The notes beneath the pieces are model-generated. The model was not told the DNA's origin, searched no databases, and saw only the letters and a program-made list of their open reading frames with translations. A stretch of 64,000 nucleotides of DNA from Phaeosaccion multiseriatum (taxonomy: Eukaryota; Protista; Ochrophyta, other classes), in the NCBI GenBank assembly GCA_965112735.1, contig OZ218961.1, positions 124,001 through 188,000 on the forward strand. The letters run 5' to 3'. The translations under genes and the position numbers were made by a program. Below, in pieces: positions 1 through 64,000 of the stretch (its first letter is position 1; every line of letters begins with the position of its first letter).

Positions 1-128
1 GAGGAGGGAGGAGGGGGAGGGAGAGCGTCAGCAGAGAGTGTGTGTGATTTTGCGGTGTGCGTGTGCGCACATGGTCGCAATACCCAGTCGACGGAAAGAC
101 TCATGAAACGGTTCGTTCAATGACTTAC

Positions 129-3100
129 CTGCGTCACCTCCCGACGGTCCAGGAACACGTCGGCGCTCGTGGGGATCATTTGCCTGCAGTGGATGGAGGG
201 ATGGCAGCGGATGGATGGTGCTTAGATTGATTAGTCAATGTGGCATACTCCAAAAGGGGGCAGAGAGAACACATAGAAGAACATAGAAGAACACATAAGA
301 AGAAGGGCGAAACGATCACCGTCACTCCGCCCCCCCCACCTCCTCACTGTCCTGACCCCACCCCTTACAACCCTACTCACTCCCTCACTCCCTCCCTCAC
401 TCACTCACTCACTGTACTCACTCACTCACTCACTCACTCACTCACTCACTCACTCACCCATTCCTGTACGGCTGGAACTCCGAGAAGGGCAGTCGGTGCG
501 TCATCCAGCGGTTCTCCTCCGTCTGAATCTTACATTCGAACTGCACCCCCGAGGCCTGCGATCGCTTGGTCCGGACGTACACCACGTACTCCAAGCCGTC
601 GCCAATTGCACGCAGCAGCATGCCCGAGAACTGCTGGAGGTTGAGGTCCAGAGGGGCGCTCTCTACGGCAATGTATCCGAGCAACGAGTCCGCATTGTAC
701 GACCCGAAGGTGGCCTTCTTATACACATTCGTGTTCCACTTGACGTAGGGGGAGGTCTCGGCGGGCTGCCACAGCCTTCGGTCCCTCCTGCGGCTGAAGC
801 GGAAGAGCATCTTCTTGCCCACGTACTCGGGGCCGTAGTCGTCGTACCGCACCTGAGAGTTTGAGTTTGCAGTTTATAGTGTGCAGTTTACAGTTTCAGG
901 TGTAGTGTGTAGTGGGCCCCTTTTGCCGTACCCACGTTTTCAGAGTATATGAGCAGGCAGGCGCTCGCGAGTAGTAACCCAACCTCCAAAGGCCACCCAG
1001 CCATTGACATACTCCCCCACTCCCACCCACCTGCTGGAACATCTCGATGATGTTGCGGAAGGACTCGTACTCGGCCTTGCGAGCCTCCTTGGACTGATCC
1101 GACGACTGCGCGCAGTACATGATCTTGTCCACTCCGGAGCAGGCCCTCTCCAGCGTGATGTAGTCAAGCAGGTCTCCTTGGGCATACTCCACGCCAGACC
1201 CAAGCAGGTCCAGAGTGGTGGAGGCGAGGGTACGCACCTGAGGGAGGGGGGTGAGGTGGGAAGGATGGCAGTGGATGGGTGGGTGGAAGTGAAGGGATGC
1301 AAGGGACGGGGCCGTAAAGCAACAAAACAACAGAGAGAGGGGCGACAAGCACGAGAGAATGTCAAGACACACACTCACTCACACGCACAGGAGAGGCAAA
1401 CAAAGCTTCACCCCTCCTTCCCTCCCTGCTCACAGACAGCCTGACGGGCTGACTCACCAACACGCGAACTTTGAAGCCCGCCCTGAGCAACTTGCGAACG
1501 ATGATGCGGCCTGTCCTTCCAGTTGCTCCCACCACGAGCACCACAGGTACCTCCTCTGCGCTGGCGAACTGACGAGGTGGGGAGGGGGACAAGAGGTGAT
1601 ACAGAGAGGGAGGGAGGGAGGGAGGGTGGTAAGTTGGTGATACAGAGAGGGGCGTAGAGTGAGGGGGGTACGTTCTCTCCGTCTCCGTCCCTCTCTCCAT
1701 GTGTGTTTCCCTTCTTCCCTCCCCCTCCCTCCATCCCTCCCTCCCTCCCTCCTCTGTCTCCCTCTGTCTCACCTGACTATACATGACTCTCTCATACTCC
1801 TCCATCTCAGCGTCATCGAGCCCCTCCTCCCTGGCGAGAGGGTTGGTGCCCGTGAAGGACAGCAGTGCATCTCCAATGCTCCCTCGAAGGTCCCTTCCCG
1901 CTTGAATGGCTCCTTGGAACGGGTTCAGCAACCCCCCCTGCTCGCCGTCCACGATGCCTCTCTCCTCTTGAAGCTGCTTCATGCGACGACTACGCATCAG
2001 ACGGGCGAAGGCTCTGGGACCAGAGGGAGGGGGGGGGAGGAGGAGGAGGAGGGAGACGAGACGAGAAGACGAGAGGACGAGAAGGGGAGGAAGACGAGGA
2101 GGACACGACGTTAGTCGAAGGCAAGTCCCACACAGGCAGAGAGCGCCTTAACATTTGGTGTCAGGTCCTCCCTCCCACTACTCACTCTGCGTCACCGAAG
2201 TCCCTGTCCACAGTCTTGAGCTTTCTCCTCTGTTGCGGCTGTCCGAACTCGTCCACCCCGAGATCGAAGGAGTCGTCGTCCAGCTCGCCCGCCTGTTGGT
2301 GAGACAGCAGCAGCAGATCAGTTGGTGACGGACAGGATAGGACAGGAGGGGCCAGATTCCCAACCACTCATCCACTACGCACTCACTCACCCATTCACTT
2401 AATCACATTTCTTCCCTCCCTCCCTCACCTCCCTCCCTCCCTCCCTCCCTTCTCCCCCTCCTTACCTGGAGCTTGCGGTAGAACTCCTTCTCCTCCTTGT
2501 CGGCCGCTTCGTCCCTGATCCTCTTCGCCTCCGCCTTGGCCTCTGCCAACAGCTTGGCCTTCTTCGCTCGGTCCTCCTCCACTAGCTTCTTCATCTCGGG
2601 GGTCATAGGCGTCGGCTCTCTCTTGGGAGCGGCTGGTACTGCTACAGGCTCCTCCTTCTTGGGTGCCTTGGGCTGCACGTCCTTGGGGAGGGGGGCGTAG
2701 TAGTCGTCGTACTCATCGTCGTCATAGTCATCGTACTCCTCGTAACTATTGCTGTCTCCGTACGGGCTGTTGTCCCCATAACCTCCCCCATAGCCGCCCC
2801 CCCAAGCGTCAGCCTGCGCGCCACCCCCTCCCGCACCACCATACGAGGGCTCGTCCTCCCACCCCGCGCCAGCACCACCCTTGTTCTTCTTTTTCTTCTT
2901 GCCACCGCCGTTCCAGGCCGGCTTGGAGTATTCGTCGAAATCGTCCCCTCCCTCGTCGCCCCACTCGACACTCTCCTCGTAGCCCGAGTCGTAGCCGTAG
3001 TCGTAATCGTCTTCGTATCCACCCCCTCGCCCTCCTCGAGCGGCTAGTCTGCCAAAGACTGTGCGGGCCCTCTTGCGGGTTGACGGCACCATCCCTGCTC

Positions 3101-3299
3101 CTGTCCAAATGTGTGCATTCGCTTCATGTGAACTGTCAGTCCTTTTCCTCTCACTGCTGCGACTCCCACTGCCAGCGACGCTCTTCCGGCTAAATTCCAC
3201 CCTCGAGTACAAGCCACTGGGTGCAAAGGCCCGTGTCGTGTCCAGCAAAGCCGCGGGCAACAGCAGGCACGCCAAGCCGAGCCCTCGCCCTGGAGGCAT
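129..3299 (-). CDS. Plastid-targeted NAD(P)-binding Rossmann/CIA30-domain protein, HCF173-like; 3' end runs off the window
   Basis: Presequence MPPGRGLGLACLLLPAALLDTTRA^FAP (ASAFAP-type). Rossmann motif VLVVGATGRTGRIIVRKLL...VEYAQGDLLD is followed by a CIA30-like segment (LDLNLQQFSGMLLRAIGDG...WMTHRLPFSEF). Seven in-frame GT-AG exons were traced, first 3299-2466 and last visible 183-129. Confidence 0.8.
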
Positions 3300-3814
3300 G
3301 AGTACCGCTCCTTCGCGAAGAACGAAGAGTAGGAGGAGCAGAGAGCAGAGAATGCAGCGCAGTCAGGCCACCGACGAGCAGCGGTTCTGCTCCTTTCAAT
3401 ACTCCATAATCCCCTTGTCGCTACTGTGATGTGCTGTGCTTTGGTTGCGGGGAATGCGTCGCCGTTGTTTGGCGTGCGTGTTCGAGCATACAACTTGAAA
3501 CTGAAAACTGAATTTGAGTTTCAGATAAGTGGACAAATGTTTTTCCTCGCAAAATCCAAAAAGCTGTGAATTCTAACTCACGCGTGTGCGTAACATCGGC
3601 AACTCCCACAGCTCTACCCAGCGCAGCTGTGCCTCCCTTTGGCAAGTGATTAACTATCTTCCTCCCCACCGCCCAGGTTGGGTTTTGTTTGTTGTCTTCA
3701 ACAGAGGAGAGAAGCAACGCGAGTAAGAAACTTATCGGAGGGGAGGGCGAAAAGGAGAGGGTTGCCTCTCTGTCCCTGGCTGTGCCTTGGTAGATCCCCT
3801 GGTAGCAAGCGAGT

Positions 3815-5605
3815 ATGGGGGCTTCGGAGAGCACCAGCAGTCTGCGGTCCAGCAGGAAGGGCAAGCGTAACAGTGGAGACGCCAGTGGCAGTGCTGGTAC
3901 CGCCCCCGCTGCTTCGGCCGCTGCCGCTGCGGCTGCTGCCACTGTGTCTGCCGCGAGCGCTGCTTCCACCACCACGGCCGCAGAAGCCACCAATGTGGCA
4001 GGAGCAGCAGAAGCAGACCTGCCTTCTACCCCAGCAGGAGGAGCAGCAGCAGGAGGATTTGGAGGAGGAGGGGGGGTGGGAGGAGCAGGAAGTCCGCCCC
4101 CCCGCAGAGGGAGCATAGGAAAGTCGATGTCGTCCAAGCGCTTCAAGAAGGGGGGGGCAGGGGCCACGCAGTGGAAGATCTTCAACGACCTCGACGTGCA
4201 CGACGACAAGATGATGATCGAACTTGCCGTCTTCCTGCGCCGCCTCGAGAAGGGCGCCCCCGTCCACCACCACCAGGCCGGTGGAGGGGCACATGGAGGA
4301 GGAGCAGGAGGGCTCAAGCGCAGGCCCTCCGTCAAGGCGGGCGGAGACGCCATGAAGGCCATCGATGAGGACAGCCGTGAGGGGATGGCAGTGGATGGGG
4401 AGGGCGAGGACGGGGGCGCGGCAGACATGGCGGCGGAGGCCACCCCTGCCGATTTGTTCAGCGCCACCAACACAGATGGCGACGATAATGACATGGACAT
4501 GGATCACCACACGTGGGGGAGCGGGGATGGGAGCCGGAGGGGAAGCCTCAACAGCATGGGGCAGCATAGGGGCAGTCTCATGGGCAGGTACTCGGGAACC
4601 ATCGATCTCGATAACATCCAGGTAGGTGGGTGGGTTGGTGGGTGGGTTGGTGGGTGGGTGGGTGGGGGATGGTGTGGGTGTGGGAGGGGGGGGGCGGAAT
4701 GGGTGAGTGGGAAGGAGAAAGACTTGTGATTGGTTCATTGATTCATTGGTTGGTTGGCCCCTTTCCATTTTTGATTGATTGATTTCTGATTTTTTCTCTC
4801 TCCTCACGGGCCGTAGTCCTTGTTCCACGAGCGGATGTGCGCTGAGCTTCGCGTGTTGTGTTGGCAGTGGTGAGAGGTGAACACTCCTCTCACTCCGTGT
4901 CATGTCATGTTCCATCTCCCTCCCTCTCTCTCTGTCTGTCTGACTCTCTCCCCTCACTACCTTGTAATCCCCTCCCTACCATGTAATCCCCTCCCTACCA
5001 TGTAATCCCCTCCCTACCATGTAATCCCCTCACTACCATGTAATCCCCTCACTACCATGTAATCCCCTCACTACCATGTAATCTCCTCACTACCATGTAA
5101 TCCCCTCACTACCATGTAATCCCCTCACTGCTCAAGTTGGAGGAGCGGCCCATCCCCGCCCTTGTGCGCATCGGCAGCGTGGATGTGAATCTCGGCTCGG
5201 AGTCCTCCAACCTGTCTGACTACAACCTCGGCAAGGCGCCCCCCTCCGTTGAGACCGTGCACGAAGTCGTGCAGCTCTACGCAGCAGGTTAGTAAGTCAA
5301 GGGGGTTAGTAAGTCAAGGGGTTAATCAAATCAGGAGGGAGGGGTGAGAGTGGATGGCAGCGGATGTAGGGTGTGGGTGGGTGGAGGGATGGGTGGAGAG
5401 GGTGTGGAGGAGGGAAAGAGAGGAAGGACAAAACGAAAGGTGAAGGAGAAAGAAAGAAAGAAAGAAGGAACAAGTCATTTCATTATCACATTCGAGAAGT
5501 AGCAGCAGTAAGTAGCCTTGAACTCCCAAGCAGTATGTAGCCTTCAACTCCCACCCACCGGGGTCCTGACACACATACACACACACGCACACACACACAC
5601 ACACA

Positions 5606-5646
<41 letters not shown>

Positions 5647-8600
5647 CTACCCACCCACCCACACAAGCACCCATTCCACCCATCCCTTCACCCACATACC
5701 CACCCACATACACCCATCCCCTCCCCCTCTGTCCTGACACGCCGTACGTACTTCCTTAATGACTTACTGCTTTTTTTACTTACTGCCGCCAGGGGGTCGC
5801 CTGAGCACCAAGAGTCTGCGCCGCATCCTAAGAGACGCGTATAAGGTGAGTCGTGTTACGCACAGTATCGACACTATCGACACGCAGTATCGACACTATC
5901 GACACGCAGTATCGACACTATCGTCACGCAGTATCGACACTATCGACACGCAGTGTCGTTGTGTGTGGTAGAACGACAATCCCTTGTGTGATGTGTCACT
6001 GTCTTGCAGTTGTGGTGTGGGGTATTTACAGTGAGTGCTTGGTCCTTGAGTCTGCTTGACAGTCTGCTTGACAGGCAGTTGTGTCTTTTATCTTACTTAC
6101 CATGTCGTGTGTCCCTCCCCCACCCCCGTGTATATTATATACATATTATATACATGTATTGTATTGTATGTATATATGTATATCTATGTTTGTTTGTGTG
6201 TTTGTGTTTTCGTGTGTGTGTTTGTGTGTTTGTGCCCAGGTTCTGAAGGAGCTGCCCAACGTGAGCAGGCTGAACATGTCCCCCAAGGGCAAAGTGGTGG
6301 TGGTTGGGGACCTCCATGGGCAGCTCGGTGACCTCCTGCACCTGCTGGACCACCACGGCTTCCCCGACGAGCACACCTCCTATGTCTTCAACGGAGACTT
6401 CGTTGACAGGTCGGATAGATGGCAATGGATGGGGCGGGGGTACATGGCAGTGGATGGCAGTGGATGGTTAGATGGTTAGAGTCCCCCTTTGATTTCCTCG
6501 CTTTGCCATTTGCTTGCCCTGCTTGCGCTCTTTTTGTCTCATGTGTTGCGTTTACAAGTCAGTCACATGCCGTACCTTCGTTTTCCTCCCTCTCTCCATC
6601 CCTCCCTCCCTCCCTCCCTCCCTCCCTCCTTCTCTACCTCCCTCGCTACTTCCCTCCCTCACGCCCTCTGTCTCACTCCCCCCTCCCTCCCTTCCTCCTC
6701 TCGCTTCCCCTCTCCCTCCTCCCTTCCCCCCAACGGCACTCTCTAACCACCCATGCCTAAAAACCCCACCCACTGCCATCCATCCACTGCCATCCATCCG
6801 CTGCCATGGCTCCCCTCCCCTCCCCTCCCCCCTACAGAGGTGCCATGGGTACCGAGGTGTTGGTGCTGCTGTTCATGCTTCTCGTGGTGTGGCCCGATAG
6901 AGTTACGCTCAATAGGGGCAATCACGAGGACTTTGGCCTGTGCTGCGTGTACGGCTTCCAGCAAGAGTGTCTCAGGTAGGGAGAGAGAGGCCCAAGAAAG
7001 AGGCCCAAGAAAGAGTACAAAGGCGCATGAGGATGGCAGTGGATAGGGAGAGGCCCAAAGTAGGGTAGAAAGGCTCATGAGGATGGCAGTGGATGGGACT
7101 CAGGGGGGTAGGGCTCTCTCTCTCTCACTCACTATTGCACTGACGCCCGCTTTTCTCCTCCTCCTCCTCCTCCTCCTCCCCTCCTCAGCAAGTACAATGA
7201 CGTCATCTTCAGCATGTTCAGTGAGATGTTCCGACACTTGCCGGTGAGTGGGAGGATGGCAGTGGATGGAAGGGGAAGGGGAAGGGATGGCAGTGGATGG
7301 AGGGGGATGGGTCCCTGGGTAGGGGGGGCAGTGAGGTGTCGGTCTGTGACTTACTCACTCCATACGGCTGCGGTGTGGAGGGAGGGAGGGAAGGAGGGAC
7401 GGAGGGAGGAAGGCAGACGGCTGCGGTGTGGAGGGAGGGAGGGAGGGAAGGCGGGATGGAGGGAGGGAGGGAGGGAGGACGGGAGGAAGGAAGGCAGGGA
7501 GGGAGGGAGGAAGGAAGGGAGGGAGGAAGGGAGGGAGTGAGGGAGGGAGGGATGGAGGGAGGGAGGACGGGAGGGAGGACGGGAGGGAGGAAGGAAGGAA
7601 GGCAAGGAGGGAAGGAGGACGGGAGGGAGGAAGGAAGGAAGGCAGAAGGAAGAAGGGAGGGAGGTAGGGAGGGAGGGATGGAGGGAGGGAGGACGGGAGG
7701 GAGGGAGGGAGGACGGGAGGGAGGAAGGAAGGCAGGGAGGGAGCACTTGTCCGTCCGCTCTATCTCTCCATGCGTTGTGCTTGGCCTCAATTGAATTGAG
7801 TGCGAGAGTCACTCGCACGCCCCTCTGGCCTCTCTACGCCTCCATCCACTGCCATCCCTCCTCTCGCCTCTCTACGCCTCCATCCACTGCCATCCCTCCC
7901 CTCGCCTTTCTACGCCTCCATCCACTGCCATCCCTCCCCTCGCCTCTCTACGCCTCCATCCACTGCCATCCCTCCCCTCGCCTCTCTACGCCTCCATCCA
8001 CTGCCATCCCTCCCCTCGCCTCTCTACGTCTCTCTACAGGGGTGTTACAGGGGTGTGCAGCTTGAGGGCTCGTACGAAAGAAGCGAATTCCCTCACCTCA
8101 CCTCGCCTCACCTCACCTCACCTCACCTCACCTCACCCCAACTCTCTCCCATACCATCTTCCCCGCTTGCTCTCCTCTTCCCTCTCTCTCTCCATCTCAC
8201 CCCCTTCCTCCCCCTCTCCCTCTTGGTCTCCGCCTCTCTATCCCCCCCCCCCTCTCTCTCTTCCTTTGACTCTCAGATGTGCACGCTGGTGCACGAGCGC
8301 GTGTTGGTGATCCACGGAGGCCTCTTCCACAGAGAGCACGTCACCATCAGCGACCTCGAGCAGGTATGTGTGTGTGTGTGTGTGTGCGCGCGTGGGGGGG
8401 CGTACTTGTATGTACTTACATATATGTGTGTGTGTGTGTGTCCCTATCGATGAATCAGGTGGACCGTCTGGAGTACGTGGTTCCTTCGCGACAGGACATC
8501 GAGGAAGACGAGGTAAGCGAGGGGGAAGGGGAGAGAGAGAGACGGAAGGAAAGAGGGAGAGGGAAGGACAGAGGGACGGAAAGAGGGAGAGAAGGAGGAG

Positions 8601-9651
8601 ACAGGGAGAAGGGAGGGGAAGAGGGAGCGAGGGGGCACAGAATTAGGAGAGGGGGAGGGATGGCGAGAGAGAGAGATGAAAGAGTGAGAGAGGGAGAGAG
8701 AAGAAAGAGGGAGAGAGGGAGAGAGAAGAAAGAGGGAGAGAGGGAGAGAAGAAAGAGGGAGAGAGGGAGAGAGAAGAAAGAGGGAGAGAGGGAGAGAAGA
8801 AAGAGGGAGAGAGGGAGAGAGAAGAAAGAGGGAGAGAGGGAGAGAGAAGAAAGAGGGAGAGAGGGAGAGAGAAGAAAGAGGGAGAGAGGGAGAGAGAAGA
8901 AAGAGGGAGAGAGGGAGAGAGGGAGCTCTTGCTATGTCTTGCTGCGTGTTGCTTGCTCAAACTGAACACCCGATTCTGCAAACTGAACACCCGATTCTGC
9001 AAACTGAACACCCGATTCTGCAAACTGAACACCTGATTCCTCATCTTACACTTGGCTCCCCCCCCCCCTCCGACCCTTACTCCCTCCCCCCCTCCTTCCC
9101 TTCCTCCCTCCCTCCCTCCCCCCTCCCTCCCTCCCTCCCTCCCTCCCTCCCTCCCTCCCTCCCCCCGTCCTTTCCTTGCTACACCAGAGCGGCATGTCAG
9201 ACGAGGAGCTGCGCGAGAAGGACCTTCGTACTCTGATGCACTGCGCTTTGTGGAGCGATCCCGACCTCGAGCCCTGCTTGCCGCACCCTGCTCCCAACCC
9301 CAGGGGGGCGGGAGTGCTCTTCGGACCCGATATCACCTCGCAGGTGCGTCTCTTCGTTCGTTAGGGGTGGTCGTTCTTTTTGGTCTGTACGTTAAGGGTG
9401 GTCGTTCTTTTTGGTCTGTACGTGAGGGGTGGTCGTTCTTTTTGGTCTGTACGTGAGGGGTGGTCGTTCTTTTTGGTCTGTACGTTAGGGGTGGTCGTTC
9501 TTTTTGGTCTGTACGTTAGGGGTGTTTGTTTGCTTTGATGCTGTCAAGTCTGTTGCTATTCACCTTGTGACATTTTTTACCTTGTTTGTATGTCTACGTA
9601 AGGGGTTACGTGAGGGGTTATGTAAGGGGTGGGTGGGGGGTGGGTGGCTCC

Positions 9652-9702
<51 letters not shown>

Positions 9703-12700
9703 TTTCTCTCTCTCTCTATCTCTCTCTCTTTTTATCTCTTTTATCTCTGTCGCTCTCTCTCTCTCTCTCTCGCCCTCTCTCTCTCTCTCTCGCCCTCTCT
9801 CTCTCTCTCTCTCTCTTATCTCTCTCTTTCTCTCTATCTCTTTTCTCTCTTTTATCTCTCTGTATCTCTTTTGCTCTCCATTTGGAGTGCATTCTCTAAG
9901 CCCCCCCTCTACTCTCCGCCCCCTTACGCCCTGCCTTTACCCATATGCTTGGCCTTGACCTAAGCAGTTCCTGGACGAGAACCGTCTGGACATGGTGGTG
10001 CGCAGTCATGAGTGCGTGGAGGACGGCTTCGACATGGTGAGTGAGCTACGTACTTGCTTGGCCCGTATGCTTGGCATGTGCTTGGCCCGTATGCTTGGCA
10101 TGTGCTTGGCCCGTATGCTTGGCATGTGCTTGGCCCATGTGCTTGTTAATCCACCGCTCATCGTTCCGCCACTCTTCCTCTCCCCCTTCCCCCCTCTTCC
10201 TCTCCCCCTCCCTCCCCCTCCCTCCCTCCTCCCTCCCTCCCTCCGCATCACCAAAGCCTTTCGAGGGAGACGAGGAAGGGTGCTGTGCGACAGTGTTCAG
10301 CGCGTCCAACTACGGGGGATCCATGAATAGGGGGGCCACCATGACATTCACTCTCACTGATGAGGACGATGAGGGCTTCGTGGCTGGAGGGGAGCTCGCG
10401 CAGGTACCGTGGAGGGGGGGAACGGGGGAGGGAGGAATGAGGGAGGAAGGGAGGGAGGGAGTGGGGGAGCTGTGGGTAAAGGAGGATGGCGTTGATATAA
10501 AGAAAAGCATGTATGTATAGCATTCTATATATATAGCATATATATAGCATAGAAGAGGCGAAGGATCCTTACAACCTCAAACTGAACCGAAACTCGCCCC
10601 GCACACCACACAGGAGCCCTTCGTGTACTTCACCGTGTACGATTGGCAGCTCACCAAGGCCGCGGGGGGAGGAGCAGGGAGGACGGTCCTGGAGGGATTG
10701 ACAAAGGCCAACAGACACGGTTTGAGCAGCCTCGTGTTGAGGAAGAAGAAGCTCTTGACCAATGCGTTCGAGCAGGTGGACAAGCAGGTAAGTAAGGCGG
10801 GAGTGGTGAGGGGGGGATGGAGGAGGGGAGGCGTGCATGTGGGTGTGGGTAGTGTTGTGTACGTGTGCGCGCGTTTCGGGTGGTTTGTTGGTTTTTTTGT
10901 CGGATTGGTTGGTTGGTTGGCTGGTTGGCTGGTTGGTTGGTTGGTTGATTGGTTGGTTGGTTGGTTGGTTGGTTGGTTGGTTGGTTGGTTGGCTGGCTGG
11001 TTGGTTGATTGGTTGGTTGGTTGGTTGGTTGATTTGGTTGGTTGGTTGGTTGGTTGGTTGGTTGCATTTTGGTACCTCGGTCCTTCGCTGGAAGCGTGCT
11101 TACGTTCCTTCCCTCTGGCCGTACTTACTGCCTTTCTTCTTTCCGTAAGAAGCCCCATTGCTTACTGGCTTACTTCTTACAGTAAGAAGTCCCCTTTCCC
11201 TCTCTGAGGCCTCACTCTCTCCGAGCCCGCTGTTCTCCTTCTCTCCTCCCCTGACGGACCACCTGCCCTTGATTCCTCCCCCACCCCCCCCTCCACCTCT
11301 CCCTCCCTCCCTCCCTCCCTCCCTCCCTCCCTCCCTCCCTCCCTCCCTCCCTTCCCTCCCTTCCCTCCCTCCCTTCCTCCCCCCCACCGCCCCTTAGAAG
11401 TCCGGCTGGATCTCTGTGGACAGATGGGAGCGCGTAATGTCCGAGGCGACAGGCCTGGTGCTGGCATGGCCTGCGCTCATGCCCATCCTTGTGGCAGACG
11501 AGGATAAGGACGGGGACCTCATTCACTGGCAGCGCTTCCTAAGGTATTGTGTATTTAGAGGCATATAGGAGGTGTAGGATGTCAATGGGTGGGTGTGGGT
11601 GGACGGGCGTGTGTATGTATGTGCGGCTTGATAGCGCGTTCCATTCCCCTTCGAGTAAAAGCTTATCCTATAGCGGTACACCTACCCACCTACCTGCCTA
11701 TCTACCTACCTATGCTACCTACGTACCTATCTATCTACATATACATCGGGCCCTGCACCACACACCCCAACCCCGTCTCGTACCAAGGCTAACCCCTCAC
11801 CTTCCACTGCCATCATCTGCCATCCACTGCTATCATCTGCCATCCACTGCCATCATCTGCCATCCACTGCCATCCATTGCCATCATCTACCATCCACTGC
11901 CATCATCTGCTATCCACTGCCATCCATTGCCATCATCTGCCATCGTCTGCATCATCTGCCATCCACTGCCATCATCTGCCATCCATTGCCATCATCTGCC
12001 ATCATCTGCCATCCCCCCATCACCCCCTCCACTCCCCTCCCCTCCCGCCCCCCAGCAAATTCCACGTGCAGCTTTCTCTCAAGAACACTGCAGGAGAGGT
12101 CGGCAGCACACACAAGCCCGACGGGAAGCTCCTCTTCGACGCCATGTACTCCAACAGGTATATGGGTATCAATCCCGATGTATTCGATGTTTCAGGTCGA
12201 TTGCGTCTGTCGAGGTCGGACTGAAGCTGCAACTGTTGAGCTGTATTTGATACTCCCTTCCTCCCCCCCCTCCCTCCCTCCTTCTTCCCCTCCTTCCCTC
12301 CCTCCCTCCCTCCTTCCTTCCCTCCCTCTCTCCCTCCATCTATCCATCCATCTCTCCATCCATCCATCCATCCATCCATCCCTCCTTCCTCCCCCCCACC
12401 CCCTCCCCCCAGGGATCGGCTGGAAGCAATATTCCGTTTCTTCGACGCCGATGGGAACGGAGTAATCAGCAGGGACGAGTTCCAGAGGGGGTGCGAGTTC
12501 ATCAACTCCTCAGTGCCGGAAGGTGGGTAGGGGCGTGGAGGCATATGGCGGTTGGGCGTAGTTTAAATTCAAGTTTTTTCTCCTGCGCCCAATTTCTGAA
12601 CGGAAGGAGACCTCTTTCGTGCGAATCCTTGGCCTCTCCCGGCCGCCCATACCCATCAAGTGGGGCTTGGCCCTAATAGTAGAGGAGAAGCTGGACAACA

Positions 12701-13049
12701 ACTAACCCAAAGCGTAACCGTCCGTAACCGTCACCCTTGTCTGTTTGGGACGCCCGCACCCCAAAGAGGAGAAGCTCGAGAACTGGGAGGCGTGGCTGGA
12801 TGTCATGGACTTGGACCAAAACGATTCCGTTGACATAAACGAGTTCTTTGAGGTGAGCAAGGGGAGGGGGGGATGGCAGTGGATGGAGAATGTACTTGTA
12901 CCTGTACTCATCCTCTACGTCCTCCATTCTGTGTATCGACTAATTCTATACTTTAATTCGATGTTCTATGCTGTTGCTCTATGCCCTCTACATTATGTAA
13001 GGTGTTCCGCCTGTGCAACATTTCTCTGGGCGCCGCCGACACGGGGTAG
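3815..13049 (+). CDS. Ser/Thr protein phosphatase with EF-hands (PPEF/rdgC-like PPP family)
   Basis: PPP motifs GDLHGQ, GDFVDRG, NRGNHE, HGGL, LWSDP, RSHE and TVFSASNY. C-terminal EF-hands [13 protein letters not shown] and [14 protein letters not shown]-terminal MGASES is a myristoylation-type start. 17 exons: 3815-4621, 5137-5287, 5793-5845, 6240-6409, 6838-6975, 7189-7243, 8277-8363, 8459-8512, 9188-9343, 9968-10036, 10257-10403, 10614-10787, 11398-11543, 12056-12157, 12413-12522, 12767-12852, 13002-13049. Confidence 0.9.
4967..5128. repeat. 19-bp intronic minisatellite (TACCATGTAATCCCCTCAC), about 8 copies
   Basis: Directly visible; it abuts the acceptor at 5136. Confidence 0.9.
5858..5954. 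repeat. 22-bp intronic minisatellite (ACGCAGTATCGACACTATCGAC), about 4 copies
   Basis: Directly visible. Confidence 0.85.
7830..8030. repeat. About 39-bp tandem repeat containing CCATCCACTGCCATCC, about 5 copies
   Basis: Directly visible in a PPEF intron. Confidence 0.85.
8958..9032. repeat. 21-bp repeat (AAACTGAACACCCGATTCTGC), about 3.5 copies
   Basis: Directly visible. Confidence 0.85.
9358..9524. repeat. About 31-bp repeat (GTACGTTAGGGGTGGTCGTTCTTTTTGGTCT), about 5 copies
   Basis: Directly visible. Confidence 0.85.
10055..10144. repeat. 24-bp repeat (GCTTGGCCCGTATGCTTGGCATGT), about 4 copies
   Basis: Directly visible. Confidence 0.85.
10905..11063. repeat. (GGTT)n microsatellite
   Basis: Directly visible, intronic. 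Confidence 0.9.
11800..12015. repeat. Degenerate array of CCACTGCCATC/ATCTGCCATC units
   Basis: Directly visible, upstream of the acceptor at 12055. Confidence 0.85.
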
Positions 13050-13302
13050 ACAGGGGGGGATGGCAGTGGATGGATGGGCGGACGGCAGTGGATGGTACAA
13101 AAATAATAAATAATGGACGGACGGCAGGGGATGGATGGAAGGTGGGGTGTGGGAGTGGATGGCAGTGGATGAATCCATGAATGGCAGTGGATGGGATGGC
13201 AGTGGATCGATGGCACTGGATGTGAAGGGGACCGATGGCAGTGCACGGGAGTTGCAGAGAAGTGCGCTGAGTGTGGTCGGGAGGGGTGGAAGGGGTAGGA
13301 GG

Positions 13303-13340
<38 letters not shown>

Positions 13341-14162
13341 GAGGAGGAGGAGGAGGAGGAGGAGGAGGAGGAGGAGGAGGAAGAGGGATATCGGGGAAGG
13401 CAAGAAGGAAGAGCTCTACACTTTTATCTCGATGTCTCTTCTCTTTTGTGTTACTTGGGCAATAGGCAAGAACAGCACCGACAGGCTCATAACGCATTTC
13501 CTCTTTGGCAAGTCAAGGACATTAACTCATATGGCAAGGACAGCACCGGCAGACTCATTACTCATTAACTCATGCACCACGTGCAGTCTGTGCAGTAAGA
13601 ATAAGAGCATTTGCAGGAATACGAGCTCTCGCAGGAATACGCGCTGTATACAACCTCGCGCCCCTTCTCCTCCCTCCCCCTTCCCTCTCCCCTCCCCCTC
13701 AGGCTTCGCTGGCATTCCCTCTTCCCTCTTTCCTCTTCTCTCCCCTCTCCCCTCCCCTCCTCTCCAGCCTTGTGTTCCCGTGAGAGGGGCCATTCCGAGA
13801 GGGGCCAGGCAAAGCCTCAACGGATCGACCCACGCCTTTCCCCATCCACTGCCATCCACTGCCCTCCACTGCCCTCCACTGCCATCCGCTGCTCTCATCC
13901 ACTGCTCTCATCCACTGCTCTCATCCACTGTCATCCCCTGCCATCCCCTGCCATCCACTGCCATCCACTGCTCTCATCCACTGCCTTGACTTGCACCACT
14001 CACTGTCCTACGCTGATGCGGTCACACATAGAGGTCCCCCCTCTCCTCTCTCCCCTCTGCTCTCTTCCCTCACCGCCCTGTTCCATGCTCTCTCCTCATG
14101 CAAAGTCTTGGAGTCTTTATATAGGCACCCACCGAAACGAAACGCTTCCATCGCATCGCTCC

Positions 14163-18343
<4,181 letters not shown>

Positions 18344-18897
18344 GTTGCCTCCTTCTAGGCGCCGACCCGGCCCTCCCTGGTGACTCTGGCTGCCCAAGGA
18401 GAGAGCGCTGGCTCCCTCCCCCCCTTTCCTTGTTGGCAACTCTTTATATGCTGCTGGCCCGGCTCGAGGGAGGGATGGAGTTGGCGTTGGGAGTCAGGAG
18501 TGCATCCTCTATCCTTGCATGTGCTTTGCAATTCCTCTCTCTCTTTTTCTTTATAATCAAATCGAGCGGGAAGTGGATGAAAAGCCGAAAAACCGAAGTG
18601 GAAGCACGATTTTTGTTTCGACTCCGTCTATGAAGCTGAAACTGAAACGTATGAACCGTACGACCGAACAGCTGCCCCACATTTAAGCAAAAAAAAAACA
18701 ACTAGCAACACGGGCTGCGTCCATAGGAGGAGGTTGCTTTCGCCGCTGTTGTTGTTGTTGTTGTTGTGGCTGCTACGCTATAGAGCCGTGCTACTGCTCG
18801 GGGGGGAGAGGGCTGCCGCTGTCACTACTTGCCTTTTAGGGCAAGTTCAGGTTGAACCATTTTGAGAAAACGGCAAACCGCACCAACAACTATAACC

Positions 18898-21800
18898 ATG
18901 GGTGCGATGCTGAGGCTCACGCTCCTCGGGTGTCTCTGCGTCGCGACGGAGGCATGGATAGTCGGAGGAGGGAACCCCCCTCTGCGCGTAGTACAGCACC
19001 AGCGGGGTCGGCTCATGATGTTTGACGATGGGAGGCCCTCCTTCTCCACCACCAAAGCCATCGTAACTACGCTGCCCAAGTGGAGGCCGCCCCCACTGAA
19101 GCAGCCCCAGAATGGGGGTACGGGCCAGCAACAGCAGCAGCCGCAGGAAAGCAGCGACGAGCAAAGGTGCGGTGAGAAGCGTGAGCGCAGAAAGGGGGAG
19201 GGGGGGGGGCGGTAGTAGGAAGGACGGAGCGGAGTCTCCCTCTATAACGTGCGCCCGTGCTGGCGCCCCCGACCGGGGGGGACATGACGCACGATCGCCA
19301 TCCTTCCTTCCTCTTCCCACTCAACCCAACTCCTTTAAACCCCCTAAAAGAATTATTACTGAAGCGCGAAAGGTAGGCGCACCGCGGTCCAACGCTCGCC
19401 CGCCCCCCCGAAACTCTGCCCACTCTGCCGCCCCTGCCCCCCCCTCCAGCCTGTTCGCGTGCGAGGTGAGCTACGGCGATGACTCTCCCCTGCTGATGCG
19501 CGAGTGGAGCTCCGGCAACAAGCACAAGAAGCCTCTCTGCTGGGACGCCTCCTTGGACGAGCGTATGGCTGAGGGCATCCTCACAGACGCAGCGGCCCTG
19601 GGCACGGGTAAGAGGGAGAGGCAGGAGACGGGAGGGGCGGGTATACGGGCTAGGGTTGGAAGCGTATGGGTTAGGGTCCACTGGGGCAGGCATGAGGGGA
19701 CATGAGGCGTGAGGGAGGGGGGGGTATAGAGTATAGAGGCTACGCCGACAATGTGAGGAGTCTGTATTGCTTGCCTCACAGCCTCTCACGACCCGCCCTC
19801 CCTCCCCATTCCCCTTCTTCACCCCCCCCACCTCCCTCTCTCTCTTCCCAGTGCCTCGGTCGGCGCTGAGCGACGCGATGAGTCTCCTCGTGAGCAAGTT
19901 CGAGCAGCAGCAGGGGGGGCGACAGAACTTTATGTGGACCCAGAGGCCACCCGCGCTGCAAGGGGAGTGGGCACTTCGCTGCAACCTCGGACACAGCTTG
20001 CCCGACATTGAGGTACAAGTCGTGTTGGGTTGGGATTCGCCATTCGTTCACTAACACGCTTCACCCGTATCGTACACGTATGAATTCACTCGCTCGCTCA
20101 CGCACTCATTCACTCAGTCACGCACTCCATTGGCTCACTCACTTTCTCACTCCGGCCTCACTCACTGACTCATTCCTCCCCTCCATCCACTGCCCTCTGC
20201 CTGCAGGTGGACAAGCACGGCTACTTGTGCTCAAGCAGTCACGTGAGCCTCAACATCGGCTCCTCCTCGCAGCAGCTCCTCATCGACACTGACGGGGACT
20301 CGCCCGGAGGGATGGGCCTGTACCGCTCGTGGAGGTCGGCCCTCAGCGTCAACCCCAACACGCAGGCACTCGAGGCTTCCTTCTCGGAGATGCAGGTCAG
20401 TCTCAGTGTCTCTGTGGGTGGGTGTGGGTGGGTGTGCGTGTGTGGATGTGGATGTGGGTGTGATGGAAGTACTATAGGTTGGATGAATGGGTGGGGGCGT
20501 ACGGACAGACAGGCAGTGAGTGCGGTGGGTGTATTGTACGCGTCCTCTCTCCATCTGTGTGTATTGGAGGCGTCCTTTCTCCATCTATGTCTGTGTGTAC
20601 TTGTGTCGCGTTGTTCTGTCCCTCTCAGTCTCACAGCCCATCTTCTCCCCCCTCACGTCCCCTGCTTAACCCCTTGCTTTGCCTTGCCTGGCCTTGCCTG
20701 TGTGCGTCATTCCCTCCTTCTCCCTCTTCCTCTCTCTCTCCCTCTGTGTCTGTGTGTGTGTGTGCGTGCAGGTCGGCCCCCTCCTTGTGTTCAACCCCGT
20801 GGCAGGTCTCTCTTCCGAGCTCTGCAAGCTTCCCCTCAGCCTCCAAGTAAGTGACCACAGCAAGTAGAGCAACAAGTAGAGCCGAAGCAGGGCCAAGCCC
20901 GAGGGCCAAGCCCGGCAGAGCAACACTGTCCTTCTGTTGCGCAGCATGCTTGTTGTTGGAAGGTGTGGTGGGGTGGGGCTTTTGTTGACTTATAGGAATC
21001 AAAGGAACCTAAGGATTACGTAAGATTGTTGGCTTGTGTCGCACACTGCTGTGAAGGAATGATGTGTGTCTTCATGGCAGCACAGGAGGAGGGGCGGGGG
21101 CTCAGGAGCACTCTCACTCGAACATTCATCCAAGACGTAATCGCTCACCTATCCACTGCCATCCATTGCCATCTCCCCTCTGTCAAGGTGTTCTACGTGG
21201 CAAAGGACGTGCTGGGCCTTGTGGCCAGACAGGTGCGCAGCAACGGGTCACTCCCTCACTCACTCACTCACTCACTCACTCACTCATCCACTTCACTCAC
21301 TTACTCACTCACTCACTTAATTACTCACTCAACTTACTCACTCACTTAATCACTCGCTGTGGCCATTTATTGACTTACTCAGGTGCGCAGCAACGGACAG
21401 GTCTTCAAGGAGGCCCTCCTCGTCTTCGAGCGACAGGATAAACAGCAAGAGGAAGGTGTCCTCTCTTCTTCTTCTTCTTCCTCCTCCCCCCCCTCCTCTC
21501 CGCCTGCCTTTACGGCCAACGACAAGTGGGCCGACAAGCACCGTCCTCGAGCCGCCCCTCACGCGACTGTCAAGGCTAAAACCCTCCCTGCGGTGGTGCA
21601 CACCGAGCTGGCCGGCAAGGACAAGCTGGGCAGCAAGTTGGGCGGCGGCGGCAGGAAGAAGAGGCCCAAGAAGGTCCAGTTCGAGTACGAGGGCAAGGAC
21701 GACTTTGAGTACGATGAGCGCATGATTGGCGGCTATCAGGGCATGCAGCAGGTGAGTGAGGCGATGGAGTGAGTGGGGGAGAGAGTGGGTGCGAGAGGAA

Positions 21801-22198
21801 GGGGAGTGAGTGGGTGGGGGAGGTGTGCATACCCTGTGGTGTGCATACCCTGTGGTGTGGGCCCACCAAGGCGCGTGTCGCTTGCTTCAGCATGCATGAG
21901 AGCATGTATGTCAAGCATATATGTCAAGCATATATGTCAAGCATATATGTCAAGCATGCCCTCCCTCGTCGACGCACCGAAGCCAAACACCCCTCTCACC
22001 CATTATTCCTCCATCCACCGCCATCCTCCCTCCTCTCAGTACCTCGAGGAGGAGGCCCTTTGGTGGTACTTTGTGCTGGCCGGGCGCTGCATCCTCTCCT
22101 TTGTGAGGCACCACTGGGCCTTCTCCGTTTGGAAGAGTTCCCTCGCTGTAGCCGTGCTGCAGGCCTGGATGGAGGCGGGCGGGGGGCCGCCGCAGTGA
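18898..22198 (+). CDS. Hypothetical protein, probably plastid-targeted, possibly PAP/fibrillin-like
   Basis: Signal peptide MGAMLRLTLLGCLCVATEA^W followed by a transit-like region. Eight GT-AG exons splice in frame to a stop at 22198. LQGEWAL and VFYVAKDVLGLVAR...LLVFER weakly resemble fibrillin/lipocalin strands. Confidence 0.65.
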
Positions 22199-23356
22199 GG
22201 ACGGTACAGCAGTTGGTGATACAGCAGGAAGAGCGACATGCAGGCTCTGGCTTGCTGAATTACTGGGCAGCTTGCTTGCTTGACAGCTTGCTTGACAGCT
22301 TGACAGCTTGCTTGCTTGCGTCAGGCGCGCTGGGGTGGGGCTTCTGGAGGGGCCGAGCACACACAGCAGCAGCAACGGGGAGGGGGGGGGAGGGGGGCTC
22401 CTTGTCTATATTGTATCTTGAGTCTGCTTCGATTGCGCAGCGGACTGAACTGACTCTGTTTGGGCATAATGACTATTGAAGGTTGGGGGGGGTTGTGGTG
22501 AGTGTTTGACTATTCAATGTGTGTTGTTAGAAGACTGAGTATGCGTGTGAGTATCAGCATTAGAGCGATGACGGAATGACTTAGAGCGATGACGGAATGA
22601 CGGACGGAATGACTGCTTTGACTGGGGCTTGTGCTTGCGAGGAAAGGAGTGCATTCATGTCGGGGAGTAGGAAGAAGAAGAAGAAGAAGAAGAAGAAGAA
22701 GAAGAAGAAGAAGAAGAAGAAGACGGCACTCAGTCACCCATCATGAGCGGCGAAAGAGTGGCGTTATGGAGTAGAGTGTACGATGAAATGTGAAGGCTGA
22801 GCTAGGCTGACGGCTGAAAGAAAGAAGCGAAAGAAGGGGCTGAGACTGATACCTGACACTGGCATGTACATAGGAGGAGAGGAGAAGGGAGTGTATACAG
22901 TAGGGGAGGGGAGGGGAGGGCAAACGGCTCAGCGGGGAGGAGGAGTTTGAGCTTCACTGCATGCCCTTGCCGTACCCTGCCCTGCTCGTGAGGGGGGGGT
23001 GGGGGGGTGGGAGGGGAGGGGAGGGGAGGAAGGCTGAGAGGGAGACTCAAACAAGCATGGGAGAGAGAGAGAGGGGTGAGAGGCGAGTGGAGCGGACAAC
23101 CAACGACGAGGGGCGAGGGGAGGGGCGCATACACACGCACGCACCCACGACGGCGCTGCTTGTGCAAGTAGCTACGCGGGAAGCATTCAAGGGTCTAATA
23201 TATATAAGGATATATGTACTAAAGATGAAATTTCGTATGGTTCATCAATTGTCGCTACCTTGTATTCGTATCTAAACCAAGTGGGCACTGCTCCTGCCTA
23301 TCGTACAAGGGTGCTACGTAATCCCGCTCGGCCCCGCTCGCACCCATATGCTTATG

Positions 23357-23475
23357 GTTAGGCCTTGCTTAGGGTTGGGCTTTAGGGTTGGGGGCCTTAT
23401 TACGAATTGGGCCTTAAGGGTTGGGCCTTACTAAGAATTGGGCCATAGGCTTAGCTTAGGCCTTAGGCTTAGGCC
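23357..23475. repeat. Degenerate TTAGGG/TTAGGC-like patch
   Basis: Contains ttagggttgggctttagggttg...cttagcttaggccttaggcttagg. Confidence 0.45.
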
Positions 23476-23826
23476 GCAAACAAGATTTTGACGCTATGCG
23501 ACCCGACATTTTGGATCCAAGTGGAAGTGGAAGTGGAAGTGGAAGTGGAAGTGTGGAAGTGGAAGTGCAAGTGGAAGTGCAAGTTGAAGTGCAAGTGGAA
23601 CTGGAAGTGGAATCTGCCATGGCTTGTGGCACTTCAGTGGGGCACTGGTGCATTTGCGCAAGCAACAATTGCTGTATGGAGAATTTTCTCAGCATTCGGT
23701 GGAGGTGGAGGACAAGAGGATAAGAGGATAAGAGGAGAGGAGGGGTGGAGGATGAAGAGGAGTGGAGGATGAAGAGTGGTGCCACAGAACGCGCATTGAC
23801 GAGGGCCACACACACACACACACACG

Positions 23827-23858
<32 letters not shown>

Positions 23859-24575
23859 CACACACACGCACACACACACACACGCACACACACACACACA
23901 CACGCACGCACACACTCACACACACACACGCACGCACACACTCACACACACACTCACACACACCAGCAGCTCTTAAAACCGAGTCCCCACATCCCGGACG
24001 TTGGGGCGTGGGTGCGTGTGTGTGTGTGTGTGTGTGCGTTGACGGCGTGTATGCGTGTGTGCGTGGGTGCGTGTGTGCCCACGTATCGTTCGAAGCAGCC
24101 CTACATGTTTATACATTTGGCTGCTCTGGTCCATTCGGATGGCCTTCGATAGATCGATAGCATCAACATGACAATGCCAAGCGAAGCATGACCAGAGGCA
24201 ACACATAAATGCTACTTTGGAGTAGTTGAATAGATTGAATTAAGTTGTTGAAAACTGAAAATTGCTTACAGATAAATACAGCGCCTAAAGAAAAAGAAAC
24301 AAAACGCGACGCACACACGCATACACAAGAAGGAAAACCAAGACCCCTCCCTCCCTGCCCGTCTCCCTGCCCTCTCCCTGCCCCTCCTGAAAATATAAAA
24401 AAAAAAGAAACCCTCCCTCCCTCCCTCCTTTCCCCGTAATACATAAAAAAGAAGCCCCGTCTGCAGCTCTCCCTCCCTCCCTCCTTCCCTCCCTCCCTCC
24501 CTCCCTCCCTCCCTCCCTCCCTCCCTCCCTCCCTCCGTCCGTCCGTCCCTCCCTCCCCTCGGGACCCCTCACAGC

Positions 24576-27500
24576 CTAAGAGGCGTCGCCGTCGGTTGTG
24601 GCTGTGGCTTTGGCTTTGGCCGTTTCATTGGCCGTTTCAGCTCCCTTCCCCTCCGCGTGTCCATTGTGACTCTTCGGGTTAGAGAAGGCTCCAGGGGAGG
24701 GGGAACCGTCCACCATGTCCATAGCGAAGCCCTGACGGGTGAGGTGAGGGGTGAGAGGTGAGAGGACAGAGATGAGGGGGGGAAAGGCACCACACGGGAA
24801 CAAAATCACAGCGTTGAGGCGCGAGTGATGCGATACACGAAGGAGAGAGGGATGGAGAGGAAGAGGAAGACGGAGAGAGAGACAGAGAAACGGAACGGAC
24901 GAGAGAGAGAGAAAGAGCGGCCGCCAGGAGCAGTCCTCCTCACGTACTACTACGTACTACTATGCAAAATGTAACGCACCAGGATTGTGTCCAGCGAGAG
25001 GATCTCGTCGTCTTGCTCCACCCCCGCCTCCTCCTCCTCCTTCTCCTCCGCCGTGGTCGCCAGCTGAAGAGTGCCCCTCTTGTTCTGCGGCTTGCTCCCT
25101 CTCGGTCTGTCCCCCTGTGCTTGCCCCTGTGCCTGTGCACCCACCTCCTCCTCCTCCTCCTGCTGCTCATCCTCCACAGCCCATACGCCTCCACCCGCCC
25201 CTCTCCCCTTGAACCCCCCTTCCTTCTCGGCCTGATTGGGGGACTTGATGATGGAGGACGACCTTCAGGCAGGTATATGGGCAAAGGGGGGCAGAATGAG
25301 CAGACAGGCAGGTATGTGGGCAAAGGGGGTAAAGGGGGGCAGAATGAGCAGACAGGCAGGTATATGGGCAAAGGGGGTAAAGGGACAAAGGGGGCCATAA
25401 TAGAGTGGGCAGGCATGCAAGTATATGGGCAGGCAAGAAGGAGAAGACATGTCGGAGTCAGGTCATGGATGGAGGCACATGGGGCGAGACCCTTTCCTTT
25501 GGGGGCATCCCGGGGGGGTTTCTGCGTGGCTGCCTACAATCTCTCTCGCCAGGCTCAGCTCTACTCTGCTTGGCTGCCTCTCACGCTCAGCCATCCCCAT
25601 CCATCCGTCTCTTCTTCTTGGCTCTGCTCGCCTCTTACCTCTCGGCGACGAACTGAAGGAACATGGGCGGGGGGGCGGGGGGGGGGAGGGGCAAAGAGCA
25701 AGGCAGGGTGGCGGGGGGCGGTGAGAGCAAGCTTGGATATCATGACAGCAAGCTTTGTACCTTTTGGACATCGCTGCTCAACTACGCATTCAGTTCCTCA
25801 GACCCTGTCCTGACACTCAGTCACCGCCCCTGACACTCAGTCAGAGTCCTGAAACTCATGAAGTCCTGACACCCACCATGGTCTTGACGTGTTCCATTTC
25901 ATCGTCTCGGATGTTCACAAACACGTCGTACAGACTGTGCCCAGGTAAAGGAGTTGGTCGTTGTCGTCGTTAACGGGTGTTGATAGAGTTAATGGGTCGA
26001 TAATGGATGTCGACAGACTAGTCTGCCGTTCATGGACGCTACCCAAACAACGCGAGACCATGCCTGATTAAAAAAAAAAGAAAAAAAGTAGATGCACACA
26101 CGCACACCCACGCACACACACGCACACACACACACACACACACGCACACACACGCACACACACGCACACACACGCACACACACACACACACGCACACACA
26201 CGCACACACACGCACACACACGCACACACACGCACACACACGCACACCCACGCACACACACGCACACACACGCACACCCACGCACACACACGCACATGCA
26301 CGCACATGGACATACATGGACACACATACACACACATTCTGTAGCAAGTGGTGCTCACACATGTTGTACAACAAGTGGTGCTCAAATGGTGCTCCCAGGC
26401 CATCCGTAGACAGCAAAGCACATCAAGCACAGCCGTTGGTGATACAGCAGAGAGAGCACACCAGTTGGTGATACAATACAGCGGAGAGAGGAGAGCAGAG
26501 CACACACCGCACATGCACTTCCATCCCTCTCCAGCTGGCGACTGTGGATGTGCACTCCCCTCACTCAATGCCCTCACCACTCACTTCTTAATGATGGGGC
26601 GCCTGGAGCCCGCAGCACTCGTGCTCTGAAACTCGTCGAACTGCGGGGGGGGAGGCATATGGGGTCATGAGTCAATGGAGCGGGGAGATTCGTATGTCAA
26701 TGGAGATGATTTAGGAGGGGACGAGCCCGACAAACGAGTAACCATGGTAGACTCCTCACTAACACCCTTATGTACCCTTACGTACCATGTACATGTCCCC
26801 ATTGACGTAATAGTCCACAGCCTCGATGGAGGGCGGCATGCTCTTGAGCAGCTCCTCGTTCGCTTCGAGGAATTCGCTGAAGTAGTTGGTGGTACGGCAG
26901 TTGGGTGGATTGGGACATGGCAGTCAGTGAGGCAGTCAGGCACTCAGTCAATCAGTCATTGAGTCGGTCAGTCGGTCAGTCAGTCAGTCGTTGAGTCAGT
27001 CGGTCCATCAAAGGCAATCAACCGATCAGTTCAATCAGTCGGTCCATCAGTCAGTCAGTGGGGGAGTCAGTCAGCTGTCAGTCAGTCAGTCAGTCAGTCC
27101 GCACAGGCAGTCCCCACGCACCCATTGACATACTCCACCCACCCACTGACATACTCCACCCACCCATTGACATACTCCACCCTCCCATTGACATACTCCA
27201 CCCCTCCAGTACTCCCTCCACTCAGTGGCACTCACCCACACGCACCCACCCACCCATTGACATACTCCACCCACCCATTGACATACTACTCACGTGTACG
27301 TGTCGACCGCGTGGCTCTCCAGGAGCTCTGAGAAATTGTAGGCAAGGAAGGGGCTGAAGGAGAAGAGCAGGTTCAGACTCCAGTAGTACATGATGGCCGC
27401 GTGGCGGGCGAGGAAGCGGTCTAGCCACTTTGCATCACCGCCCAAAGACTCCATTATGCTGTATAGATGAGTGGAGGAGGAGGAGGAGGAGGAGGAGGAG

Positions 27501-30500
27501 GAGGAGGAAATGAGGGGAGATATGACGACGAGGGGCTTAAACACACCCCTGCTTAGGTTCAGGCTCACTGACTTACCGCAGGTGGTGCGCTTCCGACCAC
27601 TCCTCCGCGAAGTGCACCTGCCAGCAGGTAGGTAAACAAACGCCACAAAACCATAAAAACACACACACGCATGCACCCCCCTTGAGTGTCAGGACTGACA
27701 GAGCCTTCTTAGGAGTGGAAGGCTACGAGGCGGTCACCTGTTAAGGGCATCCCCTTGGGTACTGCCCACTTGGGTCCTGCCCCCTTGGGTCCTGGCCCCC
27801 TGGGTACTACCCCTCCATACCCCACCGTCCCTGGGCACCCATCCCCTTTCCTCCCTGAAATCGTACGTATCCATTCACGTAAGGCTACGTGACGAGACGT
27901 ACCTTGCGGACCTCCGATCCGACGGCCCACCAGCCGAGCGTCTCGTACAGGTGCAGCATGCCTGACACCAGGCAGTCGGGTAGTCGGGTAGTCGGGTAGT
28001 CGGGTAGTTCAGGCCATCAGGCAGGGAGGAGGGGAGAGCACAGGGTACAGAGGGGAGGGGAGAGAGGAGGGGTGCGAGGGGGGAGAGGAGGGCGGAGAGG
28101 AGGGCGGAGAGAGGAGAGGCGAGGCGAGGAGAGAAGAAGAGAGGAGAGGAGAGGGGGGAGGGGAGGGGAGGGGAGGGGTTCGATATTCTGCCTTAGCCAA
28201 GGGGCGGTGGGGAACGACTGACTGAGTTGCTGACTTACTGAGGAAGGAGAAGTAGGGCATGCGTGCCACCATCTCGAGGAAGTAGAAGCGCTGAATGGGC
28301 TTGTCAGCATACACCACATCGAGGAACTTGCAGAGCCCATAATAGGACCACAGCACATACCTACAGGGGAGATGGCAGGGGATGGGGAAGAGAAGCGAGA
28401 GAAGGCGGGGGGTGGGAGAAAGAGAGAAAGAGAGAGAGGGAGGGTGTGTGTGTGAGAGAGAAAGAGAGAGAAGGGAGAGAGCGAGGGAGAGGGGGCGGAA
28501 AGGACGGCCCACCGGACCATTGAAGACACAGTCCCGGCGTAGCCCAACACCGGACCTCCTTACGTAAGGTGGTACAACATGCCTTACGTAAGGTGGTTCA
28601 ACATGCCTTACGTAAGGTGGCACAACATGTCTACGTAAGGTGGTACAACATGCTCACCATGGTGTATTGGTCCTCCTGAAAACAAGCACCGGTGTGGGGA
28701 ATGAAAGGTCGGACATAAGGTTACATCAGATTAGGTGTATGAACATGAGCTGACTTCAGCGAGACGGTGGCATTGGACACATGCAATGAATGCCCTGAAG
28801 GATGAGCTTGAAGAGCAGAAAGATGCAATGAATGCCCTGAGGGATGAGCTTGAAGAGCAGAAAGATGCAATGAATGCCCTGATGGATGAGCTTGAAGAGC
28901 ACAGAGGGGCGCTCGAGGCAGGCGAAGGCGTACCTGACAATAGTGGCAGCTGTCACACCAGAGTCGGACAGGGTCTTGAGCATTTCCTCAGTTTTGGCGC
29001 GGCGCTGGTCCTCGCGCTCCTGCACGGCAGCGTTGCTCAGCTTCAGCTTGGCCAGTTGGCTCTTCAATGCAAGGTTCACAGGGGGCGGGGGGGTGGGTGG
29101 GGAGTGGGGATGTGGGGGGGGGATGAGCCGATCAGGCATATGGAGGCATATGGTATCACATAGGGCATGCGTGATACACAAGCATCTATCCATCGTCCTT
29201 CTCCTCCTCCTCGTGCTTGCAAACTCGTTGACTTATGCTCGTCCTTCCCTCTGCCCTCTCCCATCCACTGCCATCCCCTCCCGCTATCCACCGCCCCCCC
29301 TCCCCCCCCTAAACATCACTCGGTGCCCATCCACTACCATCCCCCCACTCACCTGCCTGTCCCTAATGGGCTTTGGGATGAGGTCGCTGTTCGGCGGTCT
29401 GAGCTTAGGGAAGAGGAAGGAGGGCACCAATATCTCGAGCTTCTTGTCGCTGGCAGCCACCAGGCGCCCCACCCAACCACCGAAACCCTCGAAGCGGTAG
29501 GAGCGCCTTCGGCAGGGCGGAGAAGAGCAAAGGGGTGCGTAGGATGCGTGCTTGAGTTCGTGAGGACTGTTAGTCAGGGTAGTGGGATACAGATAGACGG
29601 CTCTCTGTTTGCCCTCTCTGCTCCTCGATATCGATGCCACTTGTCAAATGTCGAGGTGGCCGATACGTGGTGTCGAGCGAGTGTCGAGTATCGAGTATCG
29701 AGTGTCGAGTGTCGAGGCGAGCGAAAGACACACACTGTACTTTTCCTACCATTGGTTAGGGGTCTAATAAACTGTAACTGAACTGTACCCACCTGAGGGC
29801 CGTCCACTCTCTGAAGAAGGCCCACAGCCCCAGTCGGAGCCCGTTCACAGGGGTGGCCTGGGGGACACAGAGACAGGCAGGCATATGGGCAGCAGGAGAG
29901 GCAGTTCGTACGTAGTGTTACGTAACATTTACAGCTCCCAGTCAGGGTAGGGGGCTGGGGGATGAGGCACCCCCTGTGGGATTGCAGGGGAGTGCAGTTA
30001 CAAGGTCGGTCCTGCCTTGCCCCCCCCCCTCCCCTCGTATGCCTCCATCTGCCGCTCTGGACGTGATGCCCGACCGGACCAATGAGAACCACCCATACGA
30101 CTCCACCCGCCCCCTGTTTGTCTCCAACCCCTGCCGCCCATATGCCTCCACCCACCCTCCATATGCCTCCACCCGCCCCCTATCTGTCTCCATCCCCTGC
30201 CGCCGATATGCCCGCCGATATGCCTCCACCCACTCGCCTTCTGAAAGGCCCTGCTGGCGTCGGGTGCCTTGTTTCCGTAGCCGTACTCCTGCCCAGACGC
30301 CTGCCCCTCGAAGGTGGCCGAGGAGGAGGAGAGGGACCCCGTCTCCAGCTGGGAGAGCGTCTGGGCAAGCTTACGACCCACTGCGTGGGGGAGGATGGCC
30401 GTGGATGGGAGACAGGCGGAAGGATGGCAATGGATGAGAGGGGGGCATGGATGGCAGTGGAGGGGCGTGGGTGGGAGGGATGCTATATGCAGAGAACAGA

Positions 30501-30626
30501 GACGAACAGTGCAAATGCTCACAGGGCTGACCTCTCGCCGCCCCCCCCCCTGGGAGAGAGAGCGTGGCGGCTGCTTCAGTTCGCAAGTACACGCACCCAT
30601 ACGCACACACGGATAATAAGGACACA

Positions 30627-30661
<35 letters not shown>

Positions 30662-31595
30662 CCCAACCCCACCCACACGTACACACACACACGCGCACGC
30701 ACCTGAGGCTCCCATGACGGCCTTGACGGGCAGGCCGATGGAGGGGCTCGAACCCACGAGGTCGGAGAGCTTCCCCCCGCCCCACGACACCGTCCGAACT
30801 GACGCACTGAGGGCCCTGGCTGTGGCGGAGCGGCCGCCCTGCGTACTTCCCGCCAAGAAGCTTGCCTCCCCGACGAAGTCACCAGAGTGGAGAGAGTTGA
30901 CAATCTTGCCCTTCACCTCCAACTGGGCATCTCCTTCGAGCACGAGGTGCACGCGCTTGCCGCTGCCCGCCTCCCCCCCCTCTTCGGCGATGATGAGGTC
31001 CCCCTGTCCGAAGTCACGCACCGCTCCCGCCTCGAGCAGTGCCGCCCACGCCTCTGAGCTCATACCATCGGCCTAGGGGGACAGCAGCCGCACGAGCACA
31101 ACAAGGGGAGCAACAAGGCGAGACGCAGAGAGCCTTTCGTCAGTATAGAGAGAGGAGGGCATCAAAGTCAAGCGGGTCCTGCCTGCAAGGCGACAAGGCT
31201 CGAACGACAGCTACACCAGCGGTGAAGAGCACCCCGCAGCGTACACAGCATACCCGTAGCTGTTTGAAGCTCTCGCTGCTGTCGAGGGCATAGCGGCTCG
31301 GCAGAGAGGAAGGGGCTGGTGTTGTTGCAGGTGCTGCTACGGAGGAGGCTACCATCTGCATCCGCCCTGCTGCGCCCCGAGAAGGCCTCACGATGCTCGC
31401 AGGCCTCATCCGCTTCCTCCCACTGATGCTGCTGCTGCTGCTGCTGCTTCCCCAGCTTAGCGACGAGCAGGGCCTTGCTGCCGAGCCGGGATGTGTCGCA
31501 GGGTCCAGGCACATCGGCGGGCTGGCTTGGAAAGCCGTAACATGGCACGCTGCTGCTGCCGCACCAACCACTGCCAGTATGCAAGAAGGGCCCAT
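24576..31595 (-). CDS. PTOX: Plastid terminal oxidase (PTOX/AOX di-iron family) with an N-terminal cyclic-nucleotide-binding domain
   Basis: Presequence ...ACHVTA^FQ. cNMP-like exon 31072-30703. PTOX motifs [67 protein letters not shown] and [15 protein letters not shown]. How the last exons (below 25878) join is tentative. Confidence 0.85.
28558..28653. repeat. 24-bp repeat containing the palindrome CCTTACGTAAGG, 4 copies
   Basis: Directly visible, next to the micro-exon donor. Confidence 0.85.
28780..28900. repeat. 42-bp repeat, 3 copies, inside a PTOX intron
   Basis: Unit atgcaatgaatgccctg(a)aggatgagcttgaagagcagaaag. Confidence 0.9.
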
Positions 31596-32687
31596 TAAAG
31601 AAAGTGTTTCCTCCCTTGTTGGTCTGGGGCCTCTTCTCTTGAGCGGCGGAGGATTCTAGCACGGTGACCAAGAGCGGGGATGTCACGGCAAATCGCGACG
31701 AGTCGTGATTAAGGGAGAAAGGTCGAGAAAGGGAGGAACATGAATGGAGGTCGCAAAAAAATGTGAGTTTCAGCTGTGAGGGAACGGCAACGGCAAGTTC
31801 AACCGCCGGCTGCTCGGCCAGTGTCGCCTCAGAACCTTGTCAGGGGCCGAGAGGAGGAAGGGAAGAGTCGAAAAGAGGCCAGGGCTTCCCCCTCCCTCTA
31901 CTCTGCTCTACTGTTGTAGCATCGATGATTTGCGTGGGAGGAGGGATTAGTGGTTGGGAGGACTTTGTTGAGGCAGGCGATTGACGGCACGGTGGTCGCC
32001 TCGATTTTCACTGACTTCATACCGAGTGAGAGAGTGAGGGCCGCCTTGTTGCCTTGGACTCTTGTGGCAGAAGGATATGGTCTTGCTGGTTGGATGGTTG
32101 CCCCCGCCCCGCCCTCCGGCAGAAGGCTTGTGAGGAAGTATGTATACCCACGGCACCTTTAGCCCCTGCCTTCTCGTTGGGCCACAGCAGGCGGAGCGCT
32201 CTCTGTTCTGCACAGGCTTAGCTAGCTTTCAGTGACGCACAGTATCGGCCCCTGACATGCTTCTGAGACAGGCCAGCCCAGAAGCAGGAAGCAGGCCGGC
32301 TGGCGCCGGCCAGAAGCAGGAAGCAGCCTTGGCCCTCATCATTGCCTTATTACATGGCTGCTTTCCCCCAGAACCTGGAACCTGCCTGGCCGGCTGGCGC
32401 CGGCTAGAAGCAGGAAGCAGGGTCGCCTCAGAAGCATGTCGGGGGCCGAATAGTAGCCTAGCTACCGGAGCCTTCAACCGAGCTCCCGCAAAGCATGCTC
32501 CCGAATCAAGCAAGAGCGAAGAGAGGAAGGGAGGGATGTCGAAGTGTTCCTTCGTGAAGGAGAGAGCCTGTAGGGAGATACACTATGTAAGGAGGGACAG
32601 GGAGATGTATGTGTTAATGTATTGTGGTGTGGCATGAGGGGTGAGGGGTGCCCCATCTCTCCTTTATGGTGACAAAGCAGAGAGGAA

Positions 32688-33647
32688 CTAAGATTTGTAG
32701 TCTATGCCGGCGGCGTGCTGCCACCCGGATGGCAAGCCTTTAGGGGCGTGCTCCCACCCTTCCTGATAGAAGCTGTCGAGCTGTTTGTTGACGAACCAGG
32801 TGGATCTGTTGTGAGACCCGATGGTGTAGTACCCCTTACTGTCCATCAGCTGCTGGAGACGCTCGACGGCAGGGGTGCCTGTTTCCTTCCCGGTCTCTAT
32901 GAGAACGACACCGAAGTGGTACCGCGTAAAGTCCACTGTCTCGAGCACGCTGTACTCGGCGCCCTCGACGTCCAGACTCCAAAAGTCAAAGAAGAATTCG
33001 TCGCCAACCGCGTCTCGAAGAATGTCATCCATGCGCTGGCATTTGATGGGCGTACAGTCCTCCAGCCTCTGGTTTGGCCACCACTTCCTACGGAACTCAG
33101 GAGTGGCGAACTCGTATATGCCGTGCACTGCGGGCCGTTTTTGCACCCCACAGAAGTGGATGTCCTGCTCTGCCTCGCACACTGCCGCATTCACTGTGGC
33201 AAGCTCATTCTGCCGATTTCTCTCAAGCCGAATGAACTGGTCAGGGCTAGGCTCGATAAGCACACCCTTCCAATCCAGCGCTGTGTGGAAGGCTGCAGTG
33301 TTGCTATACTTGACCCCATCCAAGGCGCCCATTTCAATGTAGCTGCCTCCACAGACGCCTGCAAAGAAGCTCTTCAACAAATCGACGTCTTCACGCGATT
33401 GGGATCGAAAGACGCCACCCCTGACTCCAAGTGCTCTTTGAATCTCCAAGTCCGTTGCCATGTTGCCACAAGAATGAGCTGTAGAAGCTGGGACGCCTGC
33501 TGGCATCGGCTCCTCCTCCTCCAGCCTTCGGTATGATGTCCTTTGAGGGAGTGGGTCAGGCAAACTCGTTTCTCCCATCATCGAGTAGAGGATTGACCCC
33601 GCCATATAGGCGAGTGTCGCATATCCCGCACCCCGTGAGCCTGGCAT
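32688..33647 (-). CDS. FkbM-family (Methyltransf_21) SAM-dependent methyltransferase, intronless, with an N-terminal signal/anchor
   Basis: Motifs YIEMGALDG...SNT, WKGVLIEP, VNAAVC and FDFWSLDVEGAEYSVL; first ATG at 33647. Confidence 0.9.
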   Translation of the reverse strand: MPGSRGAGYATLAYMAGSILYSMMGETSLPDPLPQRTSYRRLEEEEPMPAGVPASTAHSCGNMATDLEIQRALGVRGGVFRSQSREDVDLLKSFFAGVCGGSYIEMGALDGVKYSNTAAFHTALDWKGVLIEPSPDQFIRLERNRQNELATVNAAVCEAEQDIHFCGVQKRPAVHGIYEFATPEFRRKWWPNQRLEDCTPIKCQRMDDILRDAVGDEFFFDFWSLDVEGAEYSVLETVDFTRYHFGVVLIETGKETGTPAVERLQQLMDSKGYYTIGSHNRSTWFVNKQLDSFYQEGWEHAPKGLPSGWQHAAGIDYKS

Positions 33648-33762
33648 GTTGTTGATTTCTCCTTTCCTTTTGCGTGTGTAACAAAGCGACAACTACAATA
33701 ATCCGTTACTACCCGCTCCGACGACGGCGTACAGCGCGGGGGGGAGCAAGCTATCAGGGAGC
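33648..33762. promoter_or_regulatory. Putative bidirectional promoter (115 bp between start codons)
   Basis: Divergent ATGs at 33647 (-) and 33763 (+); inferred from geometry only. Confidence 0.5.
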
Positions 33763-34544
33763 ATGCTTCGGCAACTACAGTTGCTGATCCTGCTGGTCTT
33801 CGATCTGATCCTGCTACTGACCACCAAGCACGGCGGTAGTGCTCAGGATCAGCGTGGGCCTGGCGGGGTAGATGAAATTGCAGAGTTGTACGTGCAGTTG
33901 CATTGCTCTGTGCTGCTCGGAGCAGCTCGAGGGTGGCGCACAGGAGACCACTTGCAGGCTTCGGAAGCCTTTCGCGATGCCCACGCGCAGCTCGTACTGA
34001 GAGCCCCCGCGGCTCGAGTGGCAATCATAGCGGGGAATGATGCCGTTGCCGTTGAGGGGGCGTTTGGGGAGAGGCACGTGCCGGCAACGACAGCCGGAGG
34101 AGCACAGTCTGTTTCGTCGTACCCAATCATCACCGCAGCAGAGACCCGGACGGCTTGGGCTGCCTGGATGAGGTTATTGACGGAGGGAGACTTCCGCGGC
34201 GAGGGCCAGACGCGGCACTCGACCTGTCCGGGTCCGGGAGCCAGGAATCTGAAAAAGCCCACCTGCTTCAACCCGCCTTTGTGGGGCGCAGTGCTAGGGT
34301 AAGTAGATTATCACCTCTGTCTTCTTTGTCCATTTCTAGACTTTAAATTCGCCGCTGCTTCGGAAGGTTTATTTTTTCTTTTATCGGTCAGTCGTTCACG
34401 TCCTTCGTCGCTCAGCAGCTTCAGCTTGCCGTACTTCCTTCGAACCTGGCTGCTTGCTGAGTAGCTATTGGGCCAGGTGCACCCTCGACCAGCAGTGCCG
34501 CCCCCCTCCCCTCCCTTCTGATAGATCCCTCCCTCCCACACACA

Positions 34545-34575
<31 letters not shown>

Positions 34576-36753
34576 ATCCTTTCTGGCTCCTCGCCCATGG
34601 CCCTCCCCGAAGGTACGAGGCGGACGCCATCCTTCATCCGTTGTCCCAAGCTCATGGCAAGCTGACCGCCACAGCGAAAGATGCCATTTTGAGGGACATA
34701 CTTGAATCCTATGACTTTGTCATCGACATCCATCCGCGTGGAGGCAGTCAGCTTAGAAAGCCGAATGGTCTTTCGCACTTCCCCCCGGTCTTCCGTATGC
34801 CGTCAGAGCCCCACGACAAGTACGAGGCGGACAGTAAAAGGGTAGGCACAGGAGAGAAGGACAAGCAACACTCGGAGGATGTGCTGTACGACCCTGTATA
34901 CATTGACAACTTCTCGGTGGGGCCGACGGCCTTTCATGACTCGCTCTCACTGTGGTATCACTACGAGGTGAAGGACATTCAACGGGCACTGAATATATCC
35001 ACGACAGAAGGACTCGACAGGAACATCGCGAGACGGTGGGCTTCCAAGCACGTCTTTCTTTACACGGGAGACGCCACGCCAGCGGACGTCGTCGCATACA
35101 CCGCTGCCATTCACGCTGCGGGCTTCACGGTTGGCAAGAACGATATCAAGGCCAAAGGCGCCATTGCCTACTGGCAAGAGATGAGCGAGTCTATGGCGGT
35201 GGTCATGCTGCCTACTCGACGAGTGAGTGCCGGGCAACTCGCCGCTGAAGCCGCCATTGCGGGGGTCCCGTTGATCGGGCCCGAAGAGAAGAGTCTGCCC
35301 CGAATGTTACACGAGCCGCAGCTCTTGTACGATGACAAGACTCGGATGGCTCCCCGCAAGCTGCAGGGAATGCTCAGCACCTTGTTACGGCAAGAAGAAG
35401 AGGAAGAAGAAGAAGAAGAAGGAGGAGGAGCAGGAGGAGGAGGAGGAGGAGGAGGAGGAGGAGGAGGAGGAGGAGGAGGAGGAGGAGGAGGAGGAGGAGC
35501 AGGAGCAGGAACAGCACTAGCACCAGCGCACTATAGAGAGCTCGCCGAGGAAGCGATGCATCGCGCAGAAGTGCTCCTCTCCTTAGAGACGCTACCCCAC
35601 CCCTCCGTCCTAGAGGCCGCCGCGAGGAAGGTGCAAGGCAACAGGGCGGGGGTATGCGCCTCCTCGCCGCCGGAGAGGGCACAGGAGGGGGACTCCGAGG
35701 CGACAGGCGGAGACACATGGGACGAGCAAGGCAGTGAGGACGGTAGCACATCCACCCTAACTGCTCCTCCTCCTCCTGCTGGTGAGGGAGCCTCATCCTC
35801 AGCCGAGAGCCCCTCCAACTCTCTCCACCTTCATGTGCAGGCCATGCCCGAGGAATGCCGCGACCTTGTGCACGTGATGAACGACTTCAAGGGCGCCTAC
35901 GTGCGGCACGACTTGTCTGTGGTGTCACGCCGACTCGGAGTCGTGTACCTGCAGATCCCCAAGTCCGGCTCCACGACTGTGAAGGAGCACCTCCTCGAGA
36001 AAAAGGGCTCAGGTTTCACAAAGGTGAGAGAGGCAGCGGCGAATCGACAAGCAAGAAGGCCTGTCCGGTGGACGGAGGGCGGGGGGGGGTATAATGACTT
36101 GAAGTTTGTCTCGCGAGGACATGAGTCGGCAAGTACAAGCACTGAGAGAAGCTCTGTATCGTTGTTGTTGCTGCTTGTGGGGCCTGTCTGCTGCCTGCCT
36201 GCCCTTGCGACCGATGCCTGCAGGTTGTGACGCCGTCTGATCTTGTCGGGCTCGTCGCATTAGAAACCTCCGGTCGGCCCAGGAAGACCAAGGCCAGCAA
36301 CCACCCGGGCGTCGATGACATCCTCGCGGCCGAGGCATGGGTGGATCAGTCTACCTTCACCTTCACTGTGGTGAGTGGCCTGGGGTAGGGCTCGAGCTAG
36401 TTGAGCTGTTCTGGTCCTTTTAGTCTATGGGGCGGTTGCCGATCGTGTGTCTAAGGCAGGAAGGAGCGCCGAGCGAGGCTCACAGCGCCGCAGTCGGGTG
36501 ATGATGTTACCTTCTCGGTGATGATGTTGCCCTCTCGCTCGGCCTCTGCCCTCACGAGCATCGCTCTCAGCCTCTATCCGCTCACGACATGCCTTACGAA
36601 CTGCTCCCCTGGACCTGTCCGACGCACGCACACACCCACACACACACACACACACACACCCATCCACACACACACACATACACACACATAAACACATTCA
36701 TATGCCCACACATACACACACATGCATACACCCACACCCACCCACCCACCCAC

Positions 36754-36847
<94 letters not shown>

Positions 36848-38894
36848 TCGCGAGCCCCTCGCTCGAGCAATCTCCGCATTCTACACTGTCCTCTCGGGCG
36901 CGAAGGGAGCGAAGGTCGTTGACAAGCCTGCAACATACAAGAGCTGGTTTCCACAGCTGGAGAGGGGGATTAACACGAATCCGGTATTCCACCACGCCTT
37001 CCCCCAGGTTAGTGCGCATGGCTGCTTGAAAGTGTGCCTCCCTCCTTCGGCGGTGATCCCAGCCTGTCTCACATGATTTCAATCCCCTGCTGGCCTGTGG
37101 CTTGTTGCTCGCTGCCGTGCGAAGAGAGAGGCAGAAAAAGCTTGGAGGTGGATCCATGTGAAGGACCGCAACAGGGCCGACTTTCCCTGCCTTCATACTC
37201 CGCTCTCCCCTGCCTCCTGCTTCGCTCGCCGCCCTTGCTGGGCCAGCGTTGCTGTGCCTCCGTCTCATCCTTCACCCGGCACCTGACACCTCACACCACA
37301 CACCTCACACCTCACAACTCAAGCTGACACCTCACACCTGACACCTGACACCTGACACCTGACACCTGACACCTGACACCTGACACCTGACACCTGACAC
37401 CTGACCCTGACACCTGACACCTGACACCTGACACCTGACACCTGACACCTGACGCCTGACACGTGACACCTCACACCTCACACCTGACAACTCACAACTC
37501 AACCTGACACCTGACACCTGACACCTGATACCTGACACCTCACACCTCACACCTCACACCTCACACCTCACACCTCACACCTGATACCTGACGCCTGACA
37601 CATCACACCTCACACCTCACATCACACCTTACACCTCACTACCACCTGATACCTGACACCTCACAGCTCACACCTGACACCTGACACCTCATACCTCATA
37701 CCTCACACCTCACACCTGACACCTGACACGTCACACCTCACACCTGACACTTGACACGTGACACCTCACACCTCACACCTCACACCTCACATCTCACACC
37801 TCACCCCTCACACCTCACACCTCACAACTCACTACCACCTGATACCTGACACCTCACACCTCACACCTGACACCTGACACTTGACACGTGATACCTGATA
37901 CCTCACACCTGACACCTGATACCTGATACCTCACACCTGACACCTGACACTTGACACGTGACACCTCACACCTGACACCTCACATATGGACACCTCACAC
38001 CTGATACCTCACACCTCACACCTCACACCTGACACCTGACACATGACACCTGACACCTCACACCTCACACCTCACACCTCACACCTCACACCTCTGATAC
38101 CTGACACCTGACACCTCACACATGACACCTGACACCTGATACCTCACACCTCTGATACCTGATACCTCACACCTCTGATACCTGATACCTCACACCTCAC
38201 TACCACCTGATACCTGACACCTGACACCAGGTGTTCTACTTGACCAAGATGGATGGCTCTTCGTTTAAGGTGGGCCGCATGGTGGTTTTAATGCCCCCTT
38301 CTTGTCTCGGTCTACCCATACGCCAATACGGTTTTAGCATTTCTCCCCAGCAGAGCAGCCACACAATACACACAGACAGTATCACACACGCACGCACACA
38401 CACACATATACACACACGCACACGCGCACACACGCGCACACACACGCACACACACACGCACACACACACCCGCACACACACACATACACACACGCACACG
38501 CGCACACACACACATGCGCACACACACATGCAGGCACACACACACAAACGCACATACGTACATATACGCACACGCACACACGAACACCCACCCACCCACC
38601 CATACACACGCACACGCATGCGGGCAGCTCTGATGATGGCTACAGAAGGCGGTGGTGAGGTGGTGAGGTGGTGAGGTGGTGAGGCTCTCTTTCGGACGGG
38701 TCGGTGAAAGCGCTCACCCGCCAGCCACACAGCCAGCCACACAACCACAGCAATGACGCCACCACAGGGGAGGGGCGAACAATGACATTGTACCACACAC
38801 ACTCACACTCCCACTGCTCATTATCCTTCCGTCGCCTTTGCTCCCTCCCCTCCCCACTGTGCTTGTTGTATGTCATTTTCTCTCCCCCCCCCCC

Positions 38895-38960
<66 letters not shown>

Positions 38961-39250
38961 ACACTAAGGTCGACTTCGTGCTTCATCTGGAGAGCCTGGA
39001 CGAAGACTGGGACGCCATGATGGCAGAGGCCCCCCCGGGTATGGTGCAAGGCCCAAATGGAATCGTCAAGAACCCCAAACTCGGGCACAAGGGCGACAAG
39101 CAAGTGAGCCATCTGGAGCGCTGGCTGCAGGAGGGGGGTGCTGACCAAGACGAGTTTGTGCGGGCCGCTTGCCGCTTCTACAAGGCGGACTTTTTGTGCT
39201 TCGGTTACGCCTTCCCAGACGTGTGTGCCGACGTGTTCGCGGATGTGTGA
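33763..39250 (+). CDS. Secretory-pathway protein with a GT-B glycosyltransferase-like domain and a carbohydrate sulfotransferase (Sulfotransfer_2-like) domain
   Basis: Signal peptide. GT-B-like [18 protein letters not shown]. 5'-PSB motif [12 protein letters not shown] and 3'-PB motif [17 protein letters not shown], plus [18 protein letters not shown] and [10 protein letters not shown]. Exons 33763-34298, 34613-36023, ~36224-36370, ~36846-37007, 38231-38269, ~38969-39250. Confidence 0.8.
37280..38228. repeat. About 950-bp heptamer satellite (CCTGACA/CCTCACA/CCTGATA)n
   Basis: Directly visible; it ends at the acceptor cctgacaccag (38230). Confidence 0.95.
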
Positions 39251-40102
39251 CAAGAGGACTTGAAGCAGGGGCAGAGGACACTTTTGAAAGAGGAAAGAGG
39301 ACTGCAAGAGCAAGGAGTGTGGGAGTGGAGTGTGCAAGTACTTGGTACTTCGAGGAGTAGTTGGTCCGAGCTAGTATAACAAGTAATTCATTCATTCATT
39401 CATTAGCTCGAGAAAGAGGTGAAGCTTTTGCCCTGCGAGCTGGGGCGAATCTGCCTCCCTCCGCTCTTGTGAGAGTATCATCGCCCCGGCCCCACGCTGC
39501 GGGTGCCTCTCGGCCATCGCCATCGCCTGCGACAAGACTAGACCGGCGCCCCCTCCGTCGCTGCCAGCCTGTGACCACTCTCAAGCCCCTCGCCGCCTCG
39601 GGCTCCACAGAGGCCGAGTACAGTAGGAGGGGTCAGGACCTGAATCTGTGGAGCGATGCGTTACCGCATGGCTGGGCTGAGCATGAACACGTCCCTTTCC
39701 CTTCTTTCCCTTCCCCCCTTTGCAGGAGGTGGGATATGCCAAGACCAGACGGAGCGCTCCTCTTTGTCACGCCACAACCAACGCTTGCTTGCTCTCACGC
39801 CTCAACGCTCGACGAAGAGGCTCCAGCCCCAGCTCTGCTCGCGACAGGCCTTCCTTCCTTCTCACTGCTGCAGCTGAGCTGTCATTCATCGAGGGCGCTT
39901 CTTCTCCAACTACACCCGTCGAGGGCCCTTGCTCATCCACGCCCCACCCAGCACGCAGCGAGCCGAGCCAGTGCTAGTGCACAAAGTAGGTAAGAGTTGA
40001 GCGTAGGTGGGAGGTAAGGGTAAGGGTGTGCGTTAGGGTAGCCCAAGTAAGAAGCAGCAGGAGAGCAGGAGCCGCAGAGCCGCAGGAACCGCAGAGCCCC
40101 TT

Positions 40103-40718
40103 TTATTGCACGAGGGCTCGGAGGGCCTTGACGACGTCCCCCTGCGCGGCTCTGAGGGCAGCTTCTGCCTCCGCCTGGGGAAGCTCCAGCTCCGCCACGA
40201 TGAGCTTCACGTCTTCTTTGTTCAGCTTGAGGCTATGGTGCAGTTAGACACCAGAGGGCAGAGGGCCACGGGCAGAGGGTGGGGCGTCGCGCAGAGGGAG
40301 GGAAAGGGAGGGAGGGAGGGAGGGAGGGAGGGAGGGAGGGAGGGAGGGAGGGAGGGAGGGAGGGAGAGGGAGAGAGGGGCACGGGAGAAGGAGGGGAGAT
40401 GATCGGGAGAGAGAGCCGAGAGAGAGAGGAGTGAGAGGAAGAATCAAGATAATGATAGTGTCTCGGCGTTGACTGCTTGCTCTGCCCAAGGAAGGTGCAA
40501 CAAAGTTCCCAAAAGAACCGCTCTTCAGCCCAACACGGGTAAGATACGCTCCCTGAGCATCGTCGTGCCCACCTGTCCTCGGCCTTGGCCTCCGCCTTCT
40601 CCCCTCCGATCGTGGACAGCGCATTGAGCGTGGCTGCGGAGCTCATCTCGAGCTCCGTGTCTTCATGATGGTCGGTCACTTTGTCCAGAGACGCCGCAGC
40701 TTCCTGTCCCGCTGCCAT
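40103..40718 (-). CDS. HYPK: HYPK (huntingtin-interacting protein K)-like, NatA-associated UBA-like protein
   Basis: Exons 40718-40573 (SLDKVTDHHEDTEL) and 40232-40103 (KLNKEDVKLIVAELELPQAEAEAALRAAQGDVVKALRALV). Confidence 0.85.
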
Positions 40719-40853
40719 CCTCCTTTTTTACAGAGGCAGCCCAAGGTAAGAAGGGAAATCCAGTTTCAGTTCCAGGTCTATTTTCGTGTGGGGTTGTGAG
40801 AGAGAGGGAGAGAAAAACACGAGAGCGAGCCGAGAGAGTGAAGAGGAGGAACT
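40719..40853. promoter_or_regulatory. Putative bidirectional promoter between HYPK and IMP3 (135 bp)
   Basis: Divergent ATGs at 40718 (-) and 40854 (+); inferred from geometry only. Confidence 0.5.
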
Positions 40854-41909
40854 ATGCGGAAGCTCAAGCATCACGAACAGAAGCTGCTGAAGAAGGTCGA
40901 CTTCCTGCAGTGGAAGAGCGATGCCAATGTGCGAGAGATCAAGGTGCTGAGGCGGTATCACATCCAGGACAGGGAGGATTACGTCAAATACAACAAGGTA
41001 AATAAAGAGAGAGGGAGAGAATGAAAGAGGGGGAGGGAGATGGAGGGAGGAGGGAGAAAGAGAAGGACAACGTAGGTACGGCTCTCCTGGGGGCCAGTTG
41101 CGCAGTGGCCACCGCCACGAGTTGGAACCAAGAGTACAAGGAGAAGGGAGAGGCGACTCTTTTTTCCCTGCTCCTCAAGGTCACTACCACGCCCCTCTCT
41201 CTCCCACCCAAACCGCCTCCCCTGTATCCACCAACAACAGATCGTGGGCTATGTGACAAAGCTCACTGCCCGCCTCAAGCTGCTCGACAGCAGCGACGCC
41301 TTCCGCATCCAAATGACGGACAGCCTGCTCCACAAGCTGCACTCCCTCGCCGTCATCGACCAGGCCAGCAGCCTCGCCAAGGCCGAGGCCCTCACTGTGA
41401 GCGCCTTCTGTCGCCGCCGCCTCCCTGTGGTGATGGTCCGTGTCAAGATGGCGGAGAGCATCAAGGAGGCTGTGACCTTCGTGGAGCAGGTGGGTGGGTG
41501 GGTGACATCATATCGGTATCGACGAAAGCAAGCCTCCACACACCAGTACCTCCCTCCCCTCCCTCCTCTACCCACCCACTCCTCGGCCAACTCTCCGGCC
41601 GCTGATCCGGACTCAACACCACACCACCCCCAAATCGCACAACGATCACACTCGGCACAAAAGGCGTACCTAACCTTCAGCTGTTCTGGAACTGAAGAAA
41701 CTGAAGCTGAACCTAGCCCTGGTGTCTCCTCCAATGAACACGAACAGGGGCATGTGCGTGTGGGACCTCACATGGTAACGGACCCCGCTATGCTCATCTC
41801 GCGCTCGATGGAGGACTTGGTGACGTGGGTCAACACGTCCAAGATCAAGCGCACCATACACGACTACCACGGAAAGCTTGACGACTTTGACCTGCTGGGG
41901 GAGGCGTAG
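40854..41909 (+). CDS. IMP3: U3 snoRNP protein IMP3 (S4 family)
   Basis: [46 protein letters not shown] and SKIKR...LDDFDL. Exons 40854-40997, 41241-41489, 41748-41909. Confidence 0.95.
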
Positions 41910-42967
41910 TGGAGAGAGGAGGCCTATGGGCAGGCACTGGGCAAGTGTAGCACGGTGGAAGCATATGGATGGAGCCGTGGAGGCACATCGGCAGGTATAC
42001 GCAACAGGCAGGAGGGTCAGGCAGGAGGCATATGGATGGAGCCTAGTGGAGGCATATGGGCAGGAGGGGCGGATGTCGTCGCTTGCTGGCCAGGCCAACG
42101 AGTTGTACGGGTGGCATGGTAGGCATGGGAGGCATATGGGCCGGTGGAGAGGAGGATGGGACAAAAGTAGCAGCAGCAGCAGCAGCAGCATGCACCAAGA
42201 GCCTGGAGGCACTGCGGCACGGGCAGTAGCACGGGTCGGGGCGGGGGCAGTCTGGAGGGGCTGTGGTGAGACTGTGGGCAGACTGTGGTAAGACTGGGGC
42301 GGCCGGCCCAGCAGCATGGGTGGGTCCATCGAAGCGATCGAAGGGAGCGGCGACCTCCACCCCTCTGCGGCATGTAAAGATTAAAGATTAGGCAGGGAGA
42401 CAGGGAGGGAGGCTGGCAGGGAGGGCCCTCGCCTCTGCACCAGAGACAGGAGCAGCACTCATGAGCGAAACGGAGAGAGCACAAGGAAAGAACAGTTGCA
42501 ATTGCCCACCCACGTTCAGCTCGATGGGGAAGAGCGAGAATCGCAACGGCAACAGCGACAGCGGTACAGCGGTTGGTGATGCGGCAGGAGTCGCCAGCGA
42601 CAGCGGTTGGTGATGCGGCAGGAGTCGCAAGAGTGTTGTGGAGCTTGCAGCGCAGGCAGGTGGAGGAGAAGTCTCCCCTCTCTCCTCACCTCAAGAGGTC
42701 CCTCGCGGTGGAAGGGGTGACTGACCGACTGACTAGCTACTGACTGACCGACTGACTGACTGACGGACGGCTCCCGCTGAGAGAAGACTCCCACCAGCCC
42801 TACGCCTCCGTGTCGTGCGTCCAGACGCCATTTGTGATGGGTGATTGGTGCACGTGTTGATGCTCCAGAAAGGCCGTTTGTGAGTGGTGATGTGGTGCAC
42901 CTGAGGCGAGAGGGTAGTCCGACTGAGTCAGCACACACCACAGCGGAGGCCAAACAGCGGAGGCGTA

Positions 42968-43058
42968 CTGTATCAAACAGCGGAGACTTAGTGTATCAAA
43001 CAGCGGAGACTCAGTGTATCAAACAGCGGAGACTCAGTGTATCAAACAGCGGAGACTT
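42968..43058. repeat. 23-bp repeat (GTATCAAACAGCGGAGACTCAGT), about 4 copies
   Basis: Directly visible, intergenic. Confidence 0.85.
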
Positions 43059-43682
43059 ACTTGACTTACTAGACTTACAGTTACAGCAGAAAGGGAGGCG
43101 AGGATGTGCCGCACGTCGGGCGGGGTGTCTCAAACGCAGTCAGCCCCTACCCCCGACCACTGCTTACTTCAAGTACCTCGTGTCGGGACGCAAGCCCTAC
43201 TTGGCAGTACCCCCTGACCCCTGCTTACTTGGCAAGTAGTAGTACCTCGTGTCGGGACGCAAGTCCTGCTGGCTGTGTGCCTGCTGGCTGTTTGCCAGGC
43301 GGTGATTGTGTTGGTATACATACATATTTGAATATTTTTGAATATATAGTGTACAACATACAGGAAAAGAAAGGGGGGGGGATTGTTTCTACAGTACCAC
43401 AAACGCAGTCAGGGGGAGCGGCACAGCCTCTCCTCTCCTCTCCTCTCCTCTTGGAGCATGGTGCGTCGACACTTAACTCGCAAGAAGCTGACGCCCAAGG
43501 CGCCGCGCCACACAGATGCCCCGATGCTGAATCACCAACTGCTGCTGCTGCTGCTCACCGCCGCGGTTGGCTCAGCAGCGCCCGTCCCATCCCCCCCCCT
43601 ACCCTCTGTACCCTCTGTACTCTCTGTATCTGCCCACAATATACGACACAAGACAATCCAAAGACACCCACGCCACCTCACA

Positions 43683-43783
43683 CAGACCCCAAACAGGACC
43701 AGAAAGACCCCAAACAGGACCAGAAAGACCCCAAACAGGACTAGAGAGACCCCAAACAGGACCAGAAAGACCTCAAACAGGAC
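43683..43783. repeat. 21-bp repeat (AGACCCCAAACAGGACCAGAA), about 5 copies
   Basis: Directly visible. Confidence 0.85.
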
Positions 43784-44087
43784 TCGCTCCAAGCCCCTGA
43801 GCTCAAGGCTCAATGCCAAGCCAGGCAGCAACGGAAGGACGGACGAGGACGGACGGACGAGGACAGACGGACGAGGACAGACGGACGGCACCACACAAAG
43901 GGGAACACGCATGCACATGAACAAGCATGTACACAGGGGTACACACATGTGAACAGCCATGTGAACAGCCATGCCACACAGGGGGGGGGCGAGTCATAGA
44001 AGGGGGGGGGGGGTGAAGTGCCCCGCAAACTAGCACTGGAAACTGCCCTCCCACCTTCAGCGCGTCCCCCTCCCCCTCCCCCTCGAC

Positions 44088-44232
44088 CTGTTGCCCTTGC
44101 TCTTGCTATTGCCTGTTGCCCTTGCTATTGCTGTTGCTGTTGCTATTGCTGTTGCTGTTTGCTGTTGCTCTTGCTATTGCCTGTTGCCCTTGCTGTTGCT
44201 ATTGCTGTTGCTCTTGCTATTGCCTGTTGCCC

Positions 44233-44267
<35 letters not shown>

Positions 44268-44328
44268 TTTGCCTGTTGCCCTTGCTATTGCTGTTGCTGT
44301 TGCTATTGCTGTTGCTGTTTGCTGTTGC
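44088..44328. repeat. Degenerate (TTGCTG)n hexamer tract immediately downstream of the P4H-like stop
   Basis: Directly visible. Confidence 0.85.
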
Positions 44329-45016
44329 TCACGAACTGCCCCACAGCGACGCCGCCATTCGGCTCAAAAGCCCCCCCTGCTGCTGCCCTCCTCCTCCTTG
44401 TTGGGCGGCGGCTTCCGCAGCAATGGCGGCGTCCCTCACCGCAGCTACCACCGCTTCCGACACCCCATCCGCTGTCATCCCCGCCGCCTCTCCTCCGCCC
44501 TTTGCCCCTCCTCCTCGCCCTGCCACCCCCCCAACCGGCGGTGCAGTCTCCCCGAAGCTCGGCAGGTCTGCACCCGGCTGCCCCATACCCGGCAAGCCCT
44601 TCCACGCCTTGCTCGCCTCGATGGCCCTGGCGTTCTTGGGGTTCCCCTCGGGGTCCCAATTGTCGTACCCAACTTCTGCCGTCACACCCAAGCGCATCCA
44701 CATGGTGGCGATCCACTTGACGCCCTGTCGAGTCGAGTCGAGGGGACAGTCAAGAAGGTATATGGGCATTGAGAGGAGTTGGAGGGGAGGTGAAGGTGAA
44801 GGGGCTCACGGATAAGAGAGAGAATGGGTGGGGTGAAGGAGAACATCGATGGGTTTCAAGGGTTGGGGTGAAGGGGTCCACGGGATTGAGATAGAGAGAG
44901 GGGCAGAGAGGGGAGAGAGGGTGGGAGAGAGCGACAGAGAGAGATGAAGAGTGAGAGAGAGACACACACACACACACACGCCCACACACACACACACACA
45001 CACACCCACACCCACC

Positions 45017-45081
<65 letters not shown>

Positions 45082-45479
45082 CCAGGATGGGGCAGCCGCT
45101 GTGCCTGGTCTTGAGCAAGTCGGTGCGGCCGGTGTCGAGGTCAAGGTAGGAGAAGAATGCGGCCTGCCCCTTCTTGCCGGAAATGTACACATCCACGTTG
45201 TTGAACGTCGTGGCGCCTCCCGCCTCGGCTGCCTCGCAGTACATCACCTTCGAAGGGGATTTTGAGGCATATGGGGAGGGGAGGGGCAGACAATACACAA
45301 CACAGCAACGCGTAAGCAACACGTAAGCAACACGTAAGCAACACGTAAGCAACACGTAAGCAACACGTAAGCAACACGTACGCAAATCCGTTTCTTTCCT
45401 TTGGATCGGAAAGGGTGGGAGGTGGGAGTGTTGATTGCCCTGTCCCCTCTCAACTTTCACATGCCAATTAAGTCAAGAA

Positions 45480-45514
<35 letters not shown>

Positions 45515-48467
45515 CCATCCACATGTAATGTGATGCAATGTTACGTATTGTGAGTGACAAAACTCTTGACTCACTCACCATGGTGCTCACGCGCCCCCCT
45601 GCGCGGAAGTACGCCCCTGTGCAGTCTCCGTCGCAGTGAGGGCGGTACTCGTCGGTAGGGTCGTACTTGATCACGCTGAGGGGGTGGCAATGGATGGCAG
45701 TGGAAGGAAGGGGGATGGCAGTGGATGGAAGGGGGATGGGGGATGGCAGTCGATGGAAGGGGGGGGTGTTAGAGGCGACGTGTGGGGGAGGCATGGGGTG
45801 TCCGCCCTTCGGTCCCCCTTCCTGCATTAACCTTTAACAAGCACCAAGCACTAACCTGAATCCCTCCTTCCTGCATTAACCTTTAACAAGCACCAAGCAC
45901 TACATTAACCTTTAACAAGCAACAAGCACTAACCTGAATCCCTCCTGCCCTGGGAACTCCATGCCGTACCCCGTGATGTTGTTGGCAAAGGCGAAGCCCC
46001 TCCTGAACACATCACTTAAGGGGGTGCGCTCTGCGCCCTCACTCATGTCGGCGGATGCTGCACCAGCCTTGGCTCTCCTTCACTCGGAGAGAGAGAGAGA
46101 GGGAGGGAGAGGGAGAGGGAGAGGGAGAGAGGGTGGGAGAGGGAGAGAGAGAGAGAGAGGAGGGAGATAGCGAGAGGGAGGGAGAGAGGGAGAGAGAGAG
46201 AGAGGGGGGGGGGGGAGAGGGAGAGAAGAGAGGGGAAGAGCAATCACATACATGAAAGGTGAGTAAGGAGTACGGGGAGGATGAGGAGAGGAGGGGAACA
46301 GCTTTGTGCTGCCCCCCCTATCGTAACGAATAGAAACACACGTACACACCACGCACACACACGCCCATCCCCCCACCACCCACACACACGCACACGCACG
46401 CGCACGCACACCCATACATCCACACGCACACACACGCGCACACACACGCAGACGCACACGCACTCACACACACGCACGCACACACACGCACGCACACACA
46501 CGCACACGTACACACGCACACACACCCACACACATACACACACGCACACGCACTCACACACACGCACGCACACACACGCACACACACGCACACACACGCA
46601 CACACACACGCACACACACACGCACACACACACCTCTCTACACGTACGGTATAGACACTGCGCTGCACCTTACTTAGTAGTACTTACCTCGACTCCGATA
46701 GGGTGCTGCCCCCACCCGCTGCGTCGCTCACCCCCGCGGCTCGGAGGCCGCCCTTCTCGGCAGAGGCGATGAGCGCTGCGCACTCAGCGTCAGATACGAA
46801 GTTGTCCAGCAGCATCACCTGTTGGTGATACAGAGGGGGTGGCGGGTGTGGGGGTGGAGGAGGTGAGGGAGTGGGAGGGAGGGAAAGGAAGGAAGGAAGG
46901 AAGGATAGGGGAGATGAAGGAGGAGGCACCATAGATAGAGGCATACGGGGACGGAGGGGAGGGTGTAATTAACACTACGTAGCACTACGCAACATTTAAC
47001 ACTCGGTACGTACCCTGGCGGAGGGCTCCTCATAGAACACCTTGACAGGGATGATGTGTGCCTCTCCCTCGGGGCGGTCCTGAGAGGCGAAGGAATCATC
47101 CACCTCAAACTCAAACTCCCTCAGCACCTCCGACGACGTGGTGAGGGCGGGGTCGGAGCAGCTGATGTTGCGAGCAAGATCGGCCGTCTGGGGGGGTGGG
47201 GGATGGCAGTGGATGGAGGGGGGGGGAATGAACATGACCGGGTACAAAGTGCGCTACCAGGTGTGCCCCTCTGGGAACGGAAAAAGTAATGCAGTGAAGG
47301 TATACGATAACTAATGCAGTGAAGGTATACGATAACTAATGCAGTGAAGGTATACGATAACTAATGCAGTGAAGGTATACGATAACTAATGCAGTGAAGG
47401 TATACGATAACTAATGCAGTGAAGGTATACGATAACCAATGCAGTGAAGGTATACGATAACTAATGCAGTGAAGGTATACGATAACTAATGCAGTGAAGG
47501 TATACGATAACCAATGCAGTGAAGGTATACGATAACTAATGCAGTGAAGGTATACGATAACTAATGCAGTGAAGGTATACGATAACCAATGCAGTGAAGG
47601 TATACGATAACCAATGCAGTGAAGGTATACGATAACTAATGCAGTGAAGGTATACGATAACTAATGCAGTGAAGGTATACGATAACTAATGCAGTGAAGG
47701 TATACGATAACTAATGCAGTGAAGGTATACGATAACTAATGCAGTGAAGGTATACGATAACTAATGCAGTGAAGGTATACGATAACTAATGCAGTGAAGG
47801 TATACGATAACTAATGCAGTGAAGGTATACGATAACCAATGCAGTGAAGGTATACGGAAGTTGCTGACATAATAAATCTTTTGTCTACGCTTGCCTCTTC
47901 TTCGCCCTCCCCTCCCATCCACTGCCATCTCCCCTTCCATCCACTCCTCTCTCTGACACGCTGAGACGTACCTCCTCCAAGATGGATCGCACGTTCTGTA
48001 ACTGTCTCTCTCGGATGCTTGTGAGAGACACGGCACTGCCCTCCACACAGTCAAGCAGGCTGCGCCCATCGGCCCCTGCAGAGGGGAGGAGGACGAGGAG
48101 AGGAGAGGAGAGGAGAGGAGAGGAGAGGAGGGGAGAGGAGGGGGGAGGGGAGAGGGGGGGGGGGGAGAGGGAGGAGGGGCCAAGGAGGGAAGGGGAGGAG
48201 AGGGGAGGGGGGGAGTGTGTGAGCGGGTGTGGCAATGGATTTGACTATGTTACCCTCCACATATGCCCCTGCTTCGCTCCCTCCCCACTTGATCCCCCAT
48301 ATGCTTTCATAGGTGACTCCTATTAAATCCCCCACATACGCTTCTTAAGGTGCCCCCATAAGTCAATACATTACCATACGCCTTACGTATGCCTTACCGC
48401 TCTGCGAGGCGGTGGCTGCATGTGCGCTGCAGTGATTTTCCACAGCCATCTCCAGGCTATCGCTCAC

Positions 48468-48506
<39 letters not shown>

Positions 48507-51253
48507 TATGTATGCTTAGGTCGAGATACGTACGCTTGAGTTTGACTCATTCTAAGCAGCAAGTCCATGGGTTTGTATGCAAAGACAATGGGCATGAGTA
48601 GGTCAATGCAGGTACAATGGACATGAGTAAGTCAATAAGGTAAGATAATGTTACGTACCTCCCCCAGGGGGACCTCCAAGTGCTCCTCTGCGGTGAGCTT
48701 TCCCTGCTCGTCTCTCAACACCTTGAACAGGGAAGACGTCTTCTGCACCGGCACTCGCACCGCCTTGAGGGGGGAGGAGGAGGAGGAGGAGGAGGAGGAG
48801 GAGGGAAAGAGAAGGAGGGCAGTGAGATACACTCAATGGGATGGACCAGAGGGACAAAGTGACCCCAAGGGAAGGGACAGAGGCTGGCCTTGAATGGACC
48901 CTCCTTGCATCCCTCTCTCTGTTCTGTAGCTCATCGAGCCATCAGCTCATCGAGCCATCAGCTCATCGAGCCATCAGCTCATCGAGCCATCAGCTCATTG
49001 AGCCATCAGCTCATCGAGCCATCAGCTCATCGAGCCATCAGCTCATCGAGCCATCAGCTCATCGAGCCATCAGCTCATCGAGCCATCAGCTCATCGAGCC
49101 ATCAGCTCATCGAGCCATCAGCTCATCGAGCCATCAGCTCATCGAGCCATCAGCTCATCGAGCCATCAGCTCATCGAGCCATCAGCTCATCGAGCCATCA
49201 GCTCATCGAGCCATCGCAGCCACCGCAGCCACCACCTCGGATCCTTGTCTTGCTCTGCGCTCTCCCCTCCGTAGCCCATCTCCTCTCCCCACACTTGTCT
49301 CCTCTCTCCCTCCCTCCCTCCCTCCTCCCCTCTCACCTTCCCCTGTGCCTCCATGTCCTCAAGAGTAACACTCTCATCGGCCCAATCCACGCCATGCTCC
49401 GCCAGCACGAAGGTGTGCCCGATGAAACTCTTGATGCTTCCCGAGGTGCCCTCCACAGAGGCAAGGATGGGGCCCGAATGCACGGTGCCGGCGTTGTACC
49501 AAAACACGCCCACGCCAGGGGGGGAGGTCAGGCTGAGGGAGAGAGGGAGGGAGGGAGAGAGGGAGAGAGGGAGAGGGGGTGAAAGCCCGCCTTATACTGC
49601 ATCATTCAAACATACATGCATGTGTGTAGGCATACACACACACACACACACACACACCCACGTACCTGTTTCTGAATCTGATTTCCACCTGCGTGCCCGG
49701 TGCGGCTGGTTTGTCGTCGTCCGCCGGTCTTCCCTTCCCTCCTGCCCCATCCCAGCGGATACGGAGCGCAGCTACCACTTTGCTCCCTGAGGGGGCAGGG
49801 CATTCTGTGGGAGCAGCAGATGGATGGCAATGGATGGCAGTGGATGGCAGTGGATGGGGGGGGGGGTGGAGGCTTAGACTTGCCTCCCCATATGCCCGTC
49901 TCGTCTCAGTCTTAACGGAGGAGAACTCAAAGGGGGTTCTGGGAGGAGAGAGAAAGGAAAGGCAAAACCCACCCACTCCCTCCCTCTCTTTCTCCCTCCC
50001 TCTCTCCCTCCCTCCCTCTTCCTCCTTCACTCACCCCCTCCCTCACTCCCTCACTCCCTCACTCCCTCACTCACTCACCGCTGTACCGCGAGAGGCCGAT
50101 GTCGTTGACGCTCTTGCCGACGTCAAGGTTGGTCACGAGCACGGCCTGCCTGGGCTCTGCCACAAGCGTCACATTGCCCGCCGTGAAGGTGGTGGGACTA
50201 CTTCCTGCGCTGATGCTCGTGCTGCTCCCTTCAGTGCTGATCCCTTCAGTGCTGCTCCCTTCAGTGCTGATCCCTTCAGTGCTACTGCCTGCCGTGCTGG
50301 GGGTCTGGCAGTACAGGAGAACCGTGGCCACGTGCTGTCCCTCCTTGAAGCCCTCGCCTGTTGATGATGGTGGTACGGCAGTTGGTGGTACAGCCAGCAC
50401 AAGAAGCAACAAGTCAGGCTAGAGGCCAGGGGTGCATGCCGTATCACCAACGGCCGTGCTTCTTGTTGCTTGCTCAAGGCCCAGCAACTCCGAATGGGAG
50501 GCAGGGAGGACGTGTGGAGGCAGGTTTGTTTTGTCTGTCTGTCTGTTGTCTGTCTGTCTGTCTGGATTGATTCAAGACTTTGCCCTAGACAACACACGCT
50601 GCCCTTACGCTGCCCTTACGCTGCCCTTACGTTGCCCTTACGCCGCCCTTACGTTGCCCTTCCGCTGCCCTAGACTGACCTTACTGACTGGCAGTTGTCC
50701 CCTCCCCCTCCCCTCCCCTCCCCTTCCCCTCCCCCTCCCCCTCCCCTCCCTCTCCCCCTCCCCCCTCCCCTTCCCCTCCCCTCACCTCCCCTCCCCTCCC
50801 CTCCCCTCCCCCTCCCCTCCCCCTCCCCTCCCTCTCCCCCTCCCCCCTCCCCCCTCCCCCCTCCCCCTCCCCCCCCTACCCACCGTTGCAGGGCCCCTCG
50901 CAGTGCGGCATGTACTCTTGCTCCGTGCCCCCCTCAAAGCGCATCACGTCAAAGGCGCTTCCCTTCGTTGCCCGGAGAGCCTTGGGCAGCCCACCCACCG
51001 TCCTGTGGAGGTTACAAACAAGGATGACGGTTACAGCGGTTACGGTTTGGAGGTTACAAACAAGGATGGGGGGGGAGGGTGAGAGAGACGCAGGAGAGAA
51101 AAAAGACAGACAGAGGAGAGCGACAGAGAGAGGAGAGAGAGAGGGAGGGAGAGAAAAGATAGAGAAGAGCCAAGAACAGACACGGGCCAGAGAGAGACAG
51201 CACCAGAGCCAGAACCAGAGACAGACAGACAGACAGACAGTCACAACAGAGCC

Positions 51254-51293
<40 letters not shown>

Positions 51294-51361
51294 CCACAGA
51301 GACAGAGAGAGAGGGAGAGAGACAGAGACAGAGACAGAGACAGAGAGAGACAGAGAGAGAC

Positions 51362-51412
<51 letters not shown>

Positions 51413-53922
51413 AAGAGAGAGAGAAAGAAAGAGAGAGAGAGAGTCCGCCTGACTTGCGACTCACTTGGCCAAGTCCACACTGCGCAGATATAGCGCCACG
51501 AGCGGGTCCTCCTTGTCCCCCCCGATGGAGGCAAGGTCCGGGACTACTCGCGCCACCGACCCTGACAGCAAAGGGTCTGGAGAGGTGGCGTAGCCGACGG
51601 TGGCGGCGGCAGAGAGCATCGCAGCACACTCCTCCTCGCTGGCGAAGGCGTCCACACGTGCCACCTGGGAGGTGGGGAGGGGGATGGCAGTGAATGGATG
51701 AGGGATGGATGGCAGTCGATGGGCGGGGGATGAGAGACGCATGGCGGTGGGGCGATGCGGCAGCAGCAGCAGTTGGTGATACAGCAGTGGGTGATACTCC
51801 AGTGGAAGAGCAGTTGGTGATAGAGCCGCAGGAGCAGTAAGGCGTAACGCCAAGGCGACGCCAATGCAACCCCCGCAACACCCTTACATAACCCCTTACG
51901 TAAGTAACCCTTACGTACCGTGGCGAAGGGCTCGTCCACCAACACATCTGCCTGGCGCTTCTTGCCGGGCCCGAACATGACTGTCTTACTTGGCTCAGAC
52001 ACCTCAAACAGGGACGGCTGCGTGCATTGGTAGTGCCGCACCTGGGGGCATGGGACGGAGGGAGGGAGGGAGGAGGGAAGGAGGTTGAGGTTGGGATCAG
52101 TTAGGGATGGGGGGGAGGGAGGGAGTAAGGGAGGGAGAGAGGGGTGAGGGCGGGGAGGGAGGAGGGAGGGAGGAAGGAAAGAGGGAGGGAGGAAGGAAAG
52201 AGGGAGGGAGGGAGGGAGGGAGGGAGGGAGGGAGGGAGGGAGGAATGAATGAAGGAAGGGAGGGCGGGAGGGAGGGAGGAAGGAGGGAAAGAGGGAGGGA
52301 GGGGAGGAGAGTGCCTCACCCTCGCAGCGGCGGCCTCGAGCAAGCCCCCGGCGATGTTGAGCTCCGCCGTGCTGTTGGCGTACACCTTAGACACCTCCGC
52401 AGTCACACAGGCAGAGGAGGAGGGGGAGGGGGAGGGGGAGGCAGAGCCGTCGTCCGGGTTGGAGCATGACTCCGCACACAGGGCTGCGGGAGGGGGAGGG
52501 GGGGAGGGAGGGAGGAGAGGGGTGAGATATCGGGGAGGGATGCCAGCAGAAGAGAACATGGAATGACTCCCAGCACCCACGGAATGACTCGCACGCACCT
52601 TCAGCGTTGTGCATGTGCTCCCTTGTCTTTGTCTTTGCGTTGGTTGTAACCGCCACAAGCTCTCCTGCCGAGTTGCGGGAGATCTCCACATGGTCGTTGT
52701 ACTTCGTCATCGTGAACTTCGCCATCTGTGAGTGGAGTATGTGTATACAGAGAGACGGGGAAGAGAGATGGGGGCAGGTGGGGGAGAGGTGAAGGGGGAG
52801 GGACAGAGGGAGGAGGAGGGAGTGAGGGGGGAGGAGAGGGTGAGGGTGGGGCGGGGGCGAAGGAGAGAGGGAGAGGGGGAGGGAGAAAGAGAGAGGGAAG
52901 AAGGTGAGGGATACTAGAGGCATATGGGAGCGGGAGAGAGGTCGGGCAGCGAAGGGGGAGGAGAGAAATCGCAGACAGAGTAGGGAGGGGAGGCAAGAGG
53001 GGATGGAGGGACCGGAGAGGGAATCACTGGCTCCCCCCTACCTCTCTCCCTCCCCCCTTCTCCAGCCCCTCTTCTCTCTCGCCCCCCATATGCCTATCCC
53101 TCCTCTCTACTCACGTCGATGGGATCTGCGGTGTCAGGACTGAACACGAAGTCCGACGGGTTGCCGTGCTTGTTCCAGTCAAGCACCAGGAAGCTGTGGC
53201 CGGTATACGAGTCGATGGCCATTTGGCTCATGGACTGGGGTTGGTGTGGGGCAAAGAGAGAGAGGAGGGGGGTGGGGGGGGGTGAGAATCTGGCTCATGG
53301 ATTGGGATGGGGTGGGACAAAGAGAGAGAGAGAGGGAGGGGGGGAGGGGGGCGAAGGAGCGGGGGAGCCACAACAACGGAATATGCCGTGAAGAAGAAGA
53401 GGAGAGAAAGAGAGACTAGATATATACACACACAGAGAGAGAGGAGGTGGGGGGGGGGGGGGGGGGGGGGGGGTAGAGAGAGAGATGTGGATAGAGACTG
53501 CAGCGGCGTGTGGCGGCCTCTCTGAGCGTAAGGTGGAAGAGAGAAATGGTCGACGCAGGGGCGTTAAGTGGGAAGAGACACTGATGGCTATGCATCCAGC
53601 CAGCTGCGGCAAAGAGGCTAAGGACCAGACAACAATAGCCCGCGGTTGTTGAGTGTATCATCGCTGAGCAAGTTATAAACGAACTAACCTTGATGGGCTT
53701 GGCGGCCTGAGGCACCAAGCCGCCACTCATATCAATCCACGACAGAGACAGCGAAATGTCCGACTTGTTCTTGACAAGGAGCTTCACGCCCGTCGCGCTC
53801 CTCTTGGTGCGTTTCACAGCCTCGCAGCCACGCTCTCCCCCGAGCAGCAGCGTCAGCAGCAGCAGCAGCACCGGAAGGGAAAAGAGCCAGCCCATCCCCG
53901 GGCGCACGCTTCGGGCCCACAT
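44329..53922 (-). CDS. Secreted prolyl-4-hydroxylase-like 2OG-Fe(II) dioxygenase with two tandem repeats of (VHL-like beta module + P4H-like domain)
   Basis: Signal peptide. The second catalytic domain has [35 protein letters not shown] and [18 protein letters not shown]; the first copy is degenerate. About 18 GT-AG exons were traced in frame. Confidence 0.85.
47287..47856. repeat. 25-bp minisatellite (AATGCAGTGAAGGTATACGATAACT), about 23 copies
   Basis: Near-perfect units with one T/C variant position and no spacers. Confidence 0.95.
48928..49215. repeat. 16-bp minisatellite (AGCTCATCGAGCCATC), about 18 copies
   Basis: Directly visible, intronic. Confidence 0.95.
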
Positions 53923-54320
53923 CCTCGTCGCGCCGTATCTCGCCAACGTGGTCGATAGACAGAGAGAAAGCAGCCTCTCCTCTCCTCCCTCCTGTATCCT
54001 CTATGTCCCGGCCGCCCGCTCCTGCTTTCCTTCTTTGTTCTCTCGGACTGTGCACGAATTAAACGAATTTGGAGGAAGCAACGTGTGCGGCCCGGGGGAC
54101 TTGGCGTACCTTGACAATGTGGTGCTCCGCGCTCCGGGCGGCTTTCCCCTCTGTGATAAAATAGCATCTTCTGGAGCTCTCGTGTGTAAGTAGGGGGGAA
54201 CAGACCAGCGTGCAAGTAGCAGAAGCAGCAGTAGGAGCATCCCGAGTTGGAGGGAGGAGATAAGGGGGGATAGTTGGGGGCTCGGGCCTGCCGCCGTTTC
54301 TCGGGCAAGACAGTCGAGCC

Positions 54321-54666
54321 ATGTCTGAGAGCACCGCAGAGGAGGTGACGGCTAAGGCCAGTCCTGCTGATGTGGAAGGTGAGCATGCCGAGCATCCTGC
54401 CGAGCCAGCCGCCGCCGCTGTTGCTGCTGAACAGGCAGAAGAAGAGGAGGAGGAAGAGGGGGAGGAGGACTGGAAAGTGCAAGCAGAGGAGTTCAAGACG
54501 AGTGGCAACGACGCCTTCAAAGAGGGCCAGTGGGCACAGGCGGTGGAGTGGTACAGCAAGGCCATAGAGATGGACCCGGAGAACCGCGTGTACTTCAGCA
54601 ACCGCTCGGCGGCCTATCTCAAGATGGGAGGCGCCAAGAGTAAGGCCCTCAAAGACGCGGAAGCGT

Positions 54667-54726
<60 letters not shown>

Positions 54727-57700
54727 CTCTGCTTGTGTGGGCAGGGCAGTAGTAGCGGACTCGCCTCTCCTGCTACGTGTGTGGGGGACAGTTTTTTCTC
54801 CCTGAATTGAACTCCTTCCACCTGGGGTCTCTCACTCACCTACACGCACCCCCCTCCCCAACAGATGCATGGCTCTGGCACCCACCTGGCCCAAGAGCCA
54901 CTCCCGCCTCGGCGCCGCTCAGCACGCGCTGGGCCGCTTCGACGCTGCCGTGCAGACGTGCAAGGACGGCCTCAAGCTAGACCCGGACAACACAGGTAGA
55001 GAGAGGGAGAGGGAGAGATGTGGATAGAGGGAGAGAAAGGGTACAGGAGAACAAAAAAAAGGGATGGAGGAGAGAGGGGGGGAGATATGGATAGGGGGAG
55101 GTGCTGAAACTCGAATGTGACTCTGTGCTTACCCTCACCTTCACGCCTCACGGCTGTCCTGACACCTCAGTCTCTGCTGCTCTCCTCTCTGTGGCTCTGC
55201 TGCTCTCCTCTCTGTCCTGCCTTCTTTTCCAACCCCCCTTCTTGTCTCCTCCTATCCATCTGCCTTGTGCCCCCTTATCCTCTATCCTCTACCTCCTATC
55301 CATCTGCTCTTTGCCCTCTGTATTTCCTCTTGGTATCCTCTATCATCTACCTCCTTCCTATCCACCTTCTCTCCTCCTATCCATCTTCTCTCAGGGCTGC
55401 AACAAGCACTAGAGGCCGCCAAGGAGGGGCAGGAGGGGGAGAGGAGAGCGAGATGGGCGAAGGCAGCCAGAGACAGGGAGGAGGAGGAGAGGGAGAAAGG
55501 TGAGCAGCGGGGAGAGAGAGGGGGGGGGGGGGGCGAGAAGGAGAAGCGAAGAGGAGTGGAGAGGGGGAGACGGGGAAGAGAGAGACGTGAGCTGAGGAGA
55601 GAGACAGGGGGGGGGGGAGGAGGAGAGGGAACGAGAGGAACGGAGAGACCACCAATGGCTGTACCACCAACTGCCCAACTGCGGCGGTTGCGCAGGAGAG
55701 GGGCGCCGTGCACAGACCGTTTCTCTGATTCTCAAGTACCATGACCCGTGTGTGTGTGCGTGCGTGTGTATGTGCGTGTGTGTGTATGTGTGGATGTGTG
55801 CGGGCGCGTGCGTGTGTGTGCATGTGTGCGCGTGTGTGTGTGTTGTGTGTTGTGTGTGCATACATGTGTCCGCATATGCGTGTGTGTTTGTGTGTGCTGC
55901 TTTGGCCAACAGAGCGGCGAGCCAAAGCCGCGGCTGATGCCAAGGTCGAGGCGGAGAGGGTCGCCAAAGAAGAAGCACTCAAAGTCGACCCTCTGAGCAG
56001 CTTCTTCACTGACATAAGCGGGGACGTGCAGAAGGCCACCGAGCAGGTGGGTGGAGGCATACGGGGGGATGGCAGTGGAAGGGTGGGTGGAGGTAAACGG
56101 GAGGGGCAGCAGTGGATGGATGGAGGCATACTGGCGGATGGCAAGGGATGAATGGATGAATGGATGGACGCATAGGCCGTGCACATGCTGCCATCTCTGC
56201 TGGCCTCTGCCCATATGCCTCCCCCTCTCGCCAGTACCAGAATGAAGCCTCTCTGCCTCGCCCCCCTCAGCTCTAGGCGGGGTTAAGGCCCCTAATCTAA
56301 CCGTCCTCCCTCCCTCCCTCCCTCCCTCCTCCCTGCCTCCCTCTCCTCATCCCTCTCCCACCCTCCAATGCAGGTGCTGACGGAGCAGAAGGCCGCGACG
56401 GAGAAGTACGCATCCCAATCGCTCGGCACCTCTTCGGCCCAAATGGACCGGCTGCTCTCCGCCAATTACAAGGTAGCATCTTATGGCAGTGGATGGGATG
56501 GTAGAGGCATATAGGCAGTAGATGGCAGTGGATGGCAGAGGGTAGAGACCAATGCACTGTATGTGACAGGTGCTAGGAAATCCTTTGTGTATCATGTACC
56601 ATCCATTGCCATCCACTGCCACAGCCCCTTCCTGGCCCTGCCACCCCTCCCATCCACTGCCACAAACTTACGCCCTCCCCACCCCCTGCCATCCGCTGCC
56701 ATCCCCTGCCATCAACACCCCCCCCAAGTGGAAGAACCTGAACCCGTTCCTCGTGCTTCAGCTCGACACGGACGCGTCCACAGAGGACATCAAGCAGCGC
56801 TACCGCAAGGTACCTTTCTTTACAATATCCCTCCTCCCTTCCTTCCTTCCTTTCTTTCTTTCTTTCTTTACAGTATCCTTCCTTCCTTCCTTAACGGGCC
56901 GTGTTCTGTGCTCACCGTTGAGTGCGTTAACGCCGTATTTTTACAAAAAATCCTTCCTTCCTTCCTTAACTAGCGTTCTCCATCCCATCGATTGCCATCC
57001 CATCTCATCTACTGCCATCCCACCTCATCCCAAGGTAACTTCCCTCCTCCCTCCCTTAATCCCTTCCACTGCCATCCCACGTCGTCTTTCCTCATCCACT
57101 GCCATCCGCAGCTGTCTGCACTTGTGCACCCGGACAAGCAGCTTGACGAACCGAGGGCCCGGGATGCCTTCGAGGAGGTCAAAAAGGCCTACCAGGTGAG
57201 GCAATACTTATGCTTATGTAGTCCAATCTGTATGCTTATGTAGGGCTGCGCAGTGCAATACGTATGCTTTTGTAAGCTTAGAAGGGTTAGAAGTGTCATG
57301 TAGGAGTGAGGTATATGCCCCTCTCTTACGCCCCCACCACCTACCTCTCTCTCCCTCTCCAACCCTCTGCATGGCATGCCTCTTATCTCTTCTCTCTTTG
57401 TGTGTGTCTTTCCCTCTCTCTCTTCTCTCCTCTCACTCTTCTCCCTCTCTTCTCTGTGTGTGTGTCTCTCTCTCTCTTTTCTCTCTCTCTCTCCTCTCAC
57501 TCTTCTCTCTCTCTCTTTCTGCAAGGCGCTGATGGACGAGAACAGGCGCAAGACTCTGGCGGCGATCATCGCAGCGGTGCGTGCCCGAGTCAAGAAGGAG
57601 AGGCGTGTGCTGCTGGAGAAGGGCATGCAGGCTCAGGCACTGCTAGAGAGGAGCGGATCGGAGGAGGCGCACACCAATAAGGCGCTCATGAAGGAGGTGG

Positions 57701-58460
57701 GTAGAGGTATATGGGTAGAGGCATACGGGTAGAGGCATATGGGTAGAGGCATATGGGTAGAGGCATATGGGTAGAGGCATATGGGTAGAGGCATACGGGT
57801 AGAGGCATACGGGTAGAGGCATACAGGTGGAGGCATACGGGTAGAGGCATACGGGTAGAGGCATACGGGGTAGAGGCATACGGGTAGAGGCATACGGGTA
57901 GAGGCATACGGGTAGAGGCATACGGGTAGAGGCATACGGGTAGAGGCATACGGGTAGAGGTATACGGGTAGAGGCATACAGGTCGAGGCATACAGGTAGA
58001 GGTATACGGGTAGAGGTATACGGGTAGAGACATACGGGTAGAGACAGGCGGGTAGAGGCATACGGGTAGAGACATACGGGTAGAGGCATACGGGTAGAGG
58101 CATACGGGTAGAGACATACGGGTAGAGGCATACGGGTAGAGGCATACAGGTAGAGGCATACGGGTAGAGGCATACAGGTAGAGGTATACGGGTAGAGGCA
58201 TACGGGTAGAGGCATATGGGTAGAGGCATACGGGTAGAGGCATACGGGTAGAGGCATATGGGTAGAGATAGCTCGGAGGGGGCGCACACCAACAAGGCAC
58301 TCATGATGGAGTTAGGGATGGTAGCGGATGGAGTTAGGGATGGTAGTGTAGTGGATGGGGTGGGGCCGTGCATACATACACACGGAACACACACATGCTC
58401 ACACTCACCTACATCGACAAGGAAGAGAGATGGGTAGAGGCACACAGAGAGAGAGAGACA

Positions 58461-58493
<33 letters not shown>

Positions 58494-60693
58494 CAGAAAG
58501 ACAGAGATTCGCGTGTCCCCACCTTCCGCGCCCTCGGAGGCCTTCGCCATATGCTTCCATGCTGCTCCGCTGAATGCCATTGCCCCCTGTGCTTCAACTT
58601 CCTGCTTTTTACCCTGCCGTGTGGTGCCATCTGCTACTGCCATCTGCTGCCATCTCAGTTCGCGGACCAGGAGCTGCGAAGGAGAGAGATTGAAAAGCAC
58701 CGCCAGGCGCAGAAGAAGAGAGAACGGTGCGCAGGGGGCTGGGGAGGGGGGGGGTGTCAGGACAGAGGTGTCAGGACAGAGGCGTGAGGAGTGAGGGGTG
58801 AGAAGTAGGAGGTGTCAGGACAGAGGTGTCAGGACAGAGGTGTCAGGACAGAGGTGTCAGGACAGAGGTGTCAGGACAGAGGTGTCAGGACAGAGGTGTC
58901 AGGACAGAGGTGTCAGGACAGAGGTGTCAGGACAGAGGTGTCAGGACAGAGGTGTCAGGACAGAGGTGTCAGGACAGAGGTGTCAGGACAGAGGTGTCAG
59001 GACAGAGGTGTCAGGACAGAGGTGTCAGGACAGAGGTGTCAGGACAGAGGTGTCAGGACAGAGGTGTCAGGACAGAGGCGTGAGGAGTGAGGGGTGAGAA
59101 GTAGGAGGTGTCAGGACAGGGGTGAAATGTGAGGGGAAGGGGGTGAAGAACGAGGGGCGAGAGACCAAAGGCCGGCGGGCTGCTCTGCACTGCCCAGGAG
59201 GAGCTCTGCCTCCCACGCCGTTCGGACATCGAAAGGAGAAGACTTGCGTTGCGGCCTCGAGCCATGCACTGCCATCCCCCCCCTTTCCCCTCTCCTCTTC
59301 GCTGCCATCCATCCACTGCCATCCACTGCTGTCCATCCACTGCCACTCACTGCCGTCCAACCACTGCTGTGCACTGCCATAACCATCTTCGAGCCCTTTG
59401 TCTGCTGATTTGGCTGAACGAACCTTCCCTTATCCACTGCCACCCCTCCCCCCTCCCCATCCACTGCCATCCCTCCATCCTTAGGGACCAAGAGGAGGAG
59501 GAGAAGACAAAGCTCAAGAAGTCCTTTGAACACGAGAAGGTGAGAAGTTGAGAAGGTGGGGTGCGGTAGGAAGAGAATGGCAGTGGATGGTGTAAGAGAA
59601 TGGCAGTGGATGGTGTAAGAGAATGGCAGTGGATGGTGTAAGAGAATGGCAGTGGATTGTGTAAGAGAATGGCAGTGGATGGTATAAGAGAATGGCAGTG
59701 GATGGTGTAAGAGAATGGCAGTGAGAATGGCAGTGGATGGTGTACGAGAATGGCAGTGGATGGTGTAAGAGAATGGCAGTGGATGGCGTAAGAGAATGGC
59801 AGTGGATGGTATAAGAGAATGGCGGTGGATGGTAACTGAGAATGGCAGTGGATGGTGTAAGAGAATGGCAGTGGATGGTACAAAAGGATGGCAGTGGATG
59901 ATATTGCAAGCCATGGCCCTCTCTCTCTCCCTGTCCCCCTCCCTCTTTCTCTCCCTTTCTATCTCTTTTTCTCCCTCTCTCTCCCTCGCTCCCTCCCTCC
60001 CACTCTCTCCCTCTCCCTCTCCCTCCCTCCTTCTTGTCGATACCCCCACCCTTCTCCCTGCGATGCCCTGACTCGTGACCCTTGTCCTCCCGTCTGCCCT
60101 TCCCCCCTCCCATCCGTGTACTTGTGTGTGTGCGTGTGCGTGCGTGTGTGCGTGCGTGTGTGCGTGCGTGTGTGCGTGGCAGGCTTGGCGGGAAGAGAAC
60201 CGCAGGGAGGACCGTGTGGGGAATTGGAGGGACTTCAACACAAAGGTAAGGAAGGTGTCGTGTCATGCCCTTACGTTAGGGGGGATCTCCCATGTGAGGG
60301 GGGATTCAGCGGCCCCTCAGCGACACACTCTCAGCCACACCCCCTCCACACCCCCTCCTCCCTTCTCCGTCTCCCGTCCCCTCCTGCCCTTCCCTCCCTT
60401 CTCTTCCCCTCCCCTCCTCCCCTCCCCTCATCCCCTCCACCTGCTCCCTTCGTCCGCTCTTCTCCGACCCCTCTGTTGTGATGCTAACGCTGCCTGAACA
60501 AAACAATACATAACATCAACATACCATAACATCACATAACTTTGTATAACATGAATAGGGCAAGAAGAAGGCCAAGACGGGTGCCACGTCGACAAAGATG
60601 TGGAAGGAGGAGCAGCGCTCGGAAGAAGAGAAGAGCAAGACACAGGGGGGCGCCAACAATCTAGACACCGCATATAGAAAGAACTGGAAGTGA
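54321..60693 (+). CDS. TPR (STI1-like) and DNAJC8/Spf31-like J-domain co-chaperone
   Basis: TPR motif [12 protein letters not shown]...[11 protein letters not shown]...SNRSAAY. J-domain [10 protein letters not shown]...[16 protein letters not shown]...[14 protein letters not shown]8-like tail [12 protein letters not shown]. 12 exons, stop at 60693. Confidence 0.88.
57699..58267. repeat. 14-bp minisatellite (GGGTAGAGGCATAC/T), about 40 copies
   Basis: Starts immediately after the donor at 57697. Confidence 0.95.
58753..59119. repeat. 14-bp minisatellite (GGTGTCAGGACAGA), more than 20 copies
   Basis: Directly visible in the 5' part of the intron. Confidence 0.95.
59571..59900. repeat. 23-bp minisatellite (GTAAGAGAATGGCAGTGGATGGT), about 13 copies
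   Basis: Directly visible in the 5' part of the intron. Confidence 0.95.
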
Positions 60694-60862
60694 GAGCGAG
60701 GCGAAGGGGAGCGAAGTGAGTAAGTGAGCTTTCTAAGAGACAAGTGAGGAGTGAGAGAAGTGAGAAAGGGTGGGAGGGAGCGGAAGTGCCGGGGCGTATG
60801 GGAAAGTGCGGCAGAGAGAGAGAGAGCGGAGCGAGGGCGAGGTGGGGGAAGGGGCGAGGAAC

Positions 60863-60969
<107 letters not shown>

Positions 60970-61884
60970 TTCCTCACTGTCTGTGGGGTAGTCTCGAGGT
61001 CTCCCTTCTTCCTTCCTGCCCTGCATTTTGTATGCACGAGAGGAGAGGCACATGGCACCTGACGGCGGCGCTTGAGGAGGCGGGACAGGAGACCCAAATA
61101 GAGACCCAAGCTGACCCACATGGATGGGAGGACCTCTTGGATTGCCACTCGCCGTCTTCAACTTGTGCTTCCCCTGTCCTCGCTAGCTAGACTCGCTGGC
61201 CCCGCCATCTTCCAGGCCAGGCATGTTTCTGTGCATTAGGGCCATCAGCGAGGCAGTACGGTGCATTATGGCCGTCAGCTCAGGTGCTTATTAAACCTAT
61301 ATACAATAGTAAAAGGTAGGTACACTTCACACAATAGCACAATTGTGTACTCTCTGATCTTCTCTTAACATATTATTATATACTTCGCAGTATATACGTA
61401 CGAGACGTATCGCTCCACTATACGCCTTGGCAAGTGCTGTATGCTTATGTAAGCTTATCTATTGCTATACACCTTACTTTTACTCTCTTTCAGGGGATGA
61501 CTTTGTGGTGTCCGCAACAGACCCCATCCACTGCCATCCCCTCCCCTGAATGGATCGCTGTCTCCTTCCTCCCTATCTTCTCTCTACCCACTCTGCTCTA
61601 CTCTACCACTGATGTATGTACACGATGGATGGCAGTAAGTGACAGTGGCAAGCTTCGTTTCTAAGATGTAAGATGTGCGTGCGTGCGTGTGTGTGTGCGT
61701 GTGTGGTAGTCAAGGTGACTGATTCTTCTTTCCCTCCCTCCCCACCCGAGCAGCGCTTATATCCGTCCGCACACAGACGGCTTCTTCTTCTTCCTCCCCC
61801 TCCTCCTCCTCCTCCTCCCTCCCTCCCTCCTCCTCCTCCTCCTCTCTCCCTCCCTCCCTCCTCCTCCTCCTCCTCCTCCTCCTC

Positions 61885-63847
61885 CTACTGTGTTTCCACC
61901 TCATCCCCGCCCCCTTCCCCTGCCATCCCCTCCCCTTCCACTGCCATCCCCTGCTCCTCCTGCAGCCTCTCCATGTCCTCTGAATAGCTTGCCAGCACTT
62001 TGTCCAATCTTCCAATCGCTCCGCCGACCACATCTGGCAGCAGTCTCGACATATCCATCCACAGAGGACGCACCACGAAGGTGAGGAAATCGCATTGGAG
62101 AGAGAGCTGACGGATCGGTACCTCCAGCCCCTTCCGATTCGGTGTGATTTTGACGGTTACAGAAGTGTGGGGTGAGGAAGGACGGAACGTGTTGCTCGTT
62201 GGTTAGGGGTTTGTAATGCGTTGGTTGGTTTGATGTGGCCGGTTTGGGGTTCAATGAGGTGGGGGTGGGGGACTACTGCGTGATTGGCACACAACACATT
62301 GACGCACATATACAGACAACATACATACACGCACGCACGTACACATAGCCATGGTCTTAACCAAACGCTTAGCCTTTAACTTAACGCAAGCTTAACCTCC
62401 TTCCCCTGAACCAAAACTTAAACCACCATACTGTATGGTAGGGACCTTAACATTATCGTTAACCATAGCGTTAACGCACATACCTGCATGTGAGCGGGCA
62501 CCGGCAGGCCCGCGCTCCTGGCCATGTCGGCTTGGAGCATGAACTCGAGATTGACACGCTCACCCCACTCCTTGGCCAGGCGGGGCACCATCGTTAACGT
62601 GCTCAGGTCACCTGTTGGTCATTCATGTTGGTGATACAGAGGGGGGGGAGGAGAGGGGGGAGGGGAGGGGAGGGGAGGGAGAGGAGAAGAGAGGGGTCAA
62701 TATCATCCATCCACCCACTGCCATTCATCCATTACCATCCATCCACTGCCATCCATCCAGTACCTGCGTGCACGACGACGTTGAACATGTTGAAGAGCAC
62801 AGGGGCACCCGTGATTTTCGATTTGGCCCCCGGAGCAAGCTCACTCACGCTCTGAGCCTCGCCCAGCAGCTGCGTAAGTCAAGAAATATCGGCACGTAAG
62901 GAGTGCGTAAGGGTCATGAAGGATGCGATGGTGCTGGAGAAAGTACCCACTGCGGGGGTCCTCCCTCCCTCCCTCCCTCCCTCCCTCTTTCCCTCCCCAT
63001 ATACCTCCACTCACCCGGCACATCTCCATATGATGGGTCATGTCAGTTCCAAGTATGCAGGAAACGATGAGGCGCTTCGCTCGTGCGGTCTCCGCCGGCC
63101 CGAGCAGCTTCAGAACATTGTTGGGCTCGCTGCACTGACCAGACCTGCCAGAGCTGCACAAATGACCGCCGCTGCTGCCGCTGCTGCCGCTGCTGCCACT
63201 GCTGTCGCTGCTGCTGCTACTGATGCCCGTATGACTACCGCTGCTGCTGCTGTCTCCTGTCTGATTGCCCATATGACTGCCCATATGACTGCCCATTAAA
63301 CTGCTACTGCTGCATGGTGTCAGGGTCCCAAAAGTCTTGGCCTTCAAGATGTTGCCCGTAAGTATCCTGCTGCCTGGAGCATGAGCCTTGGCCATGATGA
63401 TCTTGAAGGTTTCCGATATGTGGTGCCGCTCCAGCACGGAGTCGTCGCTGTACCGCATCGCCAGCTGTGAGTGGGAGGAGGGGGGAGCACCATACCACCC
63501 ATGATCAAGTTGGTGTCAGATGGAGGTGGCATATGTGTAGGATAGGTGGGCAGGTAGGTAGGTAGGCAGGTAGGTAGGTGGGTAGGTGGGCAGGAAGAGC
63601 GTTGGCAGTGGAACGCGAGAACGAACCGGGGGGGGGGGGGGGAGAGGGCATGAGAACAGAACCCAAACCTCGCTCTCAGCCACTGTGCATTCCAAAACGA
63701 GTGTGTCCCGCATGCCTCTAAGATGCCTCCATGATCCTATACCCCTACGTACCCTTACGTACTACCCTTCCTTACCTCGCTCTCTATTTGCATGGAGAAT
63801 TCGTTGGTGTGTCCGGGGTGGTCAATGTCGTGACACAGAGCCGCCAC
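61885..63847 (-). CDS. Class I 3',5'-cyclic nucleotide phosphodiesterase, C-terminal part; the 5' end lies beyond the window
   Basis: Motifs AALCHDIDHPGHTN, LAMRYSDDSVLERHH, ILGTDM, VHAGDLS, EFMLQAD and QCDFLTFVVRPLW. Confidence 0.9.
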
Positions 63848-64000
63848 CTGTGAGTCAGGATTCAGGTGTATCACCACATAGCAGAGGTGTGTTCACAGGC
63901 ATATGGTCGTTTGGTGGATGGGTAGATACGTAGGAAGGGTATCACAGGCATACGGGTAGAGGAGTTAAGCACATCGACATCGATATTTGTTCGATTGATA

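Follow-up and report, generated by a model that had tools for sequence, protein, structure and literature searches.

The window, i.e., the whole 64,000-nucleotide stretch of DNA that we analysed, contains on its minus strand a gene predicted to join a cyclic-nucleotide-binding (CNB) domain to a plastid terminal oxidase (PTOX). It runs from 31595 to 24576 in 17 exons and 755 codons, with phases that stay consistent from ATG to stop (Table 1), which supports a preliminary description that had claimed a single spliced frame encoding a presequence, a CNB domain and PTOX. Position 31595 is the first in-frame ATG after an upstream stop, and all introns are GT-AG with the sole exception of 30237-29858, which is GC-AG. 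The fusion was tested by comparison with relatives, and exons were searched and folded one by one.

We infer splicing in the source organism from homology and sequence signals. Four sequencing runs from one study match the locus, and each contains approximately 95% of its words, introns included, so these runs are DNA; a search for RNA runs of Phaeosaccion multiseriatum found none. Homology suggests that the exon 7 microexon is used, and the frame would also be kept if it were skipped. The least certain part of the model is its end, i.e., the final two exon boundaries (25262-24980 and 24731-24576, as corrected).

Table 1. Predicted exons of the CNB-PTOX gene, listed in the direction of transcription, with the evidence for each.
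Feature	Position	Strand	Evidence
Exon 1: start codon, putative signal peptide (...VTA|F), transit-peptide-like region	31254..31595	-	GT donor at 31253; homologue signal peptides similar, ending A/S/G-F
Exon 2: CNB beta-barrel with phosphate-binding cassette (F-V-G-E-A-S-F ... G-R-S-A-T)	30703..31072	-	PF00027, AlphaFold, Foldseek, homologue alignment
Exon 3: rest of CNB C-helix (..RKLAQTL..), conserved (D/E)YGY motif, GC donor (GCGAGT)	30238..30380	-	Fused-family columns 364-424; GC3 0.85
Exon 4: conserved linker helix ATPxxGxxLGLW.F.RE..AL	29793..29857	-	Identity 15/21 to P0006 and 13/21 to Chrysoparadoxa P0036; tblastn matches at 29857-29792 from nine homologues
Exon 5: linker (R-S-Y-R-F-E-x-F ... 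L-E ... F-P-K-L-R-P)	29353..29506	-	Collinear with homologue block RRSFRF..EF...ID.fLE...FP.L.P; GC3 0.82
Exon 6: linker helix (L-x-L-S-N-x-A-[VI]-x-x-R-E)	28934..29061	-	tblastn matches from 14/14 homologues; 11-18/42 residues identical
Exon 7: 18-nt microexon, conserved T-P-W directly ahead of PTOX core	28658..28675	-	Canonical AG/GT flanks, in frame; family T----PW columns
Exon 8: start of PTOX core, first iron ligand	28239..28360	-	22-28/40 residues identical to homologues; tblastn E 1e-9 to 1e-13
Exon 9: PTOX	27903..27961	-	13-17/19 residues identical
Exon 10: PTOX, ExxH iron ligands (S-E-A-H-H)	27577..27617	-	8-11/13 identical to full-length homologues; 7/7 aligned columns in truncated P0006; splice sites
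Exon 11: PTOX, iron ligand in N-F-S-E-L-L-E-S-H	27294..27458	-	Pfam AOX 30.6 bits (cut-off 22.7); 37-45/54 identical
Exon 12: PTOX	26786..26876	-	tblastn and alignment
Exon 13: PTOX-type insertion (F-D-E-F-Q ... R-R-P-x-I) ahead of last iron site	26585..26640	-	8-12/18 identical
Exon 14: PTOX, last ExxH iron ligands	25877..25934	-	14-18/19 identical; partial Pfam AOX match
Exon 15: 14-nt microexon, F-V-A-E matching the family's F-A-C-E after KTM	25639..25652	-	Splice sites, phase; alignment compared by eye
Exon 16: S-P-N motif, then low-complexity acidic tail	24980..25262	-	In phase, GC3 0.80; homologues have SPN, then variable acidic tails
Exon 17: end of tail and stop codon	24576..24731	-	AG acceptor, open to TAG at 24578-24576; least certain exon, without homology support

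Used alone as a phmmer query against 1.8 billion proteins, the CNB exon returned five representatives with both PF00027 and PF01786, including Tribonema minus, Chrysoparadoxa australica and an MMETSP mRNA. Full-length matches have the same CNB-linker-AOX order and come from Tribonema, Chrysoparadoxa, an MMETSP mRNA for which there are four assemblies, and further transcript contigs. A second round, seeded with these matches, added Ectocarpus, Pylaiella, Discosporangium and Nannochloropsis oceanica. Proteins with a CNB domain, a conserved linker and PTOX at full length occur in at least eight named stramenopile algae, plus transcript contigs; the preliminary description had proposed looking for this architecture in algal transcriptomes. 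The ORF of one homologue (P0038) is complete on transcript contigs of 2.1 kb, recovered in four separate assemblies, and another (P0010) fills a 2.3-kb contig, which is proof of the fusion at the mRNA level in a relative.

Fused members score at least 646 bits in a family profile search and plain PTOX at most 613 bits. A word-index search with the CNB and linker part of P0038 found three proteins only, because this part has diverged too far to share 5-mers; the whole-family profile did better. The window protein itself is absent from a 15-billion-protein collection, and the matches of an ESM Atlas feature search were all generic bacterial CNB clusters. This genome is not alone in having the architecture, which is already public, e.g., in Tribonema minus A0A835YR99 and in a Nannochloropsis oceanica ‘plastid terminal oxidase’. 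By these comparisons, the gene adds a new member to a CNB-PTOX subfamily of ochrophytes that is real, already visible in databases and found in brown algae, Xanthophyceae, Eustigmatophyceae and relatives. At the depth that bears on the origin of the fusion, the tree of PTOX cores is a polytomy, so the fusion may have arisen once or several times.

Members of the subfamily are currently labelled ‘alternative oxidase’, ‘CRP-like cAMP-binding protein’ or ‘unnamed protein product’, annotations which, as they stand, conceal a coherent family. No paper in the searchable full-text literature combines PTOX with a CNB domain (subscription-only papers, e.g., the 2015 Annual Review on PTOX, lie outside that scope), so within this literature the mode of control suggested below is, as had been supposed, undescribed.

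Exons 2-14 tile collinearly and gap-free on the fused proteins, including the 18-nt microexon and the 30238/29857 junction that had been flagged for checking, and only six columns clash. Using tblastn, 14 homologues gave ordered matches from 31.1 kb to 25.9 kb, and exon 11 (the longest and most informative core exon) has 69-83% identity to CNB-PTOX homologues. A GT donor 4 nt downstream of 30238 was considered and rejected: it breaks the frame and loses the gap-free F-x-x-A-T-P match to homologues. Between the CNB and PTOX domains, the only in-frame ATGs are at 29884 and 29193, both of which are intronic in the homology-based model. We also rejected these as PTOX starts, since neither yields a signal peptide and the sequence around them is either a pyrimidine tract or not conserved, which bears out the earlier statement that the PTOX part has no start or targeting peptide of its own.

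The locus could instead be a pair of neighbouring genes, one for a small CNB protein targeted to the plastid and one for a PTOX starting at, for example, one of these two ATGs, with the continuous frame arising as a coincidence of splice choice. This reading can draw on the in-frame ATGs upstream of exons 4 and 6, on the GC donor which one intron requires and on the predicted nature of splicing in the source organism. We nevertheless consider it extremely improbable, because single mRNAs in relatives encode the same domain order and because linker exons 3-7 align residue for residue to fused linkers, without a gap at the disputed junction. There is also a pyrimidine tract with CAG at its end upstream of 29857, the alternative starts lack a signal peptide, and GC3 in linker exons 3-6 (0.74-0.86) is of the coding type (PTOX exons 0.74-0.95; whole-intron GC 0.50-0.65). 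It is also very improbable that the fused gene has fallen silent or is decaying in the source organism while a different PTOX does the work. Although the evidence consists of the DNA of this locus only, all 17 exons are open throughout, the catalytic and cassette residues are all intact, and splice sites are canonical and GC3 high along the whole gene.

The fused gene's CNB exon scores 30.1 bits against Pfam cNMP_binding (PF00027; cut-off 27.5, E 4.7e-07), and it also matches PKG and PKA-R chains in the PDB. The preliminary description had read an intact GE and R(S)A phosphate-binding cassette here, and all the letters it quoted are present, including GGRSATARA. An AlphaFold model of the exon (pLDDT 92, pTM 0.85) places strands, a helix at 69-74 and C-terminal helices in the order expected of an eight-stranded beta-barrel with a cassette helix and B/C helices, and its best Foldseek matches in the PDB are CRP/CAP, HCN CNBD, PKA-R and PKG (TMq up to 0.79, E about 1e-7). 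With high confidence, the exon is thus predicted to adopt a CNB fold.

Binding of cAMP/cGMP by this domain is putative. Aligned to fused homologues, the exon has 32-44 identical residues of approximately 112 (29-39%). Cassette residues G68 and E69 are invariant across the family, and 12 of the 14 members retain P-R-[ST]-A-T, which reads R-S-A-T in the window protein. The cassette arginine has been lost in P0107 and P0115, so ligand binding is not universal in the CNB-PTOX family.

A rival reading is a fused gene whose N-terminal CNB-fold module binds another small molecule or none and instead has a role in PTOX dimerisation, stability or membrane positioning. Several observations fit such a module: Pfam scores across the family are only just over threshold (28-38 bits) and one member has no Pfam match to the domain at all; the cassette loop from Glu to Arg is longer than in PKA or CAP; and two members lack the arginine. 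Haem, 2-oxoglutarate and other molecules are among the ligands of CNB-like folds in the CRP/FNR superfamily, and we know of no demonstration of stromal cAMP/cGMP pools or cyclases in these algae. However, the domain's most conserved positions are G-E and R-[ST]-A-T, whose residues contact ribose and the cyclic phosphate, in lineages that are otherwise approximately 30-40% identical, as expected under selection for cNMP binding, and to our knowledge this pattern is atypical for non-cNMP members of the superfamily. We regard a module of this other kind as rather unlikely and continue with a cyclic-nucleotide-binding domain as the preferred reading.

The PTOX exons (28360 to 25877) carry all six di-iron ligands in conserved columns: LEM (exon 8), SEAHH (exon 10), SELLESH (exon 11) and DEMEH (exon 14), so the oxidase is complete, as first proposed. 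Collinear homologues score 44-101 bits against Pfam AOX (PF01786). The closest relatives with a name come from plants and algae and are annotated as PTOX or as ‘ubiquinol oxidase 4, chloroplastic’, and exon 13 encodes the insertion that precedes the last iron site. By these features, the oxidase part is of the plastid type and not a mitochondrial AOX, with a predicted plastoquinol:oxygen oxidoreductase activity. The acidic C-terminal extension noted earlier is there at 25262-24576, and homologues have comparable, variable acidic tails.

Read by eye, the N-terminus begins with a hydrophobic signal peptide ending in ...HVTA|F, followed by a Ser/Ala/Arg-rich stretch from which acidic residues are almost absent. 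Signal peptides ending in A, S or G and then F occur in the window protein and in homologues. Bipartite presequences are typical for algae with red-derived complex plastids, and exon 1 is a putative example.

In our preferred explanation, the locus is a single nuclear gene, and the alga that carries it, most likely a stramenopile, has a complex plastid of the red type. We think it somewhat likely that the CNB domain of the encoded CNB-PTOX is a ligand-operated regulatory module. The predicted product has approximately 750 residues: a bipartite presequence, one CNB domain, a mostly helical conserved linker of approximately 200 residues and a complete PTOX with its acidic tail. After import into the stroma, the PTOX part would lie on the stromal face of the thylakoid, oxidising plastoquinol and reducing O2, with the N-terminal CNB domain acting as its ligand-operated module. 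Binding of cAMP or cGMP would move the CNB C-helix and, via the conserved linker, change oxidase activity or membrane docking. If PKA-R, PKG, Epac and the cAMP-regulated acetyltransferase of mycobacteria are a guide, the likeliest direction would be activation, i.e., the ligand relieving autoinhibition.

We infer the ligand's identity, the stromal location of the CNB domain, and both the existence and direction of an effect on activity. In an AlphaFold model of full-length P0038 both domains fold, but there is no reliable interdomain contact (pLDDT 65, pTM 0.49), so the route that couples CNB to oxidase is speculative. Direct control of PTOX by cAMP/cGMP may follow from the architecture, and the fusion suggests a second messenger that directly controls the photosynthetic safety valve. 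This matters because the on/off switching of PTOX is poorly understood and the use of cyclic nucleotides by plastids is contested. The fusion predicts cyclases and phosphodiesterases acting in or on the plastid, and the cassette arginine offers a mutable handle for separating regulation from catalysis.

Compared with canonical PTOX (IMMUTANS/PTOX1 and PTOX2 of plants and green algae), the window protein shares the six-ligand di-iron carboxylate core and the insertion ahead of the last iron site, and its predicted plastid targeting would be a further common feature. In the oxidase core, named PTOX proteins have 45-55% identity to P0038, one of the fused homologues. What precedes this core in canonical PTOX is a transit peptide alone, whereas the window protein adds the CNB domain, a conserved linker and an acidic tail. 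The database CNB-PTOX proteins (Tribonema minus KAG5179955.1/A0A835YR99, Nannochloropsis oceanica, Ectocarpus, Pylaiella, Discosporangium and Chrysoparadoxa) have the same domain order, cassette and presequence type, and they have the linker motifs DYGY, ATP..LALWNF.REY.ALRRSFRF, LSN.A..RE and TPW in common with the window protein. They differ from it in the divergent CNB exon, and all are uncharacterised.

The CNB fold and cassette are also those of the PKA regulatory subunit, PKG, Epac and the mycobacterial cAMP-dependent protein acetyltransferase. In these proteins the CNB domain lies in cis with an effector, and ligand relieves autoinhibition; here, by contrast, the effector is a membrane-bound quinol oxidase inside an organelle. 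We know of no precedent for a CNB domain joined to such an oxidase, and none was found in the literature searched. Mitochondrial AOX with a regulatory N-terminal extension is a di-iron oxidase of the same superfamily and can be tuned via its N-terminal region or by nucleotides (redox and pyruvate control in plants, purine-nucleotide stimulation in fungi and protists). Its controls work without a discrete CNB domain, however, and the window protein is of the plastid type.

A parallel case is EF-hand-PTOX (e.g., Hemiselmis andersenii A0A7S0UC96 and the MMETSP/JGI transcripts P0113, P0114, P0130, P0131 and P0152), in which a second-messenger sensor is likewise N-terminal to PTOX in algae with complex plastids. 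The sensor there is a Ca2+-binding EF-hand array and not a CNB domain. The statement that PTOX is normally a single-domain protein therefore holds for canonical PTOX but not always. In the tree of PTOX cores, EF-hand-PTOX fusions are a clade of their own, with support, so PTOX has gained a second-messenger sensor more than once, and the presence of these fusions in other algae adds to the plausibility of second-messenger control. A wider proposal, which is tentative and whose chances we place slightly below even, is that stromal cyclic-nucleotide signalling in red-derived complex plastids acts through CNB-PTOX as a direct gate on the oxidation of the plastoquinone pool. Taken with EF-hand-PTOX, this would amount to a general, unrecognised principle outside the green lineage: second-messenger control of the safety valve or of chlororespiration.

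We read CNB-PTOX, which joins a cyclic-nucleotide-binding domain (CNB; Pfam cNMP_binding, PF00027) to a plastid terminal oxidase (PTOX; Pfam AOX, PF01786), as a single gene with a conserved architecture and phosphate-binding cassette, a predicted CNB fold, a plastid-type presequence and catalytic residues that are all intact. It lies in a eukaryotic, GC-rich region with many short introns bearing tandem repeats. Exon boundaries were taken from the sequence and then checked by arithmetic, and the reading frame is kept through 17 exons (see table). Fifteen introns are GT-AG, with a single GC-AG exception. Across 24300-31800, most CNB-PTOX introns contain their own tandem array, the unit differing between introns (periods of 2, 4, 8, 10, 15, 21, 24, 42 and 48 nt). 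Standard gene finders would easily overlook both microexons. The upstream neighbour, a single-exon gene about 1.1 kb from the CNB-PTOX start, encodes an FkbM-type methyltransferase.

Features of the CNB-PTOX locus, with exon placements on the alignment of fused relatives
Feature	Position	Strand	Length	Remarks
CNB-PTOX	31595-24576	minus	755 codons	first ATG past a stop, to stop
CNB exon	31072-30703	minus		
E2				CNB barrel
E3				C-helix and (D/E)YGY motif
GC-AG intron	30237-29858	minus		donor GCGAGT
E4				ATP..G..L.LW.F.RE..AL
E5				R-S-[FY]-R-F
E6				L-S-N-x-A..R-E
E7 (microexon)	28658-28675	minus	18 nt	T-P-W motif, for which it is required; canonical splice sites
E8-E14				oxidase part
PTOX core	28360-25877	minus	seven exons	complete
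E15 (microexon)	25639-25652	minus	14 nt	required for F-x-x-E after KTM; canonical splice sites
FkbM-type methyltransferase	32688-33692	minus	334 aa	Pfam PF05050, 66.5 bits

Four sequencing runs contain this locus. About 95% of its words, those of the introns too, occur in these runs, which are therefore genomic DNA. Because only such runs cover the locus, the fusion was tested by comparison with relatives. Queried with only the CNB exon, phmmer returned 105 hits among 1.84 billion representative proteins. In five of these a lone CNB match lies at the N-terminus and a long stretch of protein follows it, and Pfam found cNMP_binding and AOX in all five: Tribonema minus KAG5179955.1 / A0A835YR99 (annotated 'alternative oxidase'), Chrysoparadoxa australica, an MMETSP transcript, a 2.3-kb Logan contig and a JGI/Logan protein named 'CRP-like cAMP-binding protein'. 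Further searches, first with the MMETSP protein as query and afterwards with a profile of this family (CNB-linker-PTOX proteins), added Ectocarpus, Pylaiella, Discosporangium and Nannochloropsis oceanica ('plastid terminal oxidase'), each with both domains, and partial models from Laminaria and Phaeothamnion. Fused members scored 646-891 bits against the profile, versus at most 613 for ordinary PTOX. The Tribonema minus protein as deposited carries an 18-residue PTOX segment twice in tandem (F-V-E-x-N-K-E-L-L-x-S-L-P-P-P-P-E-A, alignment columns 730-760), explained either by an exon that was recently duplicated or by an artefact of the gene model.

The combination of domains that the preliminary description proposed seeking in algal transcriptomes is thus present there. 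Four separate transcriptome assemblies contain 2.1-kb contigs on which the MMETSP protein is a complete ORF flanked by short untranslated ends, and the Logan protein occupies the whole of its contig; the fusion therefore exists as mRNA in relatives.

With 14 family members as tblastn queries, hits fell in order along the minus strand of the window, from 31.1 kb to 25.9 kb. The exons were aligned to the family one at a time, each as its own fragment, and E2-E14 were consecutive with almost no overlap; by eye, the F-V-A-E of E15 and the S-P-N of E16 agree with the family as well. Frame and family match are continuous across the junction flagged earlier for checking (30238/29857, at the GC-AG intron), where F-Q-K|A-T-P in the window aligns gap-free with F-x-x-A-T-P in homologues. 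A GT donor 4 nt downstream was rejected: it loses both the frame and this match. GC3 of linker exons E3-E6 (0.74-0.86) matches that of the undoubted PTOX exons, with whole-intron GC at 0.50-0.65, and the intron after exon 3 has 21-nt and 12-nt tandem arrays, as in this gene's other introns. Collinearity of E2-E14, the gap-free junction and the E15 and E16 matches make two adjacent genes, in place of one fused gene, very unlikely. The single spliced gene originally proposed is therefore upheld, as a sequence-based prediction for Phaeosaccion multiseriatum itself; its last two exons, E16 and E17, are likewise predicted.

All peptides first quoted for the barrel lie within the CNB exon (E2), which scores 30.1 bits against Pfam cNMP_binding (cut-off 27.5) and, in a PDB sequence search, finds the CNB domains of PKG and of PKA regulatory subunits. 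AlphaFold, given this exon with the family alignment, predicts a CNB fold (pLDDT 92, pTM 0.85) with canonical strand order, a short cassette helix and two C-terminal helices. Foldseek matches in the PDB are CRP/CAP, GlxR, PKA-R, PKG and the CNBDs of HCN and TAX-4 channels (E about 1e-7, TM up to 0.79); the modelled structure agrees with the cNMP/CAP-like barrel initially described.

CNB identity across the family is only about 30-40%. The cassette Gly-Glu is invariant and Pro-Arg-[Ser/Thr]-Ala-Thr occurs in 12 of 14 sequences; the window keeps Gly-Glu and R-S-A-T, an intact cassette as reported. These residues hold the ribose and cyclic phosphate in known receptors. Two members, P0107 and P0115, lack the Arg. 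This pattern argues for ligand binding that is real in most members and lost in a few. The main alternative, a CNB-fold module that binds another ligand or none, we regard as possible but rather unlikely.

P0115 (MMETSP transcript, 664 aa) has a PTOX core almost identical to that of Vitrella brassicaformis P0129 (487 aa). It also carries the family linker, and its CNB-like region is degenerate and gives no Pfam hit. Chromerid alveolates thus seem to have the fused type too, and the gene model deposited for Vitrella may be truncated N-terminally.

Read by eye, the N-terminus is a hydrophobic signal peptide ending ...HVTA, then Phe and a Ser/Ala/Arg-rich stretch nearly without acidic residues. 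Bipartite plastid presequences of algae with red-derived complex plastids have this pattern, and plastid targeting is predicted. The PTOX exons contain all six di-iron ligands (LEM, SEAHH, SELLESH, DEMEH), and one alone passes the Pfam AOX threshold. The acidic C-terminal extension is present, a variable acidic tail being found in every family member.

The window's own protein was not found in the protein collections searched, and its CNB exon is at most 39% identical (44/114 aligned residues) to its closest relatives. On these grounds we count it as a new member of a PTOX variant visible in databases, yet undescribed. Our search of the literature open to full-text searching found no paper tying PTOX or AOX to a CNB domain, in keeping with the suggestion that such control is new; a Nannochloropsis physiology paper mentions just 'a PTOX homologue'.

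EF-hand arrays are also fused to PTOX, in a separate clade (SH-aLRT 99) that includes the cryptophyte Hemiselmis, so sensor-PTOX fusions arose more than once, and EF-hand-PTOX is, by sequence, a second, independent fusion. Its members (P0113, P0114, P0130, P0131, P0152, P0137; one from Hemiselmis andersenii) have N-terminal arrays and span 534-1038 aa; short 'plain' PTOX within the clade look like N-terminally truncated fragments. The PTOX core tree lacks the depth resolution to separate one from several CNB-fusion origins. Micractinium conductrix 'plastid terminal oxidase isoform B' (P0236, 1284 aa), with protein-kinase domains and AOX, may be a further fusion or a merged gene model.

In the mechanism we propose, the CNB domain would sit in the stroma beside thylakoid-bound PTOX and bind cAMP or cGMP, and binding would displace the C-helix and conserved linker, altering oxidase activity or membrane docking. 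Both domains fold in a full-length AlphaFold model of a homologue, whose pTM of only 0.49 means that interdomain contacts cannot be reliably read from it. Our guess at the direction of this effect, drawn from the analogy of other CNB domains that regulate in cis, is that ligand would relieve autoinhibition.
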